Source of the DNA: Candidatus Latescibacterota bacterium
GTDB lineage: Bacteria; Latescibacterota; UBA2968; GCA-2709665
Direction of reading: 5' to 3'
Assembly (NCBI GenBank): GCA_965205485.1
Contig: OZ242180.1
Location: 672,001-736,000, forward strand
Length of the DNA stretch: 64,000 nucleotides
Under the pieces are notes generated by a model. That model worked only from the letters and a program-made list of their open reading frames with translations, did no database searches and was not told the DNA's origin. A program made the position numbers and the translations under genes. Positions 1 to 64,000 of the stretch are shown here, piece after piece (position 1 is the first letter of the stretch; each line of letters begins with the position of its first letter).

Positions 1-1560
1 AAGGGACTCGATGAGATACGCCCAATCCGAAGCGAGACGATCGGTAAGCTTGGCCTCGTCATCATCGTATCCGATGTATTCCCAACCGAGGCCCGGACTG
101 CCGAGGTGCGCCCAAAGGCTCGTTACCGGATCGAGAAGGGCCAGATTGGCTCTTCGGCGTCCCTGGCTGAGGGCGTACGAGAGACGGCCGGCGTAGTCCG
201 CGAGCAGCCGGAAATGTTTCCAGTAGGGGTTCTGGTGAAAAATCGACGGCGGACTGTGGTGCTTGCGCAGTCCGTCGAGGGTGTAGGACAATCCCCGTGC
301 ATGAAACAGGTTGGCGCCGAGGGCGCCCATCCGGTCAATCGTCCACTTCATATCCTGGAGCGTCAGCGACCACCCGGTATCCTTGAAACACGTGTTGAAC
401 GCGCGGCCACCGTCGTGGACGGATACGGAGAACCTCGGGTTTCGACGGTAAGCGGCGGCGTGCGCGTCCCGGTCTCTGAATCCGCCGATCTTTTCCCCGC
501 CTCCGCAGGTACCGGGAATGTGGACGTGTCTCCTGTGGGCGTTTCTGAAGACCGTCACGTCGGACGCATGCAGCACATTGTGTTTCGCGCACCACGTCTC
601 GAATGCCTTATGGAAATTGTCTCTGAGCATCTCACTCAGCGTCTGGAAGTAGTCGTACCGGATCCGGGCCGTATTCGGACCGAAATAGGTCATCAGCGCG
701 GGCAGACAGTTGAGGAGGTCATACTGGTTGCGCTCCCGGAATACCCGGGGCAATGTCGGAGACCAGGGCCATCTGCCCGGTATGGAAAACGCCTCGGTGG
801 TCAGAATGCCCTGGATCACGCCGCCAAAGCTGTCCGACAGCCCGCCGGCGTACCGTCCGTGGGTGGTCTCGAGATAACAGGCCACGGCTTCGGCGTTGAA
901 TGGATCGAAGTGGATACCATGGGGTTCTTCAGCATCGCTTTCCCTCTGGATGAAGACAAGCACCCTCCAGCGTCCCGGCGGCGCCTTCCAGAACAGGCGA
1001 TGCGTGAGATGGCGGGCGAGAAATCTCTTGTTGTGGTATCGCCCGTCGGCAGCGTGTTCCCGGTAGATCTCCTGTCGCTGGTTCGCACCGATGTACTCTC
1101 CGATGTCCTCAACACTCTCCCACAGGCACCGGTCGCGTTTGAGCGGCACTGCCAGGGCGCGCAAAACGGTGCCCCACGGCAGTTCCATGTCGACCTGCTG
1201 GCCTCCCTGAACCGTGATCTCATCGAAGGTAAGGTGCTGACCGCGATAATGGGGATGGCCCAACGATACCTGGCCGCCGCTGATCGCGTGCGGGTGGGGA
1301 AACTCATCGTGCAGCCAGACCTGAAGTCCGCACTCCCTGGCGGTTTCGACCGCCAGCCGGACCCGATCGAACCAGACCCTGGAAAGGTACGGTATTCGAA
1401 GCCCCGGCCCCGGAGAAAGACAGAAACCCCCCAGGCCCTTTTCGCTCATCTCCCGGATCTGGCGCACGATCTCACCCTCCTCGATCGTGCTGTTCCACGC
1501 CCAGGAAGGCAGGACCCGATATGGCGCCGGAGGATTCAGGAATGTGCTGGTGTCCATCAT
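1..1560 (-). CDS. Glycoside hydrolase, GH106 (alpha-L-rhamnosidase-like) family; partial, runs off the left edge
   Basis: Not in the ORF track because no stop is reached in the window. Manual translation from ATG 1560 gives MMDTSTFLNPPAPYRVLPSWAWNSTIEEGEIVRQIREMSEKGLGGF...YLSRVWFDRVRLAVETARECGLQVWLHDEFPHP, the typical GH106 N-terminus (F.NPP..RP..W.WN...G.GGF...YLS..W...W..DE). The + ORF 106..1596 is its antisense shadow. Confidence 0.8.
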   Translation of the reverse strand, partial: MMDTSTFLNPPAPYRVLPSWAWNSTIEEGEIVRQIREMSEKGLGGFCLSPGPGLRIPYLSRVWFDRVRLAVETARECGLQVWLHDEFPHPHAISGGQVSLGHPHYRGQHLTFDEITVQGGQQVDMELPWGTVLRALAVPLKRDRCLWESVEDIGEYIGANQRQEIYREHAADGRYHNKRFLARHLTHRLFWKAPPGRWRVLVFIQRESDAEEPHGIHFDPFNAEAVACYLETTHGRYAGGLSDSFGGVIQGILTTEAFSIPGRWPWSPTLPRVFRERNQYDLLNCLPALMTYFGPNTARIRYDYFQTLSEMLRDNFHKAFETWCAKHNVLHASDVTVFRNAHRRHVHIPGTCGGGEKIGGFRDRDAHAAAYRRNPRFSVSVHDGGRAFNTCFKDTGWSLTLQDMKWTIDRMGALGANLFHARGLSYTLDGLRKHHSPPSIFHQNPYWKHFRLLADYAGRLSYALSQGRRRANLALLDPVTSLWAHLGSPGLGWEYIGYDDDEAKLTDRLASDWAYLIESL

Positions 1561-1592
1561 GCGGCTGTCCGGTTGAGGAAGCGCCCGTCGGC

Positions 1593-1838
1593 TTAAGAAG
1601 CTGTCGCACAGGTTTCACACAGATACGTTACCGTCCGATAGCGTTCCGCGAGGCGGGTGAGCTTGATCCGTCCTTCATTCTCTCCGCAGCGCTCGCAGGG
1701 ACGCTCCAGGCCGGTATTCGACCGGTCCGCAGCCAACGCTTCGCAGACTTCGCAACGATATGTGACCTGTTTCTCGCCATTCAGAACCCGGGTGGAGACC
1801 CGTGTGGCGGTACGCGTTTTACACGTTTCACAGAGCAC
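1593..1838 (-). CDS. Small protein with two McsA-like Zn-ribbon units (4 x CxxC)
   Basis: MLCETCK..AT...TRVLNGEK....CEVC and PCERC.....IKLTR......YLCETCA both resemble the N-terminal Zn-binding domain of McsA; no UVR domain; GTG start. Confidence 0.7.
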   Translation of the reverse strand: MLCETCKTRTATRVSTRVLNGEKQVTYRCEVCEALAADRSNTGLERPCERCGENEGRIKLTRLAERYRTVTYLCETCATAS

Positions 1839-1905
1839 CTGTCAAGGCTTCTCCGGAAGCTGACGCTGCGCGAAATTCGACTCTGTCGATATTTCAAAGA
1901 AATGT

Positions 1906-1933
1906 AATGTACAATTTAACGCAAAAAAGTCAA
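1906..1933 (-). promoter_or_regulatory. Putative sigma70 promoter for the Zn-ribbon/GH106 genes
   Basis: Minus strand TTGACT-N16-TACATT in an AT-rich intergenic patch. Confidence 0.4.
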
Positions 1934-2187
1934 GTCAAAGCGTAATTCAACAAATTTTATTATTTGTTTTTACGCTATTTATGAATAATCGGATTTCGTT
2001 CTCACGGATCTGCGCACGCACGCCCGGCGCCGGTGCGTTCTTCATGTCCCCGGACATTTGAATTCCCTTGACTGTTGCGATTAAGTGTTTGTTTTTTAAC
2101 GTGGAGCAACCGCATCGAACCGCATTTGCAGTCGCAGGTCGGAAGTTGTGGTCTCACGACCTTTTTTTTATTATACTTGACGTCCAA

Positions 2188-2784
2188 ATGAAAAAACGCA
2201 TCTGCGCGCTGGTGCCGGCTGCCGGATTGTCGACGCGTATGGGGTCTCCCAAACAGCTGCTGCCGTTTGGCGAAAAGACAGTACTTCAGACCGTGGTGGA
2301 TACGCTGCTGGAAGCCGATCTGGATGGCATCCTGGTCGTGCTCGGTCACCGGGCGGATGCCGTGCGGGAAAGCCTGGCCGGTCGCCCGGTATCGTTTCAT
2401 CTGAATCCCGATTATCGCAAGGGCATGTTTTCGAGTATCCTGTGCGGGCTTTCCGTCCTGGAGAAATCGACGGACGCCGCTCTGATCGCCCTGGGGGATC
2501 AGCCGAACGTCCGTGCGAGCGTGGTCAGGAAGGTGGCAGCGGCGTATCGGAACGGCAACAAGGGGATCGTCGTTCCGGTTTACCGTGGAAGACGAGGGCA
2601 TCCGGCCCTGGTGGATCTGGGTCGTTATTTTTGCGAGATCCGGTCTCTGGCCGGCGAGGAGGGGCTGAAACCCGTCATGCGGGGGCACCCGGGTGACACG
2701 CGGGAGGTGGAGGTGGAGGACGGCGGCGTCCTGAGGGATATCGATACGCCGGAGGAATACCGGGCGGAACTGGATCGACTCTGA
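2188..2784 (+). CDS. MobA/MocA-like nucleotidyltransferase (molybdenum cofactor cytidylyltransferase family)
   Basis: ALVPAAGLSTRMGSPKQLL, GMFSSI, LGDQP, GHP and DIDTPEEY motifs; ATG 2188 preferred over the track start 2068. Confidence 0.85.
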   Translation: MKKRICALVPAAGLSTRMGSPKQLLPFGEKTVLQTVVDTLLEADLDGILVVLGHRADAVRESLAGRPVSFHLNPDYRKGMFSSILCGLSVLEKSTDAALIALGDQPNVRASVVRKVAAAYRNGNKGIVVPVYRGRRGHPALVDLGRYFCEIRSLAGEEGLKPVMRGHPGDTREVEVEDGGVLRDIDTPEEYRAELDRL

Positions 2785-2817
2785 CCGACGACGCATTCAA
2801 CGCCGTCCGGAACCGGT

Positions 2818-3645
2818 CTACGCGGGAGAAAGCTGCGCCCCGCCGTCTACACGCAGGATCTGGCCGCTCACGAAGCTTGCCAGCGGCGAAACGAAGAACT
2901 GCACGGCACGCGCGATCTCATCCGGATAAGCGTAACGGATCAGCGTGGGCCGGTTCATTGCGTCCAAAAATTCCGGGTCCGCCTGACCCGTGGCAAGAAA
3001 ACGGCCGCTTGGGGAGTCGCCCGGCGCAACCATGTTCACGGTGATGTTGTGCTGGCGGAGTTGGGCTGCCAGGCAACGGGTATAGTGGGTCTGCGCCGCC
3101 TTGGCCGTGGCGTAAACGGGGCCTCCTCCGGGCTCGCCGGTAAAGCTGTCCACCGAACCGATGTTGACAATTCTGCCTCCCCCGCGTTGAATCATGCCCG
3201 GAACGACCGCGCGGCAGCAGTGCAGGGTCGTGTCGAAGTTTCTCTTGAACACGGCCTCGATATCTTCCAGCGGGATACCGATCGTATCGTTAGGATTCGG
3301 TTTGCCGCCCGCCGCGGCGATGTCACCTCCGGCGTTGTTGACCAGAATGTCGATCGGACCGAGTTCGGATTCAATGCGTTCAACGGTTGCCTTAACCTGC
3401 AGGGGATCCGATACGTCGGCGAATACGGTGATCACCGCGTTGCCCGTTTTCGCGATTTCCCGCGCCGCGTGAGTCGTGGAGGGGGCTTCGCCGAACTCGG
3501 CCGCGGTCCGGTCGGATCTTGCGTGAACGACCATCGAGGCGCCGCAATGGGAAAGACGTTCAGCAATTGCCCGGCCAAGGCCCCGCGCGGACGCCGTGAC
3601 CCAGGCGACTTTGCCGGCCAGTAGTTCAGGATTTACGTATTCCAT
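2818..3645 (-). CDS. SDR family NAD(P)-dependent oxidoreductase
   Basis: TASARGLG, LVNNAG, YATAK catalytic motif, VDGG end; GGAGG SD before ATG 3645. Confidence 0.9.
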   Translation of the reverse strand: MEYVNPELLAGKVAWVTASARGLGRAIAERLSHCGASMVVHARSDRTAAEFGEAPSTTHAAREIAKTGNAVITVFADVSDPLQVKATVERIESELGPIDILVNNAGGDIAAAGGKPNPNDTIGIPLEDIEAVFKRNFDTTLHCCRAVVPGMIQRGGGRIVNIGSVDSFTGEPGGGPVYATAKAAQTHYTRCLAAQLRQHNITVNMVAPGDSPSGRFLATGQADPEFLDAMNRPTLIRYAYPDEIARAVQFFVSPLASFVSGQILRVDGGAQLSPA

Positions 3646-3874
3646 ACAGTTGTGACCTCCGTATGTGACAGCGAGTCTCGCAACTCGGATCAATGGCGTC
3701 ATGTCCCGATCAGATGCTCCGGCGCGACAGGCGGCCGATCGTCCGGAAAAGATACACCGCCCGCGTGTTTCGGACAAGCCTGGGTGAACCGGTGGCGACG
3801 CATCGCATTCGGGCCGGCGGCGGCGCCAGGGGAACCTCATAACAGTTTGGCATAAGCTCCTGGAGGATTCGTCT

Positions 3875-4918
3875 ATGGGCCATCGGAATATCGGTTTTGC
3901 AATGATCGGATGCGGCGTGGTCGCGGACTATCACATCGGCGCCGTGCAGGATACCGACGGGGCGGAACTGGTCGCCGTATACAGTCGAAGCGAATCACGC
4001 GCCAGGAGTACTGGAGAAGCGCACGGCGTGCCCTGGTTTACCGATCACGAAGCCATTCTCCGCCAGCCGGAAGTGGATGTGGTCTGTGTCTGCACGCCCA
4101 GCGGCGTCCGCATTCCAATCGTGACGGACGCGGCTGATGCGGGAAAGCATCTGATCGTGGAAAAGCCTCTGGATGTATCCATAGAGAATATGGATAGGAT
4201 CATCCGAGCCGCGGCCGTCGCGGACGTGAAGCTCATGGGGGTATTCCAGTTGCGGTATGGTCAGGCGGTCAACAGGGTGCGTGACGCCGTGCAGACCGGC
4301 GCTCTCGGCAAAATGGTGCTGGCTGACGCCTATATAAAATGGTTCAGGCCACAGGCTTACTACGATGCGGACGACTGGCGGGGCAATTGGGCGATGGAGG
4401 GCGGCGGGGCGCTGATGACGCAGGGCAGCCACACCGTGGATCTGCTCCAGTGGATTATGGGACCCGTTAAACGCGTCTATGCCAGAATGGGTACATTGAT
4501 CCACGACATCGAAGTGGAAGATACGGTGGTTGCCACGCTGGAATACGAAAACGGAGCGCTGGGTGTGATTGAGGCGTCTTCCGCGGCGTACCCCGGATTG
4601 CCGGCACGGATGGAGTTTTCCGGAGACCGGGGTACGGTTGTTGTGGAAGCGGACCAGATAGCCAAATGGGACGTCGAGGGCGAGAGCGTGGAGGAGTCGG
4701 CGGCGGACACGACGGACGTGGCCAGGGCGGCATCGGATTCGAAGACCTTCGGAACGGAGGGACACAAGGCGCAGATCGCGGAGATGGTTCGTATTCTGAA
4801 TGAAGGCGGTGAACCGGAAATCGACGGGCCGGAGTCGAAACGGGCGATCGAAATCATCCTGGCGATATACGAGTCCGCCAGGTCGGGCAATCCCGTGACG
4901 CTGCCTTTCCGCGGGTGA
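3875..4918 (+). CDS. Gfo/Idh/MocA family oxidoreductase
   Basis: IGCGVVA, VEKPL, GGGALMTQGSH, EVEDT motifs; GGAGG SD. Confidence 0.92.
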   Translation: MGHRNIGFAMIGCGVVADYHIGAVQDTDGAELVAVYSRSESRARSTGEAHGVPWFTDHEAILRQPEVDVVCVCTPSGVRIPIVTDAADAGKHLIVEKPLDVSIENMDRIIRAAAVADVKLMGVFQLRYGQAVNRVRDAVQTGALGKMVLADAYIKWFRPQAYYDADDWRGNWAMEGGGALMTQGSHTVDLLQWIMGPVKRVYARMGTLIHDIEVEDTVVATLEYENGALGVIEASSAAYPGLPARMEFSGDRGTVVVEADQIAKWDVEGESVEESAADTTDVARAASDSKTFGTEGHKAQIAEMVRILNEGGEPEIDGPESKRAIEIILAIYESARSGNPVTLPFRG

Positions 4919-4922
4919 ACGA

Positions 4923-5084
4923 GCAGTCCGTTGATAAAGTCGCTCTGCAGGCGAGGCCGAGCCATTGTGGGCGAAGACTAGGCGCGCGACCGAGTCCCAT
5001 CCCTCGATTCGGCGAGGGAGCGCAACGCAGTATTTCGACCGCAAGGGCCGGCCGCAGACCGGATGGGCTTTTTCAACGGGCTGC
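4923..5084. mobile_element. MITE-like element (~162 bp)
   Basis: Terminal inverted repeats gcagtccgttgataaagt / gctttttcaacgggctgc (15 of 18 match); intergenic; internal aggcg...aacgcag motif shared with the element at 37204. Confidence 0.6.
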
Positions 5085-5114
5085 CAGGATTTTTCAATCT
5101 ACCGGGAGCGTTTT

Positions 5115-6104
5115 ATGGAGCCGATCAAGATTGTGGTGACCGACTATATCGAACCCGACCTGAAATGGGAAGTGGAGGAGCTCCGGAAATACGGGCACGT
5201 CACCTTCGAATATCATCAGCTTAAATTCCTGCCGGAGTCCGAACTGATCGAAAAGATCGTCGACGCGGATATGATTCTGGTGAATATGGTGAAGATGACC
5301 GAGGGCGTGATCAATCAGCTGGAAAGGTGCAAGCTGATCCTGAGGCACGGCGTCGGCTACGACAACGTGGACGTGGGCGCTGCCACGAAGAAGGGAATCC
5401 GCGTCGCCTACGAGCCGGACTATTGTTCGGACGAGGTGGCTGAACACGCCATTACGCTGATGTTGTCCGGTTGGCGCAAGCTGAACGTGGGACGCAGGAT
5501 TCTGGAGGCTTCGAGTCGGAACGGAATCTGGGATTTCACCGAGGTCTATCCGGTCTATTCCGTCAAGGGCAAGACTGTGGGTATTATCGGATGCGGCCGG
5601 ATCGGCAGCCTGACGCTTCGGAAACTGGCCGGGTTCGAGGTGAATATCCTGGTCTGCGATCCGTATCTGTCCGAAGAACGCCAGAAGGAACTGGGTGTGC
5701 GGGTGGTGGAACTCGAAACGGTACTCAATGAAGCCGATATGATTACGGTTCACGCGTCGCTCGACGATGATTCGTATCATCTTATCGGCGAGAGCGAGCT
5801 CCGGGCGATGAAATCCCACGCCTATCTGGTGAATACAGCCAGGGGCGGTCTGGTGGACGCGGATGCGCTTGCCCGGGCCCTCAGAGAGGGCTGGATCGCC
5901 GGGGCGGCCGTCGACGTATACGAGCAGGAGCCGCCCGATCCTGAAATGGACCTGTTCAATCTCGAGAATGCGCTCCTGGCGCCGCACCTCGCGTGGTATT
6001 CGGAAGAGGCGAACTGGAGCATGCGAGAAAAGGTGATGGAGGACTTTGTGCGATTCATAGAAGGGCGTCCGCCACGGTTCCTGATCAACAAGGAACTCGA
6101 ATAG
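5115..6104 (+). CDS. D-isomer-specific 2-hydroxyacid dehydrogenase (SerA/CtBP-like)
   Basis: RHGVGYDNVD, GIIGCGRIG, LVNTARGG, DVYEQEP, PHLAW motifs; ATG 5115. Confidence 0.9.
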   Translation: MEPIKIVVTDYIEPDLKWEVEELRKYGHVTFEYHQLKFLPESELIEKIVDADMILVNMVKMTEGVINQLERCKLILRHGVGYDNVDVGAATKKGIRVAYEPDYCSDEVAEHAITLMLSGWRKLNVGRRILEASSRNGIWDFTEVYPVYSVKGKTVGIIGCGRIGSLTLRKLAGFEVNILVCDPYLSEERQKELGVRVVELETVLNEADMITVHASLDDDSYHLIGESELRAMKSHAYLVNTARGGLVDADALARALREGWIAGAAVDVYEQEPPDPEMDLFNLENALLAPHLAWYSEEANWSMREKVMEDFVRFIEGRPPRFLINKELE

Positions 6105-6138
6105 GCGGATGCCGAATTAATCTGTCGGGAGATCCGAA

Positions 6139-7476
6139 ATGGCGCTGGTGGCGAACGCGATGAAATTGGATAAGCGAGAGATTCCGGGACCCCGCTCCGC
6201 CGAACTGCTCGAGGTCTCCAGGGAATACGAGCCGCCCTGTATGGCCGACCAGGTCCCTGTGGTGTGGGACCGCGGCGAGGGCGTCTGGGTGTGGGACGTG
6301 GACGGCAACCGGTTTCTGGACTTTACTTCCGGCGTCCTGGTGACCAATCTTGGCCATTCGCACCCGCGCCACGTGGAGCGGATCCGGGAACAGGCCGGGC
6401 GGCTGATGAACTGTTATTCGTTCCCCACCCCGGAGCGGGTGACCCTGTCAAAACGCCTGACCGATCTGCTTCCCGGCAATATCGACCAGACGTTTCTGCT
6501 GACAACCGGCGCCGAGGCCACTGAAGCGGCCATCCGCATTGCCAAACGGTTCACGGGCAAGCACGAAGTGCTGTCGTTTTACGGGGGATTTCACGGACGC
6601 ACGTACGGGCCGATGAGCGTTGCCGGCAATATGAACACAAAGCGCGCGTTCGGGCCCCAGTTGCCGGGTGGAATACTGGCGCCGTTTCCCTATGTCTATC
6701 GGGACTTTTACAGCAGCGATTCCGAAGAAGAATGCGCGCGGCGCTGCCTCGAAAACCTGGACAGGATCATCGATTCCACGTCCACGGGCGACGTGGGCGC
6801 CGTAATCACCGAACCCTACCAGGGAGGCGCGGGTTTCATCTTTCCGCCTGCCGGCTGGCTGAAGGGGCTCGAAGCGTGGGCTCGGGAGCGCGGGATGGTC
6901 TTCATTCTGGACGAAGTGCAGTCGTCGTTCGGACGAACCGGAAAGCTGTTCGCGCTGGAGTGGGAGGGCCTGCGGCCGAATATGGTCTGTCTGGGCAAGG
7001 GTATCGGCAGCGGCATGCCGGCATCGGCGCTTGCCGGCGAGAGTCGGATTTTCGAATGCATGGGAACCGGCGAGATGTCCAGCACCTGCGGCGGGAATCC
7101 ACTGGCCAGCGCCGCGTCCCATGCTGTTCTGGACGTCATGGAAGACGAGAGACTGCCGGAAAACGCCCGACGTGTTGGCGATTACATGATGGCTCGGTTT
7201 CAGGCGCTGAAAGCGAAACACCAGGTGCTGGGCGACGTGCGCGGGCAGGGCCTTGTGATCGGTCTGGAGTTTGTACTGGACCCCGAGGACAAGACACCCG
7301 CGCCGGAACTGACGTCGAATCTGCTTCTGAGGGCGGGAGAGTACGGCCTTCTGCTCGGCAAGGTCGGACTGTACGGAAACGTCGTAAGGATCGCGCCCCC
7401 TCTGGTTATTAACGAAGAGGAGGCGGGATTGGGCATCGACATACTGGACCGGGCCCTGGAAGAACTCGCCGGATGA
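6139..7476 (+). CDS. Class III PLP-dependent aminotransferase (GabT-like)
   Basis: DVDGNRFLDF, TGAEATE, FHGRT, DEVQSSFGRTG, GKGIGSG, RIAPPL. Confidence 0.92.
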   Translation: MALVANAMKLDKREIPGPRSAELLEVSREYEPPCMADQVPVVWDRGEGVWVWDVDGNRFLDFTSGVLVTNLGHSHPRHVERIREQAGRLMNCYSFPTPERVTLSKRLTDLLPGNIDQTFLLTTGAEATEAAIRIAKRFTGKHEVLSFYGGFHGRTYGPMSVAGNMNTKRAFGPQLPGGILAPFPYVYRDFYSSDSEEECARRCLENLDRIIDSTSTGDVGAVITEPYQGGAGFIFPPAGWLKGLEAWARERGMVFILDEVQSSFGRTGKLFALEWEGLRPNMVCLGKGIGSGMPASALAGESRIFECMGTGEMSSTCGGNPLASAASHAVLDVMEDERLPENARRVGDYMMARFQALKAKHQVLGDVRGQGLVIGLEFVLDPEDKTPAPELTSNLLLRAGEYGLLLGKVGLYGNVVRIAPPLVINEEEAGLGIDILDRALEELAG

Positions 7477-7579
7477 CACGGCAGGTGGTTTTCGGATACC
7501 CGGAAGGTCGGTCGTACCGTACCCATAACAAAGGATCCGGAATTCGGGTGCAAACTCGCCGGATCCCGGGAGTGCGCTC

Positions 7580-8815
7580 TTGGACAACCGGTTATTGAAG
7601 TCCGCGATCGAGTCTCACAAGGAAGATGCGGTAGCGCTGCTATGCGATCTGATCCGCATCCCGTCCGTGCGCGGAAATGAAGCACAGGCGATGCGCGTGT
7701 TGCACGCCCGGATGCAGGAGGTCGTCGACGAACGTGAGCTTGTGCCCATTGCGGACACGATTCAGGAGGACCCGGACTATTCGTTCAGGCTGCCGGACCT
7801 CAGCTATGCCGATCGGCCGAATCTGAGGGTGGTAAAAAGGGGAACCGGCGGCGGACGGTCGTTGATCGTGAACACCCACCTGGACGTCGTTCCCGCCTCG
7901 TCGGACCAGGACCGTCCGTTCGAGGGGCGCGTGGAGGACGGGGTCGTCTTCGGTCGCGGCGCGTGTGATTGCAAGGGACAGGCGGCCATGTTGTACCTGG
8001 CGCTCGCCGCCCTGAGAGAGATGGGCGTGGCGCTTAAGGGAGACCTGATCGGGCACCTGGTGATCGAGGAGGAATGCGGCGGCAACGGAACGCTCGCGTT
8101 CGTGCGTGGAGATGACCGGGCCGATGCTGCGCTGGTCCTGGAGCCCTCCGAAATGAAGATCCTGCCGTCGATACGCGGTGCGGTTTGGTTCACGGTGAAT
8201 GTCTACGGTCGGGCGGGCCACAGCGGACAGGCGGGGCGCACGGTGAGCGCGCTGAAGGAGGCCATGCGCGCAATCGAGATTCTGGAGGGATATCACGGTA
8301 GACTGTTGGCTGAATCCAAAGGACATCCGCTTTACGATGCGTATGAAAACCCGATGCCCATCACGTTCGGTACTCTGGAGGCCGGTGACTGGCCGGCGAT
8401 GGCGCCGAGAAAGGCGACATTCAAGGGCGTTCTCGGATTCCTGCCGAACAGGAACAAGGAAGAAGTGATGCTGGAGATGGAGGGAGCGCTGAAGGACGAG
8501 GGTGGAGACTGGCTCCCCGACCATTTCGATATGGAGTTCATGTACCGTCACGACTGCAACGAGGTACCCGCGGAGGATCCCATCGTGAGGACGCTGCAAC
8601 GGGCCTGTCTTGCAAGCGGACAGGCCGCCGAGGTGGCGGCGATGCCCGCGTCGTGCGATGCGTGGTTCTATTCGAACCTGATCGGCGTCCCCGCGGTCGT
8701 GATCGGCGCGGGAACGCTCGGCGTTGCACACTCAAGCCAGGAACAGATCCCCGTACATAGCCTCGCAGAGGGTGCGGAAGTCCTCGCACGCGCTATCGTG
8801 GACTGGTGCGGATGA
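7580..8815 (+). CDS. M20 family ArgE/DapE-like deacylase
   Basis: NTHLDVV, GRGACDCKG, EEECGG, AHS..E motifs; TTG start. Confidence 0.9.
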   Translation: MDNRLLKSAIESHKEDAVALLCDLIRIPSVRGNEAQAMRVLHARMQEVVDERELVPIADTIQEDPDYSFRLPDLSYADRPNLRVVKRGTGGGRSLIVNTHLDVVPASSDQDRPFEGRVEDGVVFGRGACDCKGQAAMLYLALAALREMGVALKGDLIGHLVIEEECGGNGTLAFVRGDDRADAALVLEPSEMKILPSIRGAVWFTVNVYGRAGHSGQAGRTVSALKEAMRAIEILEGYHGRLLAESKGHPLYDAYENPMPITFGTLEAGDWPAMAPRKATFKGVLGFLPNRNKEEVMLEMEGALKDEGGDWLPDHFDMEFMYRHDCNEVPAEDPIVRTLQRACLASGQAAEVAAMPASCDAWFYSNLIGVPAVVIGAGTLGVAHSSQEQIPVHSLAEGAEVLARAIVDWCG

Positions 8816-8878
8816 ATGTACACCGCCGGAGACCGCGGCCGGGAAGGCGCGGCCGGCCCAAACGGAGAATGCGATTCG

Positions 8879-9952
8879 ATGGAGCGGCTCGGGGTTGGGA
8901 TAATCGGATTTCATCACCTTCATTCCCTGGATTATCTGCCGCATTTCGATGCCATCGCACGGACAGAGGTGCGGGCCGTCGCGGAATCGGATCCCGTCTG
9001 TCTGGAGCGGGTGTGCGGGCAGACCGGGATCGATGGATACGTGGATTACAACACACTTCTTTCGCGGGAGGATATCGGCCTGGTGGTGATCCTGCTGCCG
9101 CACGCGGAATGCCCTGACGCGGTGGAACGGGCGGCGTCGGCGGGCAAGCATGTGATTGTAGAGAAGCCGATGGCGGACACGTCCGAGGGTATCCGGCGCA
9201 TGATCGCGGCGACTGAAGGTGCGGGCGTGACGCTGTCATCGCCCTACTGCTGGCGCGCGCATCCGGCATCCAGAAAGATCAAGGAGCTTGTTGATCGCGG
9301 CATTTTGGGGCAGATTGTCGCGCTCGAGGGCCGGTGCGCGGCGGGTTCGCCCCTGCGCTACCTGGAAAACGGGATTTCACCCTGGCTGAACAAGAAGGCG
9401 GTTGCGGGCGGCGGACCGATGCACAATCTGGGTACGCACTGGATCGATCTGTTCCGGTGGTTCCTCAAGGACGAGGTCCGGCAGGCGACAGGCATGGTGA
9501 GCCACCTGCAACACCGGCTGGATATTGAAGACAACAGCTTCGGTATCGTAAGATTCAGAAGCGGCGCCACAGCCACGCTGGATATCAGTTATTCCGTACC
9601 GAAAGCCTATCCCGCCGGCAGGGATCTCTTCATTGGCCTTCGAGGCAGCCTGGGCACGGTGTCGTGGAGCCCGGCGTGGGGGGGAACCGCCGACGAAGTC
9701 TTTGTGGTCAGCGATCATCCCGACTTCACAGACGGACCCCGGACGACGTTGAAGATCGCTTCTGAAGCGGCAGACGGTTACGGCGGTGTTTCCGGCCGGG
9801 TGTATCTGAGCGAGACGGTCGACGCCATACTGAACGGGAAGCCTTCCTGTATTTCTGGAGTGGACGGGCTGAGGGCCGTGGAAGTCGTGGAAGCGATTTA
9901 TGCCGCCGCGGAAACGGGCAGGGTCGTGACGGTGGAGAACTGCAGCGCCTGA
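8879..9952 (+). CDS. Gfo/Idh/MocA family oxidoreductase
   Basis: GVGIIG, VEKPMA, GGGPMHNLGTHWID, IEDN; start may be 8816 or 8879. Confidence 0.88.
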   Translation: MERLGVGIIGFHHLHSLDYLPHFDAIARTEVRAVAESDPVCLERVCGQTGIDGYVDYNTLLSREDIGLVVILLPHAECPDAVERAASAGKHVIVEKPMADTSEGIRRMIAATEGAGVTLSSPYCWRAHPASRKIKELVDRGILGQIVALEGRCAAGSPLRYLENGISPWLNKKAVAGGGPMHNLGTHWIDLFRWFLKDEVRQATGMVSHLQHRLDIEDNSFGIVRFRSGATATLDISYSVPKAYPAGRDLFIGLRGSLGTVSWSPAWGGTADEVFVVSDHPDFTDGPRTTLKIASEAADGYGGVSGRVYLSETVDAILNGKPSCISGVDGLRAVEVVEAIYAAAETGRVVTVENCSA

Positions 9953-9972
9953 ATATGCCGGACGTCAACAAG

Positions 9973-10015
9973 AAAAGGAACAGCCGCACGTGAAACCGGC
10001 TGTTCCTTTTTGTTT
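9973..10015. terminator. Bidirectional intrinsic terminator
   Basis: aaaaggaacagccg / cggctgttcctttt stem with A and T tails, between convergent genes. Confidence 0.8.
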
Positions 10016-10033
10016 TGCCAGCCAGGAAGCTGT

Positions 10034-11092
10034 CTACCACGCGTCCATCACAATCTCCCGTCCGGTCCGGGCGGATTCGTAGATGGCCAGGATCAGGTCC
10101 ACGGACTTCCGTGCGGACTCGCCCGGGATGTGGGGCTCACGGTCTTCCAGTACGGCGCGGGTAATATCGTCTACGAGAAAGCCATGGCCGGGCGCGACGG
10201 CGCTGGCGGCGCCCACGTTGCCTGCCGCGGCGATCTGCCGCGGGGGAAACGCGTCGGCCGCGCGCCCGTCTTCCTCGGTCGTGGTCGCCCAGCGCGTGAT
10301 CTGGGTGCCGCTCATGGTGATGGTCCCGGAATTGCCGTGGAGTTCGATACGAGACGCCTCTCCCGGGTTGCAGGACGTGGTGCCGATGAGCGTCCCGAAG
10401 GCACCGCTTCGGTATTTGATCGTGGCGACGGCGGTGTCTTCCACTTCGATGTCGCGCACCTTGTGTTCGGCGCGCGCGAACACGGATTCGACGTCGTCAT
10501 CGATCAGCCACAGCAGAAGGTCCACCCCGTGTACCCCCTGGTTCATCAGCGCGCCGCCGCCGTCGTCCTTCCACGTACCGCGCCAGCCGGCACTGTTATA
10601 GTACGCTTGAGAGCGGTAGTTCTTCATCAGGGCATCTGCCAGCACCAGTTTGCCGAGTTCTCCGTTCCTGATGGCGTTTCGAACTCTGATGGCTTCATCG
10701 CTGGTTCGACTCTGAAAAATACAGCCGAGCTTGACGCCTGCATCGCGGCAGGCATCGATCATCCGGTCCATCTTTTCGCGTGTGACGTCCAGCGGTTTCT
10801 CACACAGGGAGTGCACACCCGCCCGGGCGGCCGCAATCACATTGTCGGCGTGCATGCCGGACGGGGTACAGATACCGGCGATGTGCACCCCGGGATCCGC
10901 GACCAGGTCCTGATAGTCTTTATAATATCTGATTCCACCGGACTCGGTAGCGAATTTCCTTCCTTTTTCCTCATTGTGATTGCATACCGCGACCAGTTCC
11001 GCGTCGGGACACGCTTCGATGCCGGACCGGAAATGGGCTGCGATCATGCCGGCGCCGATGATTCCCCATCCGAGTTTGCTGTTTTTCGCCAT
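10034..11092 (-). CDS. Gfo/Idh/MocA family oxidoreductase
   Basis: IIGAGMIA, CEKPL, WRGTWKDDGGGALMNQGVH. Confidence 0.92.
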   Translation of the reverse strand: MAKNSKLGWGIIGAGMIAAHFRSGIEACPDAELVAVCNHNEEKGRKFATESGGIRYYKDYQDLVADPGVHIAGICTPSGMHADNVIAAARAGVHSLCEKPLDVTREKMDRMIDACRDAGVKLGCIFQSRTSDEAIRVRNAIRNGELGKLVLADALMKNYRSQAYYNSAGWRGTWKDDGGGALMNQGVHGVDLLLWLIDDDVESVFARAEHKVRDIEVEDTAVATIKYRSGAFGTLIGTTSCNPGEASRIELHGNSGTITMSGTQITRWATTTEEDGRAADAFPPRQIAAAGNVGAASAVAPGHGFLVDDITRAVLEDREPHIPGESARKSVDLILAIYESARTGREIVMDAW

Positions 11093-11152
11093 TCTTGCAT
11101 CGTCCCCTTTCGGGTGTTGGAGAGCAGCGTTCCCTGAGGTGGCCGCGTTGCA

Positions 11153-12226
11153 TCAGCCTGCGTGCCGCACTTCGACTTCCCTGCCGGAGCGCGCGGACTC
11201 GTAGATCGCCAGAATGAGATCGACGGCCCCACGGGCGGACTCGCCGGTAACGTAGGGTTCACGGTCTTCTCTGATTGCCCGGACAAGGTCATCGACCAGG
11301 AATACGTGTCCCGAACTTCCGATGTCACTGGGGTCGGCCACCGCGCCTTCGATTTCGATTTCCTTCGGCGGTTCGCTGTCTTCGGCGCGGCCGTCTTCCT
11401 CAACGGTACTCGCCCAGCGGGTAATCGAACTGCCGCTGACCGTGATCGTACCGCGATCCCCGTGTAATTCGATGCGGCGGGCCTCGCCGGGGTTGCACGA
11501 AGTGGTTCCGATGAGCGCGCCGTAAGCGCCGTTCTTGAATCTCAGATTGGCCACGGCCGTGTCTTCCACTTCGATGTCGCGCACCTTGTGTTCGGCGCGC
11601 GCGAACACGGATTCGACGGGGCTTCCCATCAGCCACAGGAGAAGGTCCACGCCATGCACCCCCTGGTTCATGAGCGCGCCGCCCCCGTCAAGCGCCCAGG
11701 TGCCCCGCCAGCCCGCGCTCCGGTAATAGGCCTGGGAGCGGTAGTCCTTGAGATAGGCGTCGGCCAGAATCATCCGGCCCAGAAGACCGTCCTGAATGGC
11801 TTTGCGGGCCCTGATCATGTCCGGACTGGTCCGGCTCTGGAAAACGCAGCCGAGTTTCACCCCCGCATCGCGACAGGCCGCCGTCATTTCCGTCAGGCGG
11901 TCGGCGTCGATCTCCAGAGGCTTCTCGCACAGCACGTGCTTGCCCGCCCTCGCGGCCGCGGTCACACCCTCGCAATGAAGTCCGGAGGGCGTGCAGACGC
12001 TGACGATTTCGACCTGTGGGTCCCGAACAAGCTCTCTGTAATCTGAATACGTGCGAACGCAGGCCGCACCGCCATCCATACCGGCGAGGAATGACCGGAT
12101 CTGGTTCTCATCGGTATCGCAGACCGCCACCAGTTCGGCCTCGTCGCAGGCATCGATCGCCAGGCGATGGGTGGGCGCGATGACACCGCAGCCGATGATG
12201 CCGAAACCGAATTTGCCGTCCGCCAT
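11153..12226 (-). CDS. Gfo/Idh/MocA family oxidoreductase (tandem paralog of 10034-11092)
   Basis: IIGCGVIA, CEKPL, GGGALMNQGVH; GGAGG SD before ATG 12226. Confidence 0.92.
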   Translation of the reverse strand: MADGKFGFGIIGCGVIAPTHRLAIDACDEAELVAVCDTDENQIRSFLAGMDGGAACVRTYSDYRELVRDPQVEIVSVCTPSGLHCEGVTAAARAGKHVLCEKPLEIDADRLTEMTAACRDAGVKLGCVFQSRTSPDMIRARKAIQDGLLGRMILADAYLKDYRSQAYYRSAGWRGTWALDGGGALMNQGVHGVDLLLWLMGSPVESVFARAEHKVRDIEVEDTAVANLRFKNGAYGALIGTTSCNPGEARRIELHGDRGTITVSGSSITRWASTVEEDGRAEDSEPPKEIEIEGAVADPSDIGSSGHVFLVDDLVRAIREDREPYVTGESARGAVDLILAIYESARSGREVEVRHAG

Positions 12227-12314
12227 TCGCTGCCTCCGTATCCAGAAGCTGTTTGATAATTCCCGGCGGTCGAAACGGAAAGTTGCCGCGCCGGGAAGAT
12301 TTCGAGCCGTGTGC

Positions 12315-12343
12315 AATGTAGGTTACGCCCGCCGGGATGTCAA
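12315..12343 (-). promoter_or_regulatory. Putative sigma70 promoter for the Gfo pair
   Basis: TTGACA-N17-TACATT on the minus strand. Confidence 0.6.
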
Positions 12344-12423
12344 CGGGCATTTTACGCTTTTCAGCAATCGGGCCGTGCATATATTAGGCGGTCGGTGAAT
12401 CGCCGTCTGTCCGGGGGCCAGAT

Positions 12424-13938
12424 ATGGAGAAAAAGAAACCATCCGGCACGAAAATGCAGAGAATCGGTCTGATCGCCGGACCCGTTCTGGCCATCGCGCT
12501 TCTCCTGTTCACCGATCTGGAACCGGGCCGGCCGGCCGTGACCCGGACGGCGGCCGTGGCCCTGCTGATGGCCGTCTGGTGGATGACGGAAGCCGTGCCG
12601 CTCGCGGCAACCGCGCTGCTCCCCGTCGCGCTGTTCCCGCTGCTTGGGATCATGGACGGAAAGAAAGTCGCGCCGATCTATTTCAACCACGTCATCTTTC
12701 TCTTTGTCGGCGGCTTCATGGTGGCTCTGGCCATGCAGCGCTGGAACCTGCACCGTCGGATCGCATTGCGCGTCCTCCTCTGGTGCGGCGTTCGCCCGCG
12801 CCGGATTCTGCTGGGATTCATGGTTTCGACCGCGTTCCTGTCGATGTGGATCTCAAATACGGCCACCACCATGATGATGGTTCCAATCGTACTGGCGGTG
12901 GTGTTGAAACTGGAGGAGGGAGCGGCGCAGGGCAGGCTTGCCACCGGTCTGTTTCTGGGCGTGGCTTACGGCGCCTCCATCGGCGGCGTGGCGACGCTGG
13001 TGGGCACGCCGCCGAATCTCTCGTTCGCCAGGATTTTGAATATTCATTTCCCGGACGCGCCGGAGATCTCCTTCGCGAACTGGTTCCTGTTCGCATTCCC
13101 GATTTCCGTGCTGTTCCTGGTTGTCGCATGGATCCTGTTGAGTTGGCTCCACGCCGGCGGCAGGCAGGAGAGGACTCTCGACCAGAGTGTGCTTCGGGAT
13201 CAGTACAGGGCACTGGGGTCCCTCTCGTACGAAGAAGCCGTGGTTCTGGCGGATTTCGTACTGCTCGCGTTTCTCTGGCTTTTCCGGAACGAGATCCGCA
13301 TCGGCGAAGTAGAGATCCCGGGGTGGTCGGGGCTTTTTCCAGGCGGCGCGTATTTGAATGACGGCTCCGTTGCAATGGGAATGGCGCTTCTGCTTTTTCT
13401 GATCCCGGCACGCAGCGGTTCCGCGGAGAAGATCCTGGACCGGGAGACCGTGGCAAAGTTGCCCTGGCATATCATACTGCTCTTCGGAGGAGGCTTCGCC
13501 CTGGCGACAGGGTTCATTGAATCGGGCTTGTCCATGTGGTTCGGTCATCGCCTGGCGGGGCTCAGCGCCGTTCATCCCCTGCTGCTGGTGGCCGTCCTCT
13601 GCCTGATGATAACATTCCTCACCGAATTGACGTCGAACACCGCCACGGCCGAGATGTTCCTGCCCATTCTGGCTGCGTTGGGCGTCGCGATTCAGGTGAA
13701 TCCCCTTCTCTTGATGATTCCTGCCACATTATCGTGTTCGTTTGCATTCATGCTGCCTGTCGCGACGCCGCCGAACGCGATCGTGTTCGGAACGGACCGC
13801 GTCCGGATGACCGACATGGTCCGTGTGGGGCTGATATTGAATCTGACGGGGGTCGCCATCGTCGCCGGCGCCATCTATCTGCTGGGCGGGTCGGGCCTGG
13901 GAATCGAGCTGACGGGCTTGCCCGAATGGGCGAAATAG
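12424..13938 (+). CDS. SLC13/DASS sodium:dicarboxylate/sulfate symporter
   Basis: Multi-TM protein with two SNT motifs (ISNTAT, TSNTAT), GTPPN and VATPPNA. Confidence 0.92.
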   Translation: MEKKKPSGTKMQRIGLIAGPVLAIALLLFTDLEPGRPAVTRTAAVALLMAVWWMTEAVPLAATALLPVALFPLLGIMDGKKVAPIYFNHVIFLFVGGFMVALAMQRWNLHRRIALRVLLWCGVRPRRILLGFMVSTAFLSMWISNTATTMMMVPIVLAVVLKLEEGAAQGRLATGLFLGVAYGASIGGVATLVGTPPNLSFARILNIHFPDAPEISFANWFLFAFPISVLFLVVAWILLSWLHAGGRQERTLDQSVLRDQYRALGSLSYEEAVVLADFVLLAFLWLFRNEIRIGEVEIPGWSGLFPGGAYLNDGSVAMGMALLLFLIPARSGSAEKILDRETVAKLPWHIILLFGGGFALATGFIESGLSMWFGHRLAGLSAVHPLLLVAVLCLMITFLTELTSNTATAEMFLPILAALGVAIQVNPLLLMIPATLSCSFAFMLPVATPPNAIVFGTDRVRMTDMVRVGLILNLTGVAIVAGAIYLLGGSGLGIELTGLPEWAK

Positions 13939-14001
13939 TTCCTGTGCGGCAGCAGGAGGCCGGAGCAGATCCGGTTTCCGCTATTGGGAACGAGGACTAC
14001 A

Positions 14002-15000
14002 ATGTACGAACCTATTGACACGATCAGACTGACGTCGGGCGAACGGGTGGAAGCCGGAGTTGTGACAGGGCCGGACCCGGATTGGGCGGAGCGGATCGAA
14101 GCGCTTCTGGAACACAAGGGCGAGATGTGGCGCTGGGGTAACACGATGGTGCTCCGGGAGCGCCTGGACGTCGAGGCGTACTTTTATATTCTGCATCGCG
14201 GCGGGATCCCCTTTGCCAATATGAGTACGGTCGAAACGCGGGGTGTTGGGATATTCGGACACGTGTTTACAACGCCGGAGGACAGGCGGAAGCGCGCGGC
14301 GATGGAGCTGATGCGAGTGATGATGGATCATTTCAGACGGCGGGGCGGACGGGCGCTCTACCTCGGGACGGGTTATGACTCGCATCCTTATCACATATAC
14401 AGGGCCCACGGATTCACAGGCCTGGAACCTCGCAGCGGCTATATGGATTACCATACGACTTCAAGGGAGGCGTTCGAGAAGGGCTATTTCGCGAGAGGAC
14501 CGGTGGAAGTGGCCGCACTGGACTGGCGGGACTGGCCTGCGTCGACGGCCCTGTTTACCGGTGGATTTCCCGGTGTGACGCGGTGTGCAGGCATGCGGAT
14601 CTTCGGACGGCAGTCTACCGAGAGCCCGCTCTTGCCGTTCATTCGGGACGCGTCGACGCGCAGGGCGGATGGCAGAAGCGCGCGGGTGAAGGTGTTGCGG
14701 CAGGAGGTGACCACGGCGGTGACGGGCCTGGCGATGTGGTCGTTCGACAGTCTGTGGCCGGGAAGCTGCGTGGTGGACGTGTATTGCCATCCAAGCTTCT
14801 GGGACCGCTCGCACGAACTGCTGGGCGCGCTGGCGCTTCCGGAAGCGGAAAGGTACCTGGCTTATTGCGACGCGGGTTTCGAACCGAAGGCGGCAGCGCT
14901 GTCCCAGGCCGGTTTCCGCCCGTCCGTCATATACCGACGGCGCGTCGCGCGCGACCGTGCGCGAACGGCGTACGTCGACGTGGAGGTCTGGGAGAAATGA
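14002..15000 (+). CDS. GNAT-like acetyltransferase
   Basis: GHVFTTPEDRRKRAA motif A, YLGT...HIYRAHGF; GAGGA SD. Confidence 0.7.
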   Translation: MYEPIDTIRLTSGERVEAGVVTGPDPDWAERIEALLEHKGEMWRWGNTMVLRERLDVEAYFYILHRGGIPFANMSTVETRGVGIFGHVFTTPEDRRKRAAMELMRVMMDHFRRRGGRALYLGTGYDSHPYHIYRAHGFTGLEPRSGYMDYHTTSREAFEKGYFARGPVEVAALDWRDWPASTALFTGGFPGVTRCAGMRIFGRQSTESPLLPFIRDASTRRADGRSARVKVLRQEVTTAVTGLAMWSFDSLWPGSCVVDVYCHPSFWDRSHELLGALALPEAERYLAYCDAGFEPKAAALSQAGFRPSVIYRRRVARDRARTAYVDVEVWEK

Positions 15001-15080
15001 GCGCGAACCGGCAGGCAGCGACCGCCGCTGGATTACGCGCGGCTGGCATCGGGGCGATCCGACAGATCGTCCCGTTTTTC

Positions 15081-16844
15081 TTAATCGGCGGCGTTCTCCC
15101 GGGCCTGGGGAATACGCCAGCCGCGTGAAATCTCCTGCGTACGCACCATGCGGGCGTAGAGACCGTCCCGAGTCATAAGGTCCTCGTGATCGCCTGATTC
15201 GACGATGCGTCCGCCATTGCAGACGAGAATCTTGTCGGCATTGCGCACGGTGGACAGCCGGTGCGCGATCACGATCGTCGTACGATGGCGCGTCAGGCGT
15301 GCGATGGCTTCCTGGATGAGGATTTCGGTCTCGGCGTCCACCGAGGACGTGGCTTCGTCCAGGATCAGGACCGGGGCGTCTTTCAACACCGCGCGTGCAA
15401 TGGACAACCGCTGCTTCTGGCCGCCGGAAAGCCGGATCCCCCGTTCACCGACGAGCGTGTCGTAGCCTTCCGGCAGATCCAGGATGAAGTCCTCCGCGTT
15501 GGCCGTTCGGGCCGCTTCCCGGACCTCCCGGTCGGTCGCGTCCGGTCGGCCGACGAGCAGATTCTCCCGTACTGTGGCGTGAAACAGAAAGACATCCTGG
15601 AACACGGTTGCGATCTGCGAGCGCAGGTAGGCCAGCCGGAGAGTGCGGATATCGTACCCGCCTATGTAGACCCCGCCTCGCTGAGGGTCGTAAAAGCGTG
15701 GAATCAGGCTGGCGACGGTGGTTTTGCCGGCCCCGGTAGGACCGACGAGGGCGATGATTTCTCCAGCCTCGACATCGAATTCGACCCCGTGGAGCACGGG
15801 ATTTTCTGGATCGTATCCGAATGTGACGTCGCGGAACCTGATGTCCCAGTTCATGGCTTTCGGCGCAATCGCGTCGGGGGCGTCATCGATGTCTGATTCG
15901 ACGGCAAGGAGCTGGAAGACGCGGTCTGTGCTTGCCACGGCTTTCTGCAGGATATCGTTGAACGAGGCGAGCTGAAGAAAGGGCTGGTAGATATGGCCCA
16001 TGTAGACGATGAAAACAAATAGGTCCGCAACCGAAATGACGCCTTCCAGCGCCATATTGCCGCCGCTCCAGATGACCAGAACGATGCCGATGCCGCCCGC
16101 GGCCTCAATGATCCCGGCGGGCAGAAGGGAAACGCGGTTGGCCGTTACGCTGCTGTCTCTGAACTTCCGGCTCCGGGCTTCGATCAGGCGGACGCGACGG
16201 GTTTCCTGCGCGAAGGACTTGATAACCGGGATGCCGGAAAAGCTGTCCTGGACCAGCGCGATGAGATCGGCCAGATGCGCGCGCACGGCGCTCCAGAGCG
16301 CGCGGACCTTCGAGACGTAACGGTAAATCAGCAGGGTTGTCAGCGGAATGGGGATCAGGGTAATGAGTGCGAGTTCGGGGTTCAGAGTAAACAGCACGAC
16401 AATCATCGAAACGGGTATGATCGCGGCCAATGCCGTCTCCGGGATGCCGTGGGCAACAAAGTCCTCAAGCGCTTCAACGTCGTTGATTGAACGGGAAATG
16501 AGATTGCCGGTCCGCTGTTTGTTGAAGAAGCGATGGGGCAGGCTCTGCAGGTGCCGGTAGATCCTCACCATCAGGTCGTGCATCACGCGATAGGCGGCAA
16601 TGTGTGAAAAGTAACCGTAACCGTATCTGGTTGCGCCCCGAAAAAGGTAGACCCCTATCAGGAGCAGACTGATCTGAATCAGGTCGGCGCCATGGGCGCC
16701 TTCCGTCAGCCACCGGATGAGTTCCCTGATCAGCAACGGCGGCAGGAGGTTCGCGGCGGCAAAGAGGAGCCCGCAGGCGACGGTGAGGGCGATAAGCAGT
16801 CGTTTGCCCGCCAGAATGCTGTAGAGTTGTGCGAAGAAGCCCAT
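15081..16844 (-). CDS. ABC exporter, fused permease/ATPase (MsbA-like)
   Basis: N-terminal TM domain, GPTGAGKT, LSGGQKQR, ILDEATS, IAHRLST. Confidence 0.92.
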   Translation of the reverse strand: MGFFAQLYSILAGKRLLIALTVACGLLFAAANLLPPLLIRELIRWLTEGAHGADLIQISLLLIGVYLFRGATRYGYGYFSHIAAYRVMHDLMVRIYRHLQSLPHRFFNKQRTGNLISRSINDVEALEDFVAHGIPETALAAIIPVSMIVVLFTLNPELALITLIPIPLTTLLIYRYVSKVRALWSAVRAHLADLIALVQDSFSGIPVIKSFAQETRRVRLIEARSRKFRDSSVTANRVSLLPAGIIEAAGGIGIVLVIWSGGNMALEGVISVADLFVFIVYMGHIYQPFLQLASFNDILQKAVASTDRVFQLLAVESDIDDAPDAIAPKAMNWDIRFRDVTFGYDPENPVLHGVEFDVEAGEIIALVGPTGAGKTTVASLIPRFYDPQRGGVYIGGYDIRTLRLAYLRSQIATVFQDVFLFHATVRENLLVGRPDATDREVREAARTANAEDFILDLPEGYDTLVGERGIRLSGGQKQRLSIARAVLKDAPVLILDEATSSVDAETEILIQEAIARLTRHRTTIVIAHRLSTVRNADKILVCNGGRIVESGDHEDLMTRDGLYARMVRTQEISRGWRIPQARENAAD

Positions 16845-17120
16845 GGACAATGACGATTCCTGCCGGAAGGAGCGATCCTGTGTTCGTACGGAGTCCGATG
16901 CAGGTTCGTTCGGGTACGGACCGGAACTCACGTGTGAGAACATAAACCTAGGTTTCCACGGGAGTAAAGTCAACTCCTTTGGCTACGGAGGAGTACGCAC
17001 TCGAATTTTCAGTTGTGTAAGAAGAACTTACATTCTATATTGTTTTCCAGCGTACATAAATTTAGTGCTTTTAATAACTGTGTGCGCATATTTAAAATAT
17101 ACGCTTATGGAATTCCGTTC

Positions 17121-17192
17121 GCGGATTTTCCCGCCTTGACCGCCACTTTTTCGCTCGCGCTCGGGAACTCACCGGTAATTTAAAACAGCTTC
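17121..17192 (-). mobile_element. Partial copy (left ~70 bp) of the MITE at 37204-37364
   Basis: Reverse complement gaagctgttttaaattaccggtgagttcccgagcgcgagcgaaaaagtggcggtcaaggcgggaaaat aligns with gaagctgttttaaaattcctggtgagtcccgagcgcgagcgaaaatgtgtcggtcaaggcgggcaaat at 37204. Confidence 0.75.
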
Positions 17193-17207
17193 ATAGAGGG
17201 AGCGGCG

Positions 17208-18239
17208 ATGGAGATGTCGAAGTCTAGCATTGATCCAATAGAGACCGAAACGGCGCTTGTCGATCGGATGACCGAGCCGGTTCCCGAGGTGAGGGATGCC
17301 GTATCCAGAATCAACGGCGAGGTCATGATTCTCGGCATCGCCGGCAAAATGGGGTTGACGCTGGGCGAACTTCTGGTGCGTTCCGGCGCCAGCGGCGTGA
17401 TCGGGGTCTCCCGGTTCTCCAGTCCCGGTGACCGGGAATACCTCGAGGCGAGGGGCGTACGGACGGTACGGTGCGACCTGATCGACGACGATTCGCTCCG
17501 CGCACTTCCCGAGGTTGGCCACGTAATCCTGCTTGCCGGGCACAAGTTCGGCTCGACAGGAAATGAACCCCTGACATGGGCAATGAACGCGCTGCTTCCC
17601 GGCAAGGTGATGCAGCGGTTCCGGGATTCACGAATCGTCTATGTTTCTTCGGGAAACGTCTACCGGTTTGTGTCTCCGGATTCCGGCGGTTCGGTGGAGT
17701 CGTCGCCTCTGGGCCCGGTCGGTGAATACGCGCAGTCCCGTCTTGGAGGGGAGCGGCTGGCGGCCTACTACGCGGAACGGAACGGTACTCCCCTCGCGAT
17801 TGTGCGGTTGTTCTACGCAACGGAGTTGCGCTACGGGGTATTTCTGGATATCGCGCAGATGGTCTGGACGGGACAACCGATCGATCTGAGCATGGGATAT
17901 GTTAACCAGATCTGGCAGGGAGACGCGAACGCCTATCTTGCGCGGAGCTTTCCGCTCTGTGAGAGCCCCGCGCGGATCCTCAACATGACAGGGTCCGAAC
18001 AGCTTGAGATCCGCGACGTCGCGTTGAAGCTGGGCGCGCTGATGGGGCGGACACCTGTCTTTGAGGGCGAAGAGAGCCGCACTGCCCTGCTGGGCAATGC
18101 GAACGCGCTGTTCAGCCTCCTGGGACCGCCCCGGGTCTCGTCCGGAGAGATGATGGAATGGGTGGCGGCCTGGGTGATGAACGGGGGTCCGACGCTGGGC
18201 AAGCCCACCAAGTACGAATCCCGGAACGGGCAGTTCTAG
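17208..18239 (+). CDS. NAD-dependent epimerase/dehydratase (extended SDR)
   Basis: LGIAGKMG, AGHKFG, SSGNVY, GEYAQSR. Confidence 0.85.
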   Translation: MEMSKSSIDPIETETALVDRMTEPVPEVRDAVSRINGEVMILGIAGKMGLTLGELLVRSGASGVIGVSRFSSPGDREYLEARGVRTVRCDLIDDDSLRALPEVGHVILLAGHKFGSTGNEPLTWAMNALLPGKVMQRFRDSRIVYVSSGNVYRFVSPDSGGSVESSPLGPVGEYAQSRLGGERLAAYYAERNGTPLAIVRLFYATELRYGVFLDIAQMVWTGQPIDLSMGYVNQIWQGDANAYLARSFPLCESPARILNMTGSEQLEIRDVALKLGALMGRTPVFEGEESRTALLGNANALFSLLGPPRVSSGEMMEWVAAWVMNGGPTLGKPTKYESRNGQF

Positions 18240-18290
18240 TGTACGGCCCTGGATAAACGGTCTGCAGGAGCGGGTTGGGAGATTCCGGTA

Positions 18291-19607
18291 ATGGGCGAAC
18301 TGAAAGCCGGCGTTGCCGAGGTCACGATCACCCCGCCCATCGGTATTTCCCTCTGCGGGTTCGGAAACCGGAAGGGGCCGGCCGATACGGTTCACGACGA
18401 TCTGTTCGCTCGCGCGCTGGTATTGGACGACGGTCGGACACGGCTGGCGATCGTTACATCGGACCTCATCTCCTTCGCGACCGACCTGGTTCATCGGCTA
18501 CGGGACCTGGTCGAACGCGCTTCGGGCGTGCCGGGCGAGGGTCTGCTGCTGAACGGATCGCACTCTCATTCCGGACCCACGGTGATGTCGTTTCGCAGCA
18601 TGGGATCGCGCGACGCAGCGTACGAAAACGTGCTGTGCCGGCAGGTCGCGGGCGCCGTCCGGATGGCGGCGGACCGTCTGGAGCCCGTTTCGCTCGGGGT
18701 CGGCCGGGCACCCGTCAGGATCGCCATTAACCGACGCGCCCGCCGTAACGGAAGAATGACGATCGGCCATAACCCTGAAGGCGCCGAAGCCCCCTGGGTC
18801 GACGTGCTTCGCATCGACGCCCGGTCCGGTTCACCGCTCGGGCTCCTGTATATGACGGCGGCCCATCCTGTCAACCTTCGGGGCCTGGCGTTCAGCGCGG
18901 AATTTCCCGGATACGCGGCTCGGACGATTCGGCGGGAACTCGACGGCGCGCTTCCGATGTTCGCGCAGGGCTGTTGCGGCGACATCAACTGTACGCCGAT
19001 GGACGGTACATTGCGGACAACCATGCGGCAAGGCGACCTGCTGGGAGGGGCTGCCGTGAACGCCGCCCGTCACGCGGAGCCGTTGGAATCGAACGTCCTG
19101 GGGGTGGCGCGCCAGGTGATTTATCTTCCCACGAGAATCCCTTCGGTGGATGAGGCGGAACGTGCCCTCGAGGATCAGAAGACACGTGTGCAGGAAACGG
19201 AGCAGGACCCCGAAGCAACCGACTATCTCATCCGCCAGTACCGAGGACAGATCGAGTGGGCTGAAGATTATCTGCGCGCGGCGCGAAACCGCCGACCCCG
19301 GCCGGAAGCGTTCGAGATCCAGGCGATGAGAATCGGAGAGGCGGCGATTGTGGCGTACCCGGGCGAAATGTTCGTGGACTATCAACTCGAAATGGACCGG
19401 GCGTCGCCATTCAAAAAGACATTCACCCTCGCGTACAGCAACGGATGCATCGGATATGTGCCAACGGCGAAGGCATTTCCTGAGGGGGGTTACGAAGTTG
19501 ACCACGCTTTCCGATATTATGGTACGTTAATGATTACTTCGGCCTGTGAACGGATGATTAAATCCGCGACCGTCGAAATGTTGAACGGATTGAAATGCAA
19601 CAACTGA
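18291..19607 (+). CDS. Neutral/alkaline ceramidase N-terminal-domain-like amidohydrolase
   Basis: GVAEVTITPP, HDDLFARAL, SHSHSGP, QGCCGD, PGEMF, GYVPT...GGYE. Confidence 0.82.
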   Translation: MGELKAGVAEVTITPPIGISLCGFGNRKGPADTVHDDLFARALVLDDGRTRLAIVTSDLISFATDLVHRLRDLVERASGVPGEGLLLNGSHSHSGPTVMSFRSMGSRDAAYENVLCRQVAGAVRMAADRLEPVSLGVGRAPVRIAINRRARRNGRMTIGHNPEGAEAPWVDVLRIDARSGSPLGLLYMTAAHPVNLRGLAFSAEFPGYAARTIRRELDGALPMFAQGCCGDINCTPMDGTLRTTMRQGDLLGGAAVNAARHAEPLESNVLGVARQVIYLPTRIPSVDEAERALEDQKTRVQETEQDPEATDYLIRQYRGQIEWAEDYLRAARNRRPRPEAFEIQAMRIGEAAIVAYPGEMFVDYQLEMDRASPFKKTFTLAYSNGCIGYVPTAKAFPEGGYEVDHAFRYYGTLMITSACERMIKSATVEMLNGLKCNN

Positions 19608-20587
19608 CTCGGGCCACGTTTATGCGTCTACTGCTTCTGTGCGGGTTGGTGTGCATCTGGGCGACACCATGCGAAGGCGGAAGCATAAAAAAAGAGTCAT
19701 TCGCAGAAGGGACGAATTCCGCGGAGGCGGCGTTTGCGAGGTATCGCCCGAGACGGATCGGGCTCATGGTTCTGGCGTCGGACCGGGACCCTGATCCCGG
19801 GCTCCAATACGCCGGCCGGGTTGTACTGGGATACACGCGCCAGTTGCAGGGGGACCCGTTTCGGATGCCGCGCAGGTACGAACTCCGCTTGTACGAAGCC
19901 ATCCGTTCGGCGCTGCAGGCCAGGGGATACGTGGTCCGGCACCTGGGCAACTGGAGTGGATTGCGTCTGGGAGAGGTGATCGAGCGAGCAACCGACGTGG
20001 ATGTGGTGTGCGCGGCGCATTACTATATAAAGCGTAACCACAGGATCGGCGAATTCGACGGCTTCAGCTGGTCGTCTCCCTTCGAGGGAATGCATCTGAA
20101 TGTCCGTGCGGTGTTCTATCACGTCGGGAGCACGAAATCGATATACAGTTTGGAGGCCGACGCGCTTGGGACCGAGGAACTATATGCCAATGTGGGTGAG
20201 ATCGTGGCCGAGGAACCGCTCTATCCGGACGGTTACGACGAGCACGGGAGTCCCAATTCGTACAAGATCGCAGTATATCAGACCTCGCTGCGGGACTTGA
20301 AGCTTGCAGAACATCCAGTCCCGATAATACGCACGGCGGAAGGCTCCCTCGACATAACGTACGACGGGGGGTGGCTCCGTAAGGGAAGAGTGCGATTGAA
20401 AAACGTGATGGGACGTCTCAATATTCCCATCCCGGAGGATCTCGCCAGACAGAACAGCGTACTCGCACGGATGCTTGAATACGTTTCATTCCGCCCCAGG
20501 GACGATGATCGGGAATATTTCGATCTGCTGGGCGTCGCGCAGATGGGCCGTTTGGTTCAACGAAGAATCCCGCAACGTAGTCCATAG
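19595..20587 (+). CDS. Hypothetical secreted protein
   Basis: Long ORF overlapping the upstream stop, with an N-terminal hydrophobic signal-like segment; no family recognised. Confidence 0.65.
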   Translation: MQQLTRATFMRLLLLCGLVCIWATPCEGGSIKKESFAEGTNSAEAAFARYRPRRIGLMVLASDRDPDPGLQYAGRVVLGYTRQLQGDPFRMPRRYELRLYEAIRSALQARGYVVRHLGNWSGLRLGEVIERATDVDVVCAAHYYIKRNHRIGEFDGFSWSSPFEGMHLNVRAVFYHVGSTKSIYSLEADALGTEELYANVGEIVAEEPLYPDGYDEHGSPNSYKIAVYQTSLRDLKLAEHPVPIIRTAEGSLDITYDGGWLRKGRVRLKNVMGRLNIPIPEDLARQNSVLARMLEYVSFRPRDDDREYFDLLGVAQMGRLVQRRIPQRSP

Positions 20588-20691
20588 CAGGATCCGTGGA
20601 ACAGGTTTGCTTCGCCCGGCGTCAGAATAACGCGCTCACGGGTGTACGTCCGGCCGTCTGAGGCTAATTCCAACGAACAGGATACGGTTAT

Positions 20692-21687
20692 ATGGATAAA
20701 TTCAAACTGAAAGAGTTGGAACTGGCGCCGGACATAACCGGAATTAAGCTGGACACCGATTTTTTCTCGATGGTTGTCGCGCCGGAATTGGGCGGAAAGA
20801 TAACTTCCCTTGTCAATAAGGCGACAGGGCGAGAGTTTCTTTCGCGCACCAATATACCCTACCGCAGGCGCACCTACGCGGACCGTTTCGAGAATTACGA
20901 ACGGGACGGCGCGGACGAGTGTTTTCCCACTGTCGAAGACTGCCCCTATCCCGCCTTTCCGTGGGAAGGGGTGCCGGTTCCGGACCATGGAGAGGTCTGG
21001 ATGCTGCCCTGGCAGTACGACGTCAAGCAGGGACGCCTGCAGATGTGGGTAAGGGGCGTGCGGTTTCCATATGTGTTTCAACGTGACATCCGCTTCGAGA
21101 CGCTGGCGCGCGGAGAAAAGCCATATATCCGGTTTTCTTACACCGTTAGAAATGAAAGCCGGTTTGATTTGCCGTTTGTATATGCGTTCCACCCGCTGTT
21201 TAAAGTGGAAACCCGTGCGCGAATCCTGATGCCTTCCGGTACGGACGTGGTTTCCTACATGAGTACGGAAGACCGCCTGGGACCGCCAATGACACGACAT
21301 ACCTGGCCCAAAGTGACGGATGTGACGCTGGACAAGGACTATAACCGGTCCTCGATCCGGTCCAGCCGTACAAAAGAGGCGGAGAAGATTTACTCCACGC
21401 GCCTGGAGCAGGGCCGCTGCGCGCTGGTCTACCCGAACGGGGAGTTTGTCGGCTTTCTGTTTCCGGCGAAAAAACTCCCCCATCTGGGCTTGTGGATCAA
21501 CGAGGGTGGATGGAATAACCTCCACCACGCGGCGCTGGAGCCGTCCACGTCGCAGGTCGACCGCCTGGATACCGCGTGGGGACTCAAGGCGTGCGGGGTC
21601 GTGCCGGCCAATGGCCAGTACGAATGGGATATCAGCCTGATTCTGGGCGAAGGCGAAGAGCGCCAGGAATTGCTCGGGGAATTTTGA
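20692..21687 (+). CDS. Galactose-mutarotase-like (aldose 1-epimerase/DUF5107-like) protein
   Basis: PELGGKITSL, G.DECFPT, PDHGEVW, HPLF, LGLWIN, ALEP motifs. Confidence 0.78.
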   Translation: MDKFKLKELELAPDITGIKLDTDFFSMVVAPELGGKITSLVNKATGREFLSRTNIPYRRRTYADRFENYERDGADECFPTVEDCPYPAFPWEGVPVPDHGEVWMLPWQYDVKQGRLQMWVRGVRFPYVFQRDIRFETLARGEKPYIRFSYTVRNESRFDLPFVYAFHPLFKVETRARILMPSGTDVVSYMSTEDRLGPPMTRHTWPKVTDVTLDKDYNRSSIRSSRTKEAEKIYSTRLEQGRCALVYPNGEFVGFLFPAKKLPHLGLWINEGGWNNLHHAALEPSTSQVDRLDTAWGLKACGVVPANGQYEWDISLILGEGEERQELLGEF

Positions 21688-21688
21688 G

Positions 21689-23065
21689 GTGCAACGTCTA
21701 TGGATCGCGGTTCTGGTTGCTTTCACTCCGGCGGCGGCGCCCGCCCAATCCACCGGAGATGAAATGGTCCTGGTACAGTCCGGCCAGGAACGGTTCTACA
21801 TGAGCAGGCATGAAGTGACGGTCGAGCAGTTCAAAGTGTTCGATCCGGACTATCATCCGGCGTACACGTATTTCGATGATGCCAATATGCCGGCCACCGC
21901 GATCACGTTCACGCAGGCGAAGGCGTACTGCGAAGCGCAGGATAAGCGCCTGCCAACGTCCGACGAATGGGTCGTTGCGTGCGGCGGTCTGGAGGGAACG
22001 GCCTACGCCTATGGAAACAACTACGACCCGAACCACGCGCGGGTGGGACGAAGGAACTGGACCGACGGGCCCAGGGCGGTGATGAGCTACGGGAAGAACA
22101 AGGCGGGACTGTACGACATGTCCGGAAACGTGTGGGAGTGGGTTGAAGACGGCGGCGGAGAAGGCGGGATGCAAAAGGTGTACGGCGGATCCTGGACGGA
22201 TGGACCCAGGTTGACACGGTGCGGTTCGGCGAGGCGGGCGAAAGTCGATCTGAAATCGCTGAACTATGGTTTCCGGTGCGCCCGCTCTCTGACGGAGGCA
22301 GACCGGAACCGCCTGGCCAGGGCGGAGGCGGAGGCGCGACGGAGAATTCAGGCGCGTGTCCGCAGGGAAGCCGCCCGCCGCAAGGCCGCGATCAAGGCCG
22401 CAGAGGCGGCCCGAAAGGCGAAGATCGACGCACAGGCGAAGACGGCCACGGAAGCCGAACTTGCCGAAGAACAGGCTCAGGCGGCAGAGGCGGAGCGAAG
22501 AGCCGCGGCTTTTGCCAAAAAGGTCGAAGGCATGCTGAAGGTTGAGACCTCCGCTTTCCAGACCTTTTACATCGATCCTCACGAAGTCAGCGTTGAGGCA
22601 TATCGGGCGTTTAATTCCACTTACAGGCCGGACGAATTCTCTAACGGTCCACGAATGCCGGCCACCGGAATAAACCACGAACAGGCGCGCGAATACTGCG
22701 GTTCCCTCGGCAAGAGGCTGCCTACATCCGAGGAATGGGTTGCGGCGTGCCTGGGTGAAACGGGCAATATCTATTCGTACGGGAAGCGCTACGATCCCGC
22801 AAGGGCCCGGACCGGCCTGGCGTGGAATGCCGGTGCCGGCGAAGTGGCCAGGGGAGACCCCAACGTCTATGGCGCTACGGATATGGTGGGCAACGTCTGG
22901 GAATGGGTGGACGGTTGGTATGGAAACAACAGGGAACTCCGTGCGATATACGGGGGCTCATGGCTTGACGACGAAAAGCGAGCAAAATGCACTGGCGCAG
23001 GTTGGGCGGAACCCGATGACAAACGGTCGGACGTTGGGTTTCGCTGTGCGGTGGGAGTCGAATAG
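21689..23065 (+). CDS. Secreted protein with two formylglycine-generating-enzyme-like (SUMF1/EgtB/PvdO) domains
   Basis: Signal peptide; two copies of HEV..RLPT..EW..GNVWEW..GGSW..GFRC separated by an Ala/Glu/Arg-rich helical linker. Confidence 0.88.
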   Translation: MQRLWIAVLVAFTPAAAPAQSTGDEMVLVQSGQERFYMSRHEVTVEQFKVFDPDYHPAYTYFDDANMPATAITFTQAKAYCEAQDKRLPTSDEWVVACGGLEGTAYAYGNNYDPNHARVGRRNWTDGPRAVMSYGKNKAGLYDMSGNVWEWVEDGGGEGGMQKVYGGSWTDGPRLTRCGSARRAKVDLKSLNYGFRCARSLTEADRNRLARAEAEARRRIQARVRREAARRKAAIKAAEAARKAKIDAQAKTATEAELAEEQAQAAEAERRAAAFAKKVEGMLKVETSAFQTFYIDPHEVSVEAYRAFNSTYRPDEFSNGPRMPATGINHEQAREYCGSLGKRLPTSEEWVAACLGETGNIYSYGKRYDPARARTGLAWNAGAGEVARGDPNVYGATDMVGNVWEWVDGWYGNNRELRAIYGGSWLDDEKRAKCTGAGWAEPDDKRSDVGFRCAVGVE

Positions 23066-23067
23066 GA

Positions 23068-24549
23068 ATGCGTAACTCAAGACGGAAGCGGCCGCCTGTA
23101 GTCTGGCGGACTGCCGGGTTCATTCTGATCTGCATCGGTGCCTGGAGTTGCGGTGTCAGCCGGCAGGAAGTCGAGCTGGCAGAAAGAGACGCGCTGAATA
23201 CCGTACTCAGTCTTGTTCACAACGGCGATCTGGATGTCGCCCTCGTTGCGGAGGGCGTATCGGTCCTCGGGAGTCTGGATGGCATTGATGTTCGATCCGC
23301 ATTCCTGACCCTTCTGGAACATCCGGATGAAATTGTCGTTTTGCGGGCGGTGGAAGCGCTTGGAAGACACGAAGGTCCCGGCGTCGTCGACGCGCTCAGA
23401 GGTGTGTTCGAGAAAACCGAAAACGCCCTGGTGAAAGTGGAGGTTGCGGCCGCGCTGGAACGTCTGAACGCCGAGTCAATGGCTCCCTGGCTGGCGGAAA
23501 CGCTCGGAAACGGCCAGATGGCCATGGTTCGATCCAGGGCCGCCGCCGCATTCGGTCAGCTGGAGAACCCGACGGCCGTCCCGGCGCTCAGACGCGCGTT
23601 TGGAGAAGATCCGGATCCGGTTGTCCGATCTTCCGCGGCATTGGCGCTGGCCAGGCTGGAGGATCTGCAGAGTCTGCCTGTCATCGCCGATACCCTGCTG
23701 GAAACCCGTCAGCTTTCCACCTCGCTGGTCATGGTGGAGGCTCTGGAGGAATTCGGAACCGCCGAGGCGATCGAACATCTTGAGACTGTAGCGAAACAGA
23801 CGTCGTGGCAACATTCCCTGCGAATCCGTTGCCTGGAAGCACTGGGAGGACTGTCCGAGAGGACGATTGGCGTCTACCTCAAGGAACAGCTGCTGGAAGA
23901 AGGACACCCAATGAACCGGTTGCTGGCTGTGGACGGGTTGGGGTGGATTCAGGACTCAACGGCGGTGGAACTCCTGCGGTCGGCCTTTTTCGGCCCTGAA
24001 AACCAGCCGCTACGGCTCAGCGCGGCATGGTCGCTGGCCCGGCTTGGCCACGGGTTCGAAATTTCGGAGGAACTGGAAGACGACCTGAAGAGCAAGCACA
24101 TTCCGTTTCGAAGGCGCGCCGCGGAGATCTTGGGTATCATTGCAGATGAACGACGGATCCCGGCATTGAGGAACGCGTTTTCGGAAAACAGGGGATTCTC
24201 GGTTCGTCTGGCGGTTGTGCAGGCCCTGGGCAAAATCCATAGCGCCGGGTCGGTCGAGGCGCTGGGGTGGGCGTTTCATCAGGACGGGTCGCTGGAAATC
24301 AGGGAGTCCATAATTGACGCGCTTGGACAGATTACCCTGACAGAGGCGAATGAAGCGCTGAACGAAATCCTTTCGGAGAACGAAGAAGCGGTTCTACAGG
24401 CGGCGGCTTTGAGAGGATTGGCGCGGTCCGGCGACATCAATCAGTTGAAGACGCTTCGCACTTACATTAAGAACGCCGAACCGGGCTTGCGCCTGGAAGC
24501 CGCCAGAGGAATCTTGGAGCTCGCCCGCGGGGAGATTCAGCAGGGCTGA
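23068..24549 (+). CDS. HEAT-repeat lipoprotein
   Basis: Lipobox-like AWSC; many VR..AA.ALG-type HEAT/PBS repeats. Confidence 0.82.
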   Translation: MRNSRRKRPPVVWRTAGFILICIGAWSCGVSRQEVELAERDALNTVLSLVHNGDLDVALVAEGVSVLGSLDGIDVRSAFLTLLEHPDEIVVLRAVEALGRHEGPGVVDALRGVFEKTENALVKVEVAAALERLNAESMAPWLAETLGNGQMAMVRSRAAAAFGQLENPTAVPALRRAFGEDPDPVVRSSAALALARLEDLQSLPVIADTLLETRQLSTSLVMVEALEEFGTAEAIEHLETVAKQTSWQHSLRIRCLEALGGLSERTIGVYLKEQLLEEGHPMNRLLAVDGLGWIQDSTAVELLRSAFFGPENQPLRLSAAWSLARLGHGFEISEELEDDLKSKHIPFRRRAAEILGIIADERRIPALRNAFSENRGFSVRLAVVQALGKIHSAGSVEALGWAFHQDGSLEIRESIIDALGQITLTEANEALNEILSENEEAVLQAAALRGLARSGDINQLKTLRTYIKNAEPGLRLEAARGILELARGEIQQG

Positions 24550-24674
24550 CGCGGGAGTCTTTTCATCCGGTTATTCTGCGGAATTCTAGTGTTCTGTCCC
24601 AGAAATAAGTTGCCTAAATTCGGCCGCCGAATGGTGAGGAATTTTTGGGACAGGACACCAGTTGCGAAGGACAG

Positions 24675-25865
24675 ATGAATATACGTTCCAATATACCTGT
24701 CTGGTTGTTTGTGGTCTGTTTCCTGTTATCGACCGCATCGGCGCAGACAACGACCGATATCGATTTCGACGGCAACCATGTGATCGATTTTGGGGATTTC
24801 GTCCTCCTCGCGCAGGCATTCGGGACCGGGGACGCGCGGTTTGACCTCAACGGCGACGGTGCCGTCGATCTTCAGGATTTCCTGATCTTCGCGCGCCTGT
24901 ACGACAAAGCCCAACACACGGTGATGCATTCTCATGTCGACGAAGAGCTCGCTGTCGGTTCGGTCGATGTCTATGACGTGCCGACCCAGGGAAGCCAGCC
25001 TCAGGATATCGTGGTCGACGTCCTTGGCCGCGTCTGGTTTACGCAGCCGGGCGCAAACCAGATCGGACGTTTCGATCCCTCAACCGAGACATTTGTCGAA
25101 TTTCCATTGCCGACCCCTGGCGGTCGGCCGGCCCGGCTTGCCGTTGACGGCCGCGGTATTGTCTGGTTTACGGATATTGTCGCGAACGCGGTCGGCCGGC
25201 TCGACCCGATTTCTGAAGAAATCCGGACGTATCCCGTTCCCACCCCGGGAAGCCGGCCCAGCGGCCTGGTTTTCGATCGCAAGGGTTACCTCTGGTTCAT
25301 GCAGGAATCCGGCAACCAGATCGGCCGTCTCGATCCTGATCGCGGCACGTTCGAAGAGTATCCTGTGTTCACGCCTTCGGCTGGTCTGGACGAGATACAG
25401 ATCGACAGTGAAGGCATATTGGTGTTTTCGGAGCGAGCCGTCGGAAAATTCGGCCGGATGAATCCGGAGACGAAAGAGATTGCCGAGATCGAAATACCCG
25501 TCCAGGATCTGACCATCAGACAGTTCGTGTTGGACGCGGGAGATCAGATCTGGTTTGCCGCGAATTCTTTCCAACTGCACATGTGGGACCTGCTTGCCAC
25601 GGGTAACTTCGCAAGTTATATCCTGCCTGAAGATGGGCCCGATCCATCCTCGCTGGCTGTGGACCTTAACGGACGTATCTGGTACGCGGCCGATCAGTCC
25701 AGGTATTCCGCCAGGTTCGATCCGGAGGCTACCAGCATCAGGATACTCGAACTGCCGAATTCGGTTTCAGGAGTGGGAAGGCTGACAGTGGATCGGCTCG
25801 GAAAGATCTGGTTTACCGATCCTACCGGGAACCGGATCGGAAGCGTGGAGGACATCGGTCCCTGA
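24675..25865 (+). CDS. Secreted dockerin/EF-hand-like + virginiamycin B lyase (Vgb)-like beta-propeller protein
   Basis: Signal peptide; DFDGNHVIDFGDF and DLNGDGAVDLQDF pair; repeated G.VWFT....N.IGR.DP blades. Confidence 0.82.
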   Translation: MNIRSNIPVWLFVVCFLLSTASAQTTTDIDFDGNHVIDFGDFVLLAQAFGTGDARFDLNGDGAVDLQDFLIFARLYDKAQHTVMHSHVDEELAVGSVDVYDVPTQGSQPQDIVVDVLGRVWFTQPGANQIGRFDPSTETFVEFPLPTPGGRPARLAVDGRGIVWFTDIVANAVGRLDPISEEIRTYPVPTPGSRPSGLVFDRKGYLWFMQESGNQIGRLDPDRGTFEEYPVFTPSAGLDEIQIDSEGILVFSERAVGKFGRMNPETKEIAEIEIPVQDLTIRQFVLDAGDQIWFAANSFQLHMWDLLATGNFASYILPEDGPDPSSLAVDLNGRIWYAADQSRYSARFDPEATSIRILELPNSVSGVGRLTVDRLGKIWFTDPTGNRIGSVEDIGP

Positions 25866-25943
25866 GACGTCTCTCTCATTGCCCGACGTGTACGTCTCAA
25901 TCTCAGAGATTGCGGCGTTTTTTTGTGTAACGATAGAAAGAAA

Positions 25944-25972
25944 TTGACACGGCGGGGTGGCTTAGGTACCAT
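25944..25972 (+). promoter_or_regulatory. Putative sigma70 promoter of the ABC importer operon
   Basis: TTGACA-N17-TACCAT. Confidence 0.6.
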
Positions 25973-26029
25973 TCCGGCCGACGTTGCAGTTGTAGAGTCA
26001 AACCCCGAATAGAAGCGAATGGACCAGCC

Positions 26030-27448
26030 ATGAAGCACCGAATTCTACCCTTTTTCTTTTTCTGTATACTCATTCCCGTCACAATTCAGGCCGCGACCGA
26101 ACGGCTGGTTCTGATCTCGCCCCATCCGGACGGCGTCCAGAACGAGTTTGAAGCGGCCTTCAAGTCCCACTATTCCAGGCTGACGGGCAGGGAGGTTGTC
26201 CTGGAATGGCTCGACGTCGGCGGTGGCACGAGCTCGATTCTGAGATACGTCAAATCGGAATTTCGCCGTGCGCCCGGCGGAATCGGTATCGACGTCTTCT
26301 TCGGCGGAGGCCTGGACCCGTTTATGGAAATCGCCGAGATGGGCCTCTGCTCTGCCCATCGCCTGCCTGAGGCCCTGCTGGATCGATTGCCACGAAAAAT
26401 CGGGGGCGTACCTCTGTTCGATCCGAACTATCGCTGGTACGGCGCCACCCTGGCCGGTTTCGGAATCGTGTACAACAGGGCCGTTCTCGACCTTGTGGAC
26501 CTGCCGGCCCCGCGGACCTGGGCCGACCTTGGAGATCCGGAGCTCTTTTCGTGGGTCGGGTCGGGAGATCCACGAAGCAGCGGCAGCGTACACATGGCCT
26601 ATGAGTTGATCCTTCAGGCATATGGCTGGGAGCGAGGCTGGGAGGTCATTACAACTCTGGGGGCCAATGTGCGCAATTTCACCTCGGGCGGCTCACAGGC
26701 GCCCAAGGACGTCGCCGTCGGCGAGGTGGCCTACGGCCTGTCCATCGACTTCTATGCCTGGGCCCAGGCCGGCCAGGTGGGGGAAGATTATATCGGATTC
26801 ACGATGCCCGACAACCTGACCATCGTCAATCCAGACGGGGTGGCCATCCTTAAAGGCGCATCCAACCTGCGGGCGGCAAGGCGTTTCGTCGAATTCGTCA
26901 TGTCGGACTCGGGCCAGAAACTCTGGTTTCTGAAAAAGGGTGTGCCGGGCGGCCCCCGGGAAACCGCGCTGAACCGGTTTACGGTATTGCCCGATCTCTA
27001 CCGGCGGTACCGCGATCAGGCCGCCGTTGCGTTGAACCCATTCGAGTGGAAGTCCGACCTCGTCTATGACTCGGAGAAGGCGTCAAACCGATGGCGCGTA
27101 TTGAACGACCTGATCGGCGTCATGGTGATCGATTCCCACCAGCAGCTTCAGACCGCATGGAAAACGGCGATTATGGAAGGAATAACCCCTGAGCGTGTTC
27201 GACGGCTCGCGAAAGTACCCGTCAGCGAAGAAGCCTGCGGCCGTCTGGGCCCCCGTTGGCGGGATGCAGAACTGCGCAACAGGACCCTGGCGTCATGGAC
27301 GGAATTCGCACGGAACAAATACGGAGTGTCAGAGCCTCCGTTTCGAAGGCGTCTTCTGGACAGGCTGACGCTCCTGTTCCCGTTGGGCCTTGCAGGCGCC
27401 ATGGTGATCTACCTCGCAAAGACATCGCTTCCCTCGTTCAGACGGTAA
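26030..27448 (+). CDS. ABC transporter substrate-binding protein (Fe3+/thiamine/AfuA-like)
   Basis: Signal peptide, DVFFGGG, GIVYN, P.TW.DL, DPRSSGS; upstream of an ATPase and a permease. Confidence 0.85.
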   Translation: MKHRILPFFFFCILIPVTIQAATERLVLISPHPDGVQNEFEAAFKSHYSRLTGREVVLEWLDVGGGTSSILRYVKSEFRRAPGGIGIDVFFGGGLDPFMEIAEMGLCSAHRLPEALLDRLPRKIGGVPLFDPNYRWYGATLAGFGIVYNRAVLDLVDLPAPRTWADLGDPELFSWVGSGDPRSSGSVHMAYELILQAYGWERGWEVITTLGANVRNFTSGGSQAPKDVAVGEVAYGLSIDFYAWAQAGQVGEDYIGFTMPDNLTIVNPDGVAILKGASNLRAARRFVEFVMSDSGQKLWFLKKGVPGGPRETALNRFTVLPDLYRRYRDQAAVALNPFEWKSDLVYDSEKASNRWRVLNDLIGVMVIDSHQQLQTAWKTAIMEGITPERVRRLAKVPVSEEACGRLGPRWRDAELRNRTLASWTEFARNKYGVSEPPFRRRLLDRLTLLFPLGLAGAMVIYLAKTSLPSFRR

Positions 27449-27465
27449 CTCGCCCCCGGCCCCTC

Positions 27466-27678
27466 AGAAGCGGGTAGACGGTAGACGGAAGAAGGTAGTA
27501 GACCACACCCCGCCCCACCACCTGGTGAGACGTAAGCCGGGACAGGTTAGAGATCGCATGCCGCGTAAGATTTCCTGTCATTCCGCAGGCAAGACGGAGG
27601 AACACATCGGCAAGGGCTTCTTCTACCGTCTCACCGCTTCCGTCTCACCGCTTTTGGTCTACCCTCTACCCGCATTCT
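27466..27678. repeat. Intergenic element bounded by inverted heptamer-type repeats
   Basis: agaagcgggtagacggtagacggaaga at the left, gtctaccctctacccgcattct at the right (near reverse complements); related agacggaagaaggt...ccacacc tract at about 60694-60751. Confidence 0.5.
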
Positions 27679-27758
27679 GGCTCTTTGTAGCCAATATGAC
27701 TGTTGCCTTTCTTCGAATTGAGGCTAAAAACAGCCTCCAGAGGACATGAGGGCGTACC

Positions 27759-28985
27759 ATGGTGCGTGTTCGACTGCAGGACGTCACAAAACGATTCGGC
27801 AGCGTCGTCGCTGTTGAATGCGTGGATATCGAAATTGAGAAAGGCGAATTCTATTTCCTGCTGGGACCTTCCGGATGCGGCAAGACCACGTTGTTGAGAA
27901 CGGTCGCCGGATTCTACAGGCCGGAACGCGGACGCGTGTTTTTTGACGATCGGGACGTTACCGGTGTCCCGCCTGAAAAGCGAAACACTGGAATGGTCTT
28001 TCAGAACTACGCACTATGGCCCCATATGACGGTCTGGCAGAACGTTGTTGAGAACGGTCGCCGGATTCTACAGGCCGGAACGCGGACGCGTGTTTTTTGA
28101 CGATCGGGACGTTACCGGTGTCCCGCCTGAAAAGCGAAACACTGGAATGGTCTTTCAAAACTACGCACTATGGCCCCATATGTGGAGTACGGCCTTTCCC
28201 TGCGCGACATTGCGCCGCGAAAACGCGCCGATCGGATCCGGAGGGCGTTGCAGATGGTGAGAATGGAAGGCTACCGGGACCGGTCCCCCAATCAGCTGTC
28301 AGGCGGGCAGCAGCAGCGCGTGGCGCTGGCGCGGGCACTCGTGATCGAACCCGACGTGGTGTTGCTGGACGAACCGCTCTCCAATCTCGACGCACGGCTG
28401 CGGCTGGAGATGAGGGAACAGATCCAGGCGTTGCACCAGAGCCTGGGGATCACCATGATCTATGTCACGCACGACCAGAAAGAAGCGCTGGCGATGGCCA
28501 GCCGCGTCGCCGTGATGCAGGCGGGTCGGGTCGTGCAGTCCGGTTCTCCCAGGACGTTGTATTCGAAGCCGGCCAACCGGTTTGTCGCGGACTTCATCGG
28601 TGAAATCAACCTGATTTCGGGCAAGGTCGTTCTGATCGACGAGAACATCGGCGTCAAAACGGGGGTGGGTGTCCTGTACGGCGGGCCGGGCTACGACGGC
28701 ATCCGGAAAGGCGACCGTGTATTGTGCGCCATCCGCCCCGAGGCCATGGAATTCCACGCGGGCAGTCCGGGCGAGGCGGACCATGTCGTCGCCGGGACGG
28801 TCCGGAACGCGATATACCTGGGCGAAATGGAACAGTATGTTGTGGACCTTTCGGACGGAACTCAGGTGAAGCTCTTGGAGAGCCATCCGCGGGTCCGGAG
28901 AGCATTTCCCGGCGATCGCGTGAGCATCCGGTTTGCCCGGGACTCGATATCAATACTACGGGACGAAGGTGAAAACTCTGCTTGA
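27759..28985 (+). pseudogene. ABC transporter ATP-binding protein (PotA/FbpC-like) interrupted by a 138-nt duplicated insert
   Basis: Walker A GPSGCGKT in ORF 27759-28100; LSGGQQQR and DEP in ORF 28170-28985, same frame. 27888-28028 is repeated at 28042-28182; deleting 28044-28181 restores ...HMTVWQNVEYGL... (362 aa). Confidence 0.85.
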
Positions 28986-30663
28986 TCGATACGATCTGAC
29001 CGGGTCCAGGGTCCTCTTTCTGGCGGGACTGTCTGCCTTTTTTGTGTCTTTTCTGTTCTATCCGCTCTGGTACGCCGTTGTGCGAGCGCTGTGGGTGAAC
29101 GGAGAATTCTCGCTCGTTTTCTTTGAGTTGATGGCAGGCAATCCGGTCTACACGGAAATGATTCTGAACAGCTTCCGCCTCGGCATGTTCACCACAATCG
29201 CAACGACACTGCTGAGCCTTCCCGTCGCATTCCTGCTGGTACGATATGACTTCAGGGGCAAGAACGTCCTCAACGGTCTGATCCTGGTGCCCATGGTCCT
29301 CCCGCCGTTCGTGGGCGCGATCGGGATGAAACAGATGTTCGCCCGCTTCGGATCAATCAACCTTCTGCTGCTCGAGCTGGGTATCGTCGACCAGCCCATC
29401 GACTGGTTCGGCGGCGGGTTTACGGGTGTGGTCATTCTGCAGGTGCTGCACCTCTATCCCATTATGTTCCTGAACGTGGCCGCGGCGCTGGCGAACATCG
29501 ACCCCAGCCTCGAAGAGGCCGCCCGCAACATGGGGGCCCGAGGTTTCAGGCTGTTTCGAACCGTGACCTTTCCGCTGATGTTGCCTGGCTATTTCGCGGG
29601 TGCGATCATTGTTTTCATCTGGGCGTTTACCGACCTTGGTACACCGCTGATCTTCAACTATCGCCAGGTGGTGATGGTCGAGATATTCAACGCAATATCA
29701 GATATCAACGAAAATCCAATGGCGTATGCGCTCGTGGTTTTTCTGTTGTTGCTGACCGTGTTGTTTTTCTACCTGTCCAAGCTGATGCTGGGCAAGGGAC
29801 GGTACGAAATGGTTGCACGGGGACACGTGGGATCGGCCGTGCGCCGTGCTACGCCAGGGATGACCGCGTTTATCTACGGAGTAATGATCTCACTGACAGC
29901 CATCGCGCTGATCCCTCACCTGAGCGTATTCCTGACCTCGATCTCAGAGCGCTGGTTCATGTCGATCTGGCCGCAGGAAATCACAGGCAAGTACTATCCG
30001 CTCGTATATCGGCACCCGATCGCGGGCCCCAGTGTAACCATGAGCCTGATGCTGAGTTCTCTAAGTACGATTTGCGACGTGGTACTCGGCATATCCATAG
30101 CCTATCTGCTTGCCCGCACCCGGATCCCGTTCCGAGGCGCGCTGGATGCGGTCGCAATGCTGCCCCTGGCATTGCCTGGCCCGGTGCTGGCTTTCGGGTA
30201 TCTGGCCGGGTATTCCGGCACCTTTCTGGATGCAAGACACAATCCGGTGCCTCTGCTGGTTATCGCATACGCGGTGAGACGCCTGCCGTATATGGTCAGG
30301 TCTGCCTACGCCGGATTCCAGCAAAGCAGTGTCGCCCTTGAAGAAGCGGCCAGGAATCTGGGCGCTTCTCCCCTGCGCACGACTTTGCAGATTACCTTCC
30401 CGCTCATTCTCGCGAATCTGGTCGCGGGCGCCATTCTCTGTTTTTCCTTTGCCATGCTGGAAGTCAGCGACAGCCTGATACTTGCGTTGAAGACGCAGTA
30501 TTACCCCATTACCAAGGCCATCTACGCGCTGATGGGCAGGATTGCGGATGGGCCATACATCGCCAGCGCGATGGGGATGCTGGGCATGCTGCTTCTCATG
30601 CTCAGCCTCTTCCTGGCAGGACGCTTCCTGGGCCGGCGCATGGGGGAGTTGTTCCGTGCGTAG
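28969..30663 (+). CDS. ABC transporter permease (FbpB/ThiP-like, two EAA loops)
   Basis: Two LEEAARN.GA motifs and many TM segments; GTG start near 28969. Confidence 0.9.
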   Translation: MKTLLDRYDLTGSRVLFLAGLSAFFVSFLFYPLWYAVVRALWVNGEFSLVFFELMAGNPVYTEMILNSFRLGMFTTIATTLLSLPVAFLLVRYDFRGKNVLNGLILVPMVLPPFVGAIGMKQMFARFGSINLLLLELGIVDQPIDWFGGGFTGVVILQVLHLYPIMFLNVAAALANIDPSLEEAARNMGARGFRLFRTVTFPLMLPGYFAGAIIVFIWAFTDLGTPLIFNYRQVVMVEIFNAISDINENPMAYALVVFLLLLTVLFFYLSKLMLGKGRYEMVARGHVGSAVRRATPGMTAFIYGVMISLTAIALIPHLSVFLTSISERWFMSIWPQEITGKYYPLVYRHPIAGPSVTMSLMLSSLSTICDVVLGISIAYLLARTRIPFRGALDAVAMLPLALPGPVLAFGYLAGYSGTFLDARHNPVPLLVIAYAVRRLPYMVRSAYAGFQQSSVALEEAARNLGASPLRTTLQITFPLILANLVAGAILCFSFAMLEVSDSLILALKTQYYPITKAIYALMGRIADGPYIASAMGMLGMLLLMLSLFLAGRFLGRRMGELFRA

Positions 30664-30682
30664 CAAAAGGAGAACATTGGAG

Positions 30683-31618
30683 ATGGTCTATATCGCTGTG
30701 ATCGTCCTGTTGATGCTCGCGGTTATATTCACTCTGACGCGTGAACGGGGAACGCGAGGTAGAGAGATTCCGGAAGGAGACGATGCACTGGCCGCAGACA
30801 TGGCGGACCTGGTGATCGAAGGCCGGAAGGAGTTCCTGCCCGTTGCCAGCCACCCGGTTTTGGAGGGTGTGCTTCGCGAATTGATGGACCGCCTGGGGAT
30901 AGAAGCAGAGCAGGTACTGGTCAATCGAGGCTTTGCGCGAACCGCGGGCGTGACACGCGTGGATGACGAAAGTACCAGAATTCTGAGGGTATTCGATCCT
31001 GCAGAAAACATGATGCAGGTTGTAGAACGGGCGTTTCTCGTGGGAATTCAGTTGGCGCGCGCCGACGATGACTACGCCGGTGTGGGCGATGACCACCTGG
31101 ACCTCGAGGCGCTGGTACGCAAGGCCGAAGCCATTGAAATGGATCTGTTCGGCGACGGGAAGCGCGATCGTTACGTATTCTACGGGAAGGCTGCCCTGGC
31201 GCTGCAGGATATGCTTCAGGATGAAAGAGAAGCCGCGCGACGGGAAGTCCTGCGAGGACTGCTGGAGATGGTCGACGCACAGATCAATGCCTGCCAGGAG
31301 GCGCTGGACAGGTCGATGGCGTACGTCCCCGAGCCGGATACGTTGAGGTGGGGCGACCGGAGGGATCGGCAGTTGTATTATTTCAAGATGGGCGTAACGA
31401 ATTCACTGAGACGAAGCGGACAGTTGGAGAGCCTGGGACATCTCTACCGGTACCGCGGGGTGAATTACGACGTCCTGGAAGCATATGACCTGGCGGCCCA
31501 GGAATGTCCGCAACTCTTCGCGGCGGATGTTATCGGGATCGATGGATTGCTGCGACTGGCGTCGGGAGAGGTCCGGGCGTTGGCGCGGAAGTCGCTGCCG
31601 GATGGCGGAAGGCGTTAG
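30683..31618 (+). CDS. Hypothetical membrane-anchored protein
   Basis: N-terminal TM helix, AAGGAG SD, helical body; no family recognised. Confidence 0.7.
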   Translation: MVYIAVIVLLMLAVIFTLTRERGTRGREIPEGDDALAADMADLVIEGRKEFLPVASHPVLEGVLRELMDRLGIEAEQVLVNRGFARTAGVTRVDDESTRILRVFDPAENMMQVVERAFLVGIQLARADDDYAGVGDDHLDLEALVRKAEAIEMDLFGDGKRDRYVFYGKAALALQDMLQDEREAARREVLRGLLEMVDAQINACQEALDRSMAYVPEPDTLRWGDRRDRQLYYFKMGVTNSLRRSGQLESLGHLYRYRGVNYDVLEAYDLAAQECPQLFAADVIGIDGLLRLASGEVRALARKSLPDGGRR

Positions 31619-31646
31619 TGTACTGTTTCGGAGTACAATGAGCGAA

Positions 31647-31678
31647 AGCCGCCACGCGTGCGTGGCGGCTCTTTTTTT
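31647..31678 (+). terminator. Intrinsic terminator (probably bidirectional)
   Basis: agccgccacg-cgtg-cgtggcggct followed by c and T7. Confidence 0.85.
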
Positions 31679-31957
31679 CTACGTTGCCCTGCGGGCATTT
31701 TCGTAATAGGGACGAACGCGTTCGATGACCTCCGTATCGAGTTTGCATTCAGACACGATTTTCGTGAACTCCTCTGCCGGCAAGCCGAGTTCCTCCAGGA
31801 ACTTCTGGTCGGCCGGTCAGGGGTAGACGTAGTCGCCGATGTTGTTCTGCAGCATCGCCCGGGCCTTGTCCGTAATCCTCGGCAGCCATGGGATGCCGCC
31901 CATCGCAAGCGTTCTGCCCCGCGGGCGGAATTCGATGGATTCGTGCATGGTATCCAT
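31679..31957 (-). CDS. DUF5069-like protein with in-frame UGA (candidate selenoprotein, Sec47)
   Basis: AGGAG SD then ATG 31957: MDTMHESIEFRPRGRTLAMGGIPWLPRITDKARAMLQNNIGDYVYP-UGA-PADQKFLEELGLPAEEFTKIVSECKLDTEVIERVRPYYENARRAT-UAG (92 aa). DUF5069-like similarity continues on both sides of the UGA (31817-31819). Confidence 0.75.
31784..31813 (-). promoter_or_regulatory. Bacterial SECIS-like hairpin
   Basis: After UGA: GCCG-(ACCAGA)-AGUUCC-UGGA-GGAACU-CGGC; the apical loop has G at position 2 and follows 19 nt after the UGA. Confidence 0.65.
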
Positions 31958-32015
31958 CTGTTCGGCTCCTTTCCGAATGGTTGTTGGACAATTTAAAGAA
32001 TACAGGCAACACCGT

Positions 32016-32627
32016 TCAAATGCAAGTCGATATTGACGTCAGGGGCTCACTCTGCCCCGCGCGTTTTTGGTAGATGGACAATGAAGTGCCGCCGTAGGTC
32101 TTCCTGACGTTCAGTGAAAGGCGTTGGCCAGTGTCGGGCATGTCAAGGTCTGCAGCGTGTTGAATGAGGATATGGGCGGAAGAAGCAACGAGGTCCGATC
32201 CGCTCAGGCGGAAGAGTACAGACCGTGCCGCAGGAACGCCGTTCAGTTTCAGCTGGTACGGAGGGTCAACGTAAATGACATCGAAAGGCCGTTGTTCAGA
32301 CTCCAGCAGCGGCAGGAGTCTTTCCGCACGATGGTTCGTGAGGCGGACCTGTTTTTCAGCCCCCCATTCCTTCAGCAGTCTCGAAATAGAGCCGTGCCTG
32401 CGACGATCCGGTTCATTCAGAAGCACGCGTGCCCCGCGGCTGTACGCCTCGAGGCCGATCTGGCCTGAACAGGAAAACAGATCGAGAAAACGAAGATGAT
32501 CGAGCCTGGCGCCCAGAATGTTGAATGCGGCCTCTTTGATCCTTGACGGCGTTACGCGGGCGTTACCGTGTTTTCTGACGTCAAAGGGGATGGTCCGGCC
32601 CTTGAATTTGCCGGTGATAATGCGCAT
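32016..32627 (-). CDS. rsmD: 16S rRNA m2G966 methyltransferase RsmD family
   Basis: MRIITGKFKGR, FLDLFSCSGQIGLEA.SRGA, FDVIYVDPPY, YG.T. Confidence 0.85.
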   Translation of the reverse strand: MRIITGKFKGRTIPFDVRKHGNARVTPSRIKEAAFNILGARLDHLRFLDLFSCSGQIGLEAYSRGARVLLNEPDRRRHGSISRLLKEWGAEKQVRLTNHRAERLLPLLESEQRPFDVIYVDPPYQLKLNGVPAARSVLFRLSGSDLVASSAHILIQHAADLDMPDTGQRLSLNVRKTYGGTSLSIYQKRAGQSEPLTSISTCI

Positions 32628-32703
32628 GAGAAAGAAAGAAGCGAATGAGTCGGATGACGGTGGCGGTATCGCGGGCGGTCAGTGAGTCATGGACGGCCGC
32701 ACC

Positions 32704-35700
32704 TTAAAACCCCTCCAGTCTGCTCAGGTCCGCAACGCCGTCGGCGAGAGAAGCGATACGCTGAACCAGTGCCAGGCGCGCCTGGCGAAGTACCGGATCT
32801 TCATCCATAACCAGGACATCCTCGAAGAAGCGGTTGATCGGACCGCGAAGGTCGGCCAGCACGATTCCAAGGGTACCGATTCCGTCATCCGAAGTGTCCA
32901 TTAAGCGTTGGGCCGATTCCCATTTCAGATGCAGGGCCCGCGAGGAAGGGTGCGGGTCTGCCTCAGGATTCAGGGAACAGGATTCATCCAGGTCGCGAAC
33001 GATGCGCTTGCATCTGGCGTATGCATGGAGCGTTTCCGTCCAGTTCTCCGAACGGGCCATCTGATCGAGTCCTTCCACAGTGGTCCGGATCCCGAAGGGG
33101 TCGTCGCATCCGCCCCCAAGCGCCGCCTCGACGACGTCATGTCGAAAACCTTCCTCTTTGAGCTGTACGCCCAGACGTCGCAGGATGAACGTATACGCTT
33201 CGTCCAAGCGATTGGCATCAACCCGGATTGGAAGCCCGGCTGCGGCGGCCTTCAGACCCTTCTTCAGTGAAAAGTGACGACGTTTCCCGACAAGGAGCGC
33301 CAACAGGCCCAGCGCATCCCGACGCAACCCGTAGGGGTCGGCGGTCGACCGGGGTTTGATTCCGGCGCAGAACAGGCCGGCCAGGCTGTCCAGCCGGTCG
33401 GCGATGGAGACCGCGAACCCGGATTCGCCTGAAGGCAGCATATCGCCGGGAAACCGGGGAAGGTAGTGTTCCTGGATGGCTGTCGCCACTTCATCGGTCT
33501 CCTTCGACAACAAGGCGTAGTACCGGCCCATCACGCCCTGAAGGGACGTCATCTCCACGACCATACCGGTGGCCAGATCGGCTTTGCACAGGCGGGCGGC
33601 CCGTTTGGCCGTGGTCATATCCCCTTCCTTGAGGTCCAGAAACGACCCGACGACAGGAAGCAGTTGCTCGACTCGAACGCTCTTGTCCCTCACGGAGCCC
33701 AGTTCTTCCTGGAACGTGAGCGTATCCAGACGCGGCAGGTAGTCCTCCAGGGCTTTCTTGCCGTCTTCCCTGTAGAAGAAGGCGGCGTCCGCATATCTGG
33801 CGCGAACAACATTCTCGTTCCCCCTGACGACTGGATCGGGATCGGTCGGCCGGCCGTTGGACACGGCCACGAACCAGGGCAGCAGCCGACCTGTTTCCGG
33901 GTGCGCCACGGGAAAGCAGCGCTGGTGCTTTTTAAGTACGGTGACCAGGACCTCTTCGGGAAGTTCGAGATGCGATTCGTCGAAACCGCCGCGCAGCGCG
34001 AAAGGCGCTTCGACCAGGTCGGTCACTTCGTCGAGCAGTTCGGGATCTTCCGGAACGCTGCCGCCGACCTCGCGCGCGCGCTCGAGTACCTGATTCCGTA
34101 TGGTTTCCCTTCGCCGTTCGCGGTTGACGATCAGGCCCAGTTCTTCCATCTGCGGGCGATAGGCATCGGCGGACGACAACTGAACGGGCGGGTCGCCATC
34201 GGGCCTCAATCCGTGGCTGGTACGTCCACTCCGGATCCCTGCGAATGGAAACGATATTATCCGGCTTCCGAAAAGGGCGACAATCCAGCGCAGAGGACGG
34301 GGATAGGCGAACCCGTCGGAGTCCCAGCGCATCGTCTTGGGAAAGTTCAATCCGGCGATCAGCCCCGGAAGGAGTTCGGTCAGGACGTCCGGCGTCTCAA
34401 GTCCGGGTTCGTGGCGCCGTGCATAGACATATTCAACGCCCTTGTCGTCTTTCCTGTGTTCAACCGCACAGGTAGAGATGCCCTGACCGCGGCAGAACCC
34501 TTCCAGAGCCCGTGTCGGTTTGCCGTCGTCGTCGAAAGCGGCCCTGACAGCCGGACCGCGTACCTCGCGTTCCCGGTCCGGCTGGCGTCCCTGTAGATTC
34601 CTGACGCGTGCCACAAGCCGTCTGGGCGTGCCCGTTACTTCGATTTCGTCACAGCCAAGCCTCTGTTCCCGAAGAAGCTCGGGAAGGGACCGTTCGAGTT
34701 GCTCGATGCCGGACCGCACGTCATTGGGCGGCAGCTCTTCGGACCCGATCTCCAGAAGCAGGTCGGCGCGCTCCTGTGAACCATCGCCCCGATCGGGTTT
34801 CGGGGCGTCCGCCTCACCGGTTTTCCTGATGAGGGGGTGGCCTGACGCTTCACGCTGTTTTAAAAACCCCTCGGCGACCTGCCTCGCGAGGTCGCGGATC
34901 CGGGCGAAGTACCGCGCACGCTCGGTTACGCCGACGGCGCCACGGGTGTCGAGCAGGTTGAAGGTGTGAGAGCAGCGCAATACGTAGTCATGTGCGGGAA
35001 TCACGAGTCCGCGGTCTATAGCGGCTTTCGCTTCATCATGGAACAGATCGAACATGGACTGCAGGCGCCCGACGTCCGCGTGGTGGAACTCGTAATTGCA
35101 ATACTCCACTTCCTGCTGCCGGAGAATGTCGCCGTAGGAGACCCGTTCGTTCCAGCGGAGTTGCCAGACTTCGCGGACGTCCTGCACGTACATGGCGATA
35201 CGTTCCATGCCGTAGGTGATCTCCACGGGTACCGGGTCGAGCTGCTGGCCTCCGGCCTGCTGGAAATACGTGAACTGGGTGATTTCCAGGCCGTCTAGCC
35301 AGACCTCCCAGCCCAGGCCCCACGCACCCAGGCCGGGCGATTCCCAGTTGTCCTCGACGAAACGGATGTCGTGGCGCCTCCGGTTGAGACCCAACGCCTC
35401 CAGGCTGTCCAGGTAGAGTTCCTGGGGGTTGCCCGGCTCGGGCTTGAGAACAACCTGGTACTGCGTGTGCATCTGCATCCTGTTCGGGTTCTCGCCGAAT
35501 CGACCGTCGTCGGGTCGAAAGCTGGGTTCGACGTAGGCCACGTTCCAGGGCTCCGGCCCCAGCACCCGAAGTGCGGTACCCGGGTTCCATGTACCCGCGC
35601 CCACCTTTTCGCTGAGCGGCTGCCAGATAACACAACCGTGATCCGCCCAGAATCGTTCGAGGCGAAGAATGAGTTCCTGGAAACTCGGTGCGGCCTTCAC
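32704..35700 (-). CDS. glyQS: Glycine--tRNA ligase, fused alpha+beta subunits
   Basis: Alpha motifs ([36 protein letters not shown]) continue in one ORF into beta motifs ([28 protein letters not shown]). GTG 35700 has a purine-rich SD; track start is 35748. Confidence 0.95.
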
Positions 35701-35749
35701 GGGCCTTTTCCTTTCCGTGTTCCCGGCGGACGATTTCCAAATGGGCAAT

Positions 35750-36952
35750 CTAACCTGTCCCCGAGATCCGCTCGATGGGTGTTGTGGAAACTCTGGCCTT
35801 TACGTTTTTCTGTATCTGCTTGATGGTCCGCTCGACGTTCCGGACTTTTTTTCTGCTGTCGTGAACGCCAACCGTAAGGTCCATCCGGCGGGTCTCGCCG
35901 GCGCTGAGGCTGACGACCCGGCCCTGTTTGCGCTCGAAAGGCTTCGGGTTTGGGTAATTGGTGGCCGGTTCCAGGCCCGTGACGTATCCGTCTTCGCTAG
36001 CGGCGGTATTCTTCCACAGCGTAAAGCAGGGCAACTGGTTGAGCGAGCAGCGCAGACTGGAACCCAGGTTTCCTTTGGCATTCTTGAGCAAGACCGCCGT
36101 CTGTCCGCTGCCCCGCTTTCCCGCCAGTTCGTAAAAGAAGACCTGTTCGACAAAGCCGGATTCCGGCGCCCCGAACTTGCCGTATGTGGAGGCCCCCTTC
36201 CGCGCCGTGGCGTCTCTCGGAGATACGGACTTCACGGGCGCCACAAGGGCGCTGCCCTCTTCCAGCAGCGGAGGGCCGAAATTGCAGTGGTATAACATCT
36301 GCATCTCGGCGGGTTTGTTGTTGAGATTGGTAATCCGATCTGAAATGGTAAAGCAGTTGGAGCCGGGCTCCGTGGAAATGTGCGTGGTCAACCGCAGCGC
36401 GGGGCCGAACATCATGGCTTCGTCCACAACGCCGACCACGGTGATGCGATGCGGCGGAGACATGTCGATGCGTACCTCGACGTGACGCGCGGGGATGTTC
36501 GCGATCTTCCCGTGTAGCGGAAGGAATACCGTCGCCTCGTTTCCGTTGTTGTCGATGACAACGTCGTTCGTCGGCGCGCCGTTGCTCTCCATGCCGCAGC
36601 GAACGATCCATTCGTTGAAGCCCTTCAGCCAGCCGAGTCCGCCCCGGTCGTTCGCATCGACGTGGGCCGGATGGACCAGGTCGCGAACCGGGGATTCCCA
36701 GCCGAGAGGGATACCCCGGTACACGCCCTTCCAAATCCCCATTCCGCGGGTCGGGACGATGGTGAACGAGAAAGCGCCGTTGTCCAATTCAACCAGGTCG
36801 ATACCCGCCTGCAGGCCGCCGTGAAGGGTTTTCTTTTTAACGCTCCACGCATACCCGGTCCCCAGGGAGAGGGTTTCCTCATCCACGCATCCGGACTCGA
36901 CCCATTGGCCGCGATCCACGTCGGTCAGCACGTAACGAAACACGCCGCCCAT
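35750..36952 (-). CDS. Aldose 1-epimerase-like protein (DUF4432)
   Basis: [50 protein letters not shown]. Confidence 0.85.
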
Positions 36953-37148
36953 GTAGAACTCCTTGAATAATAGGAGGTTGTAATACAAGACGTGCCTGAA
37001 GCCCAGAGGCCGAAATATACTGTACACCTGACTGCGTGTCAATGAAAGAAGCCTTCCGATACCCGTCCGGATACGGTCGCACGGCTTCCTCCGCCCGGGC
37101 CGACCGACGATTTTCGAGTATCGGATTCACTTTGATTTTCCGGTATAC

Positions 37149-37177
37149 TTGACAATCCCTACGCCGGTCTTTAGCAT
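37149..37177 (+). promoter_or_regulatory. Putative sigma70 promoter of the Mur ligase operon
   Basis: TTGACA-N17-TAGCAT. Confidence 0.55.
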
Positions 37178-37203
37178 GGTGTCAATCCGCGCGTTGGTTG
37201 TAA

Positions 37204-37364
37204 GAAGCTGTTTTAAAATTCCTGGTGAGTCCCGAGCGCGAGCGAAAATGTGTCGGTCAAGGCGGGCAAATTCGCCCATATTTGGGTATACGGGTGGATT
37301 TGACCAACGCAGACCGACGCTTTTGCAGCCGCGCGAAGACCGCTGGGGGTTTTAAGACAGCTTC
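37204..37364. mobile_element. MITE (161 bp) with terminal inverted repeats and TAA target duplication
   Basis: taa|gaagctgttttaaaa ... ttttaagacagcttc|taa; a partial second copy lies at 17121-17192. Confidence 0.8.
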
Positions 37365-37383
37365 TAAGGTGAAAGGAGAGGAC

Positions 37384-38748
37384 GTGGCGGCCCTCAAGAC
37401 GGTTTTTTTCTGCGGCATCGGGGGAAGCGGTATGAGCGCGCTGGCGCAGGTGTTGCGCCATCAGGGAATTGCGGTGAGAGGGTCCGACCGTCGCCGGGAC
37501 AACGGCCAGAGTACGGAGCTGTTTGAGAGACTCCGCGCCGATGGCATCGCGTTGTTCCCGCAGGACGGGTCTGGTGTTGACGATTCCGTGGACGAGCTGA
37601 TCGTGTCTGCCGCGGTGGAGGAACATGTCCCCGACGTGCGCGCCGCACTGCGACGGGCGATTCCGGTGCGAAAGCGCGCGGAAGTGTTGGCCGAACTGTT
37701 CAACAGGGCCGAGGGCGTAGCCGTTGGCGGCACGAGTGGAAAGACGACTGTTGCCGGCATGATCGGCCATATCCTGAAGCAGGCGGGCCGAAACCCTACC
37801 GCGATTCTAGGGGGTTCGCTGCTGAACGACGCGTCACCGCTGTCGGGCAACGCCATCTGCGGCGACTCCGGTCTGCAGGTAATCGAGGCGGATGAGAGCG
37901 ACGGTACGATTGTCCTGTACGAACCTTCAATTTCGGTCCTGACCAATATTTCGCTGGACCACAAGCCATTACGGGAACTGCGCGAGATGTTTCTTGAGTT
38001 TGTCCAAAAGGCCCGTCGGGCGGCCGTGATCAATATGGATTGCGAGCGATCCGCGGCGCTCGACGTGGAGAGGATCGGTTTTGGCGTGGACAATTGCCGC
38101 GCACAGGTCTGCGCTGGAAATGTACGGCCTCTGGCGGATGGCGTGGCGTTTGACGTCAGCGGGACCCGCTTTCGCCTGATGGTGCCCGGCAGGCACAATG
38201 TTTCGAATGCCCTCGCGGCAGCGGCCGCCTGCTCGGCATTGGATGTTCCCCTGGCGCAAACGGCCGACGCCCTGGCGACTTTCCCGGGTATCCGACGGCG
38301 CCTGCAGGTACTGGGTACCGCGGGCGGCGTGACGGTGATCGACGATTTCGCACACAACCCCGACAAGATTGCGGCCACGCTCTCCACGCTCAAGGAACTG
38401 CCCGGAAGGCTGCTGGTGATGTTCCAGCCAACCGGATTCTCGCCGACACGGTTCCTGAAGGACGGGCTGATCGCGGCTTTTTCAACGGGGCTGGAGTGTG
38501 GAGACGTGCTTGCGATGCCGGAGATTTTCTATGCAGGCGGAACCGCGGTGCGTGATATTTCGTCGCGGGATCTGGTCGAAGCGATCTCAGGTCAGGGCGT
38601 TAATGCGGTGTTTTTCAACACGCGAACGGAAATCGCGCGCTGGTTCACTGAAGTAGCGCGACCCGGTGACCGGGTGGTCATCATGGGCGCGCGTGACGAC
38701 ACGCTGACCGATTTCGCCAACGGGATATTGAGGTCATTGGCCTCCTGA
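37384..38748 (+). CDS. MurC/Mpl-like UDP-MurNAc-peptide ligase
   Basis: GIGGSGMSALA, GTSGKTT, EADESDG, LDH, RRLQ, DDFAHNP; outside a dcw cluster and next to an LD-carboxypeptidase. Confidence 0.88.
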   Translation: MAALKTVFFCGIGGSGMSALAQVLRHQGIAVRGSDRRRDNGQSTELFERLRADGIALFPQDGSGVDDSVDELIVSAAVEEHVPDVRAALRRAIPVRKRAEVLAELFNRAEGVAVGGTSGKTTVAGMIGHILKQAGRNPTAILGGSLLNDASPLSGNAICGDSGLQVIEADESDGTIVLYEPSISVLTNISLDHKPLRELREMFLEFVQKARRAAVINMDCERSAALDVERIGFGVDNCRAQVCAGNVRPLADGVAFDVSGTRFRLMVPGRHNVSNALAAAAACSALDVPLAQTADALATFPGIRRRLQVLGTAGGVTVIDDFAHNPDKIAATLSTLKELPGRLLVMFQPTGFSPTRFLKDGLIAAFSTGLECGDVLAMPEIFYAGGTAVRDISSRDLVEAISGQGVNAVFFNTRTEIARWFTEVARPGDRVVIMGARDDTLTDFANGILRSLAS

Positions 38749-38803
38749 AGTCCCACGCGCGTCGCCGATTTAACGTCATTTGATCTGGATTCTGGAGTGT
38801 TCA

Positions 38804-39706
38804 TTGATTGTTCCGCCGAATATACAGTCTGGCGACCTGATCGGCATCGTGTCGCCATCCGGATCGTTCGAACGGAAACGATTGCGTCCGGGCCTTTCGT
38901 ATCTCCGGAAGAGGGGCTTCCGGGTGCGGGTCGGAACGGCGGTTTACCGCCGGGATCGGTACCTCGCGGGACAGGATCTCGATCGCGCGAAGGATCTGAA
39001 CGCCATGTTCGCCGACCCCGAGGTCCGGGCCGTCTTTGCGGCTCGGGGGGGATTCGGTGCGGCGCGGGTACTCGGGTCTCTGGACTATGGGACAATCCGC
39101 GAATGTCCGAAGCCCCTGGTGGGGTTCAGCGATACGACCGCGCTGCAATTGGGGATTCACAATCGCACGGGGATGGTGAGTTACTCCGGCGTGACGTTGT
39201 GTGGTGACGTTACGGCCTCCGGAATGCCGGAAGCAACGGAAACGTCTCTGTGGAACGCGCTCATGCGGGGGCAATTTGACGACATGGCCGGCGTCACGGC
39301 GCTGAGAGGGCGGGGCGCGGAAGGGACGTTGCTGGGCGGTTGTCTCTCGGTTATCGCGTCGCTTTTGGGTACAGGATATCTTCCGGATACGAGTGGCGCT
39401 CTTCTCTTTCTGGAAGACGTGAACGAAGCCCCCTACCGGGTTGACCGCATGCTGACGCAGCTCCGGATGGCGGGCGCGTTCGACCGCGTGGCCGGCCTGG
39501 TGTTCGGGCAGTTTGAAGGTTGCGAGCCGGAACGGGAGGAGGAAGGTACAGTGGACGACGTTCTCCGCGATTTTTCAACTTCAGTCTCCGCCCCGGTCTT
39601 TTGGGGCCTGCCCTATGGGCACGGCGAGGGACGGCGCGTGCTGCCGATCGGCCTCCGGGCCATAGTGGACGGAAGCCGGGGGACGTTGACAATCGAATCT
39701 CAATGA
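38804..39706 (+). CDS. LD-carboxypeptidase (S66, LdcA-like)
   Basis: ARGGFG, GFSDTT, GGCLS, LEDVNE, YGHG. Confidence 0.92.
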   Translation: MIVPPNIQSGDLIGIVSPSGSFERKRLRPGLSYLRKRGFRVRVGTAVYRRDRYLAGQDLDRAKDLNAMFADPEVRAVFAARGGFGAARVLGSLDYGTIRECPKPLVGFSDTTALQLGIHNRTGMVSYSGVTLCGDVTASGMPEATETSLWNALMRGQFDDMAGVTALRGRGAEGTLLGGCLSVIASLLGTGYLPDTSGALLFLEDVNEAPYRVDRMLTQLRMAGAFDRVAGLVFGQFEGCEPEREEEGTVDDVLRDFSTSVSAPVFWGLPYGHGEGRRVLPIGLRAIVDGSRGTLTIESQ

Positions 39707-39718
39707 AGGTCCGCTCTC

Positions 39719-40567
39719 ATGACGTCAGGGATGACTTGCTTGCGTCGGCTGATTACGGTCTGCCTGGTTGGATCGATGGCGTCGTGCGCGACGATCGGCC
39801 GCATCAATGTATTGAGCACGGAACAGGAAGTAGAAATCGGCCGGGAGGCGGCTCAGGAGATCGAGCGGGACCTCAGGCTCTACAACGATCCCGCCGTGAC
39901 GGCGTACGTCAACGAGCTTGGTCAGACGCTTGCGGGGTACTCCAGTCGTTCCGGTCTGACGTACTATTTCAAAGTCGTGGATTCTGACGAGGTAAACGCA
40001 TTCGCGCTTCCGGGCGGCTGGCTGTACGTGAATCGTGGGCTGATCACAACCGCTGAGAACGAATCGGAACTGGCGGGGGTTATCGGCCACGAAATCGGCC
40101 ACGTAGACAGGAAACACGGCGCCAGGGCCATCAGCCGCCAGTTCGGCGCCGCCGTCATTGTTGAAGCGACCCTGGGCGGAGAGAACGCGTCTGTGCGACG
40201 GCAGGTGCTAAGGCAGGTCGTTGCCGTTTCAACCGGAATTGGACAGTTGAATTATGGTCGGGACGCCGAGCGGGAAGCGGACCGGTTCGCCGTGGAATCA
40301 ACATACGCTACGGGGATCGATCCGGAAGGGACGGCCACCTTTTTCGAAAAGCTGATGGCGATGCAGAAGAAAGAACCCGGACGGCTGGGGCGTCTGTTTT
40401 CCACCCACCCTCCCAGCCGGGAGCGGGTTGAGAATGTGCGGGCACAGATCGGCGGGCTGCCTCCCAAAGCAGGTTTGACGAAGGACTCAAGTCGGTTTCA
40501 GGCAATTAAAGAGAGAATCTTAAAACGCGAGCGGATACGGCGCGGGCAGGAAAGGCGGCGACGATAA
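39719..40567 (+). CDS. M48 family metalloprotease lipoprotein (BepA/YfgC-like core)
   Basis: Lipobox MASC, NAFALPGG, HEIGH, E.EAD, STHP. Confidence 0.9.
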   Translation: MTSGMTCLRRLITVCLVGSMASCATIGRINVLSTEQEVEIGREAAQEIERDLRLYNDPAVTAYVNELGQTLAGYSSRSGLTYYFKVVDSDEVNAFALPGGWLYVNRGLITTAENESELAGVIGHEIGHVDRKHGARAISRQFGAAVIVEATLGGENASVRRQVLRQVVAVSTGIGQLNYGRDAEREADRFAVESTYATGIDPEGTATFFEKLMAMQKKEPGRLGRLFSTHPPSRERVENVRAQIGGLPPKAGLTKDSSRFQAIKERILKRERIRRGQERRRR

Positions 40568-40594
40568 CAATACGGACCGGGCCACGGGTCGTAT

Positions 40595-41875
40595 CTATCC
40601 CCGCAGCTTGTCCAGACATTGAAAGTACGACGGGAAGGACTTGTCGACGCAGCCCGGATTCCGTATCGCGATACCAGGCGTTTTCAGGCCGATCAGCGCC
40701 ATGCTCATGGCCATGCGGTGGTCCTCGTACGTGTCGACTTCGGCCGCACGGATGCGCGCGGAAGGATAAACCGTCACAGAGTCGGGCCCGGCGACCGCAC
40801 GGATCCCGAGTTTCGTCAGTTCGGCCGCGACGGCAGCGATGCGGTCGGTCTCCTTGATGCGCAGGTTGGCGATGTTGCGCACCGTTACCGGCCCGGTTGC
40901 AAATGGAGCCAGCGCGCAGAGGGTCTGGACCACGTCGGGCATCGCGTTCATATCCACGTCGATGCCCGAAAGCTGTTCAGGCCCGCGGACCTCAATGCCG
41001 TCCGGCCGGTTGCTGACTGCGCAGCCCATTCTGCCCAGAACCTCCACGAATCCCAAGTCACCCTGTGCGGACTCCGGAGAGAGGTTGCGGACCTTGATGC
41101 GGCCTCCCGTGATCGCCGCGGCGGCGAAGAAATAGGAAGCGTTGGAGGCGTCCGGCTCGATGGGATACTTGGCGGGCGTGTAGCGCTGCCCCGCATTCAC
41201 GTGGAAGACGTATGGGCCGCGTGTGTCGACATTCACGCCGAAATCGCGCATAATATGAATGGTCATGTCGATGTACGGCCTGGAGACAAGGTTGCCTGCA
41301 ACTCGGATCCGGACGTCCTTTCGCGCGTATGGCGCAACCATGAGAAGGGCGGAAAGATACTGGCTGCTCCGGTTTCCCGGCATAACCGTGCGCCCTCCCT
41401 CGAGGCCGGTTCCGTTGACGACCACGGGAGGACACCCGTTTCCAGCCAGGCTCCGCGCGTGAACGCCCAGGGGTCGGAGGCCGTCGATCAGGTCCTGGAT
41501 CGGCCTCTCTCTCATGCGGGGGTCGCCGTCCAGAGTATACTCGCCATAACCAAGAGAGGCATAACCCGTGAGGAAACGGGCCGTTGTGCCCGAGTTGCCA
41601 ATGAAGAGTTTGGCGTTCGGGACCGGTATCCGGCCGCCCGCGCCGTCGACGATGAAGGTGCCCTCGCTTTCAATCCGAATACGGACGCCAAGCGCGGACA
41701 GCGCATCCGCCATATACCGTGTATCGTCGCTTTCGAGGGCGCCGGAAAGACGGCTACGGCCGTTGGCAAGCGCCGCGATCAACAGCGCCCGGTTGGTGTA
41801 GGACTTGGAGCCTGGCACCGACACGTCGGCGTCGACGCGCCGCTGGATCGGATGGATTTCAAGAATATCGGACAT
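40595..41875 (-). CDS. aroA: 3-phosphoshikimate 1-carboxyvinyltransferase (EPSP synthase)
   Basis: PGSKSYTNRAL, GNSGTTARF, SSQYLS, RIKETDR, DHRMAM, KSFP. Confidence 0.96.
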   Translation of the reverse strand: MSDILEIHPIQRRVDADVSVPGSKSYTNRALLIAALANGRSRLSGALESDDTRYMADALSALGVRIRIESEGTFIVDGAGGRIPVPNAKLFIGNSGTTARFLTGYASLGYGEYTLDGDPRMRERPIQDLIDGLRPLGVHARSLAGNGCPPVVVNGTGLEGGRTVMPGNRSSQYLSALLMVAPYARKDVRIRVAGNLVSRPYIDMTIHIMRDFGVNVDTRGPYVFHVNAGQRYTPAKYPIEPDASNASYFFAAAAITGGRIKVRNLSPESAQGDLGFVEVLGRMGCAVSNRPDGIEVRGPEQLSGIDVDMNAMPDVVQTLCALAPFATGPVTVRNIANLRIKETDRIAAVAAELTKLGIRAVAGPDSVTVYPSARIRAAEVDTYEDHRMAMSMALIGLKTPGIAIRNPGCVDKSFPSYFQCLDKLRG

Positions 41876-42084
41876 CGTGAGGAGTCTGAGTTGAGGCAGG
41901 GGCGTCGTAACAGCCTCGTCGTGGACCGGAATAAGGTAACGCAATGACGCGGGAAGTCCAATTGAAAAACGCTATTTTCGTGCGGATGCACCCAGGACAC
42001 CGTGTAGATCCGGATGCGGCATTGCAGGCGATTTCCAATGATAGCCCGGGTCGTCTCAGTGAGGCAAACCTGTCAATCTCTCGC

Positions 42085-42113
42085 TTGACATTCCGGCGGA
42101 CGGGAGGTAAGAT
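42085..42113 (+). promoter_or_regulatory. Putative sigma70 promoter of dnaE
   Basis: TTGACA-N17-TAAGAT. Confidence 0.65.
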
Positions 42114-42262
42114 TATTCAATAGCCGGGATATCCGTGCTCACCGCGGCCGACGCGCCTGCGGGTTTCACGTTCTTCCCCTCCCCGGCACAGTTCCCCCGT
42201 TTCCGGCAGTCCTGTTCTCCCTAAAAATTCCACCCGACCCGGCACATCCGGAGAATCCCTCG

Positions 42263-45200
42263 ATGGCCGAATTCGTGCATCTCCATAGTCACAGTATGTA
42301 CAGCCTGCTGGATGGCGCTTGCAAGATTGACAGTCTTGCCGCAAGGGCCGCCGAGTGGGGGATGCCCGCTGCCGCCATTACGGACCACGGCAATCTCTTC
42401 GGCGCGGTGGACTTTTACCGTGCGATGAAAGAAGCGGACGTCAAGCCCATTATCGGTTGCGAGGTCTATTGCGCCATCGAAAGCCGGTTCGACAAGAAAC
42501 CGTCGCGAGGCGTGCCCAGCGGGTCGAACCATCTGGTATTGCTCGCGAAGAATGCACACGGGTATTACAACCTGGTAAAGCTGGTCTCGGCCGGTTACAT
42601 GGAAGGATTCTACTACCACCCCAGAATCGACAAGGAGTTGCTGCGTGAACACTCCGAGGGTCTGGTCTGTCTGTCGGGATGCCTGAGCGGCGAAGTGCCG
42701 CATCTGATCGAGCGCGAGGGCGTGAATGTCGCGATGGCCGCCGTGGAAGAGTACCTCGACATATTCGGCGAAGACTATTACCTGGAAATCCAGCGGCACG
42801 GCATCGATAGAGAACCCAGAATCAACGACGGACTCATCCGGATTCACGGCGAAATGGGCGTGCCGCTCGTGGCGACGAACGACTCCCATTTTCTGGGCGC
42901 TGACGATCACGAGGCTCACGCCGTTCTCGTGGCTCTACAGACCGGAAAAACCCTTAACGACCCAGGCAGGATGTGTTATCCGGAAGACGTCTATTTCAAG
43001 TCCGCCGACGAGATGCACGCGCTCTTTTCGGATCTCCCGCAGGCTTTGGAGCAAACGCTGGAGATCGCGGAAAAGGTCGATTTGGAACTGGCGTTCGGCG
43101 ATTACCTTGCGCCGGAGTTTCCGTTACCGGCTGAGTTCGAGACGGCCGACGACTACCTCAAACATCTGTCCAGACGCGGTCTGCAAGACCGTTTCGATCT
43201 CATTTCGCAGGACCTGCGGGATCGCCTGGAATTCGAACTGGACCTGATTGTAAGCAAGGGACTCGCGGGATATTTCCTCATTGTCTGGGACTATGTCAAC
43301 TATGCAAAGGGACATGGAATCTCGGTCGGGCCGGGGCGGGGCTCCTGCGCCGGAAGCCTGGTGGCCTATTCGTTGCGGATTACCGACCTGGATCCGATAA
43401 AATACAATCTGTTGTTCGAGAGATTCCTCAACCCCGAGCGCGTGAGCCTGCCCGACATCGATATCGATTTCTCGGACAAGAAGCGCGACCAGGTGATCAG
43501 ATACGTCTCGGAAAAGTACGGCGAGCGCAACGTGTGTCAGATCATCACGTTCGGTACCCTGAAGGCCAAAGCGGCGATCCGGGACGTGGGTCGCGTGCTC
43601 GACATGTCATTCGGCGAGGTCGACCGGATTGCCAAGCTGGTGCCCAACGATTTGAAGATGACGCTGGACAAGGCGATCCAGCAGGTACCGGAGTTGAAAC
43701 AGATGGCGGACGGGGAAGGCGACGAGGCGCAGCTGATCAGGCACGCGCGGGCGCTGGAGGGGCTGGCCCGGCACGCTTCCGTCCACGCGGCGGCTGTAAT
43801 TATCGCGCCGGACAATCTGACGAACTTCGTGCCTCTTTACAAGGCCCCGAAAGACGGCAAGGTGACTACCCAGTTCGACGGGCCGACCTGCGAGGACATC
43901 GGCCTTCTGAAAATGGACTTCCTGGGCCTCAAGGAGCTTTCGCTTGCCGACCAAACGGTCGATCTGATAAAAGCGAAGGAACCGGCGTTCGACCTGACAA
44001 AGATCCCCGAAGACGACGAAAGTACGCTGGATCTGTTCGGTCGCGGCGAAACCGTGGGCGTATTTCAGTTTGAGAGTCCCGGAATGAGGGAATACCTGGT
44101 ACAGTTGAAACCCGATTGCATCGAGGATATCATCGCGATGAATGCCCTCTACCGCCCCGGACCGATGCAGTACATCCCGAATTTTGTCGCGCGCAAGCAC
44201 GGAAAAGAAGAGGTGGTCTACGACCATCCGAAGATGGAACCCATTCTGAGGGACACGTACGGGATCATGGTGTACCAGGAGCAGGTGATGCAGATCGTGC
44301 AGGTTCTGGCAGGGTTCAGCCTCGGCCAGGCCGACATCCTTCGGGACGCCATAGGCAAGAAAAAGCCCGAAGAAATGTCGCGGCAGAAGGACGCGTTTAT
44401 CGATGGGTGCGAAACGCACGGTGTGAGTACGAGCCTGGCCCGGAAAATTTTCGCCGATATAGAAGTCTTCGCGGGGTATGCGTTTCCCAAGGCGCACGCG
44501 GCGGCGTATGCGGTTGTCGCATACCGGAACGCCTACCTCAAGGCGAACTATCCTCAGGAATACATGGCCGCCAGCCTGAACGGTGAAATCGGCAATATCG
44601 AGCGAATGGTGGTCGTGATCGAAGAGTGCCAGCGGATGAAACTGGAGGTCCTGGCCCCGGACGTGAATACCTCCTACGTGGACTTCGTGGCTTCAGAGAC
44701 GGCAATTCTGATGGGAATGGCTGCTGTGCGAAACGTGGGTCGCGGCGCGGTTGATGCAATTGTCAGCGCAAGGGAAACGGGCGGCGCTTTCAACACCCTG
44801 TTCGAGTTCTGTGAGCGCGTGGATTTGCGCGCGGTTAACCGCAGGGCCATCGAGAGCCTGATTCGCGCCGGAGCCATGGATCGCCTGGACGGACATCGAG
44901 CGCAGCTTCTGCAAGGCCTGGACCGGGCCCTCGACGCGGGTCAGTCCGTCCAGGCAGCCCGGCAACGTCGCCAGATTTCGCTGTTCGACATGGAAGCCCT
45001 TGCGGACCAGTCGGCGGTCATCAACAACCACGTCCTCCCCGAGGAGCCGGAATGGACCGAGCGTGAAAGGCTTGCACACGAAAAGGAAATGCTCGGATTC
45101 TATCTTTCCGGCCATCCGCTGGAAAGGTACCGCACGGACCTGGCGGCACTGGGGATCCGATCTTGCCAGGACGTCGCCGCCTTGCCCGAGGGAGCGGAAG

Positions 45201-45697
45201 TGAAACTCGGCGGGCTGATCTCCGAAACCAGGTCGCATACCGACCGAAACGGACGGCCGATGGCGTTTGGCACCATCGAGGATCTGGACGGCGCCCTGGA
45301 CCTGGTTGTGTTCCCGGATACGTTCGAAAAGGTCAGGGCTTCGTTTGTGACGGACGCAATGGTGGTAATCCAGGGCAGGCTCTCCGGACGCAACGGTAGA
45401 CAGTCCCTGCAAGTGGAGAAGGTACTGTCAATGGAGCATGCGAGGGAGACGCTCGCGGACGCGCTGAATGTCAAGCTTCCATCTGAAATGCTGGAATTGG
45501 AGACCCTTGAACACCTGAAAGCGTTGCTCGAAGGTCACCGGGGCGGGTGTACGGTTTATCTGCACCTTGAACTGGGCGATGGTAAAACGAAAGTCATTCG
45601 TTCCCGGGGGCTTAGCGTCAACCCCTCTGAAGCGTTGATCTCGGAAATCGGCGCATTTCTCGGTGAACGGCGCGCCTGGGTATCCCAGAAATCCTGA
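42263..45697 (+). CDS. dnaE: DNA polymerase III alpha subunit
   Basis: FVHLHSHS..SLLDG PHP domain, GPGRGS, FERFLNPER.SLPDIDIDF, KMDFLGL, OB-fold C-terminus; no intein visible. Confidence 0.97.
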   Translation: MAEFVHLHSHSMYSLLDGACKIDSLAARAAEWGMPAAAITDHGNLFGAVDFYRAMKEADVKPIIGCEVYCAIESRFDKKPSRGVPSGSNHLVLLAKNAHGYYNLVKLVSAGYMEGFYYHPRIDKELLREHSEGLVCLSGCLSGEVPHLIEREGVNVAMAAVEEYLDIFGEDYYLEIQRHGIDREPRINDGLIRIHGEMGVPLVATNDSHFLGADDHEAHAVLVALQTGKTLNDPGRMCYPEDVYFKSADEMHALFSDLPQALEQTLEIAEKVDLELAFGDYLAPEFPLPAEFETADDYLKHLSRRGLQDRFDLISQDLRDRLEFELDLIVSKGLAGYFLIVWDYVNYAKGHGISVGPGRGSCAGSLVAYSLRITDLDPIKYNLLFERFLNPERVSLPDIDIDFSDKKRDQVIRYVSEKYGERNVCQIITFGTLKAKAAIRDVGRVLDMSFGEVDRIAKLVPNDLKMTLDKAIQQVPELKQMADGEGDEAQLIRHARALEGLARHASVHAAAVIIAPDNLTNFVPLYKAPKDGKVTTQFDGPTCEDIGLLKMDFLGLKELSLADQTVDLIKAKEPAFDLTKIPEDDESTLDLFGRGETVGVFQFESPGMREYLVQLKPDCIEDIIAMNALYRPGPMQYIPNFVARKHGKEEVVYDHPKMEPILRDTYGIMVYQEQVMQIVQVLAGFSLGQADILRDAIGKKKPEEMSRQKDAFIDGCETHGVSTSLARKIFADIEVFAGYAFPKAHAAAYAVVAYRNAYLKANYPQEYMAASLNGEIGNIERMVVVIEECQRMKLEVLAPDVNTSYVDFVASETAILMGMAAVRNVGRGAVDAIVSARETGGAFNTLFEFCERVDLRAVNRRAIESLIRAGAMDRLDGHRAQLLQGLDRALDAGQSVQAARQRRQISLFDMEALADQSAVINNHVLPEEPEWTERERLAHEKEMLGFYLSGHPLERYRTDLAALGIRSCQDVAALPEGAEVKLGGLISETRSHTDRNGRPMAFGTIEDLDGALDLVVFPDTFEKVRASFVTDAMVVIQGRLSGRNGRQSLQVEKVLSMEHARETLADALNVKLPSEMLELETLEHLKALLEGHRGGCTVYLHLELGDGKTKVIRSRGLSVNPSEALISEIGAFLGERRAWVSQKS

Positions 45698-45770
45698 TTA
45701 CGCTACTCAAGGCGGCCCGTTAAGCACCCTGCAATTCGGCCCACGGGTTCATGATTTCGGGCGAGAGAGA

Positions 45771-45814
45771 ACGCAAAGAACGAGGCGACCGGACGGTCGC
45801 CTCGTTCTTTGCGT
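45771..45814. terminator. Long perfect hairpin between convergent dnaE and rodA
   Basis: acgcaaagaacgaggcgaccg-ga-cggtcgcctcgttctttgcgt. Confidence 0.75.
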
Positions 45815-45836
45815 AAAGGAATCAGGACGGCGCGTA

Positions 45837-47087
45837 CTAATAGTATTCGTGCCTGTAGGCATAGATGTTAAGCAGCAGACCTGCGAGAATCAGATTGACC
45901 ACGAGTTGCGATCCGCCGTAGCTGAAGTACGGCAGAGGAAGGCCGGTAACCGGTACGACGCCGACAGTCATCCCTATATTGACAAAAACGTGAAAGGTCA
46001 GCATGGCAGCCAGACCGATGGCCACAAGACTTGAAAACCGGCTCTTTACAAGACCTGCAATATGAATGGCGCGCCAGATGATTAGAATAAACAATGCGAG
46101 TACGAGAATTGCGCCAAGGAAACCGAACTCCTCTCCGATTACGGAAAACACAAAGTCGGTATGTTGTTCCGGAAGGAAGGAGAGTTTGGTCTGCGTCCCC
46201 TGCAGGTATCCTTTACCGTTAAGTCCTCCCGATCCGATTGCGACCTTGGATTGCATGACCTGGTAGCCCGCGCCGAGTTTGTCCATGTCCGGATTCAAGA
46301 ACGTCAGAATCCGACGGCGCTGGTAGTCGTGCATCTTGTTTTCCCACAGATACGGCGCGCCAACCGCGACCGCGAGATTGACGACGACAATGGCGGCAGT
46401 CATCAATCGACCTGGTCGAACCAGAAAGACGACCGCGGCAATCATCAGCACGAGGACAACAAGCGCTACGTAGTGGAAGGCGCAGATCACACTCAAAAGG
46501 GGTGAAATCAGGAAAAACAGGACAACGGGTCTCATCCCGGCCCAGTACAACATCGGCAGAAGCACCGAGATGAAGACAAGCGCAGTGCCCAGATCGGGCT
46601 GTCTGAACACGAGAACCGCCGGAAGCAAGACCAGAAAGAACGGCGTAAACAGCGAACGAGGCCGGTCCAGATCCAGGTTGCGCGCGGAGAGGTATCGTGC
46701 AAGTGCAAGAATGGTTGCGATTTTGGCCAGTTCCGACGGTTGCATATGAAATGGGCCCAGATCGAACCAGCGACTCTCTCCGAACAGCAGAACAAGCACC
46801 AGCAGACAAATTGAGGCGCCGTAGAGGATATACGCGAATGCATAATAATATTTGGGTGGTACGAACAGGGTCAGCAGGAGCGCGCACGCGGCAATCGCGC
46901 TCCAGATGATCTGCCTCTCGTAGATGCTGCCGGCGGCGCCGTATTCCCAGTTGTAGGTAGCGCTGTAGATTGCACCAATTCCGAACAGCGTGGCAAGAAT
47001 CACCGAAAGCAGCAGCGGAAGGTCGAATTCCTGTTTGAGAACGCGCGAGAGAATCACGTGAAGATTCCTGCGAAACGGATGTTGCAA
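45837..47087 (-). CDS. rodA: Rod shape-determining SEDS glycosyltransferase RodA
   Basis: QPSELAK, QPDLGT, AIGSGG, PEQHTDF, SYGGS; start uncertain. Confidence 0.95.
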   Translation of the reverse strand: MQHPFRRNLHVILSRVLKQEFDLPLLLSVILATLFGIGAIYSATYNWEYGAAGSIYERQIIWSAIAACALLLTLFVPPKYYYAFAYILYGASICLLVLVLLFGESRWFDLGPFHMQPSELAKIATILALARYLSARNLDLDRPRSLFTPFFLVLLPAVLVFRQPDLGTALVFISVLLPMLYWAGMRPVVLFFLISPLLSVICAFHYVALVVLVLMIAAVVFLVRPGRLMTAAIVVVNLAVAVGAPYLWENKMHDYQRRRILTFLNPDMDKLGAGYQVMQSKVAIGSGGLNGKGYLQGTQTKLSFLPEQHTDFVFSVIGEEFGFLGAILVLALFILIIWRAIHIAGLVKSRFSSLVAIGLAAMLTFHVFVNIGMTVGVVPVTGLPLPYFSYGGSQLVVNLILAGLLLNIYAYRHEYY

Positions 47088-47125
47088 AACGGAACACCGG
47101 GGTCCGGATGTTCCGCCGGACCCTG

Positions 47126-49018
47126 CTATCGCAAGACGACTGCCGGAGCTGTATCGCCCGATTGCGTAGGCTCGACGTCCTTCGCTTCCGCGGCAGGTTC
47201 GTCGTCGACGTGCGAGGCGACGATGATTTCCGGTTTCTTCTTCGGCTGCGCCAGGTCAAAATAAGCTTCCAGGACCCGTCCTGCGATCGGCGCCGCAACC
47301 GCGCCGCCGTGGCCCGCGTTTTCGACCACGACAGCGACGACGATTTCGGGGTAATGTGCCGGCGCAAGGGCGGTGAACCAGGCATGGTCTTCGCCGTGGG
47401 GATTCTGCGCGGTGCCTGTTTTGCCAGCCACACGAACGCCTTCCACCCGGGCGCGTTTTCCGGTACCGTACGGATCCTCGATGACGTCCAGCATGATGCT
47501 TCGTATGGTCTTCAGGGTCTGTGCGGAAATCTGGACCGGCGTGGACTCGGGCGTCGTTTCTTTAAGGACGTGGGGCCGGGGTAGCCTTCCGACGGCCAGC
47601 GCACTGATGTAGCGGGCTATCTGGACGGGTGTTACAGACGTCTCGCCCTGTCCGATTGTCAGATTGAGCATGTACCCCTCCGCCCAGTGTCCGAAACGTT
47701 CCTTATAATACGAACGGTCGGTCACAAGGCCGGCGGCTTCACCGTCGCCTCCCGCTGCGATGTCGATCCCGGTCGGTCGACCGAATCCGAGCATTCTGGT
47801 GTAGCGACTCCAGTTGGCAATGCCCACCTTGCGACCCAACTGGTAAAAATAGACGTCGCAGGACCGGACGAGCGCTCCTCGCAGCGACAGCCGCCCGCAC
47901 CCTTTGGCATTGTGGCAGCGGAAAACCCTGTCTCCGAACTCCATTCTGCCCCTGCACGGTCGAAAACGCGCCGTTTCCGAGTCGATCAGGCCCATTTCGA
48001 GGCCGGCAATCGCCGTAATCATCTTGAATACCGAAGCAGGCGGGTATTCACCCTTTATGCTTCGGTTCAGAAGGGGATTTGACGTATCGGCCTGCAGGGT
48101 CCGCCATTGGCGCAAATCACGAATGGACCGCGGATGAAAACCGGGTTTGCTGACCATGGCAAGGATCTCCCCGTTGTTCGGATCCATTGCCACCAGGCTG
48201 CCTCTCAGCGAATCGGCGAACGCGAGCTCCGCTGCCTGTTGCAATCGCCAGTCCAGGGTCAGGTGAATGTCGTTGCCGCGCACGGGCCGGGTTGTTTTGT
48301 CGGGAAAGCTTCCGACCTCCCGGCCGAAGGCGTCAACTTCGATGAATCTCATGCCTTCCCGTCCCCTCAATTCCGACTCGCACAAGCGCTCGACGCCCCG
48401 CTTGCCGATCTGATCGTCCAGCCGGTAACCCATCTCCCGCTTGCGCTCATAGGTCTTCGCATCCATCAGGCCTACATATCCGATGATATGGGGCGCCAGG
48501 GGAAGGCCGCCGTTGTAGCTCAAATAGCCTCTCCGTGATTCGAACTGTATTTCCACGCCTGGCAGATCGTGGCGTTCTTCTTCCACGACGGACACGATAT
48601 TGAATCCAGCGTCGCGCAAGATTCTTACGGGCTCGTGGAAACGACGGTTTCGGTCCGCGATCCGTCGGTTGATGTGTTGCACAGGCAGACCGGCAACCTG
48701 ACTGAGTCGGCTGACGACGTGCCCGTGATTCGCCAGATCGGAATTTCGGCGCAGTCGCTGGGGAAGCACGGAAATGGTGTACGAGGGACGATTGTCTACG
48801 AGGACCACGCCGTTGCGGTCCCTTATGAGACCGCGGCCGGCTTCAATAGGCACGACTTGCATCGTATTCTTCTTGGATTGGATGCGGTAGCGTTCGCTGT
48901 TTGTAATCTGCAGCCGAAAAACCCCGACAAACAGCATGGCGAACAGAACGATCACCACCGACATCATCCATCGCGCACGGGCCCTCCGAAAGCCGTTATC
49001 CATAAAGTCGTCGTGCAT
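47126..49018 (-). CDS. mrdA: Penicillin-binding protein 2
   Basis: RG.I.DRNG, SVFK, SCD (SxN-like), KTGTAQ. Confidence 0.95.
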   Translation of the reverse strand: MHDDFMDNGFRRARARWMMSVVIVLFAMLFVGVFRLQITNSERYRIQSKKNTMQVVPIEAGRGLIRDRNGVVLVDNRPSYTISVLPQRLRRNSDLANHGHVVSRLSQVAGLPVQHINRRIADRNRRFHEPVRILRDAGFNIVSVVEEERHDLPGVEIQFESRRGYLSYNGGLPLAPHIIGYVGLMDAKTYERKREMGYRLDDQIGKRGVERLCESELRGREGMRFIEVDAFGREVGSFPDKTTRPVRGNDIHLTLDWRLQQAAELAFADSLRGSLVAMDPNNGEILAMVSKPGFHPRSIRDLRQWRTLQADTSNPLLNRSIKGEYPPASVFKMITAIAGLEMGLIDSETARFRPCRGRMEFGDRVFRCHNAKGCGRLSLRGALVRSCDVYFYQLGRKVGIANWSRYTRMLGFGRPTGIDIAAGGDGEAAGLVTDRSYYKERFGHWAEGYMLNLTIGQGETSVTPVQIARYISALAVGRLPRPHVLKETTPESTPVQISAQTLKTIRSIMLDVIEDPYGTGKRARVEGVRVAGKTGTAQNPHGEDHAWFTALAPAHYPEIVVAVVVENAGHGGAVAAPIAGRVLEAYFDLAQPKKKPEIIVASHVDDEPAAEAKDVEPTQSGDTAPAVVLR

Positions 49019-49505
49019 CGAGGTAAATCCCCCTGTTGAAACGAACGGACAATACCAGCGAAATGCCGACTCCAACGACCGCGGTGTACAATGCCGTCCC
49101 GAATCCGAACCTGAAAATCAACCCCAGTATCGCATCCGGATTCGAGAGAATGTTGGCGAACAGAAAATAAATCAGATCGTGTAGAACAACCGCCACGAAC
49201 AATAGCAGAGCCTGTACCCGGAAATCTTCGACGCTGACACCCGTCCGAAAGTGTCCGACGGAGAACCCGACCACGCTGTTTGCAAGCGCATTGACTCCCA
49301 TCGTCTCCGGGCTGTAGACATCCAGCAGAAAACCGGATGCGAATCCGTAAAGGGTGCCTTCAATCTGTCCGCCGTTTAGGCCCAGGTATACCAGCACGAT
49401 GATCACAAGGTCGGGGCCGATATCCAGAATCCGGACCGAATGCGCCCAGGAAGTCTGAACCAGCAGCGCCAGGGCGATGAGCAGAAGGTTTCGAACGACT
49501 CTCAC
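48996..49505 (-). CDS. mreD: Rod shape-determining protein MreD
   Basis: Hydrophobic 169-aa protein with PDL..I and GF..G.LLD, directly upstream of mrdA. Confidence 0.88.
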   Translation of the reverse strand: MRVVRNLLLIALALLVQTSWAHSVRILDIGPDLVIIVLVYLGLNGGQIEGTLYGFASGFLLDVYSPETMGVNALANSVVGFSVGHFRTGVSVEDFRVQALLLFVAVVLHDLIYFLFANILSNPDAILGLIFRFGFGTALYTAVVGVGISLVLSVRFNRGIYLDARRLYG

Positions 49506-49556
49506 AAACGACGAATGGGGCGTGGGCGAATCCTCCCATTGGTTCTGTCGGTTGAC

Positions 49557-51416
49557 TCAGTCCACCGTCCGAAACCCGGTTGGGCGTATCAGGAGCCGGG
49601 CGCCCACCCTGAGGTTTGCGGGTTTCCGGATACGGTTCCATTTTTTAAGGTCGTTGACGCGGATGCGGAAATTGCGGGCAATGTCCCAGAGCGTATCCCC
49701 CCGTTGCACAATATAGAAGTCGCCGCGACGCAGGTCCGCAGGATTGGCCGCGGCAACCTGAGGCGCCTCAGGTCTCCAGATAACCAGACGGTCTCCGGGC
49801 GTTATGTACTTCCTGACGTTGTTCCACGCCCGGATCTGACGTGGCGTGACGCCATACCTGCGTCCGATTCCCCAAAGGGTGTCTCCCTTCCTGACACGGT
49901 GCGCGACTTTCCTGTGGGTGTCCGGATCGGGTGCCGCGTCCACGCGCGCAAGGTTCCTTGCCGCACGGCTGGATTTGCCCCTTGGAAAGATCGGGATCTT
50001 CAACAGCGTGCCCACGCGCAGGCGTCTTGGATTCGATATGTTGTTAGCCTCGAGCACCGTGCGAGTTGAAACGCCCCAGTCACGCGCGATGCCGCCGGGG
50101 GTTTCTCCGCGGCGCACTCGATGTTCTGCCAGCTGGACTTTCCGGCTGGCGGGAATTCGGGCGAATCTGGCTTTGAACCTGTCGGCGGTACCCGCCGGAA
50201 TTTTCAGGCTGTAGGCTCCGCGCGACGAAGGCGGCGTGTAGCCTGACCGGAGTTCGGGATTGAGGCTACGCATGCGTTCGTACGTTGTGCCGGCGCATTC
50301 CGCGGCGACCCGGAGGTGGACGCATTCCGATACCGGTACCAAATCGAATCCCGCGGGCATCTGATAGACCACGTCATCAAAGCCGAACCACTCCGGGTCC
50401 CTGGAGATGATCAGGGCCGCCATAAACCGCGGCACGTGCCTGCGTGTTTCCCGTGGAAGGCCCTTCAACTTCCAGAAGTCGTCTGTGCCCGAACGCCGGA
50501 TAATGCGTTCCAGGCGACCCTGCCCGCAGTTATATGCCGCAATGACAAGGCGCCAGTCGCCGAACAACCCGTACAGGTGCTGAATATGCCTGATTGCCGC
50601 GCGCGTGGACTTCTCGGGGTCGCGGCGTTCGTCGATAAATGTGTTGCTTTTGAGACCGTAGAGCCGCGCCGTGCCACTCACAAACTGCCAGATCCCGGCG
50701 GCCCTGGCTCGTGAATAGGCCCTTGGGTTGAAGCCGCTTTCGATCATTGCCTTATAAACGAGGTCCTCGGGCAGACCCGCTTCACGCAGGGCTTTGCGAA
50801 TCATCGGGACATAAAGAGGTGATCGTGAGAGCCAGGCCTTGAATGCCTTCCGTGCGGTCGTCTGGAAATAACGGATGGTCTTGACGACCTCGGAGTTGTA
50901 GTCGACCGGAAGGTCTGCGGAACCTGCCAGTTTGCGCACATAGAGATCTCTGTAGTTAACGTCATCACGCAAGTGCGGGGCGAGGCTGTGTGGAACGGCG
51001 TCGAGAAGCCGCGCCAACACGGAATTCGGCAGCACGAGCGCCGACGGAGGGAGCATCTCCCGATAGCGCTCAAGCGTCGCGCTGAGCAATTCGAGGTGGC
51101 GCGCCGGCGAAAGGGATCCGGTGACCGCGGAATCGGCGAGCAGAATGCTTATGCGTTCCACGGATATCGCCGAGCTGTTCCGCCGGACCTCGTTGAGTGT
51201 TTCCAGGGCTCGCCGAAGTCGTTCGTCGTTCGCCAGACGGCGATCCGGAGTGACTGCCGCGGAATCCACGACGGCCTCCGGCGGCCTGGAGGCTTGCGCC
51301 GGTGCTTCCGCTTCGGGAAACGTTGCAACCTGCTTCGTCGTTGAACACCCCGAAAGCAGCCACATCAGGAGAAGGCTGCAATACGCGACGACAGGGTTCA
51401 GCGTACTGTCTCTCAT
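49557..51416 (-). CDS. MltD-like lytic transglycosylase with LysM repeats
   Basis: Lipobox LLSGC, IESGFNPRAYSRARAAGIWQF, AAYNCG, three LysM repeats; start between 51416 and 51494. Confidence 0.92.
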   Translation of the reverse strand: MRDSTLNPVVAYCSLLLMWLLSGCSTTKQVATFPEAEAPAQASRPPEAVVDSAAVTPDRRLANDERLRRALETLNEVRRNSSAISVERISILLADSAVTGSLSPARHLELLSATLERYREMLPPSALVLPNSVLARLLDAVPHSLAPHLRDDVNYRDLYVRKLAGSADLPVDYNSEVVKTIRYFQTTARKAFKAWLSRSPLYVPMIRKALREAGLPEDLVYKAMIESGFNPRAYSRARAAGIWQFVSGTARLYGLKSNTFIDERRDPEKSTRAAIRHIQHLYGLFGDWRLVIAAYNCGQGRLERIIRRSGTDDFWKLKGLPRETRRHVPRFMAALIISRDPEWFGFDDVVYQMPAGFDLVPVSECVHLRVAAECAGTTYERMRSLNPELRSGYTPPSSRGAYSLKIPAGTADRFKARFARIPASRKVQLAEHRVRRGETPGGIARDWGVSTRTVLEANNISNPRRLRVGTLLKIPIFPRGKSSRAARNLARVDAAPDPDTHRKVAHRVRKGDTLWGIGRRYGVTPRQIRAWNNVRKYITPGDRLVIWRPEAPQVAAANPADLRRGDFYIVQRGDTLWDIARNFRIRVNDLKKWNRIRKPANLRVGARLLIRPTGFRTVD

Positions 51417-51556
51417 CTGGACATTCTGGAAAAGTCGATCCATAAACACGGCCACCGGAGACTCCGATGAACGAGTAGCGGACCGGTCGCGCAATGCAGC
51501 CCTTCATTCGCGGCGGCCACGGCATCATGACCGCTCGCGGTCATACCCGTACGCGT

Positions 51557-52339
51557 TCAGTTATCGGTTGTCTGATCCGTAGATGCTTCGATCTGTGTCC
51601 GGACTACAAAGGGTGTATCGTACCCGTAAGTCTGCAGCCTTTCCACGAGCCCTTCTGCGGCTTCCCTCGTTCGGAAATTACCAATCCGTACCTTGAAGTA
51701 CGGAGGCTCGGATTCCATGTAAACGTCGTCCTGACCCAGGGTGTCCCGGACCTTGGCCATCTCGCCCAAAGCGGCCGCCCGGTTCGATGTCGCGAAAACC
51801 TGGACGCGGAAGCCGAACACCGGATCCGGACCGTAGACATCGGCGCGAGGCAGTTCGATCCTGGTTCGTACGATGAATGCTTCCGGATACCCCTGGCTCT
51901 TGGCCAGGTGACGCAGGGATTCAACCTCCGTCGCAGTTCGTCCGTTTCCGGCGTGAATCTTATGCAGGCCTGTGTCCGGGTCACGGTAGACGTGAACCCT
52001 TACGCCCAATTTGGTTTCCGCTTCGCCTTTAACGATTCCGGCCCGCCCGGGACTCGATACGACCGCGATCTGCACGCGATATCCGTCGAGTCGGACGACG
52101 GACGGCGCTTCTTCGGCAGTTTGATCGACCGAGGGCGTTTCCGCCCCGGCAGTCGGTTTCAGCAGGAAGTCATCGTCGTTGAGACTTTGCGGATCGAAGG
52201 TCTCCTCAACGACCGCGGCGGGGTGAGCGATTCCCCGGCCTGGAGCCGCGCACGCCGCGTTTAACGCCAGCAGACCACCCAGGAAAAGAACGCCGAATCG
52301 TCGTGTGATCGAACAGGACACGGCCAGCCGTCCCAACAT
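51557..52339 (-). CDS. SPOR-domain lipoprotein (two SPOR domains)
   Basis: GYRVQI...GYPEAFIV and GFRVQVFA...FKVRIGNF...GYDTPFVV. Confidence 0.85.
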   Translation of the reverse strand: MLGRLAVSCSITRRFGVLFLGGLLALNAACAAPGRGIAHPAAVVEETFDPQSLNDDDFLLKPTAGAETPSVDQTAEEAPSVVRLDGYRVQIAVVSSPGRAGIVKGEAETKLGVRVHVYRDPDTGLHKIHAGNGRTATEVESLRHLAKSQGYPEAFIVRTRIELPRADVYGPDPVFGFRVQVFATSNRAAALGEMAKVRDTLGQDDVYMESEPPYFKVRIGNFRTREAAEGLVERLQTYGYDTPFVVRTQIEASTDQTTDN

Positions 52340-52369
52340 CTTGTTATATCGAGAAATGTACTATACCAT

Positions 52370-52398
52370 ATATTACGGCACAAAGTCGACTTTGTCAA
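52370..52398 (-). promoter_or_regulatory. Sigma70 promoter with an overlapping 16-bp perfect palindrome
   Basis: TTGACA-N17-TAATAT on the minus strand; acaaagtcgactttgt at 52380-52395. Confidence 0.65.
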
Positions 52399-52591
52399 TA
52401 GATTGAGCGTCGTTATTTACGGGAAATAAGGCATTTAGACTGCTTTTTCACAATTGCCGGAAGGGATGGTCCCGGTATCTTCACTCGGGCGCCGGAATTC
52501 GGCTCCCGCGAACGGCCCGACCCTTTCCCTGAAGGGTCGGATGACGTGACGGAGACCGCCATGGAAAATCACGAATATGTACAGCCGTTTT

Positions 52592-53599
52592 TCACGCCGG
52601 CAGCGCCAGGATCAGGACCCACATGGACTGTTTACCCACGGTATAGGTCCTTAAAGGACTCAGCCGGCCGGTTTGTGCGTCAATCCGGTATGACGCCAGT
52701 TTTCCGGAATCCTGGCCGCCGGCAAAGAGAAAATGACCCGCGGGATCGATCCCGAATGCCCTGGGTACGGGTTCCGTTCGCTGAATCCCGATGCCCGTGA
52801 GACGGCCGGTCCCGTCGACCGCAAAACACGCGATGCTGTCGTGGCCCCGGTTGGAAACATAAAGAGACCTGCCCGACGGGTGGATGTGGATTTGCGCGCA
52901 CGTGTTTTCTCCTTTGAAGCCCTCAGGCAGGGTGGACAGCGTCTGCAAAGGTTCGAGTACGCCTGAACTGGCGTCCAGCAGATATGCGGTTACGCTGCTG
53001 CCCTGTTCATTGGACGAGTAGACCGTATTCAGTTCCGGATGGAACGCCAGGTGCCGGGGACCCACATCGGGTCCGTGGGACGTCCGTGAGACCTCCCGTA
53101 ACGCGCCCGTTTCCTCGTTGAAACGAAATCCTATAATCGTATTGGATTCGCCCACGTGAGGCAGGAACGCCAGACGATTCGACGGATCCGTCAGAATGAA
53201 GTGGGCTTTAGGCAACGTATTGGTTGTGTGGACGGGCGAGTCGCTGAGCGTCCCGTCTTGCCGGATGGCGTGCACATACGCCATCCCACCACCGTAGGAG
53301 GCTGAAAGCAGAAAGCGTCCATTTCGATCCGTACTCAGATAACACGCGTCGAATTCCACGGATACCGAGCCCAGAAGGGTAAGACCGCCCGTGCCTGCAT
53401 CGACTGAATAAGCTGAGATCTCGCGCGCGCCGCGCCTGCTCAGATACAGGTATTCTCGATCCGGGTCAACGGCAAGCGGTCCGGGCGCGCGTTCTGCGGG
53501 GATACTGTACTCGAAATCGAGATCGCCCGTTCCGGGATCCATCCGATACTTCAGAATCCTGTCTTCGCTGGAAACAGTGATGTACGCATGGTAATTCAT
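52592..53599 (-). CDS. Lactonase family protein (6-phosphogluconolactonase Pgl-like beta-propeller)
   Basis: SASYGGG, GPRHLAFHP, LYVSNRGHDSIA, PRAFGIDP. Confidence 0.9.
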   Translation of the reverse strand: MNYHAYITVSSEDRILKYRMDPGTGDLDFEYSIPAERAPGPLAVDPDREYLYLSRRGAREISAYSVDAGTGGLTLLGSVSVEFDACYLSTDRNGRFLLSASYGGGMAYVHAIRQDGTLSDSPVHTTNTLPKAHFILTDPSNRLAFLPHVGESNTIIGFRFNEETGALREVSRTSHGPDVGPRHLAFHPELNTVYSSNEQGSSVTAYLLDASSGVLEPLQTLSTLPEGFKGENTCAQIHIHPSGRSLYVSNRGHDSIACFAVDGTGRLTGIGIQRTEPVPRAFGIDPAGHFLFAGGQDSGKLASYRIDAQTGRLSPLRTYTVGKQSMWVLILALPA

Positions 53600-53921
53600 C
53601 GTTTGTCCGTTCAACGACGGGCATTCAATGCCGTTCTCATTTTGTTTTTCCGGGTGGGAAAAGGCGAAGTAACGACGGCCCCCAAATGCCTTCGACAGAC
53701 TCTATTAATCCAGATTCGGACCATTATAACTTGCCTGAATCATGCACGCAAGTGTTTTCTGTATCGGTATTTAGACCGAATCCCCGCTTCGCGCAGCCCT
53801 CCCCTGACTGCGGACTTTGGGGGGTTTAGACCTATGTCAGAAGACCACTCGGAACGGCCGTTCAGGGTTCGGGTTGTGGTATAAGTGCGTATGGACTGCA
53901 AAGTTCAGCGTGCGATTGACC

Positions 53922-53950
53922 TTGACCACGCTTATATACTCCGATATATT
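53922..53950 (+). promoter_or_regulatory. Putative sigma70 promoter of the ABC-2 operon
   Basis: TTGACC-N17-TATATT. Confidence 0.5.
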
Positions 53951-54029
53951 ATACATTGTTCCCGGACCGACGTATACAGATCTTCGAAACTAATGCGAGT
54001 CTATCTATAAATCATTGAAAATAATTAAC

Positions 54030-54083
54030 ATGAAAACATCACTCCGCGCCTTCAGGGCAAAACCGAAGTGCCCTGGGGGCTGA
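54030..54083 (+). CDS. Putative leader peptide MKTSLRAFRAKPKCPGG
   Basis: 17-codon ORF overlapping a 12-bp hairpin, upstream of a terminator that precedes the ABC operon; no strong SD. Confidence 0.45.
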   Translation: MKTSLRAFRAKPKCPGG

Positions 54084-54127
54084 ATATACGGCGGCCTTTC
54101 GGAGGCCAGGCCCGGTTGACGGCTATC

Positions 54128-54166
54128 GCCCGTTGTCGAGGTTATCTCGACAGCGGGCTTTTTGTT
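54128..54166 (+). terminator. Intrinsic terminator in the 5' leader (attenuator-like)
   Basis: gcccgttgtcgag-gttat-ctcgacagcgggc-ttttgttt, about 47 nt before the ATPase start. Confidence 0.8.
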
Positions 54167-54212
54167 TGCTGGTCGCAGCCGCATGCCAATTCGGAAAGGA
54201 AGGAGAGCGACG

Positions 54213-55196
54213 ATGCCTCACATTCTCGTTGATAGACTGGTGAAGACGTTTCGCATCGCTGAACGGAAACCTGGCCTCCGGGGCGCGCTCACGGGCGTGA
54301 TCAACCGGCGCCACCGCACCGTAAGCGCGCTGGGCGGGATCTCATTCACCATTCAGCCGGGTGAACTCGTCGGTTACATCGGCCCCAACGGCGCAGGCAA
54401 GTCCACGACCGTCAAGGTCCTCTCAGGCATCCTCGTGCCCGATTCGGGCCGCTGCGAGATCCTGGGACGCGTACCATGGAAGGAACGCATTTCACACGTT
54501 CGCGATATCGGCGTCGTCTTCGGACAGCGCACCCAGCTCTGGTGGGACCTGCCGGTTATCGAATCCTTCGACCTGCTCCGCGACATATACCGCGTCTCAC
54601 AGTCCGACTACGTCCGCGCCCGCGACGAACTCGTCGCCCTGCTCGATCTGGACTCGCTTCTCGACGTCCCCGTACGCCAGCTTTCCCTCGGCCAGCGCAT
54701 GGGCTGCGACCTGGCCGCAGCCCTCCTCCATTCTCCTCCGCTCCTGTTCCTGGACGAGCCCACCATCGGTCTGGACGCCGTCTCCAAGCTTGGGGTCCGC
54801 GACTTTGTCAAACGCCTCAACAGGGAACGCGGCGTTACCGTCATCCTCACGACGCACGACATGGACGATATCGAAGCCCTCTGTACCCGCGTCATGGTCA
54901 TCGGCCAGGGAAGAATCCTCTCCGACGGTACACTGAAGGACCTGACGGAACGCGTCACCCGGCAACGGCGGCTCACCGTGGACCTGGTCGACGGTACTGA
55001 AACCGTTCAGGACCCGGACGCCGAAGTTGTCCGGCGGGACGGACACAGGATTCACCTCAGCTTCGATCCTGAGCGGGTCTCCGCGGCAACCCTCATCGGT
55101 CGTATCGCTGCCCGGCACCCTGTCCGGGACCTCTATGTGGAAAGCCCGCCCATCGAAGAAGTCATCGCCCGGATGTACGAGCAGGAGGAGCTATGA
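54213..55196 (+). CDS. ABC exporter ATP-binding protein (DrrA/NatA-like)
   Basis: GPNGAGKST, FGQRTQLWWDLP, LSLGQRM, LDEPTIGLD. Confidence 0.92.
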   Translation: MPHILVDRLVKTFRIAERKPGLRGALTGVINRRHRTVSALGGISFTIQPGELVGYIGPNGAGKSTTVKVLSGILVPDSGRCEILGRVPWKERISHVRDIGVVFGQRTQLWWDLPVIESFDLLRDIYRVSQSDYVRARDELVALLDLDSLLDVPVRQLSLGQRMGCDLAAALLHSPPLLFLDEPTIGLDAVSKLGVRDFVKRLNRERGVTVILTTHDMDDIEALCTRVMVIGQGRILSDGTLKDLTERVTRQRRLTVDLVDGTETVQDPDAEVVRRDGHRIHLSFDPERVSAATLIGRIAARHPVRDLYVESPPIEEVIARMYEQEEL

Positions 55197-55984
55197 AAGC
55201 CTACGCAGCCGTGATCAGCGCCAGGTTCCGGATGATGCTGCAATACCGGGTGGCGGCCCTCGCGGGACTGGGCACGCAGGTATTCTGGGGCCTGATCCGC
55301 ATGATGTTCTTCACCGCATTCTATAACTCCACCACGGCCCCGCAGCCGATGAACCTGACCGACGTCATCACCTACGTCTGGCTGGGCCAGGCACTTCTTG
55401 GCATGCTGCCCTGGATTATCGACCGGGAAATGCGCGAGATGATCCGGTCCGGGGCGGTAGCCTACGAACTCGTGCGGCCGCTGGACCTGTATGCCTTCTG
55501 GTTCTGCCGGGACCTCGCCAGGCGAACCGCCCCGACGCTGCTGCGTGCGGTCCCGATGTTTGTCATTGCCGGGCTCTTCTTCGGCCTTCAGCCGCCGCCC
55601 TCGTGGGCGTCAGCCGGCGCGTGGGCCCTGGCAACCCTCGGAGCCCTTATGCTCGGCGCCTCGATAGCGAACCTGCTCAACATCTCCATGTTCTGGACCG
55701 TCTCCGGACAGGGTATCTCCACCCTGATGGTTGCCGCTGTCGCGATCTTTTCCGGCATGTATGTCCCGCTGCCGTTTTTTCCGGAATGGGCGCAGACCGT
55801 ACTGAACATCATGCCGTTCCGAGGCCTTGTCGATGTGCCTTTCCGCCTCTATATGGGTCACATTTCTCCTTCGGAAATCGTCTCACTCTTCGCGCACCAG
55901 TTGGCCTGGACGCTGGGTCTGATCGTTCTGGGACGCCTTCTGCTTGCCCGGGGGACCCGCCGCCTCGTTTTCCAGGGAGGATAA
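55193..55984 (+). CDS. ABC-2 family permease
   Basis: QYR, IRSGAVAYELVRP, C-terminal QGG; ATGA overlap with the ATPase. Confidence 0.9.
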   Translation: MKAYAAVISARFRMMLQYRVAALAGLGTQVFWGLIRMMFFTAFYNSTTAPQPMNLTDVITYVWLGQALLGMLPWIIDREMREMIRSGAVAYELVRPLDLYAFWFCRDLARRTAPTLLRAVPMFVIAGLFFGLQPPPSWASAGAWALATLGALMLGASIANLLNISMFWTVSGQGISTLMVAAVAIFSGMYVPLPFFPEWAQTVLNIMPFRGLVDVPFRLYMGHISPSEIVSLFAHQLAWTLGLIVLGRLLLARGTRRLVFQGG

Positions 55985-55988
55985 TGCG

Positions 55989-56792
55989 ATGAAAAACGCC
56001 CTTCGTCTCTATATCAGCTACGTCGCAATTTCCGTTCGCGGCCAGATGCAGTACCGGGCATCGTTCGTGATGCTGGCCGCGGGGTACTTTCTGATGACCG
56101 GGCTGGATTTCGCCGCTCTCTGGGTGCTGTTCGATCATTTCGGAAGCATCCATGGATGGACCCTTCCGGAAGTGGCGCTGCTCTACGGGTTGGTCAATAT
56201 TGCCTTCGCCCTCGCCGAGGCTACTGCCAGGGGATTCGACACGTTTGGGACGTGGGTTAAGAGCGGCGATTTCGACCGGCTGTTGCTACGCCCTCGAAGT
56301 ACGGTTCTGCAACTGGCTGGCCAGGAACTCCACCTCCTGCGCATCGGGCGGTTGCTCCAGGGTCTCGCCGTACTTCTTTGGGCACAGTACACGCTGGAGG
56401 TGCCCTGGACGGCCGCCTCGGCCGCGCTCGCGGCAGGCGCCATTCTGGGCGGGGTCGGCCTTTTTGTCGGCTTGTTCATTCTTCAGGCCACCCTCGCCTT
56501 CTGGACCACGGAAGGCCTGGAAATCGCCAACGCGCTCACCAACGGAGGCACAGAAACCGCCCAGTACCCTCTGGTGATCTACCCCCGCTGGTTCCGCCGT
56601 TTCTTCACGTACGTGGTCCCACTGGCCGGCATTTCCTACTTTCCCGCCCTCGAGATACTGGACCGGGCCGATCCCCTCGGGACTGCCGCATGGGTGCGGT
56701 GGATGTCCCCTCTGGCCGGCATCATATTCCTGCTCATCGCGCTGCGCGTCTGGAATCTGGGCGTCCGCCACTATCGGTCGACCGGAAGCTGA
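55989..56792 (+). CDS. ABC-2 family permease
   Basis: MQYRASF, GDFDRLLLRP, QYP..IYP, C-terminal YRSTGS. Confidence 0.9.
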   Translation: MKNALRLYISYVAISVRGQMQYRASFVMLAAGYFLMTGLDFAALWVLFDHFGSIHGWTLPEVALLYGLVNIAFALAEATARGFDTFGTWVKSGDFDRLLLRPRSTVLQLAGQELHLLRIGRLLQGLAVLLWAQYTLEVPWTAASAALAAGAILGGVGLFVGLFILQATLAFWTTEGLEIANALTNGGTETAQYPLVIYPRWFRRFFTYVVPLAGISYFPALEILDRADPLGTAAWVRWMSPLAGIIFLLIALRVWNLGVRHYRSTGS

Positions 56793-56969
56793 TCCACCGG
56801 TAAACCCCCGTTTCTGCCGGTGTCCTTCCGGAACAGCGCTTGTGCCGGCTCTCGACGGATTCGGTTGAAATACCCTCGCGATTTGGCTAATTTCCATACG
56901 TGAAGAGAGCCATCAGCTATCAGTCCTCAGCTGTCAGCAAGAGGCGGAACCTCTCCCCGCGGCCGCCCA

Positions 56970-57147
56970 GACCTCTCTCCCCGGCCCTCTCTCCCGCGGG
57001 AGAGAGGGAGCAAACCGATACGTCGCGTGCCGAGCCTCTATAAACATTGTGATCGACAGGATTTCGCCTTCCGGCACATTTCCAATCACAGTGCATCGAC
57101 CCATCGCCATTCCCCCTTCCTTTAGGAAGGGGGCAAGGGGGTAGGTC
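56970..57147. repeat. Inverted pair of REP-like palindromes
   Basis: ccctctctcccgcgggagagaggg (56985-57008, perfect palindrome) and cccccttcctttaggaaggggg (57112-57133), flanked by gacct...aggtc. Confidence 0.6.
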
Positions 57148-57179
57148 CGACCCCGTACCGAGTTGTTCGTACAAACGAA

Positions 57180-59303
57180 ATGATCAATCTCTCCCTATAT
57201 GACACGATCTGGCTGGTAGGCGGAGCAATCGCCGCCGGACTGCTCTGGGGCATTTTCGTATCCGCCATTAAGCGCAGGGGCACGCCGCTTCCGTTGCTGC
57301 TGTTGATTGCTGCGGGTGCCCTGTGGTATACGGGCGATGCGCTGCGGATCCTGATAGAACAAGCGTCGCCGGGTGCTCTCGCGGCGGCCTATGCGGCACA
57401 GGTCGCACGCTTTGGAACGTGCTTCCTTCCTTCAGCTTTACTGGCGACGGTCCTGATTTCAGCTGATGAACAAAGGAACAGGATCGCCGACGGGTTGCGA
57501 CGCAATCTCGTTCCATTCGCGATCGTCCCCGGCTTGATCGTATTCGCTATTGGACTGTGGGAAGTGCCGCTGAAACGAGTGACCTTCAGCGTATACGCCA
57601 TTGCCGCGCTGCTGTCTTCGGCGTGGCTCTGCCGTGGGTTCGCCAGGCAGTTGACAACCGAGGTGCAACGGTCGTTTTACCGGCAGACGGCGCTCGCGCT
57701 GACCGGTATCGCCATTCTGGCCTTTGTCGCATATCCCCTGGGAGGAATCAACCTCCCTCTCGCCGGACCGGCGTTCGACCTCGCGCTGTTTCTGTCGCCG
57801 ATCGCGCCGGCCTACATTCTCGGTTACTACATCTACAGGTACAGTTTTTTCCGGATCGTGGTGAATCCCGCGCTGCTCTATTCGGCGCTGACGGGGATCG
57901 TGCTCACAGTCTATCTGCTTGTGATCCGGCGCGTCGCCGAAGAGCTCGGGCGCCTGGGCGGCGGGTTCCGGGTGGAAGTCGTCGAGGCGGTTCTGATCTC
58001 GCTGCTGATCTTCCTCTTTCAGCCAGTCAAGAATCGGTTGCAGGGGGTCATCAACCGGCTGTTCTTTAAAGCGCGGTACGAATACCAGCACCTGCTGGGG
58101 ACACTGAGCCAGACGCTGAACGTGCCGGATGCGCTGGAGAGCCGGTTGAAGGCGGTTGTGGACGCCGTGGGTACAGTACTCAAGGTCCACCTTGTTTCGC
58201 TGGTGTTGTTTGACAGCGAGGACGGGCGCGTCGATCACGTGAGGGTAATCTCGGGAGGCGGACTGGCCGGTTTCGATCCTCCCGCGTCGCCGTTCAGCCG
58301 AAGTGAGGGGAACCGGGAGCAGGTTCGGCAGGTGGCGGACTGGATGTTGTCCCACCGCAGAGCGCTGGACGTGGGCGAATTGCATCGTCCGGCGCTCGCC
58401 GCGATCCTTGCGGAACAGGGCGTCCGGCTTTGCATACCGGTATTGCATGAGGAGAGGCTGGCCGGTTTTCTTTGCCTCGGAGAGAAGAAACGCAGCGTTC
58501 CCTTTTCGTCAGAGGAATGGGAACTGCTCGGTACGCTGTGCAATCAGATTGCGCTGGCGGTGGAGAATACGCGCCTGGTGGAGCGCCGGCTGCAGCTGGA
58601 ACGGCGCATGTACGAGGCGGAGCGGCTCTCCGGGCTGGGACTGCTTTCTGCGAGCATCGCTCACGAGGTGAAGAATCCACTGAGTTCGATGAAGGCGATT
58701 ACCACCGTGCTTCGGGAAGACCTCGAGACCGACCCTGACAAGGCCGGCGATCTGACAGTCGTTTTGAACGAAATCGACCGGTTGGGCCACGTCGTGGACA
58801 GGCTCCTCAGGTTTGCGCAGCCGAAACACGGGGATACATTTGAGCCCGTGGACATCAAGGGCGTTCTCGACGACGTCGTCCTGATCCTGTCGCACGAGGC
58901 GGAACGGCGGAAGGTGGTAATCCGGGCGGAGGTCGCCGGCGGCCTGGTCGTTTCCGGAGATCCTGAGGACCTGAAAGAGGTGTTTTTCAATCTGATCCTG
59001 AACGGAATTCAGGCGATGGACGACTCGGACCGGACGACGGACCGGCAACTGACAGTACGTGCGGGGCGGTCGGACGGGGGCGTTTCGGTTTGGGTATCGG
59101 ATACCGGGCCGGGAATTTCAGGGGAGGCGCTGCCTCACGTCTTTGAACCGTTCTTCACGACAAAGGCTTCGGGGACGGGCCTGGGGCTTGCTACCGTGAA
59201 ACGGGACCTGGAGCGCATGGGAGGATCAATTGGAGTCGAGAATGGGGAGCAGGCCGGGGCGGTGTTCGAAGTTCAACTTCCGGGAGCGAACGATGCGGCA
59301 TAG
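57180..59303 (+). CDS. Membrane sensor histidine kinase (multi-TM + GAF + HisKA + HATPase)
   Basis: Many TM helices, GAF-like LCIPV...LALAVEN region, HEVKNPL, NLILNG, DTGPG, FFTTK.SGTGLGL. Confidence 0.93.
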   Translation: MINLSLYDTIWLVGGAIAAGLLWGIFVSAIKRRGTPLPLLLLIAAGALWYTGDALRILIEQASPGALAAAYAAQVARFGTCFLPSALLATVLISADEQRNRIADGLRRNLVPFAIVPGLIVFAIGLWEVPLKRVTFSVYAIAALLSSAWLCRGFARQLTTEVQRSFYRQTALALTGIAILAFVAYPLGGINLPLAGPAFDLALFLSPIAPAYILGYYIYRYSFFRIVVNPALLYSALTGIVLTVYLLVIRRVAEELGRLGGGFRVEVVEAVLISLLIFLFQPVKNRLQGVINRLFFKARYEYQHLLGTLSQTLNVPDALESRLKAVVDAVGTVLKVHLVSLVLFDSEDGRVDHVRVISGGGLAGFDPPASPFSRSEGNREQVRQVADWMLSHRRALDVGELHRPALAAILAEQGVRLCIPVLHEERLAGFLCLGEKKRSVPFSSEEWELLGTLCNQIALAVENTRLVERRLQLERRMYEAERLSGLGLLSASIAHEVKNPLSSMKAITTVLREDLETDPDKAGDLTVVLNEIDRLGHVVDRLLRFAQPKHGDTFEPVDIKGVLDDVVLILSHEAERRKVVIRAEVAGGLVVSGDPEDLKEVFFNLILNGIQAMDDSDRTTDRQLTVRAGRSDGGVSVWVSDTGPGISGEALPHVFEPFFTTKASGTGLGLATVKRDLERMGGSIGVENGEQAGAVFEVQLPGANDAA

Positions 59304-60690
59304 GATTCTGGTTGTGGACGATGAACGCGCCGCGCGGCTCGGTCTGAAGCGGGCGCTCGCGGCGCTGTCCTGCGAGGTTGTCGAGGCGGGAGACGGTGTG
59401 GCGGCGCTCGAGGAAATCGCACGCGGCGGTCCCGATCTGGTGATCTGCGATATCCAGATGCCGAGAATGGATGGTCTGACGCTGGTGAAGCGGCTGGCCG
59501 AACGGGGAGACCCGCCGCCGATCATCATGATGACCGCGTACGGATCGGAGCGGATTGCCGTGGATGCGATGAAGGCGGGCGCGTACGACTACCTGAGCAA
59601 GCCCTACGACGTGGATGAACTTCGCTGCCTCGTCCAGAATGCGCTCGAGACGATTCGGTTGCGGAAGGAGAACGAAACGCTGCGCGACGAGCTCCGGCGG
59701 CAGTCCGGGTTCGGACTATTGGTCGGCCGCAGCCGCGCCATGGATCGGGTCTGCGACATGATAGGCAAGGTGGCCGGGACCGACGCGGCCGTGCTGGTAA
59801 ACGGCGAAAGCGGGACGGGCAAGGAACTCGTGGCGCGGGCGATTCACGAACAGGGTGGTCGCAAGGACCGTCCGTTTGTGGCCGTGAATGCCGCGGCGCT
59901 ACCCACCGAGTTGATCGAAAGCGAACTGTTCGGCCACGAGAAAGGCGCATTTACAGGGGCTGCTTCAAGGCGGCAGGGCAAATTCGAGTTGGCGGACGGC
60001 GGAACACTTTTTCTGGATGAAGTCGGGGACATGCACCTCGAAACCCAGGCGAAGCTGTTGCGTGTGGTGCAGGAGCAGCGTTTCGAGCGGCTGGGCGGCT
60101 CGGAGACGGTGGCGGTGGACGTTCGGATGATCAGCGCCACCAATCGGGACCTTCCCGGCGAGATCTCCGGAGGGAGGTTCCGGGAAGACCTCTACTACCG
60201 GCTGAGAGTGGTGGAAATTTTCCTGCCCCCGCTGCGCGACCGCCGGGAGGATATCGGGCTGCTGGTCCGGCACTTTCTTGAGCAATACAATCGAAAACAC
60301 GGAAAGGCAATCAAGGAAGTTCCGGCCGGTGTGATGAAGCGATTGACGTCCTATGCCTGGCCGGGCAATATTCGCGAACTGATGCACGCCGTCGAACGTG
60401 CGGTCATCTTCGCGGAGGGTACCGTCCTCAGCCGAGACCTGCTTCCGGAGGAAGTCCGGTCGCACGGTACGGAATCCAGCGCCACTGGAGCGCCCGCATG
60501 GCGGGACGGTATTTTCTTCCAGGATGCAAAGCAGGAGGCTGTACAGAACTTCGAAGCCGCGTTCATACGGTCGGCGCTGGAGCAACACAAGGGCAATATG
60601 AGCAGAACCGCGCCGGCCATCGGCATGAAGAGGCAGGCGCTGCAGCAGAAGGTCAGGGAACTGGGGATCGATCCGGGGATATACAGATAA
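59293..60690 (+). CDS. Sigma-54-dependent response regulator (NtrC/AtoC family)
   Basis: Receiver LVVDD/DIQMP, GESGTGKE, GAFTGA, FLDE, WPGNIRE, Fis-type HTH. Confidence 0.95.
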   Translation: MRHRILVVDDERAARLGLKRALAALSCEVVEAGDGVAALEEIARGGPDLVICDIQMPRMDGLTLVKRLAERGDPPPIIMMTAYGSERIAVDAMKAGAYDYLSKPYDVDELRCLVQNALETIRLRKENETLRDELRRQSGFGLLVGRSRAMDRVCDMIGKVAGTDAAVLVNGESGTGKELVARAIHEQGGRKDRPFVAVNAAALPTELIESELFGHEKGAFTGAASRRQGKFELADGGTLFLDEVGDMHLETQAKLLRVVQEQRFERLGGSETVAVDVRMISATNRDLPGEISGGRFREDLYYRLRVVEIFLPPLRDRREDIGLLVRHFLEQYNRKHGKAIKEVPAGVMKRLTSYAWPGNIRELMHAVERAVIFAEGTVLSRDLLPEEVRSHGTESSATGAPAWRDGIFFQDAKQEAVQNFEAAFIRSALEQHKGNMSRTAPAIGMKRQALQQKVRELGIDPGIYR

Positions 60691-60800
60691 AGGAAGACGG
60701 AAGAAGGTCTACGGAAGAAGGTAGAAGGAAGAGGGCCACACCGCACACCACCGGTCATCAATACGGCCTGGCGATATCAATTCGAGGATGCTTGGTGTTG

Positions 60801-60828
60801 GTAGGGGCGACCGGCCGGTCGCCCTTAC
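60801..60828. repeat. GTAG-type REP palindrome
   Basis: gtaggggcgaccggccggtcgcccttac; the core ggcgaccgg.cggtcgcc also occurs in the hairpin at 45771-45814. Confidence 0.6.
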
Positions 60829-61031
60829 AGATTCCGCGGTGGCATGGGATTTCGTGCGGCCGGCCTATCGCTTTGGACCGTCGCACGCACGAAACGCAGT
60901 TCCAAAGAAACCGAAAGGCGAAAGAAGGCGTGAGATTGTAATTGCATAAAATAAAACCTGATGTTATTGCCCCAAACGATGCCCGAAGACGGAAGATTTG
61001 TCTTCGGGCTTTTTTCGGTTCCTCGTCCGCT

Positions 61032-61076
61032 ACCTGCAAGAACCGAATTGCAGGTGCAAGTTTGGTATTGCACCTG
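61032..61076. promoter_or_regulatory. Tandem palindromic enhancer (UAS) sites, TGCAA-N8-TTGCA x2
   Basis: acctgcaa-gaaccgaa-ttgcaggt (61032-61055) and caggtgcaa-gtttggta-ttgcacctg (61051-61076), 20-bp period. Confidence 0.7.
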
Positions 61077-61136
61077 TCATCCTTTTTTCGTGTCGGATTT
61101 CCGTGGAATCGGCCTGTTTTCGGGCTCAATCCGCTA

Positions 61137-61152
61137 TGGCACGAGGTTTGCA
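61137..61152 (+). promoter_or_regulatory. Sigma-54 (-24/-12) promoter
   Basis: TGGCAC-GAGGT-TTGCA matches the TGGCAC-N5-TTGC consensus; AGGAGG SD and ATG 61182 follow. Confidence 0.85.
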
Positions 61153-61181
61153 CAAGGTGTGCTGCAGGAAAGGAGGACGTT

Positions 61182-61829
61182 ATGTCCACACACACATTGA
61201 CGATTGCAGCCACCCTTCAACGCCACACCGCCAACCTGATTACCGCCTTCCGGGTCGTGTGCCTGTTTCTGGCTGCGGCCTTTGCGGTCACCGGAGATAC
61301 CGTGCTGGCCTGGATTGCGGTTCCGCTCGCGTTCGCGGCGCTTTTGATGGACTGGCTGGACGGGTACGCCGCGCGCCGGCTGGGTTGCGAAAGCAAGGTG
61401 GGCGGCCTGCTCGATATCGTGGGGGACCGGATTGCGGAGAACGTGTGGTGGGTGGTGTTCGCGTGGCTGCATCTGGTCCCCCTCTGGGTGCCGCTGGTGG
61501 TACTCAGCAGGGGATTCGTGACGGACGCCATTCGGAGTTGCGCCCTTACGCAGGGAAAGACCGCATTCGGAGAGACGACGATGATGCGTTCGCGCATCGG
61601 TCACGGACTGGTCGCCTCCCGCGCAAGCAGGGCGGCCTACGGCGTTGCAAAGGTCATGGCATTTGTCGCGCTGTTCATCCTGAACGCGGTGCAACGTTCG
61701 TCCAACCTGGCGCCGGGGCTGGAATCCGGGGTGGAGACGGCCGCACTCGCGGCGACTTATCTGACCGTCGCCCTCTGCGCGATAAGGGGGATACCCGTTA
61801 TCACCGCCGCAAAAAGGGTTGTCTACTAA
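61182..61829 (+). CDS. CDP-alcohol phosphatidyltransferase (PgsA-like)
   Basis: ANLITAFR; signature DWLDGYAARRLGCESKVGGLLDIVGD. Confidence 0.9.
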   Translation: MSTHTLTIAATLQRHTANLITAFRVVCLFLAAAFAVTGDTVLAWIAVPLAFAALLMDWLDGYAARRLGCESKVGGLLDIVGDRIAENVWWVVFAWLHLVPLWVPLVVLSRGFVTDAIRSCALTQGKTAFGETTMMRSRIGHGLVASRASRAAYGVAKVMAFVALFILNAVQRSSNLAPGLESGVETAALAATYLTVALCAIRGIPVITAAKRVVY

Positions 61830-61854
61830 CGTATCGATATTCGAGGAGTACGCG

Positions 61855-62886
61855 ATGAAACAGGAAGCCTATATACTGCTCTGGCTGCTGGGCCTGGCGG
61901 GCCTTGGCGTGCTGCTTCACCAGCTCGGTGAGCCGGAAGTGTGGCAGCACGTGGTGATGATGGGCTGGGGATATGTCCCGATAATTGGAATAACCCTGGC
62001 GGCCTATATGAATAACGTCTGCGCGTGGCGGGAGAGTTTTGACGGTGGGACCGAAAGGCCTCGAATGAGACCGTTGCTCTGGGTAAAGCTGGTCGGCGAA
62101 GCCCTGGGCAACGTGATGCCGGCCTCGCAGATCGGCAAAGAGGTCGCCAAGGTCATGATGCTGCGGGAGAGAATGGGCGTAACGGCCGGGGTGTCGTCTC
62201 TTGTACTCACCAAGACGGGCGAGATGGTCAGCGGCGTTCTCTTCGTCGTGGGCGGCGTTCTGGCGGGTCTTCGCCGATACGTATTTCCAGAGGAAATCCA
62301 ATGGGCGCTGTTTGCCGCACTGACGATCGCCGTCGTTGGCGCGGTATTTACCGTGGTGAGACAGCGCCGCGATCCCTTCACCGGGCTTGTGAACTTCCTG
62401 GTGCGGATGCGGATCTCGTTTGTGGCGCGGTTCCGCAATCGTGCGACGGAGATCGATCGCAATCTGGCCGGGTTTTACCGGCTGAAAGGATGGCGTCTGG
62501 CGGGCCTGCTGGGTATTCACCTGGTGACATGGGGCCTCGGAACCCTTGAGATCTACGTGATCCTTCGTGTGCTGGGCGAGCCGATGCCGTTTGTTTCGGT
62601 TTACCTGTTCCACTCGCTGATGATGGTGATCAATTTGATTTTCGGTTTTGTCCCGTACGGCATGGGGGTCTTCGAAGGTGGGCACGTGTTTCTCTTCCAT
62701 CTGATGGGACTGGAGCCGGGTACCGGATTGGCCGTGGGCATCGTCCGGCGGATCCGGAAGATCTTCTGGATGCTGCTCGGCCTGCTCCTGCTGCTTCTGG
62801 GGTCCCGCACCATCCGGTTCAGGACGCCGAAGGAGAAGGACGGTCTCGAACGAGTGGAGACGAAAGCGTCATTGCACCACGGGTAA
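61855..62886 (+). CDS. Lysylphosphatidylglycerol-synthase transmembrane (flippase-like, YbhN/AglD2-type) protein
   Basis: Multi-TM with NVMPASQIGKEVAK, VPYGMGVFEGG and RRIRKIFW motifs; GAGGAG SD. Confidence 0.78.
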   Translation: MKQEAYILLWLLGLAGLGVLLHQLGEPEVWQHVVMMGWGYVPIIGITLAAYMNNVCAWRESFDGGTERPRMRPLLWVKLVGEALGNVMPASQIGKEVAKVMMLRERMGVTAGVSSLVLTKTGEMVSGVLFVVGGVLAGLRRYVFPEEIQWALFAALTIAVVGAVFTVVRQRRDPFTGLVNFLVRMRISFVARFRNRATEIDRNLAGFYRLKGWRLAGLLGIHLVTWGLGTLEIYVILRVLGEPMPFVSVYLFHSLMMVINLIFGFVPYGMGVFEGGHVFLFHLMGLEPGTGLAVGIVRRIRKIFWMLLGLLLLLLGSRTIRFRTPKEKDGLERVETKASLHHG

Positions 62887-62940
62887 ACATCGTAAGGAAT
62901 CATTGATCGGTACTTTCACCTAAGACACTGGAGGAAGATC

Positions 62941-64000
62941 GTGAAGATTACCGCACTCGTCCTGTCCGCGACAATGGTGTTTAGTGCGATTATCCCGTCC
63001 GTAGTACAAGCGGCATCGGATTCGACTGCGGAAGCGGCCATTCAGAGACTCCATGCGAAGGCGGTCACGGTAATGTCCGGTAAGGAGGTTGATCTGAACA
63101 GGCTCTCTCCCGGCTGGTATGCTTACGTGGTGTTCATATTGAACGAGGCGGAAAGCGCGGCGATGGGCCGGATTGTCTCCCGCGAATCGAATCGAGTCGT
63201 GATCGCACCAGGCGAGGGGAAAGGATGGGAGATAGCACGACAGGATATCGCGGTCGTCGCAGTCGCCGACAACCCCGGCGGCATCGAGCTGTGGCGAATG
63301 GCACGGCGTGAGATGTTGGAGGTTCAGAAATCGACGATGACGGTGTTGTCCGGCGAAAACCTCGACCGCGGGAAGCTGAGAATCGGATGGCACGTACACA
63401 TCGATTACCGGTCCACCGGGATCGACCGCTCAACTAAGGGAATGATCGTGCGCAAAGACGCAGATCAGATCGAGATCAAACCACAGAAGAAGCAAGGAAT
63501 CCGACAGAGAATCCGTATGGACGATATCGAACGAATTTTCGTTACCCGAAGACGCAGCGAAATGGATCGCTGGCGGAAAGCGAGAGCGGCCATGCGTGAA
63601 CTCCAGGGTCCCAGGGTCCGGTTGAAGGCGCCATCGATATCGCCGCATTGGATGATCGGAAGGTTTGCAGGCGCCGTCCGGGACTCACTCGAGGTCCTGT
63701 CCGAACGCGGTACCGAACGGATCCCCCGTGCCCTGGTCAAAGAACTGGAAGTCAGCACGGGTCGTCATCGAAACACGATCAAGGGTATGGCCATAGGGGC
63801 TCTTGCCGGACTTGGCGCTGCACTTCTGATATATCCATATGATGTATCTGACGACGATAGAAGAGGGGAAGTTGAAGAAAGGGACCGCGCCGACCGATTC
63901 TTCTACGCCGTTCTCGTAGTGCCTCTCGCGACAGTCTGCGGCACCCTGGTCGGCGGCAGGACGATTACCGAAAAATGGGTCGAAGTTCACCCTTCCCGGA
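62941..64000 (+). CDS. Hypothetical secreted/membrane protein with internal repeats; partial, runs off the right edge
   Basis: GGAGG SD then GTG: MKITALVLSATMVFSAIIPSVVQAA (signal peptide); open to the window end; two ~88-aa repeats and C-terminal Gly-rich hydrophobic helices; not in the ORF track. Confidence 0.75.
   Translation, partial: MKITALVLSATMVFSAIIPSVVQAASDSTAEAAIQRLHAKAVTVMSGKEVDLNRLSPGWYAYVVFILNEAESAAMGRIVSRESNRVVIAPGEGKGWEIARQDIAVVAVADNPGGIELWRMARREMLEVQKSTMTVLSGENLDRGKLRIGWHVHIDYRSTGIDRSTKGMIVRKDADQIEIKPQKKQGIRQRIRMDDIERIFVTRRRSEMDRWRKARAAMRELQGPRVRLKAPSISPHWMIGRFAGAVRDSLEVLSERGTERIPRALVKELEVSTGRHRNTIKGMAIGALAGLGAALLIYPYDVSDDDRRGEVEERDRADRFFYAVLVVPLATVCGTLVGGRTITEKWVEVHPSR

Follow-up and report, generated by a model that had tools for sequence, protein, structure and literature searches.

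The 64,000-nt stretch of DNA analysed here (hereafter the window) comes from a Candidatus Latescibacterota bacterium (contig OZ242180.1 of assembly GCA_965205485.1, positions 672,001 to 736,000), and on its minus strand carries a short gene of the DUF5069 family with a UGA codon inside its reading frame. The features of this locus are as follows.

31957..31679, minus strand: candidate selenoprotein gene (short DUF5069) of 92 codons, with ATG at 31957, the Sec codon at position 47 and TAG at 31681-31679
31970-31966, minus strand: Shine-Dalgarno sequence AGGAG, 8 nt 5′ of ATG 31957, read from the sequence
31819-31817, minus strand: in-frame UGA, codon 47; the same column holds TGA or Cys in orthologs
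31803-31788, minus strand: bSECIS core hairpin, with stem AGUUCC (31803-31798) and GGAACU (31793-31788) around the loop UGGA (31797-31794)
31816-31777, minus strand: extended outer stem, CCGGC (31816-31812) with GCCGG (31781-31777), from the MFE fold; genus-specific
31647-31670, no strand assigned: G+C-rich terminator hairpin between convergent genes, from a terminator scan and the sequence, with its T-run on the plus strand side
32016..32627, minus strand: rsmD-type methyltransferase gene (PF03602, 116.8 bits), which ends in TGA and lies 58 nt upstream of the candidate selenoprotein gene

Direct translation of the read-through frame gave MDTMHESIEFRPRGRTLAMGGIPWLPRITDKARAMLQNNIGDYVYP-UGA-PADQKFLEELG...RRAT up to the closing TAG, with codon 47 as the one in-frame TGA among the 92 codons. 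A preliminary description of this DNA had proposed that AGGAG and ATG 31957 open a frame running to UAG 31681-31679, and this could be read directly in the sequence. It had also held that the gene escapes listing since each half is shorter than 60 aa; the N-terminal half is indeed listed as a 46-aa open reading frame (ORF), while the C-terminal half is covered by no ORF of at least 40 aa in the list and contains no start codon from which one could begin. Pfam matches agreed with the proposed run of co-directional upstream genes, namely a gene for a DUF4432 protein, a fused glyQS (1014 aa) and the rsmD-type gene (PF03602). On the other side, the terminator hairpin that had been placed beside the gene's stop codon proved to be real, but its T-run faces the convergent gene on the plus strand, which it serves, and only TTT follows the hairpin on the minus strand side. 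A search of Rfam over 31500-32100, with E up to 10, returned chance-level matches only, the best of them, at 26.3 bits (gathering score 45), to ROSE on the opposite strand.

Among the 102 neighbouring ORFs that we scanned from 23 loci, no partner gene was common to different clades. The rsmD gene lies upstream only in the window's order, where the same neighbour was seen at L015, L030, L035 and L039. In family f3, two uncharacterised ORFs (124 aa and about 350 aa) precede the short DUF5069 gene, and an NCBIfam scan of these partner proteins found no family; in Poribacteria, pheA and an aminotransferase gene lie downstream of it.

The hairpin stem AGUUCC begins 13 nt 3′ of the UGA, and the distance from the UGA to the loop is 19 nt. 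We verified each element as first described: the UGA at 31819-31817, the hairpin AGUUCC-UGGA-GGAACU, the 19-nt spacing and the G at the second loop position. The published bSECIS model specifies a loop of 3–9 nt, an upper stem of 4–16 bp, an MFE of −7.5 kcal/mol or lower, a G in the first two loop positions and a UGA-to-loop distance of 16–37 nt (PMC13188914, section 5). With a loop of 4 nt, G at positions 2 and 3, a stem of 6–7 bp and a spacing of 19 nt, the hairpin fits this model in loop, stem, G position and spacing, and in MFE only with its flanks. The 18-nt core hairpin alone reached −6.5 kcal/mol, weaker than the model's threshold of −7.5, which was reached only with flanking pairs that are not conserved. 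With the outer stem, whose arms are not conserved beyond the genus, the 42-nt form reached −17.6 kcal/mol, and the 53-nt region reached −24.9 kcal/mol (z = −2.4; 2 of 200 shuffles were as stable).

The UGA column and its hairpin in relatives

Using a six-frame search that reads through stops, we obtained a match in 60 of 61 related genomes and in 124 of 168 Latescibacterota genomes. The ortholog contained a TGA in 104 of these 168 genomes, at identities down to 38%, whereas 15 had a good ortholog (E of 2.5e-24 or better) without any stop, and 5 had weak, paralog-type matches only. We then considered codon 47 in 70 parsed loci, of which 30 came from the 61-genome search and 40 were picked to cover all stop-free forms and distant genera: the column held TGA in 55, TGC or TGT in 15 and no other codon, so that all 15 parsed stop-free orthologs have Cys at the Sec47 column. 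The earlier assignment of the UGA to a Cys column is thus borne out, and PDB entry 3omd (see below) likewise has Cys there. In the 70 parsed orthologs, the protein is conserved on either side of the UGA, and the protein alignment, which comprised 42 of 69 distinct sequences and left out L073 (which ran over a stop) and L020 (which ran past a true TGA stop), showed A49, D50, F53, L54, F64 and D74 to be invariant 3′ of the UGA.

Named records gave a similar picture, with TGA at 49 loci and Cys at 31 among the best 80 of 292 relatives, a set that partly overlaps the phylum genomes. Within this set, two Poribacteria loci (L162 and L172) had TGA together with the same AAGUUCC-UGGA-GGAAC hairpin, and Cys without the hairpin was found at loci of four other Poribacteria, eight Chloroflexota, one Opitutales and two Bacillota/Clostridia.

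We also aligned contigs of four runs from three studies to 31600-32100; such contigs, which show presence only, had no differences from the window at the TGA or in the hairpin core. From one study, the contigs of two runs matched the window exactly and may have been its source, the contig of the second study had 3 differences from it, and that of the third was a 93%-alike relative with 26 differences over 379 nt, all of them elsewhere. The same runs also contained contigs from other organisms, which aligned only at 31790-31841, where the UGA and the hairpin lie.

These observations bear on the possibility that the locus is a pseudogene with a lone nonsense mutation, or that a sequencing or assembly error has replaced a true TGC or TGT. 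Gene callers do treat the gene as broken: public Sec forms include N-terminal, half-length fragments (P0176, P0018 and P0027, which end at ...DY[VI]YP), and 11 of the best 150 library hits stop exactly one residue before the Sec column. Against this, the same TGA is common to 104 genomes, at identities down to 38%, and is kept by contigs from three studies, the downstream half is conserved as protein, and the downstream hairpin is constrained at synonymous sites, as set out next. We regard the probability of a pseudogene or an error as practically negligible.

The UGA and hairpin (31790-31841) are the most conserved DNA of the short DUF5069 gene. All 55 Sec forms have the loop UGGA without change, and pairing is kept in 311 of the 312 cells of the six inner pairs. 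Among distinct Sec-form sequences, pair 21-34 is G-C in 28, C-G in 24 and unpaired in none, and pair 20-35 is A-U in 23, G-U in 21 and G-C in 8. Paired cells made up 91.5% in the Sec forms versus 81.0% in shuffles, and the covariation score was 0.308 versus 0.162, with neither value reached by any of 500 shuffles; the G-C/C-G switch at pair 21-34, however, largely separates two big clades (families f1, f2 and f4 versus f3) and may therefore represent very few events, so that the shuffle statistics overstate independence. Control structures slid by 1–3 columns gave a covariation of at most 0.104.

Codon usage provides a control that is independent of the switch at pair 21-34. Leu54, inside the hairpin, is encoded by CTG in 55 of 55 Sec forms, compared with five codons at the invariant Leu25, and Phe53, also inside the hairpin, is encoded by TTC in 54 of 55, compared with splits of 40/15 at Phe10 and 39/16 at Phe64. 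At Glu56, the third such position, the Sec forms have GAA in 49 cases, GGA in 6 and GAG never, in a genome of 60% G+C. Across the 55 Sec forms, this freezing of codons is limited to the inside of the hairpin.

In the 15 Cys forms, by contrast, Phe53 is TTC in 8 and TTT in 7, Leu54 uses four codons, and residues 55–56 are not conserved (FLEQ, FLQK, FLRE, FLDE). Nine of the 15 lack pairing at 21-34, and covariation in the Cys forms is not above shuffles (reached by 367 of 500). The hairpin is thus kept with the UGA and decays in Cys forms, and since the codons are frozen in Sec forms and free in Cys forms, the FLEE peptide motif of the Sec forms is imposed by the RNA. In two Cys forms from an otherwise Sec-using genus (L035 and L038), single synonymous changes separate the sequence from the hairpin, and these forms look like recent Sec-to-Cys replacements. 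The preliminary description had suggested looking for homologs with Cys or TGA at this column and a conserved, covarying hairpin; both are present, which contradicts a lone nonsense mutation.

Selenocysteine machinery and probable decoding of the UGA

The complete set of genes that the preliminary description had proposed to look for, selA, selB, selC (tRNA-Sec) and selD, is present in the same genome. The selA match scored 470 bits, selB was recognised by its wing domain (wing-3, 73 bits), and tRNA-Sec scored 73 bits, above the Rfam threshold; these three lie within 3.3 kb of each other. The selD gene (363 bits) itself has an in-frame TGA and is of the Sec type.

SelA was found in 131 of 168 phylum genomes; among the 104 with the UGA form, it was found in 102. 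The short DUF5069 gene occurs in four families, and seven of their genomes gave no SelA match: two have the UGA form, three the Cys form and two no ortholog. The two with the UGA form are G018 (80% complete) and G099 (81%), each in more than 800 contigs, while the three with the Cys form (G097, G098 and G059) come from g18 and g14, which are alone among the genera of the class in having no SelA match. Of the two UGA-form Poribacteria genomes, one has SelA and the other, G169 (completeness not given), gave no match.

RNA structures 3′ of stop codons can generally promote read-through, and the UGA might be recoded to a residue other than Sec, either by hairpin-stimulated near-cognate read-through (to Trp, Cys or Arg) or through reassignment of TGA in this lineage; the Trp at the UGA column of the public prediction P0002 would agree with such recoding. 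TGA, however, ends 2,282 of the 3,964 open frames of at least 300 codons in this genome, which makes it the commonest true stop, and it also ends rsmD and, in several relatives, the short DUF5069 gene itself, so that TGA is not reassigned genome-wide. In the homologs, Cys is without exception the residue that stands in for the UGA, and Trp, Gly and Arg do not occur there; the UGA form tracks the presence of SelA, and the hairpin has the features of a SelB-type element (a small loop, G at position 2 and a 19-nt spacing). Recoding to a residue other than Sec is accordingly very improbable in our estimation.

We consider it highly probable (about 0.92) that the locus is a genuine selenoprotein gene, which carries a canonical in-ORF bSECIS and belongs to an organism that uses Sec; its predicted product has 92 residues. 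The mRNA would be translated from ATG 31957 until the UGA at codon 47 enters the ribosomal A site, where the hairpin, starting 13 nt further on, would present its UGGA loop 19 nt after the UGA. SelB carrying Sec-tRNA(Sec) would then bind the loop, and Sec would be inserted in place of termination, yielding the 92-residue protein. The codon, the hairpin with its evolutionary constraint and the machinery genes are direct observations; the step of SelB binding and Sec insertion we infer from the standard bacterial mechanism. The preliminary description had named four outcomes that would speak against Sec (a UGA aligned with a variable, non-Cys column; a genome lacking SelA, SelB or tRNA-Sec; TGC or TGT in place of the TGA through sequencing error; and a lone nonsense mutation with no conserved hairpin in close relatives). 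All four were examined, and none came out against the Sec reading.

In its architecture, the gene resembles known in-ORF bSECIS selenoproteins such as E. coli formate dehydrogenase H, which likewise have an in-frame UGA with a stem-loop immediately 3′ in the coding region. It is like other bacterial bSECIS selenoproteins in that Cys homologs exist and that the genome encodes selA, selB, selC and selD. Its 4-nt loop with G at position 2 followed by a second G, and its 19-nt spacing, also resemble the model of Zhang and Gladyshev as relayed in PMC13188914.

Protein family and predicted fold

With Cys in place of Sec, the read-through protein matched Pfam DUF5069 (PF16798) at 51.7 bits (E = 1.3e-13), above the gathering cut-off of 27, which places it in the family to which it had been tentatively assigned. 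The match spans profile positions 4–74 of 133 and thus only the N-terminal half of the domain. Sec47 lies in the motif Y-x-[YF]-P-U-x-A-D (here Y-V-Y-P-U-P-A-D-Q-K), in which the residue after Sec is variable (P, G, A, R or S), and the invariant residues also include R13, R15, R27, D30, K31, R33, Y43 and D50. We found no UxxC or CxxU motif, and no Cys within 20 residues on either side of Sec47.

The wider family was sampled through 171 domain hits, made up of the best 150 of 691 together with the three-domain paralog of this genome. Among the 160 domain hits of this sample that cover the Sec47 column, 117 have Cys and 32 have Ser; the remaining 11 of the 171 are fragments cut at the UGA that end one residue before the column. 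The DUF5069 pattern given in the preliminary description, with Cys at this position, therefore holds for the 117 and does not for the 32 with Ser.

An AlphaFold2 model built from the 42-sequence alignment (pLDDT 88.1) has four helices (residues 25–36, 48–57, 61–70 and 74–91) and no strand of at least 3 residues. Sec47 directly precedes helix 48–57, at the helix N-terminus, and no thioredoxin-fold chain was among the fold matches listed. The predicted fold resembles PDB 3omd, an uncharacterised Leptospirillum rubarum protein of 145 aa, with a VIA-align Z of 11.3 (rmsd 2.6 over 85 aligned residues) and a Foldseek TM of 0.74, and the ortholog profile also matches this protein (E = 1.7e-14), whose residue at the Sec column is Cys (Y-N-C-P-L-D). 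What distinguishes the present protein from DUF5069 and 3omd is that it is a mini-domain of about 90 residues in which Sec replaces Cys. Beyond 3omd, Foldseek against the PDB returned nothing at E of 0.001 or better, VIA-align against 48,161 chains returned nothing above Z 4.5, and a search of the ESM Atlas with the natural Cys-form homolog P0153 gave no usable match. The predicted all-helical fold is thus shared only with 3omd among the structures searched, and these searches pointed to no particular function.

Bacterial Sec insertion competes with termination, so some 46-residue truncated product is likely. This competition also counts for a further reading, in which the 46-residue N-terminal peptide is the main functional product, either as one of two small proteins or by regulated truncation, with the downstream part translated separately or only seldom. 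The second half, however, has no start codon that gives an ORF of at least 40 aa, as noted above, and in the Cys forms an uninterrupted frame encodes a protein of equal length. A single compact domain extends across the column both in the AlphaFold model (pLDDT 88) and in 3omd, on which the model superposes at Z 11.3 over 85 residues, and a short peptide as the main product is, in our assessment, very improbable.

Catalogue status and possible role

The preliminary description knew of no established selenoprotein family with a DUF5069 domain, and this holds as far as the review PMC13188914, NCBIfam and our literature searches reach. PF16798/DUF5069 is absent from all 119 selenoprotein families and subfamilies, given with domain accessions, in Table 1 of that review of May 2026, and NCBIfam release 20 (June 2026), which includes curated selenoprotein models, gave 0 families at E up to 1. 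Literature searches, with the supplementary tables of other selenoproteome papers outside their scope, found no paper with "DUF5069" or "PF16798", and those on the selenoproteins of Latescibacter and of Poribacteria found nothing on short DUF5069; "3OMD" refers to unrelated compounds, judging by titles and the beginnings of abstracts. Short DUF5069 is also not among the nine new families of the deep-Sep paper (PMC12013277), judging by passages of that paper. In public annotation, the Cys forms are named "DUF5069 domain-containing protein" or "hypothetical protein", and the Sec forms appear as the half-length fragments listed above or, once, with Trp at the column (P0002).

Several small selenoprotein families were considered as possible matches. 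The supplement of PMC2398784 prints two GOS_A sequences, neither of which is related, and short DUF5069 motifs are absent from the supplementary sequence files of that paper. GOS_B, GOS_C, OS_HP3-5, DG, DW and DF have NCBIfam or Pfam accessions in the table of PMC13188914, and none of these matches the present protein.

In kind, short DUF5069 resembles GOS_A/B/C, OS_HP3-5 and the deep-Sep families DG, DW and DF, all of which are small, have no assigned function and are recognised only by a UGA/Cys pair and a bSECIS. Most families in PMC13188914, in contrast, are thioredoxin-like with UxxC or CxxU, whereas short DUF5069 is predicted to consist of helices only and has one Sec, with no Cys close to it. 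As far as could be checked, short DUF5069 is a selenoprotein family uncatalogued so far.

A redox or metal-binding role had been suggested for the protein, and the sole result that touches on this idea is the modelled position of Sec at a helix N-terminus. A column that alternates between Sec and Cys is one of the most dependable signs of a catalytic or redox residue. Sec47 could be activated by the helix dipole, amid the invariant charged residues R13, R15, R27, D30, K31, R33 and D50, and we put at about even odds that it acts, beside a basic pocket, as a reactive nucleophile in a selenol/thiol redox or a sulfur/selenium-transfer reaction. With no resolving Cys nearby, such chemistry would presumably need an external thiol partner. 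The lack of UxxC or CxxU, the differing gene neighbourhoods and the Ser in 32 of 160 wider-family hits mean that a redox role is not established. A more far-reaching proposal, which we regard as speculative and rather unlikely, is that DUF5069 represents an unrecognised class of single-selenol/thiol enzymes with an all-helical fold of its own. Sec47, at a helix N-cap within a ring of invariant Arg, Lys and Asp residues, would then have a small anion as its substrate, for instance in reducing an oxyanion or in carrying persulfide or selenide, and the protein would be among the core selenoproteins by which Latescibacterota and some sponge-associated Poribacteria keep the Sec trait.

The short DUF5069 protein would be a well-supported addition to the bacterial selenoproteome that lacks the UxxC/CxxU pattern and, by its predicted fold, probably lies outside the thioredoxin-like group. 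It also reveals an annotation error that affects more than a hundred genomes, for which public protein sets end the gene at its UGA or translate that codon as Trp. The close Sec and Cys relatives offer a natural experiment in which an RNA element dictates a peptide motif, FLEE, and in which the constraint eases once Sec is replaced. For DUF5069 at large, a family with a crystal structure but no assigned function, the Sec/Cys column marks a functional residue. Finally, almost every genome of one class of Latescibacterota has the gene, which may thus help to maintain the use of selenocysteine there.

Gene neighbourhoods of the DUF5069 selenoprotein gene

In the window, the short DUF5069 gene whose codon 47 is UGA (the Sec gene) lies among the following features.

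Window 32704-35748, (-): fused glycyl-tRNA synthetase, alpha and beta subunits, a single 1014-aa ORF with Pfam domains tRNA-synt_2e, tRNA_synt_2f and DALR
Window 30542-31618, (+): convergent 358-aa ORF, its 3′ end 29 nt short of the shared hairpin
Window 31647-31670: G+C-rich hairpin common to the convergent genes

The T-run of this hairpin serves the convergent ORF and not the selenoprotein gene. A Pfam search with the protein encoded by the convergent ORF returned no family, and its sole NCBIfam match, a RiPP family, scored 17 bits where the cut-off is 55, which is chance level.

In f3, the largest family of the class, a conserved co-directional gene pair directly precedes the Sec gene; the pair is also found at loci L061, L072 and L085 and was delimited at two others.

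L067:2760-4174, (-): f3 gene pair
L075:1010-2484, (+): f3 gene pair

Pairwise comparison gave 60% identity between L067 and L075 for the smaller protein (124 aa) and 31% for the larger (approximately 350 aa), which carries a kinase-like D-x-N-A-R-N-I stretch. Neither protein had a Pfam match at an E-value of 1e-5 or better, and an NCBIfam scan of six ORFs of the pair, from L061, L067, L075 and L085, gave no match.

At the Poribacteria loci L143, L165 and L172, pheA (chorismate mutase/prephenate dehydratase) lies downstream of the DUF5069 gene, followed in L143 and L165 by an aminotransferase gene. The UGA form in L172 has a further neighbour directly upstream.

L172:1750-2973, (+): glutaredoxin-fused pyridine-nucleotide disulfide oxidoreductase

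Close relatives and metagenome matches

Orthologs 90-93% identical to the window's DUF5069 protein occur in genomes whose record titles are split (L093, L097 and L098 versus L094 and L095), Gemmatimonadota versus Candidatus Latescibacterota. Separately, the 52 nt spanning the UGA and hairpin (window 31790-31841) were the sole aligned part of several short, high-depth contigs from other organisms; these contigs, from sponge and marine metagenome runs, are at least 88% alike over this stretch and diverge from the window on either flank.

Other DUF5069 proteins and selD

The source genome also has the following genes outside the window.

Contig C1, 1400349-1401593, (-): 437-aa protein with three tandem DUF5069 domains
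Contig C1, 2394761-2395684, (-): selD, with one in-frame TGA

In the three-domain paralog, an architecture also present in most relatives, only the middle domain has Cys at the column of codon 47 (Y-N-C-P-I-D), and both outer domains have Ser (Y-G/A-x-D-S-G-L). At this column, P0002, a predicted DUF5069-family protein from a public library, has Trp, which indicates that the gene caller took TGA as Trp for that contig.

The in-frame TGA in selD predicts that the selenophosphate synthetase of this genome is itself a selenoprotein.
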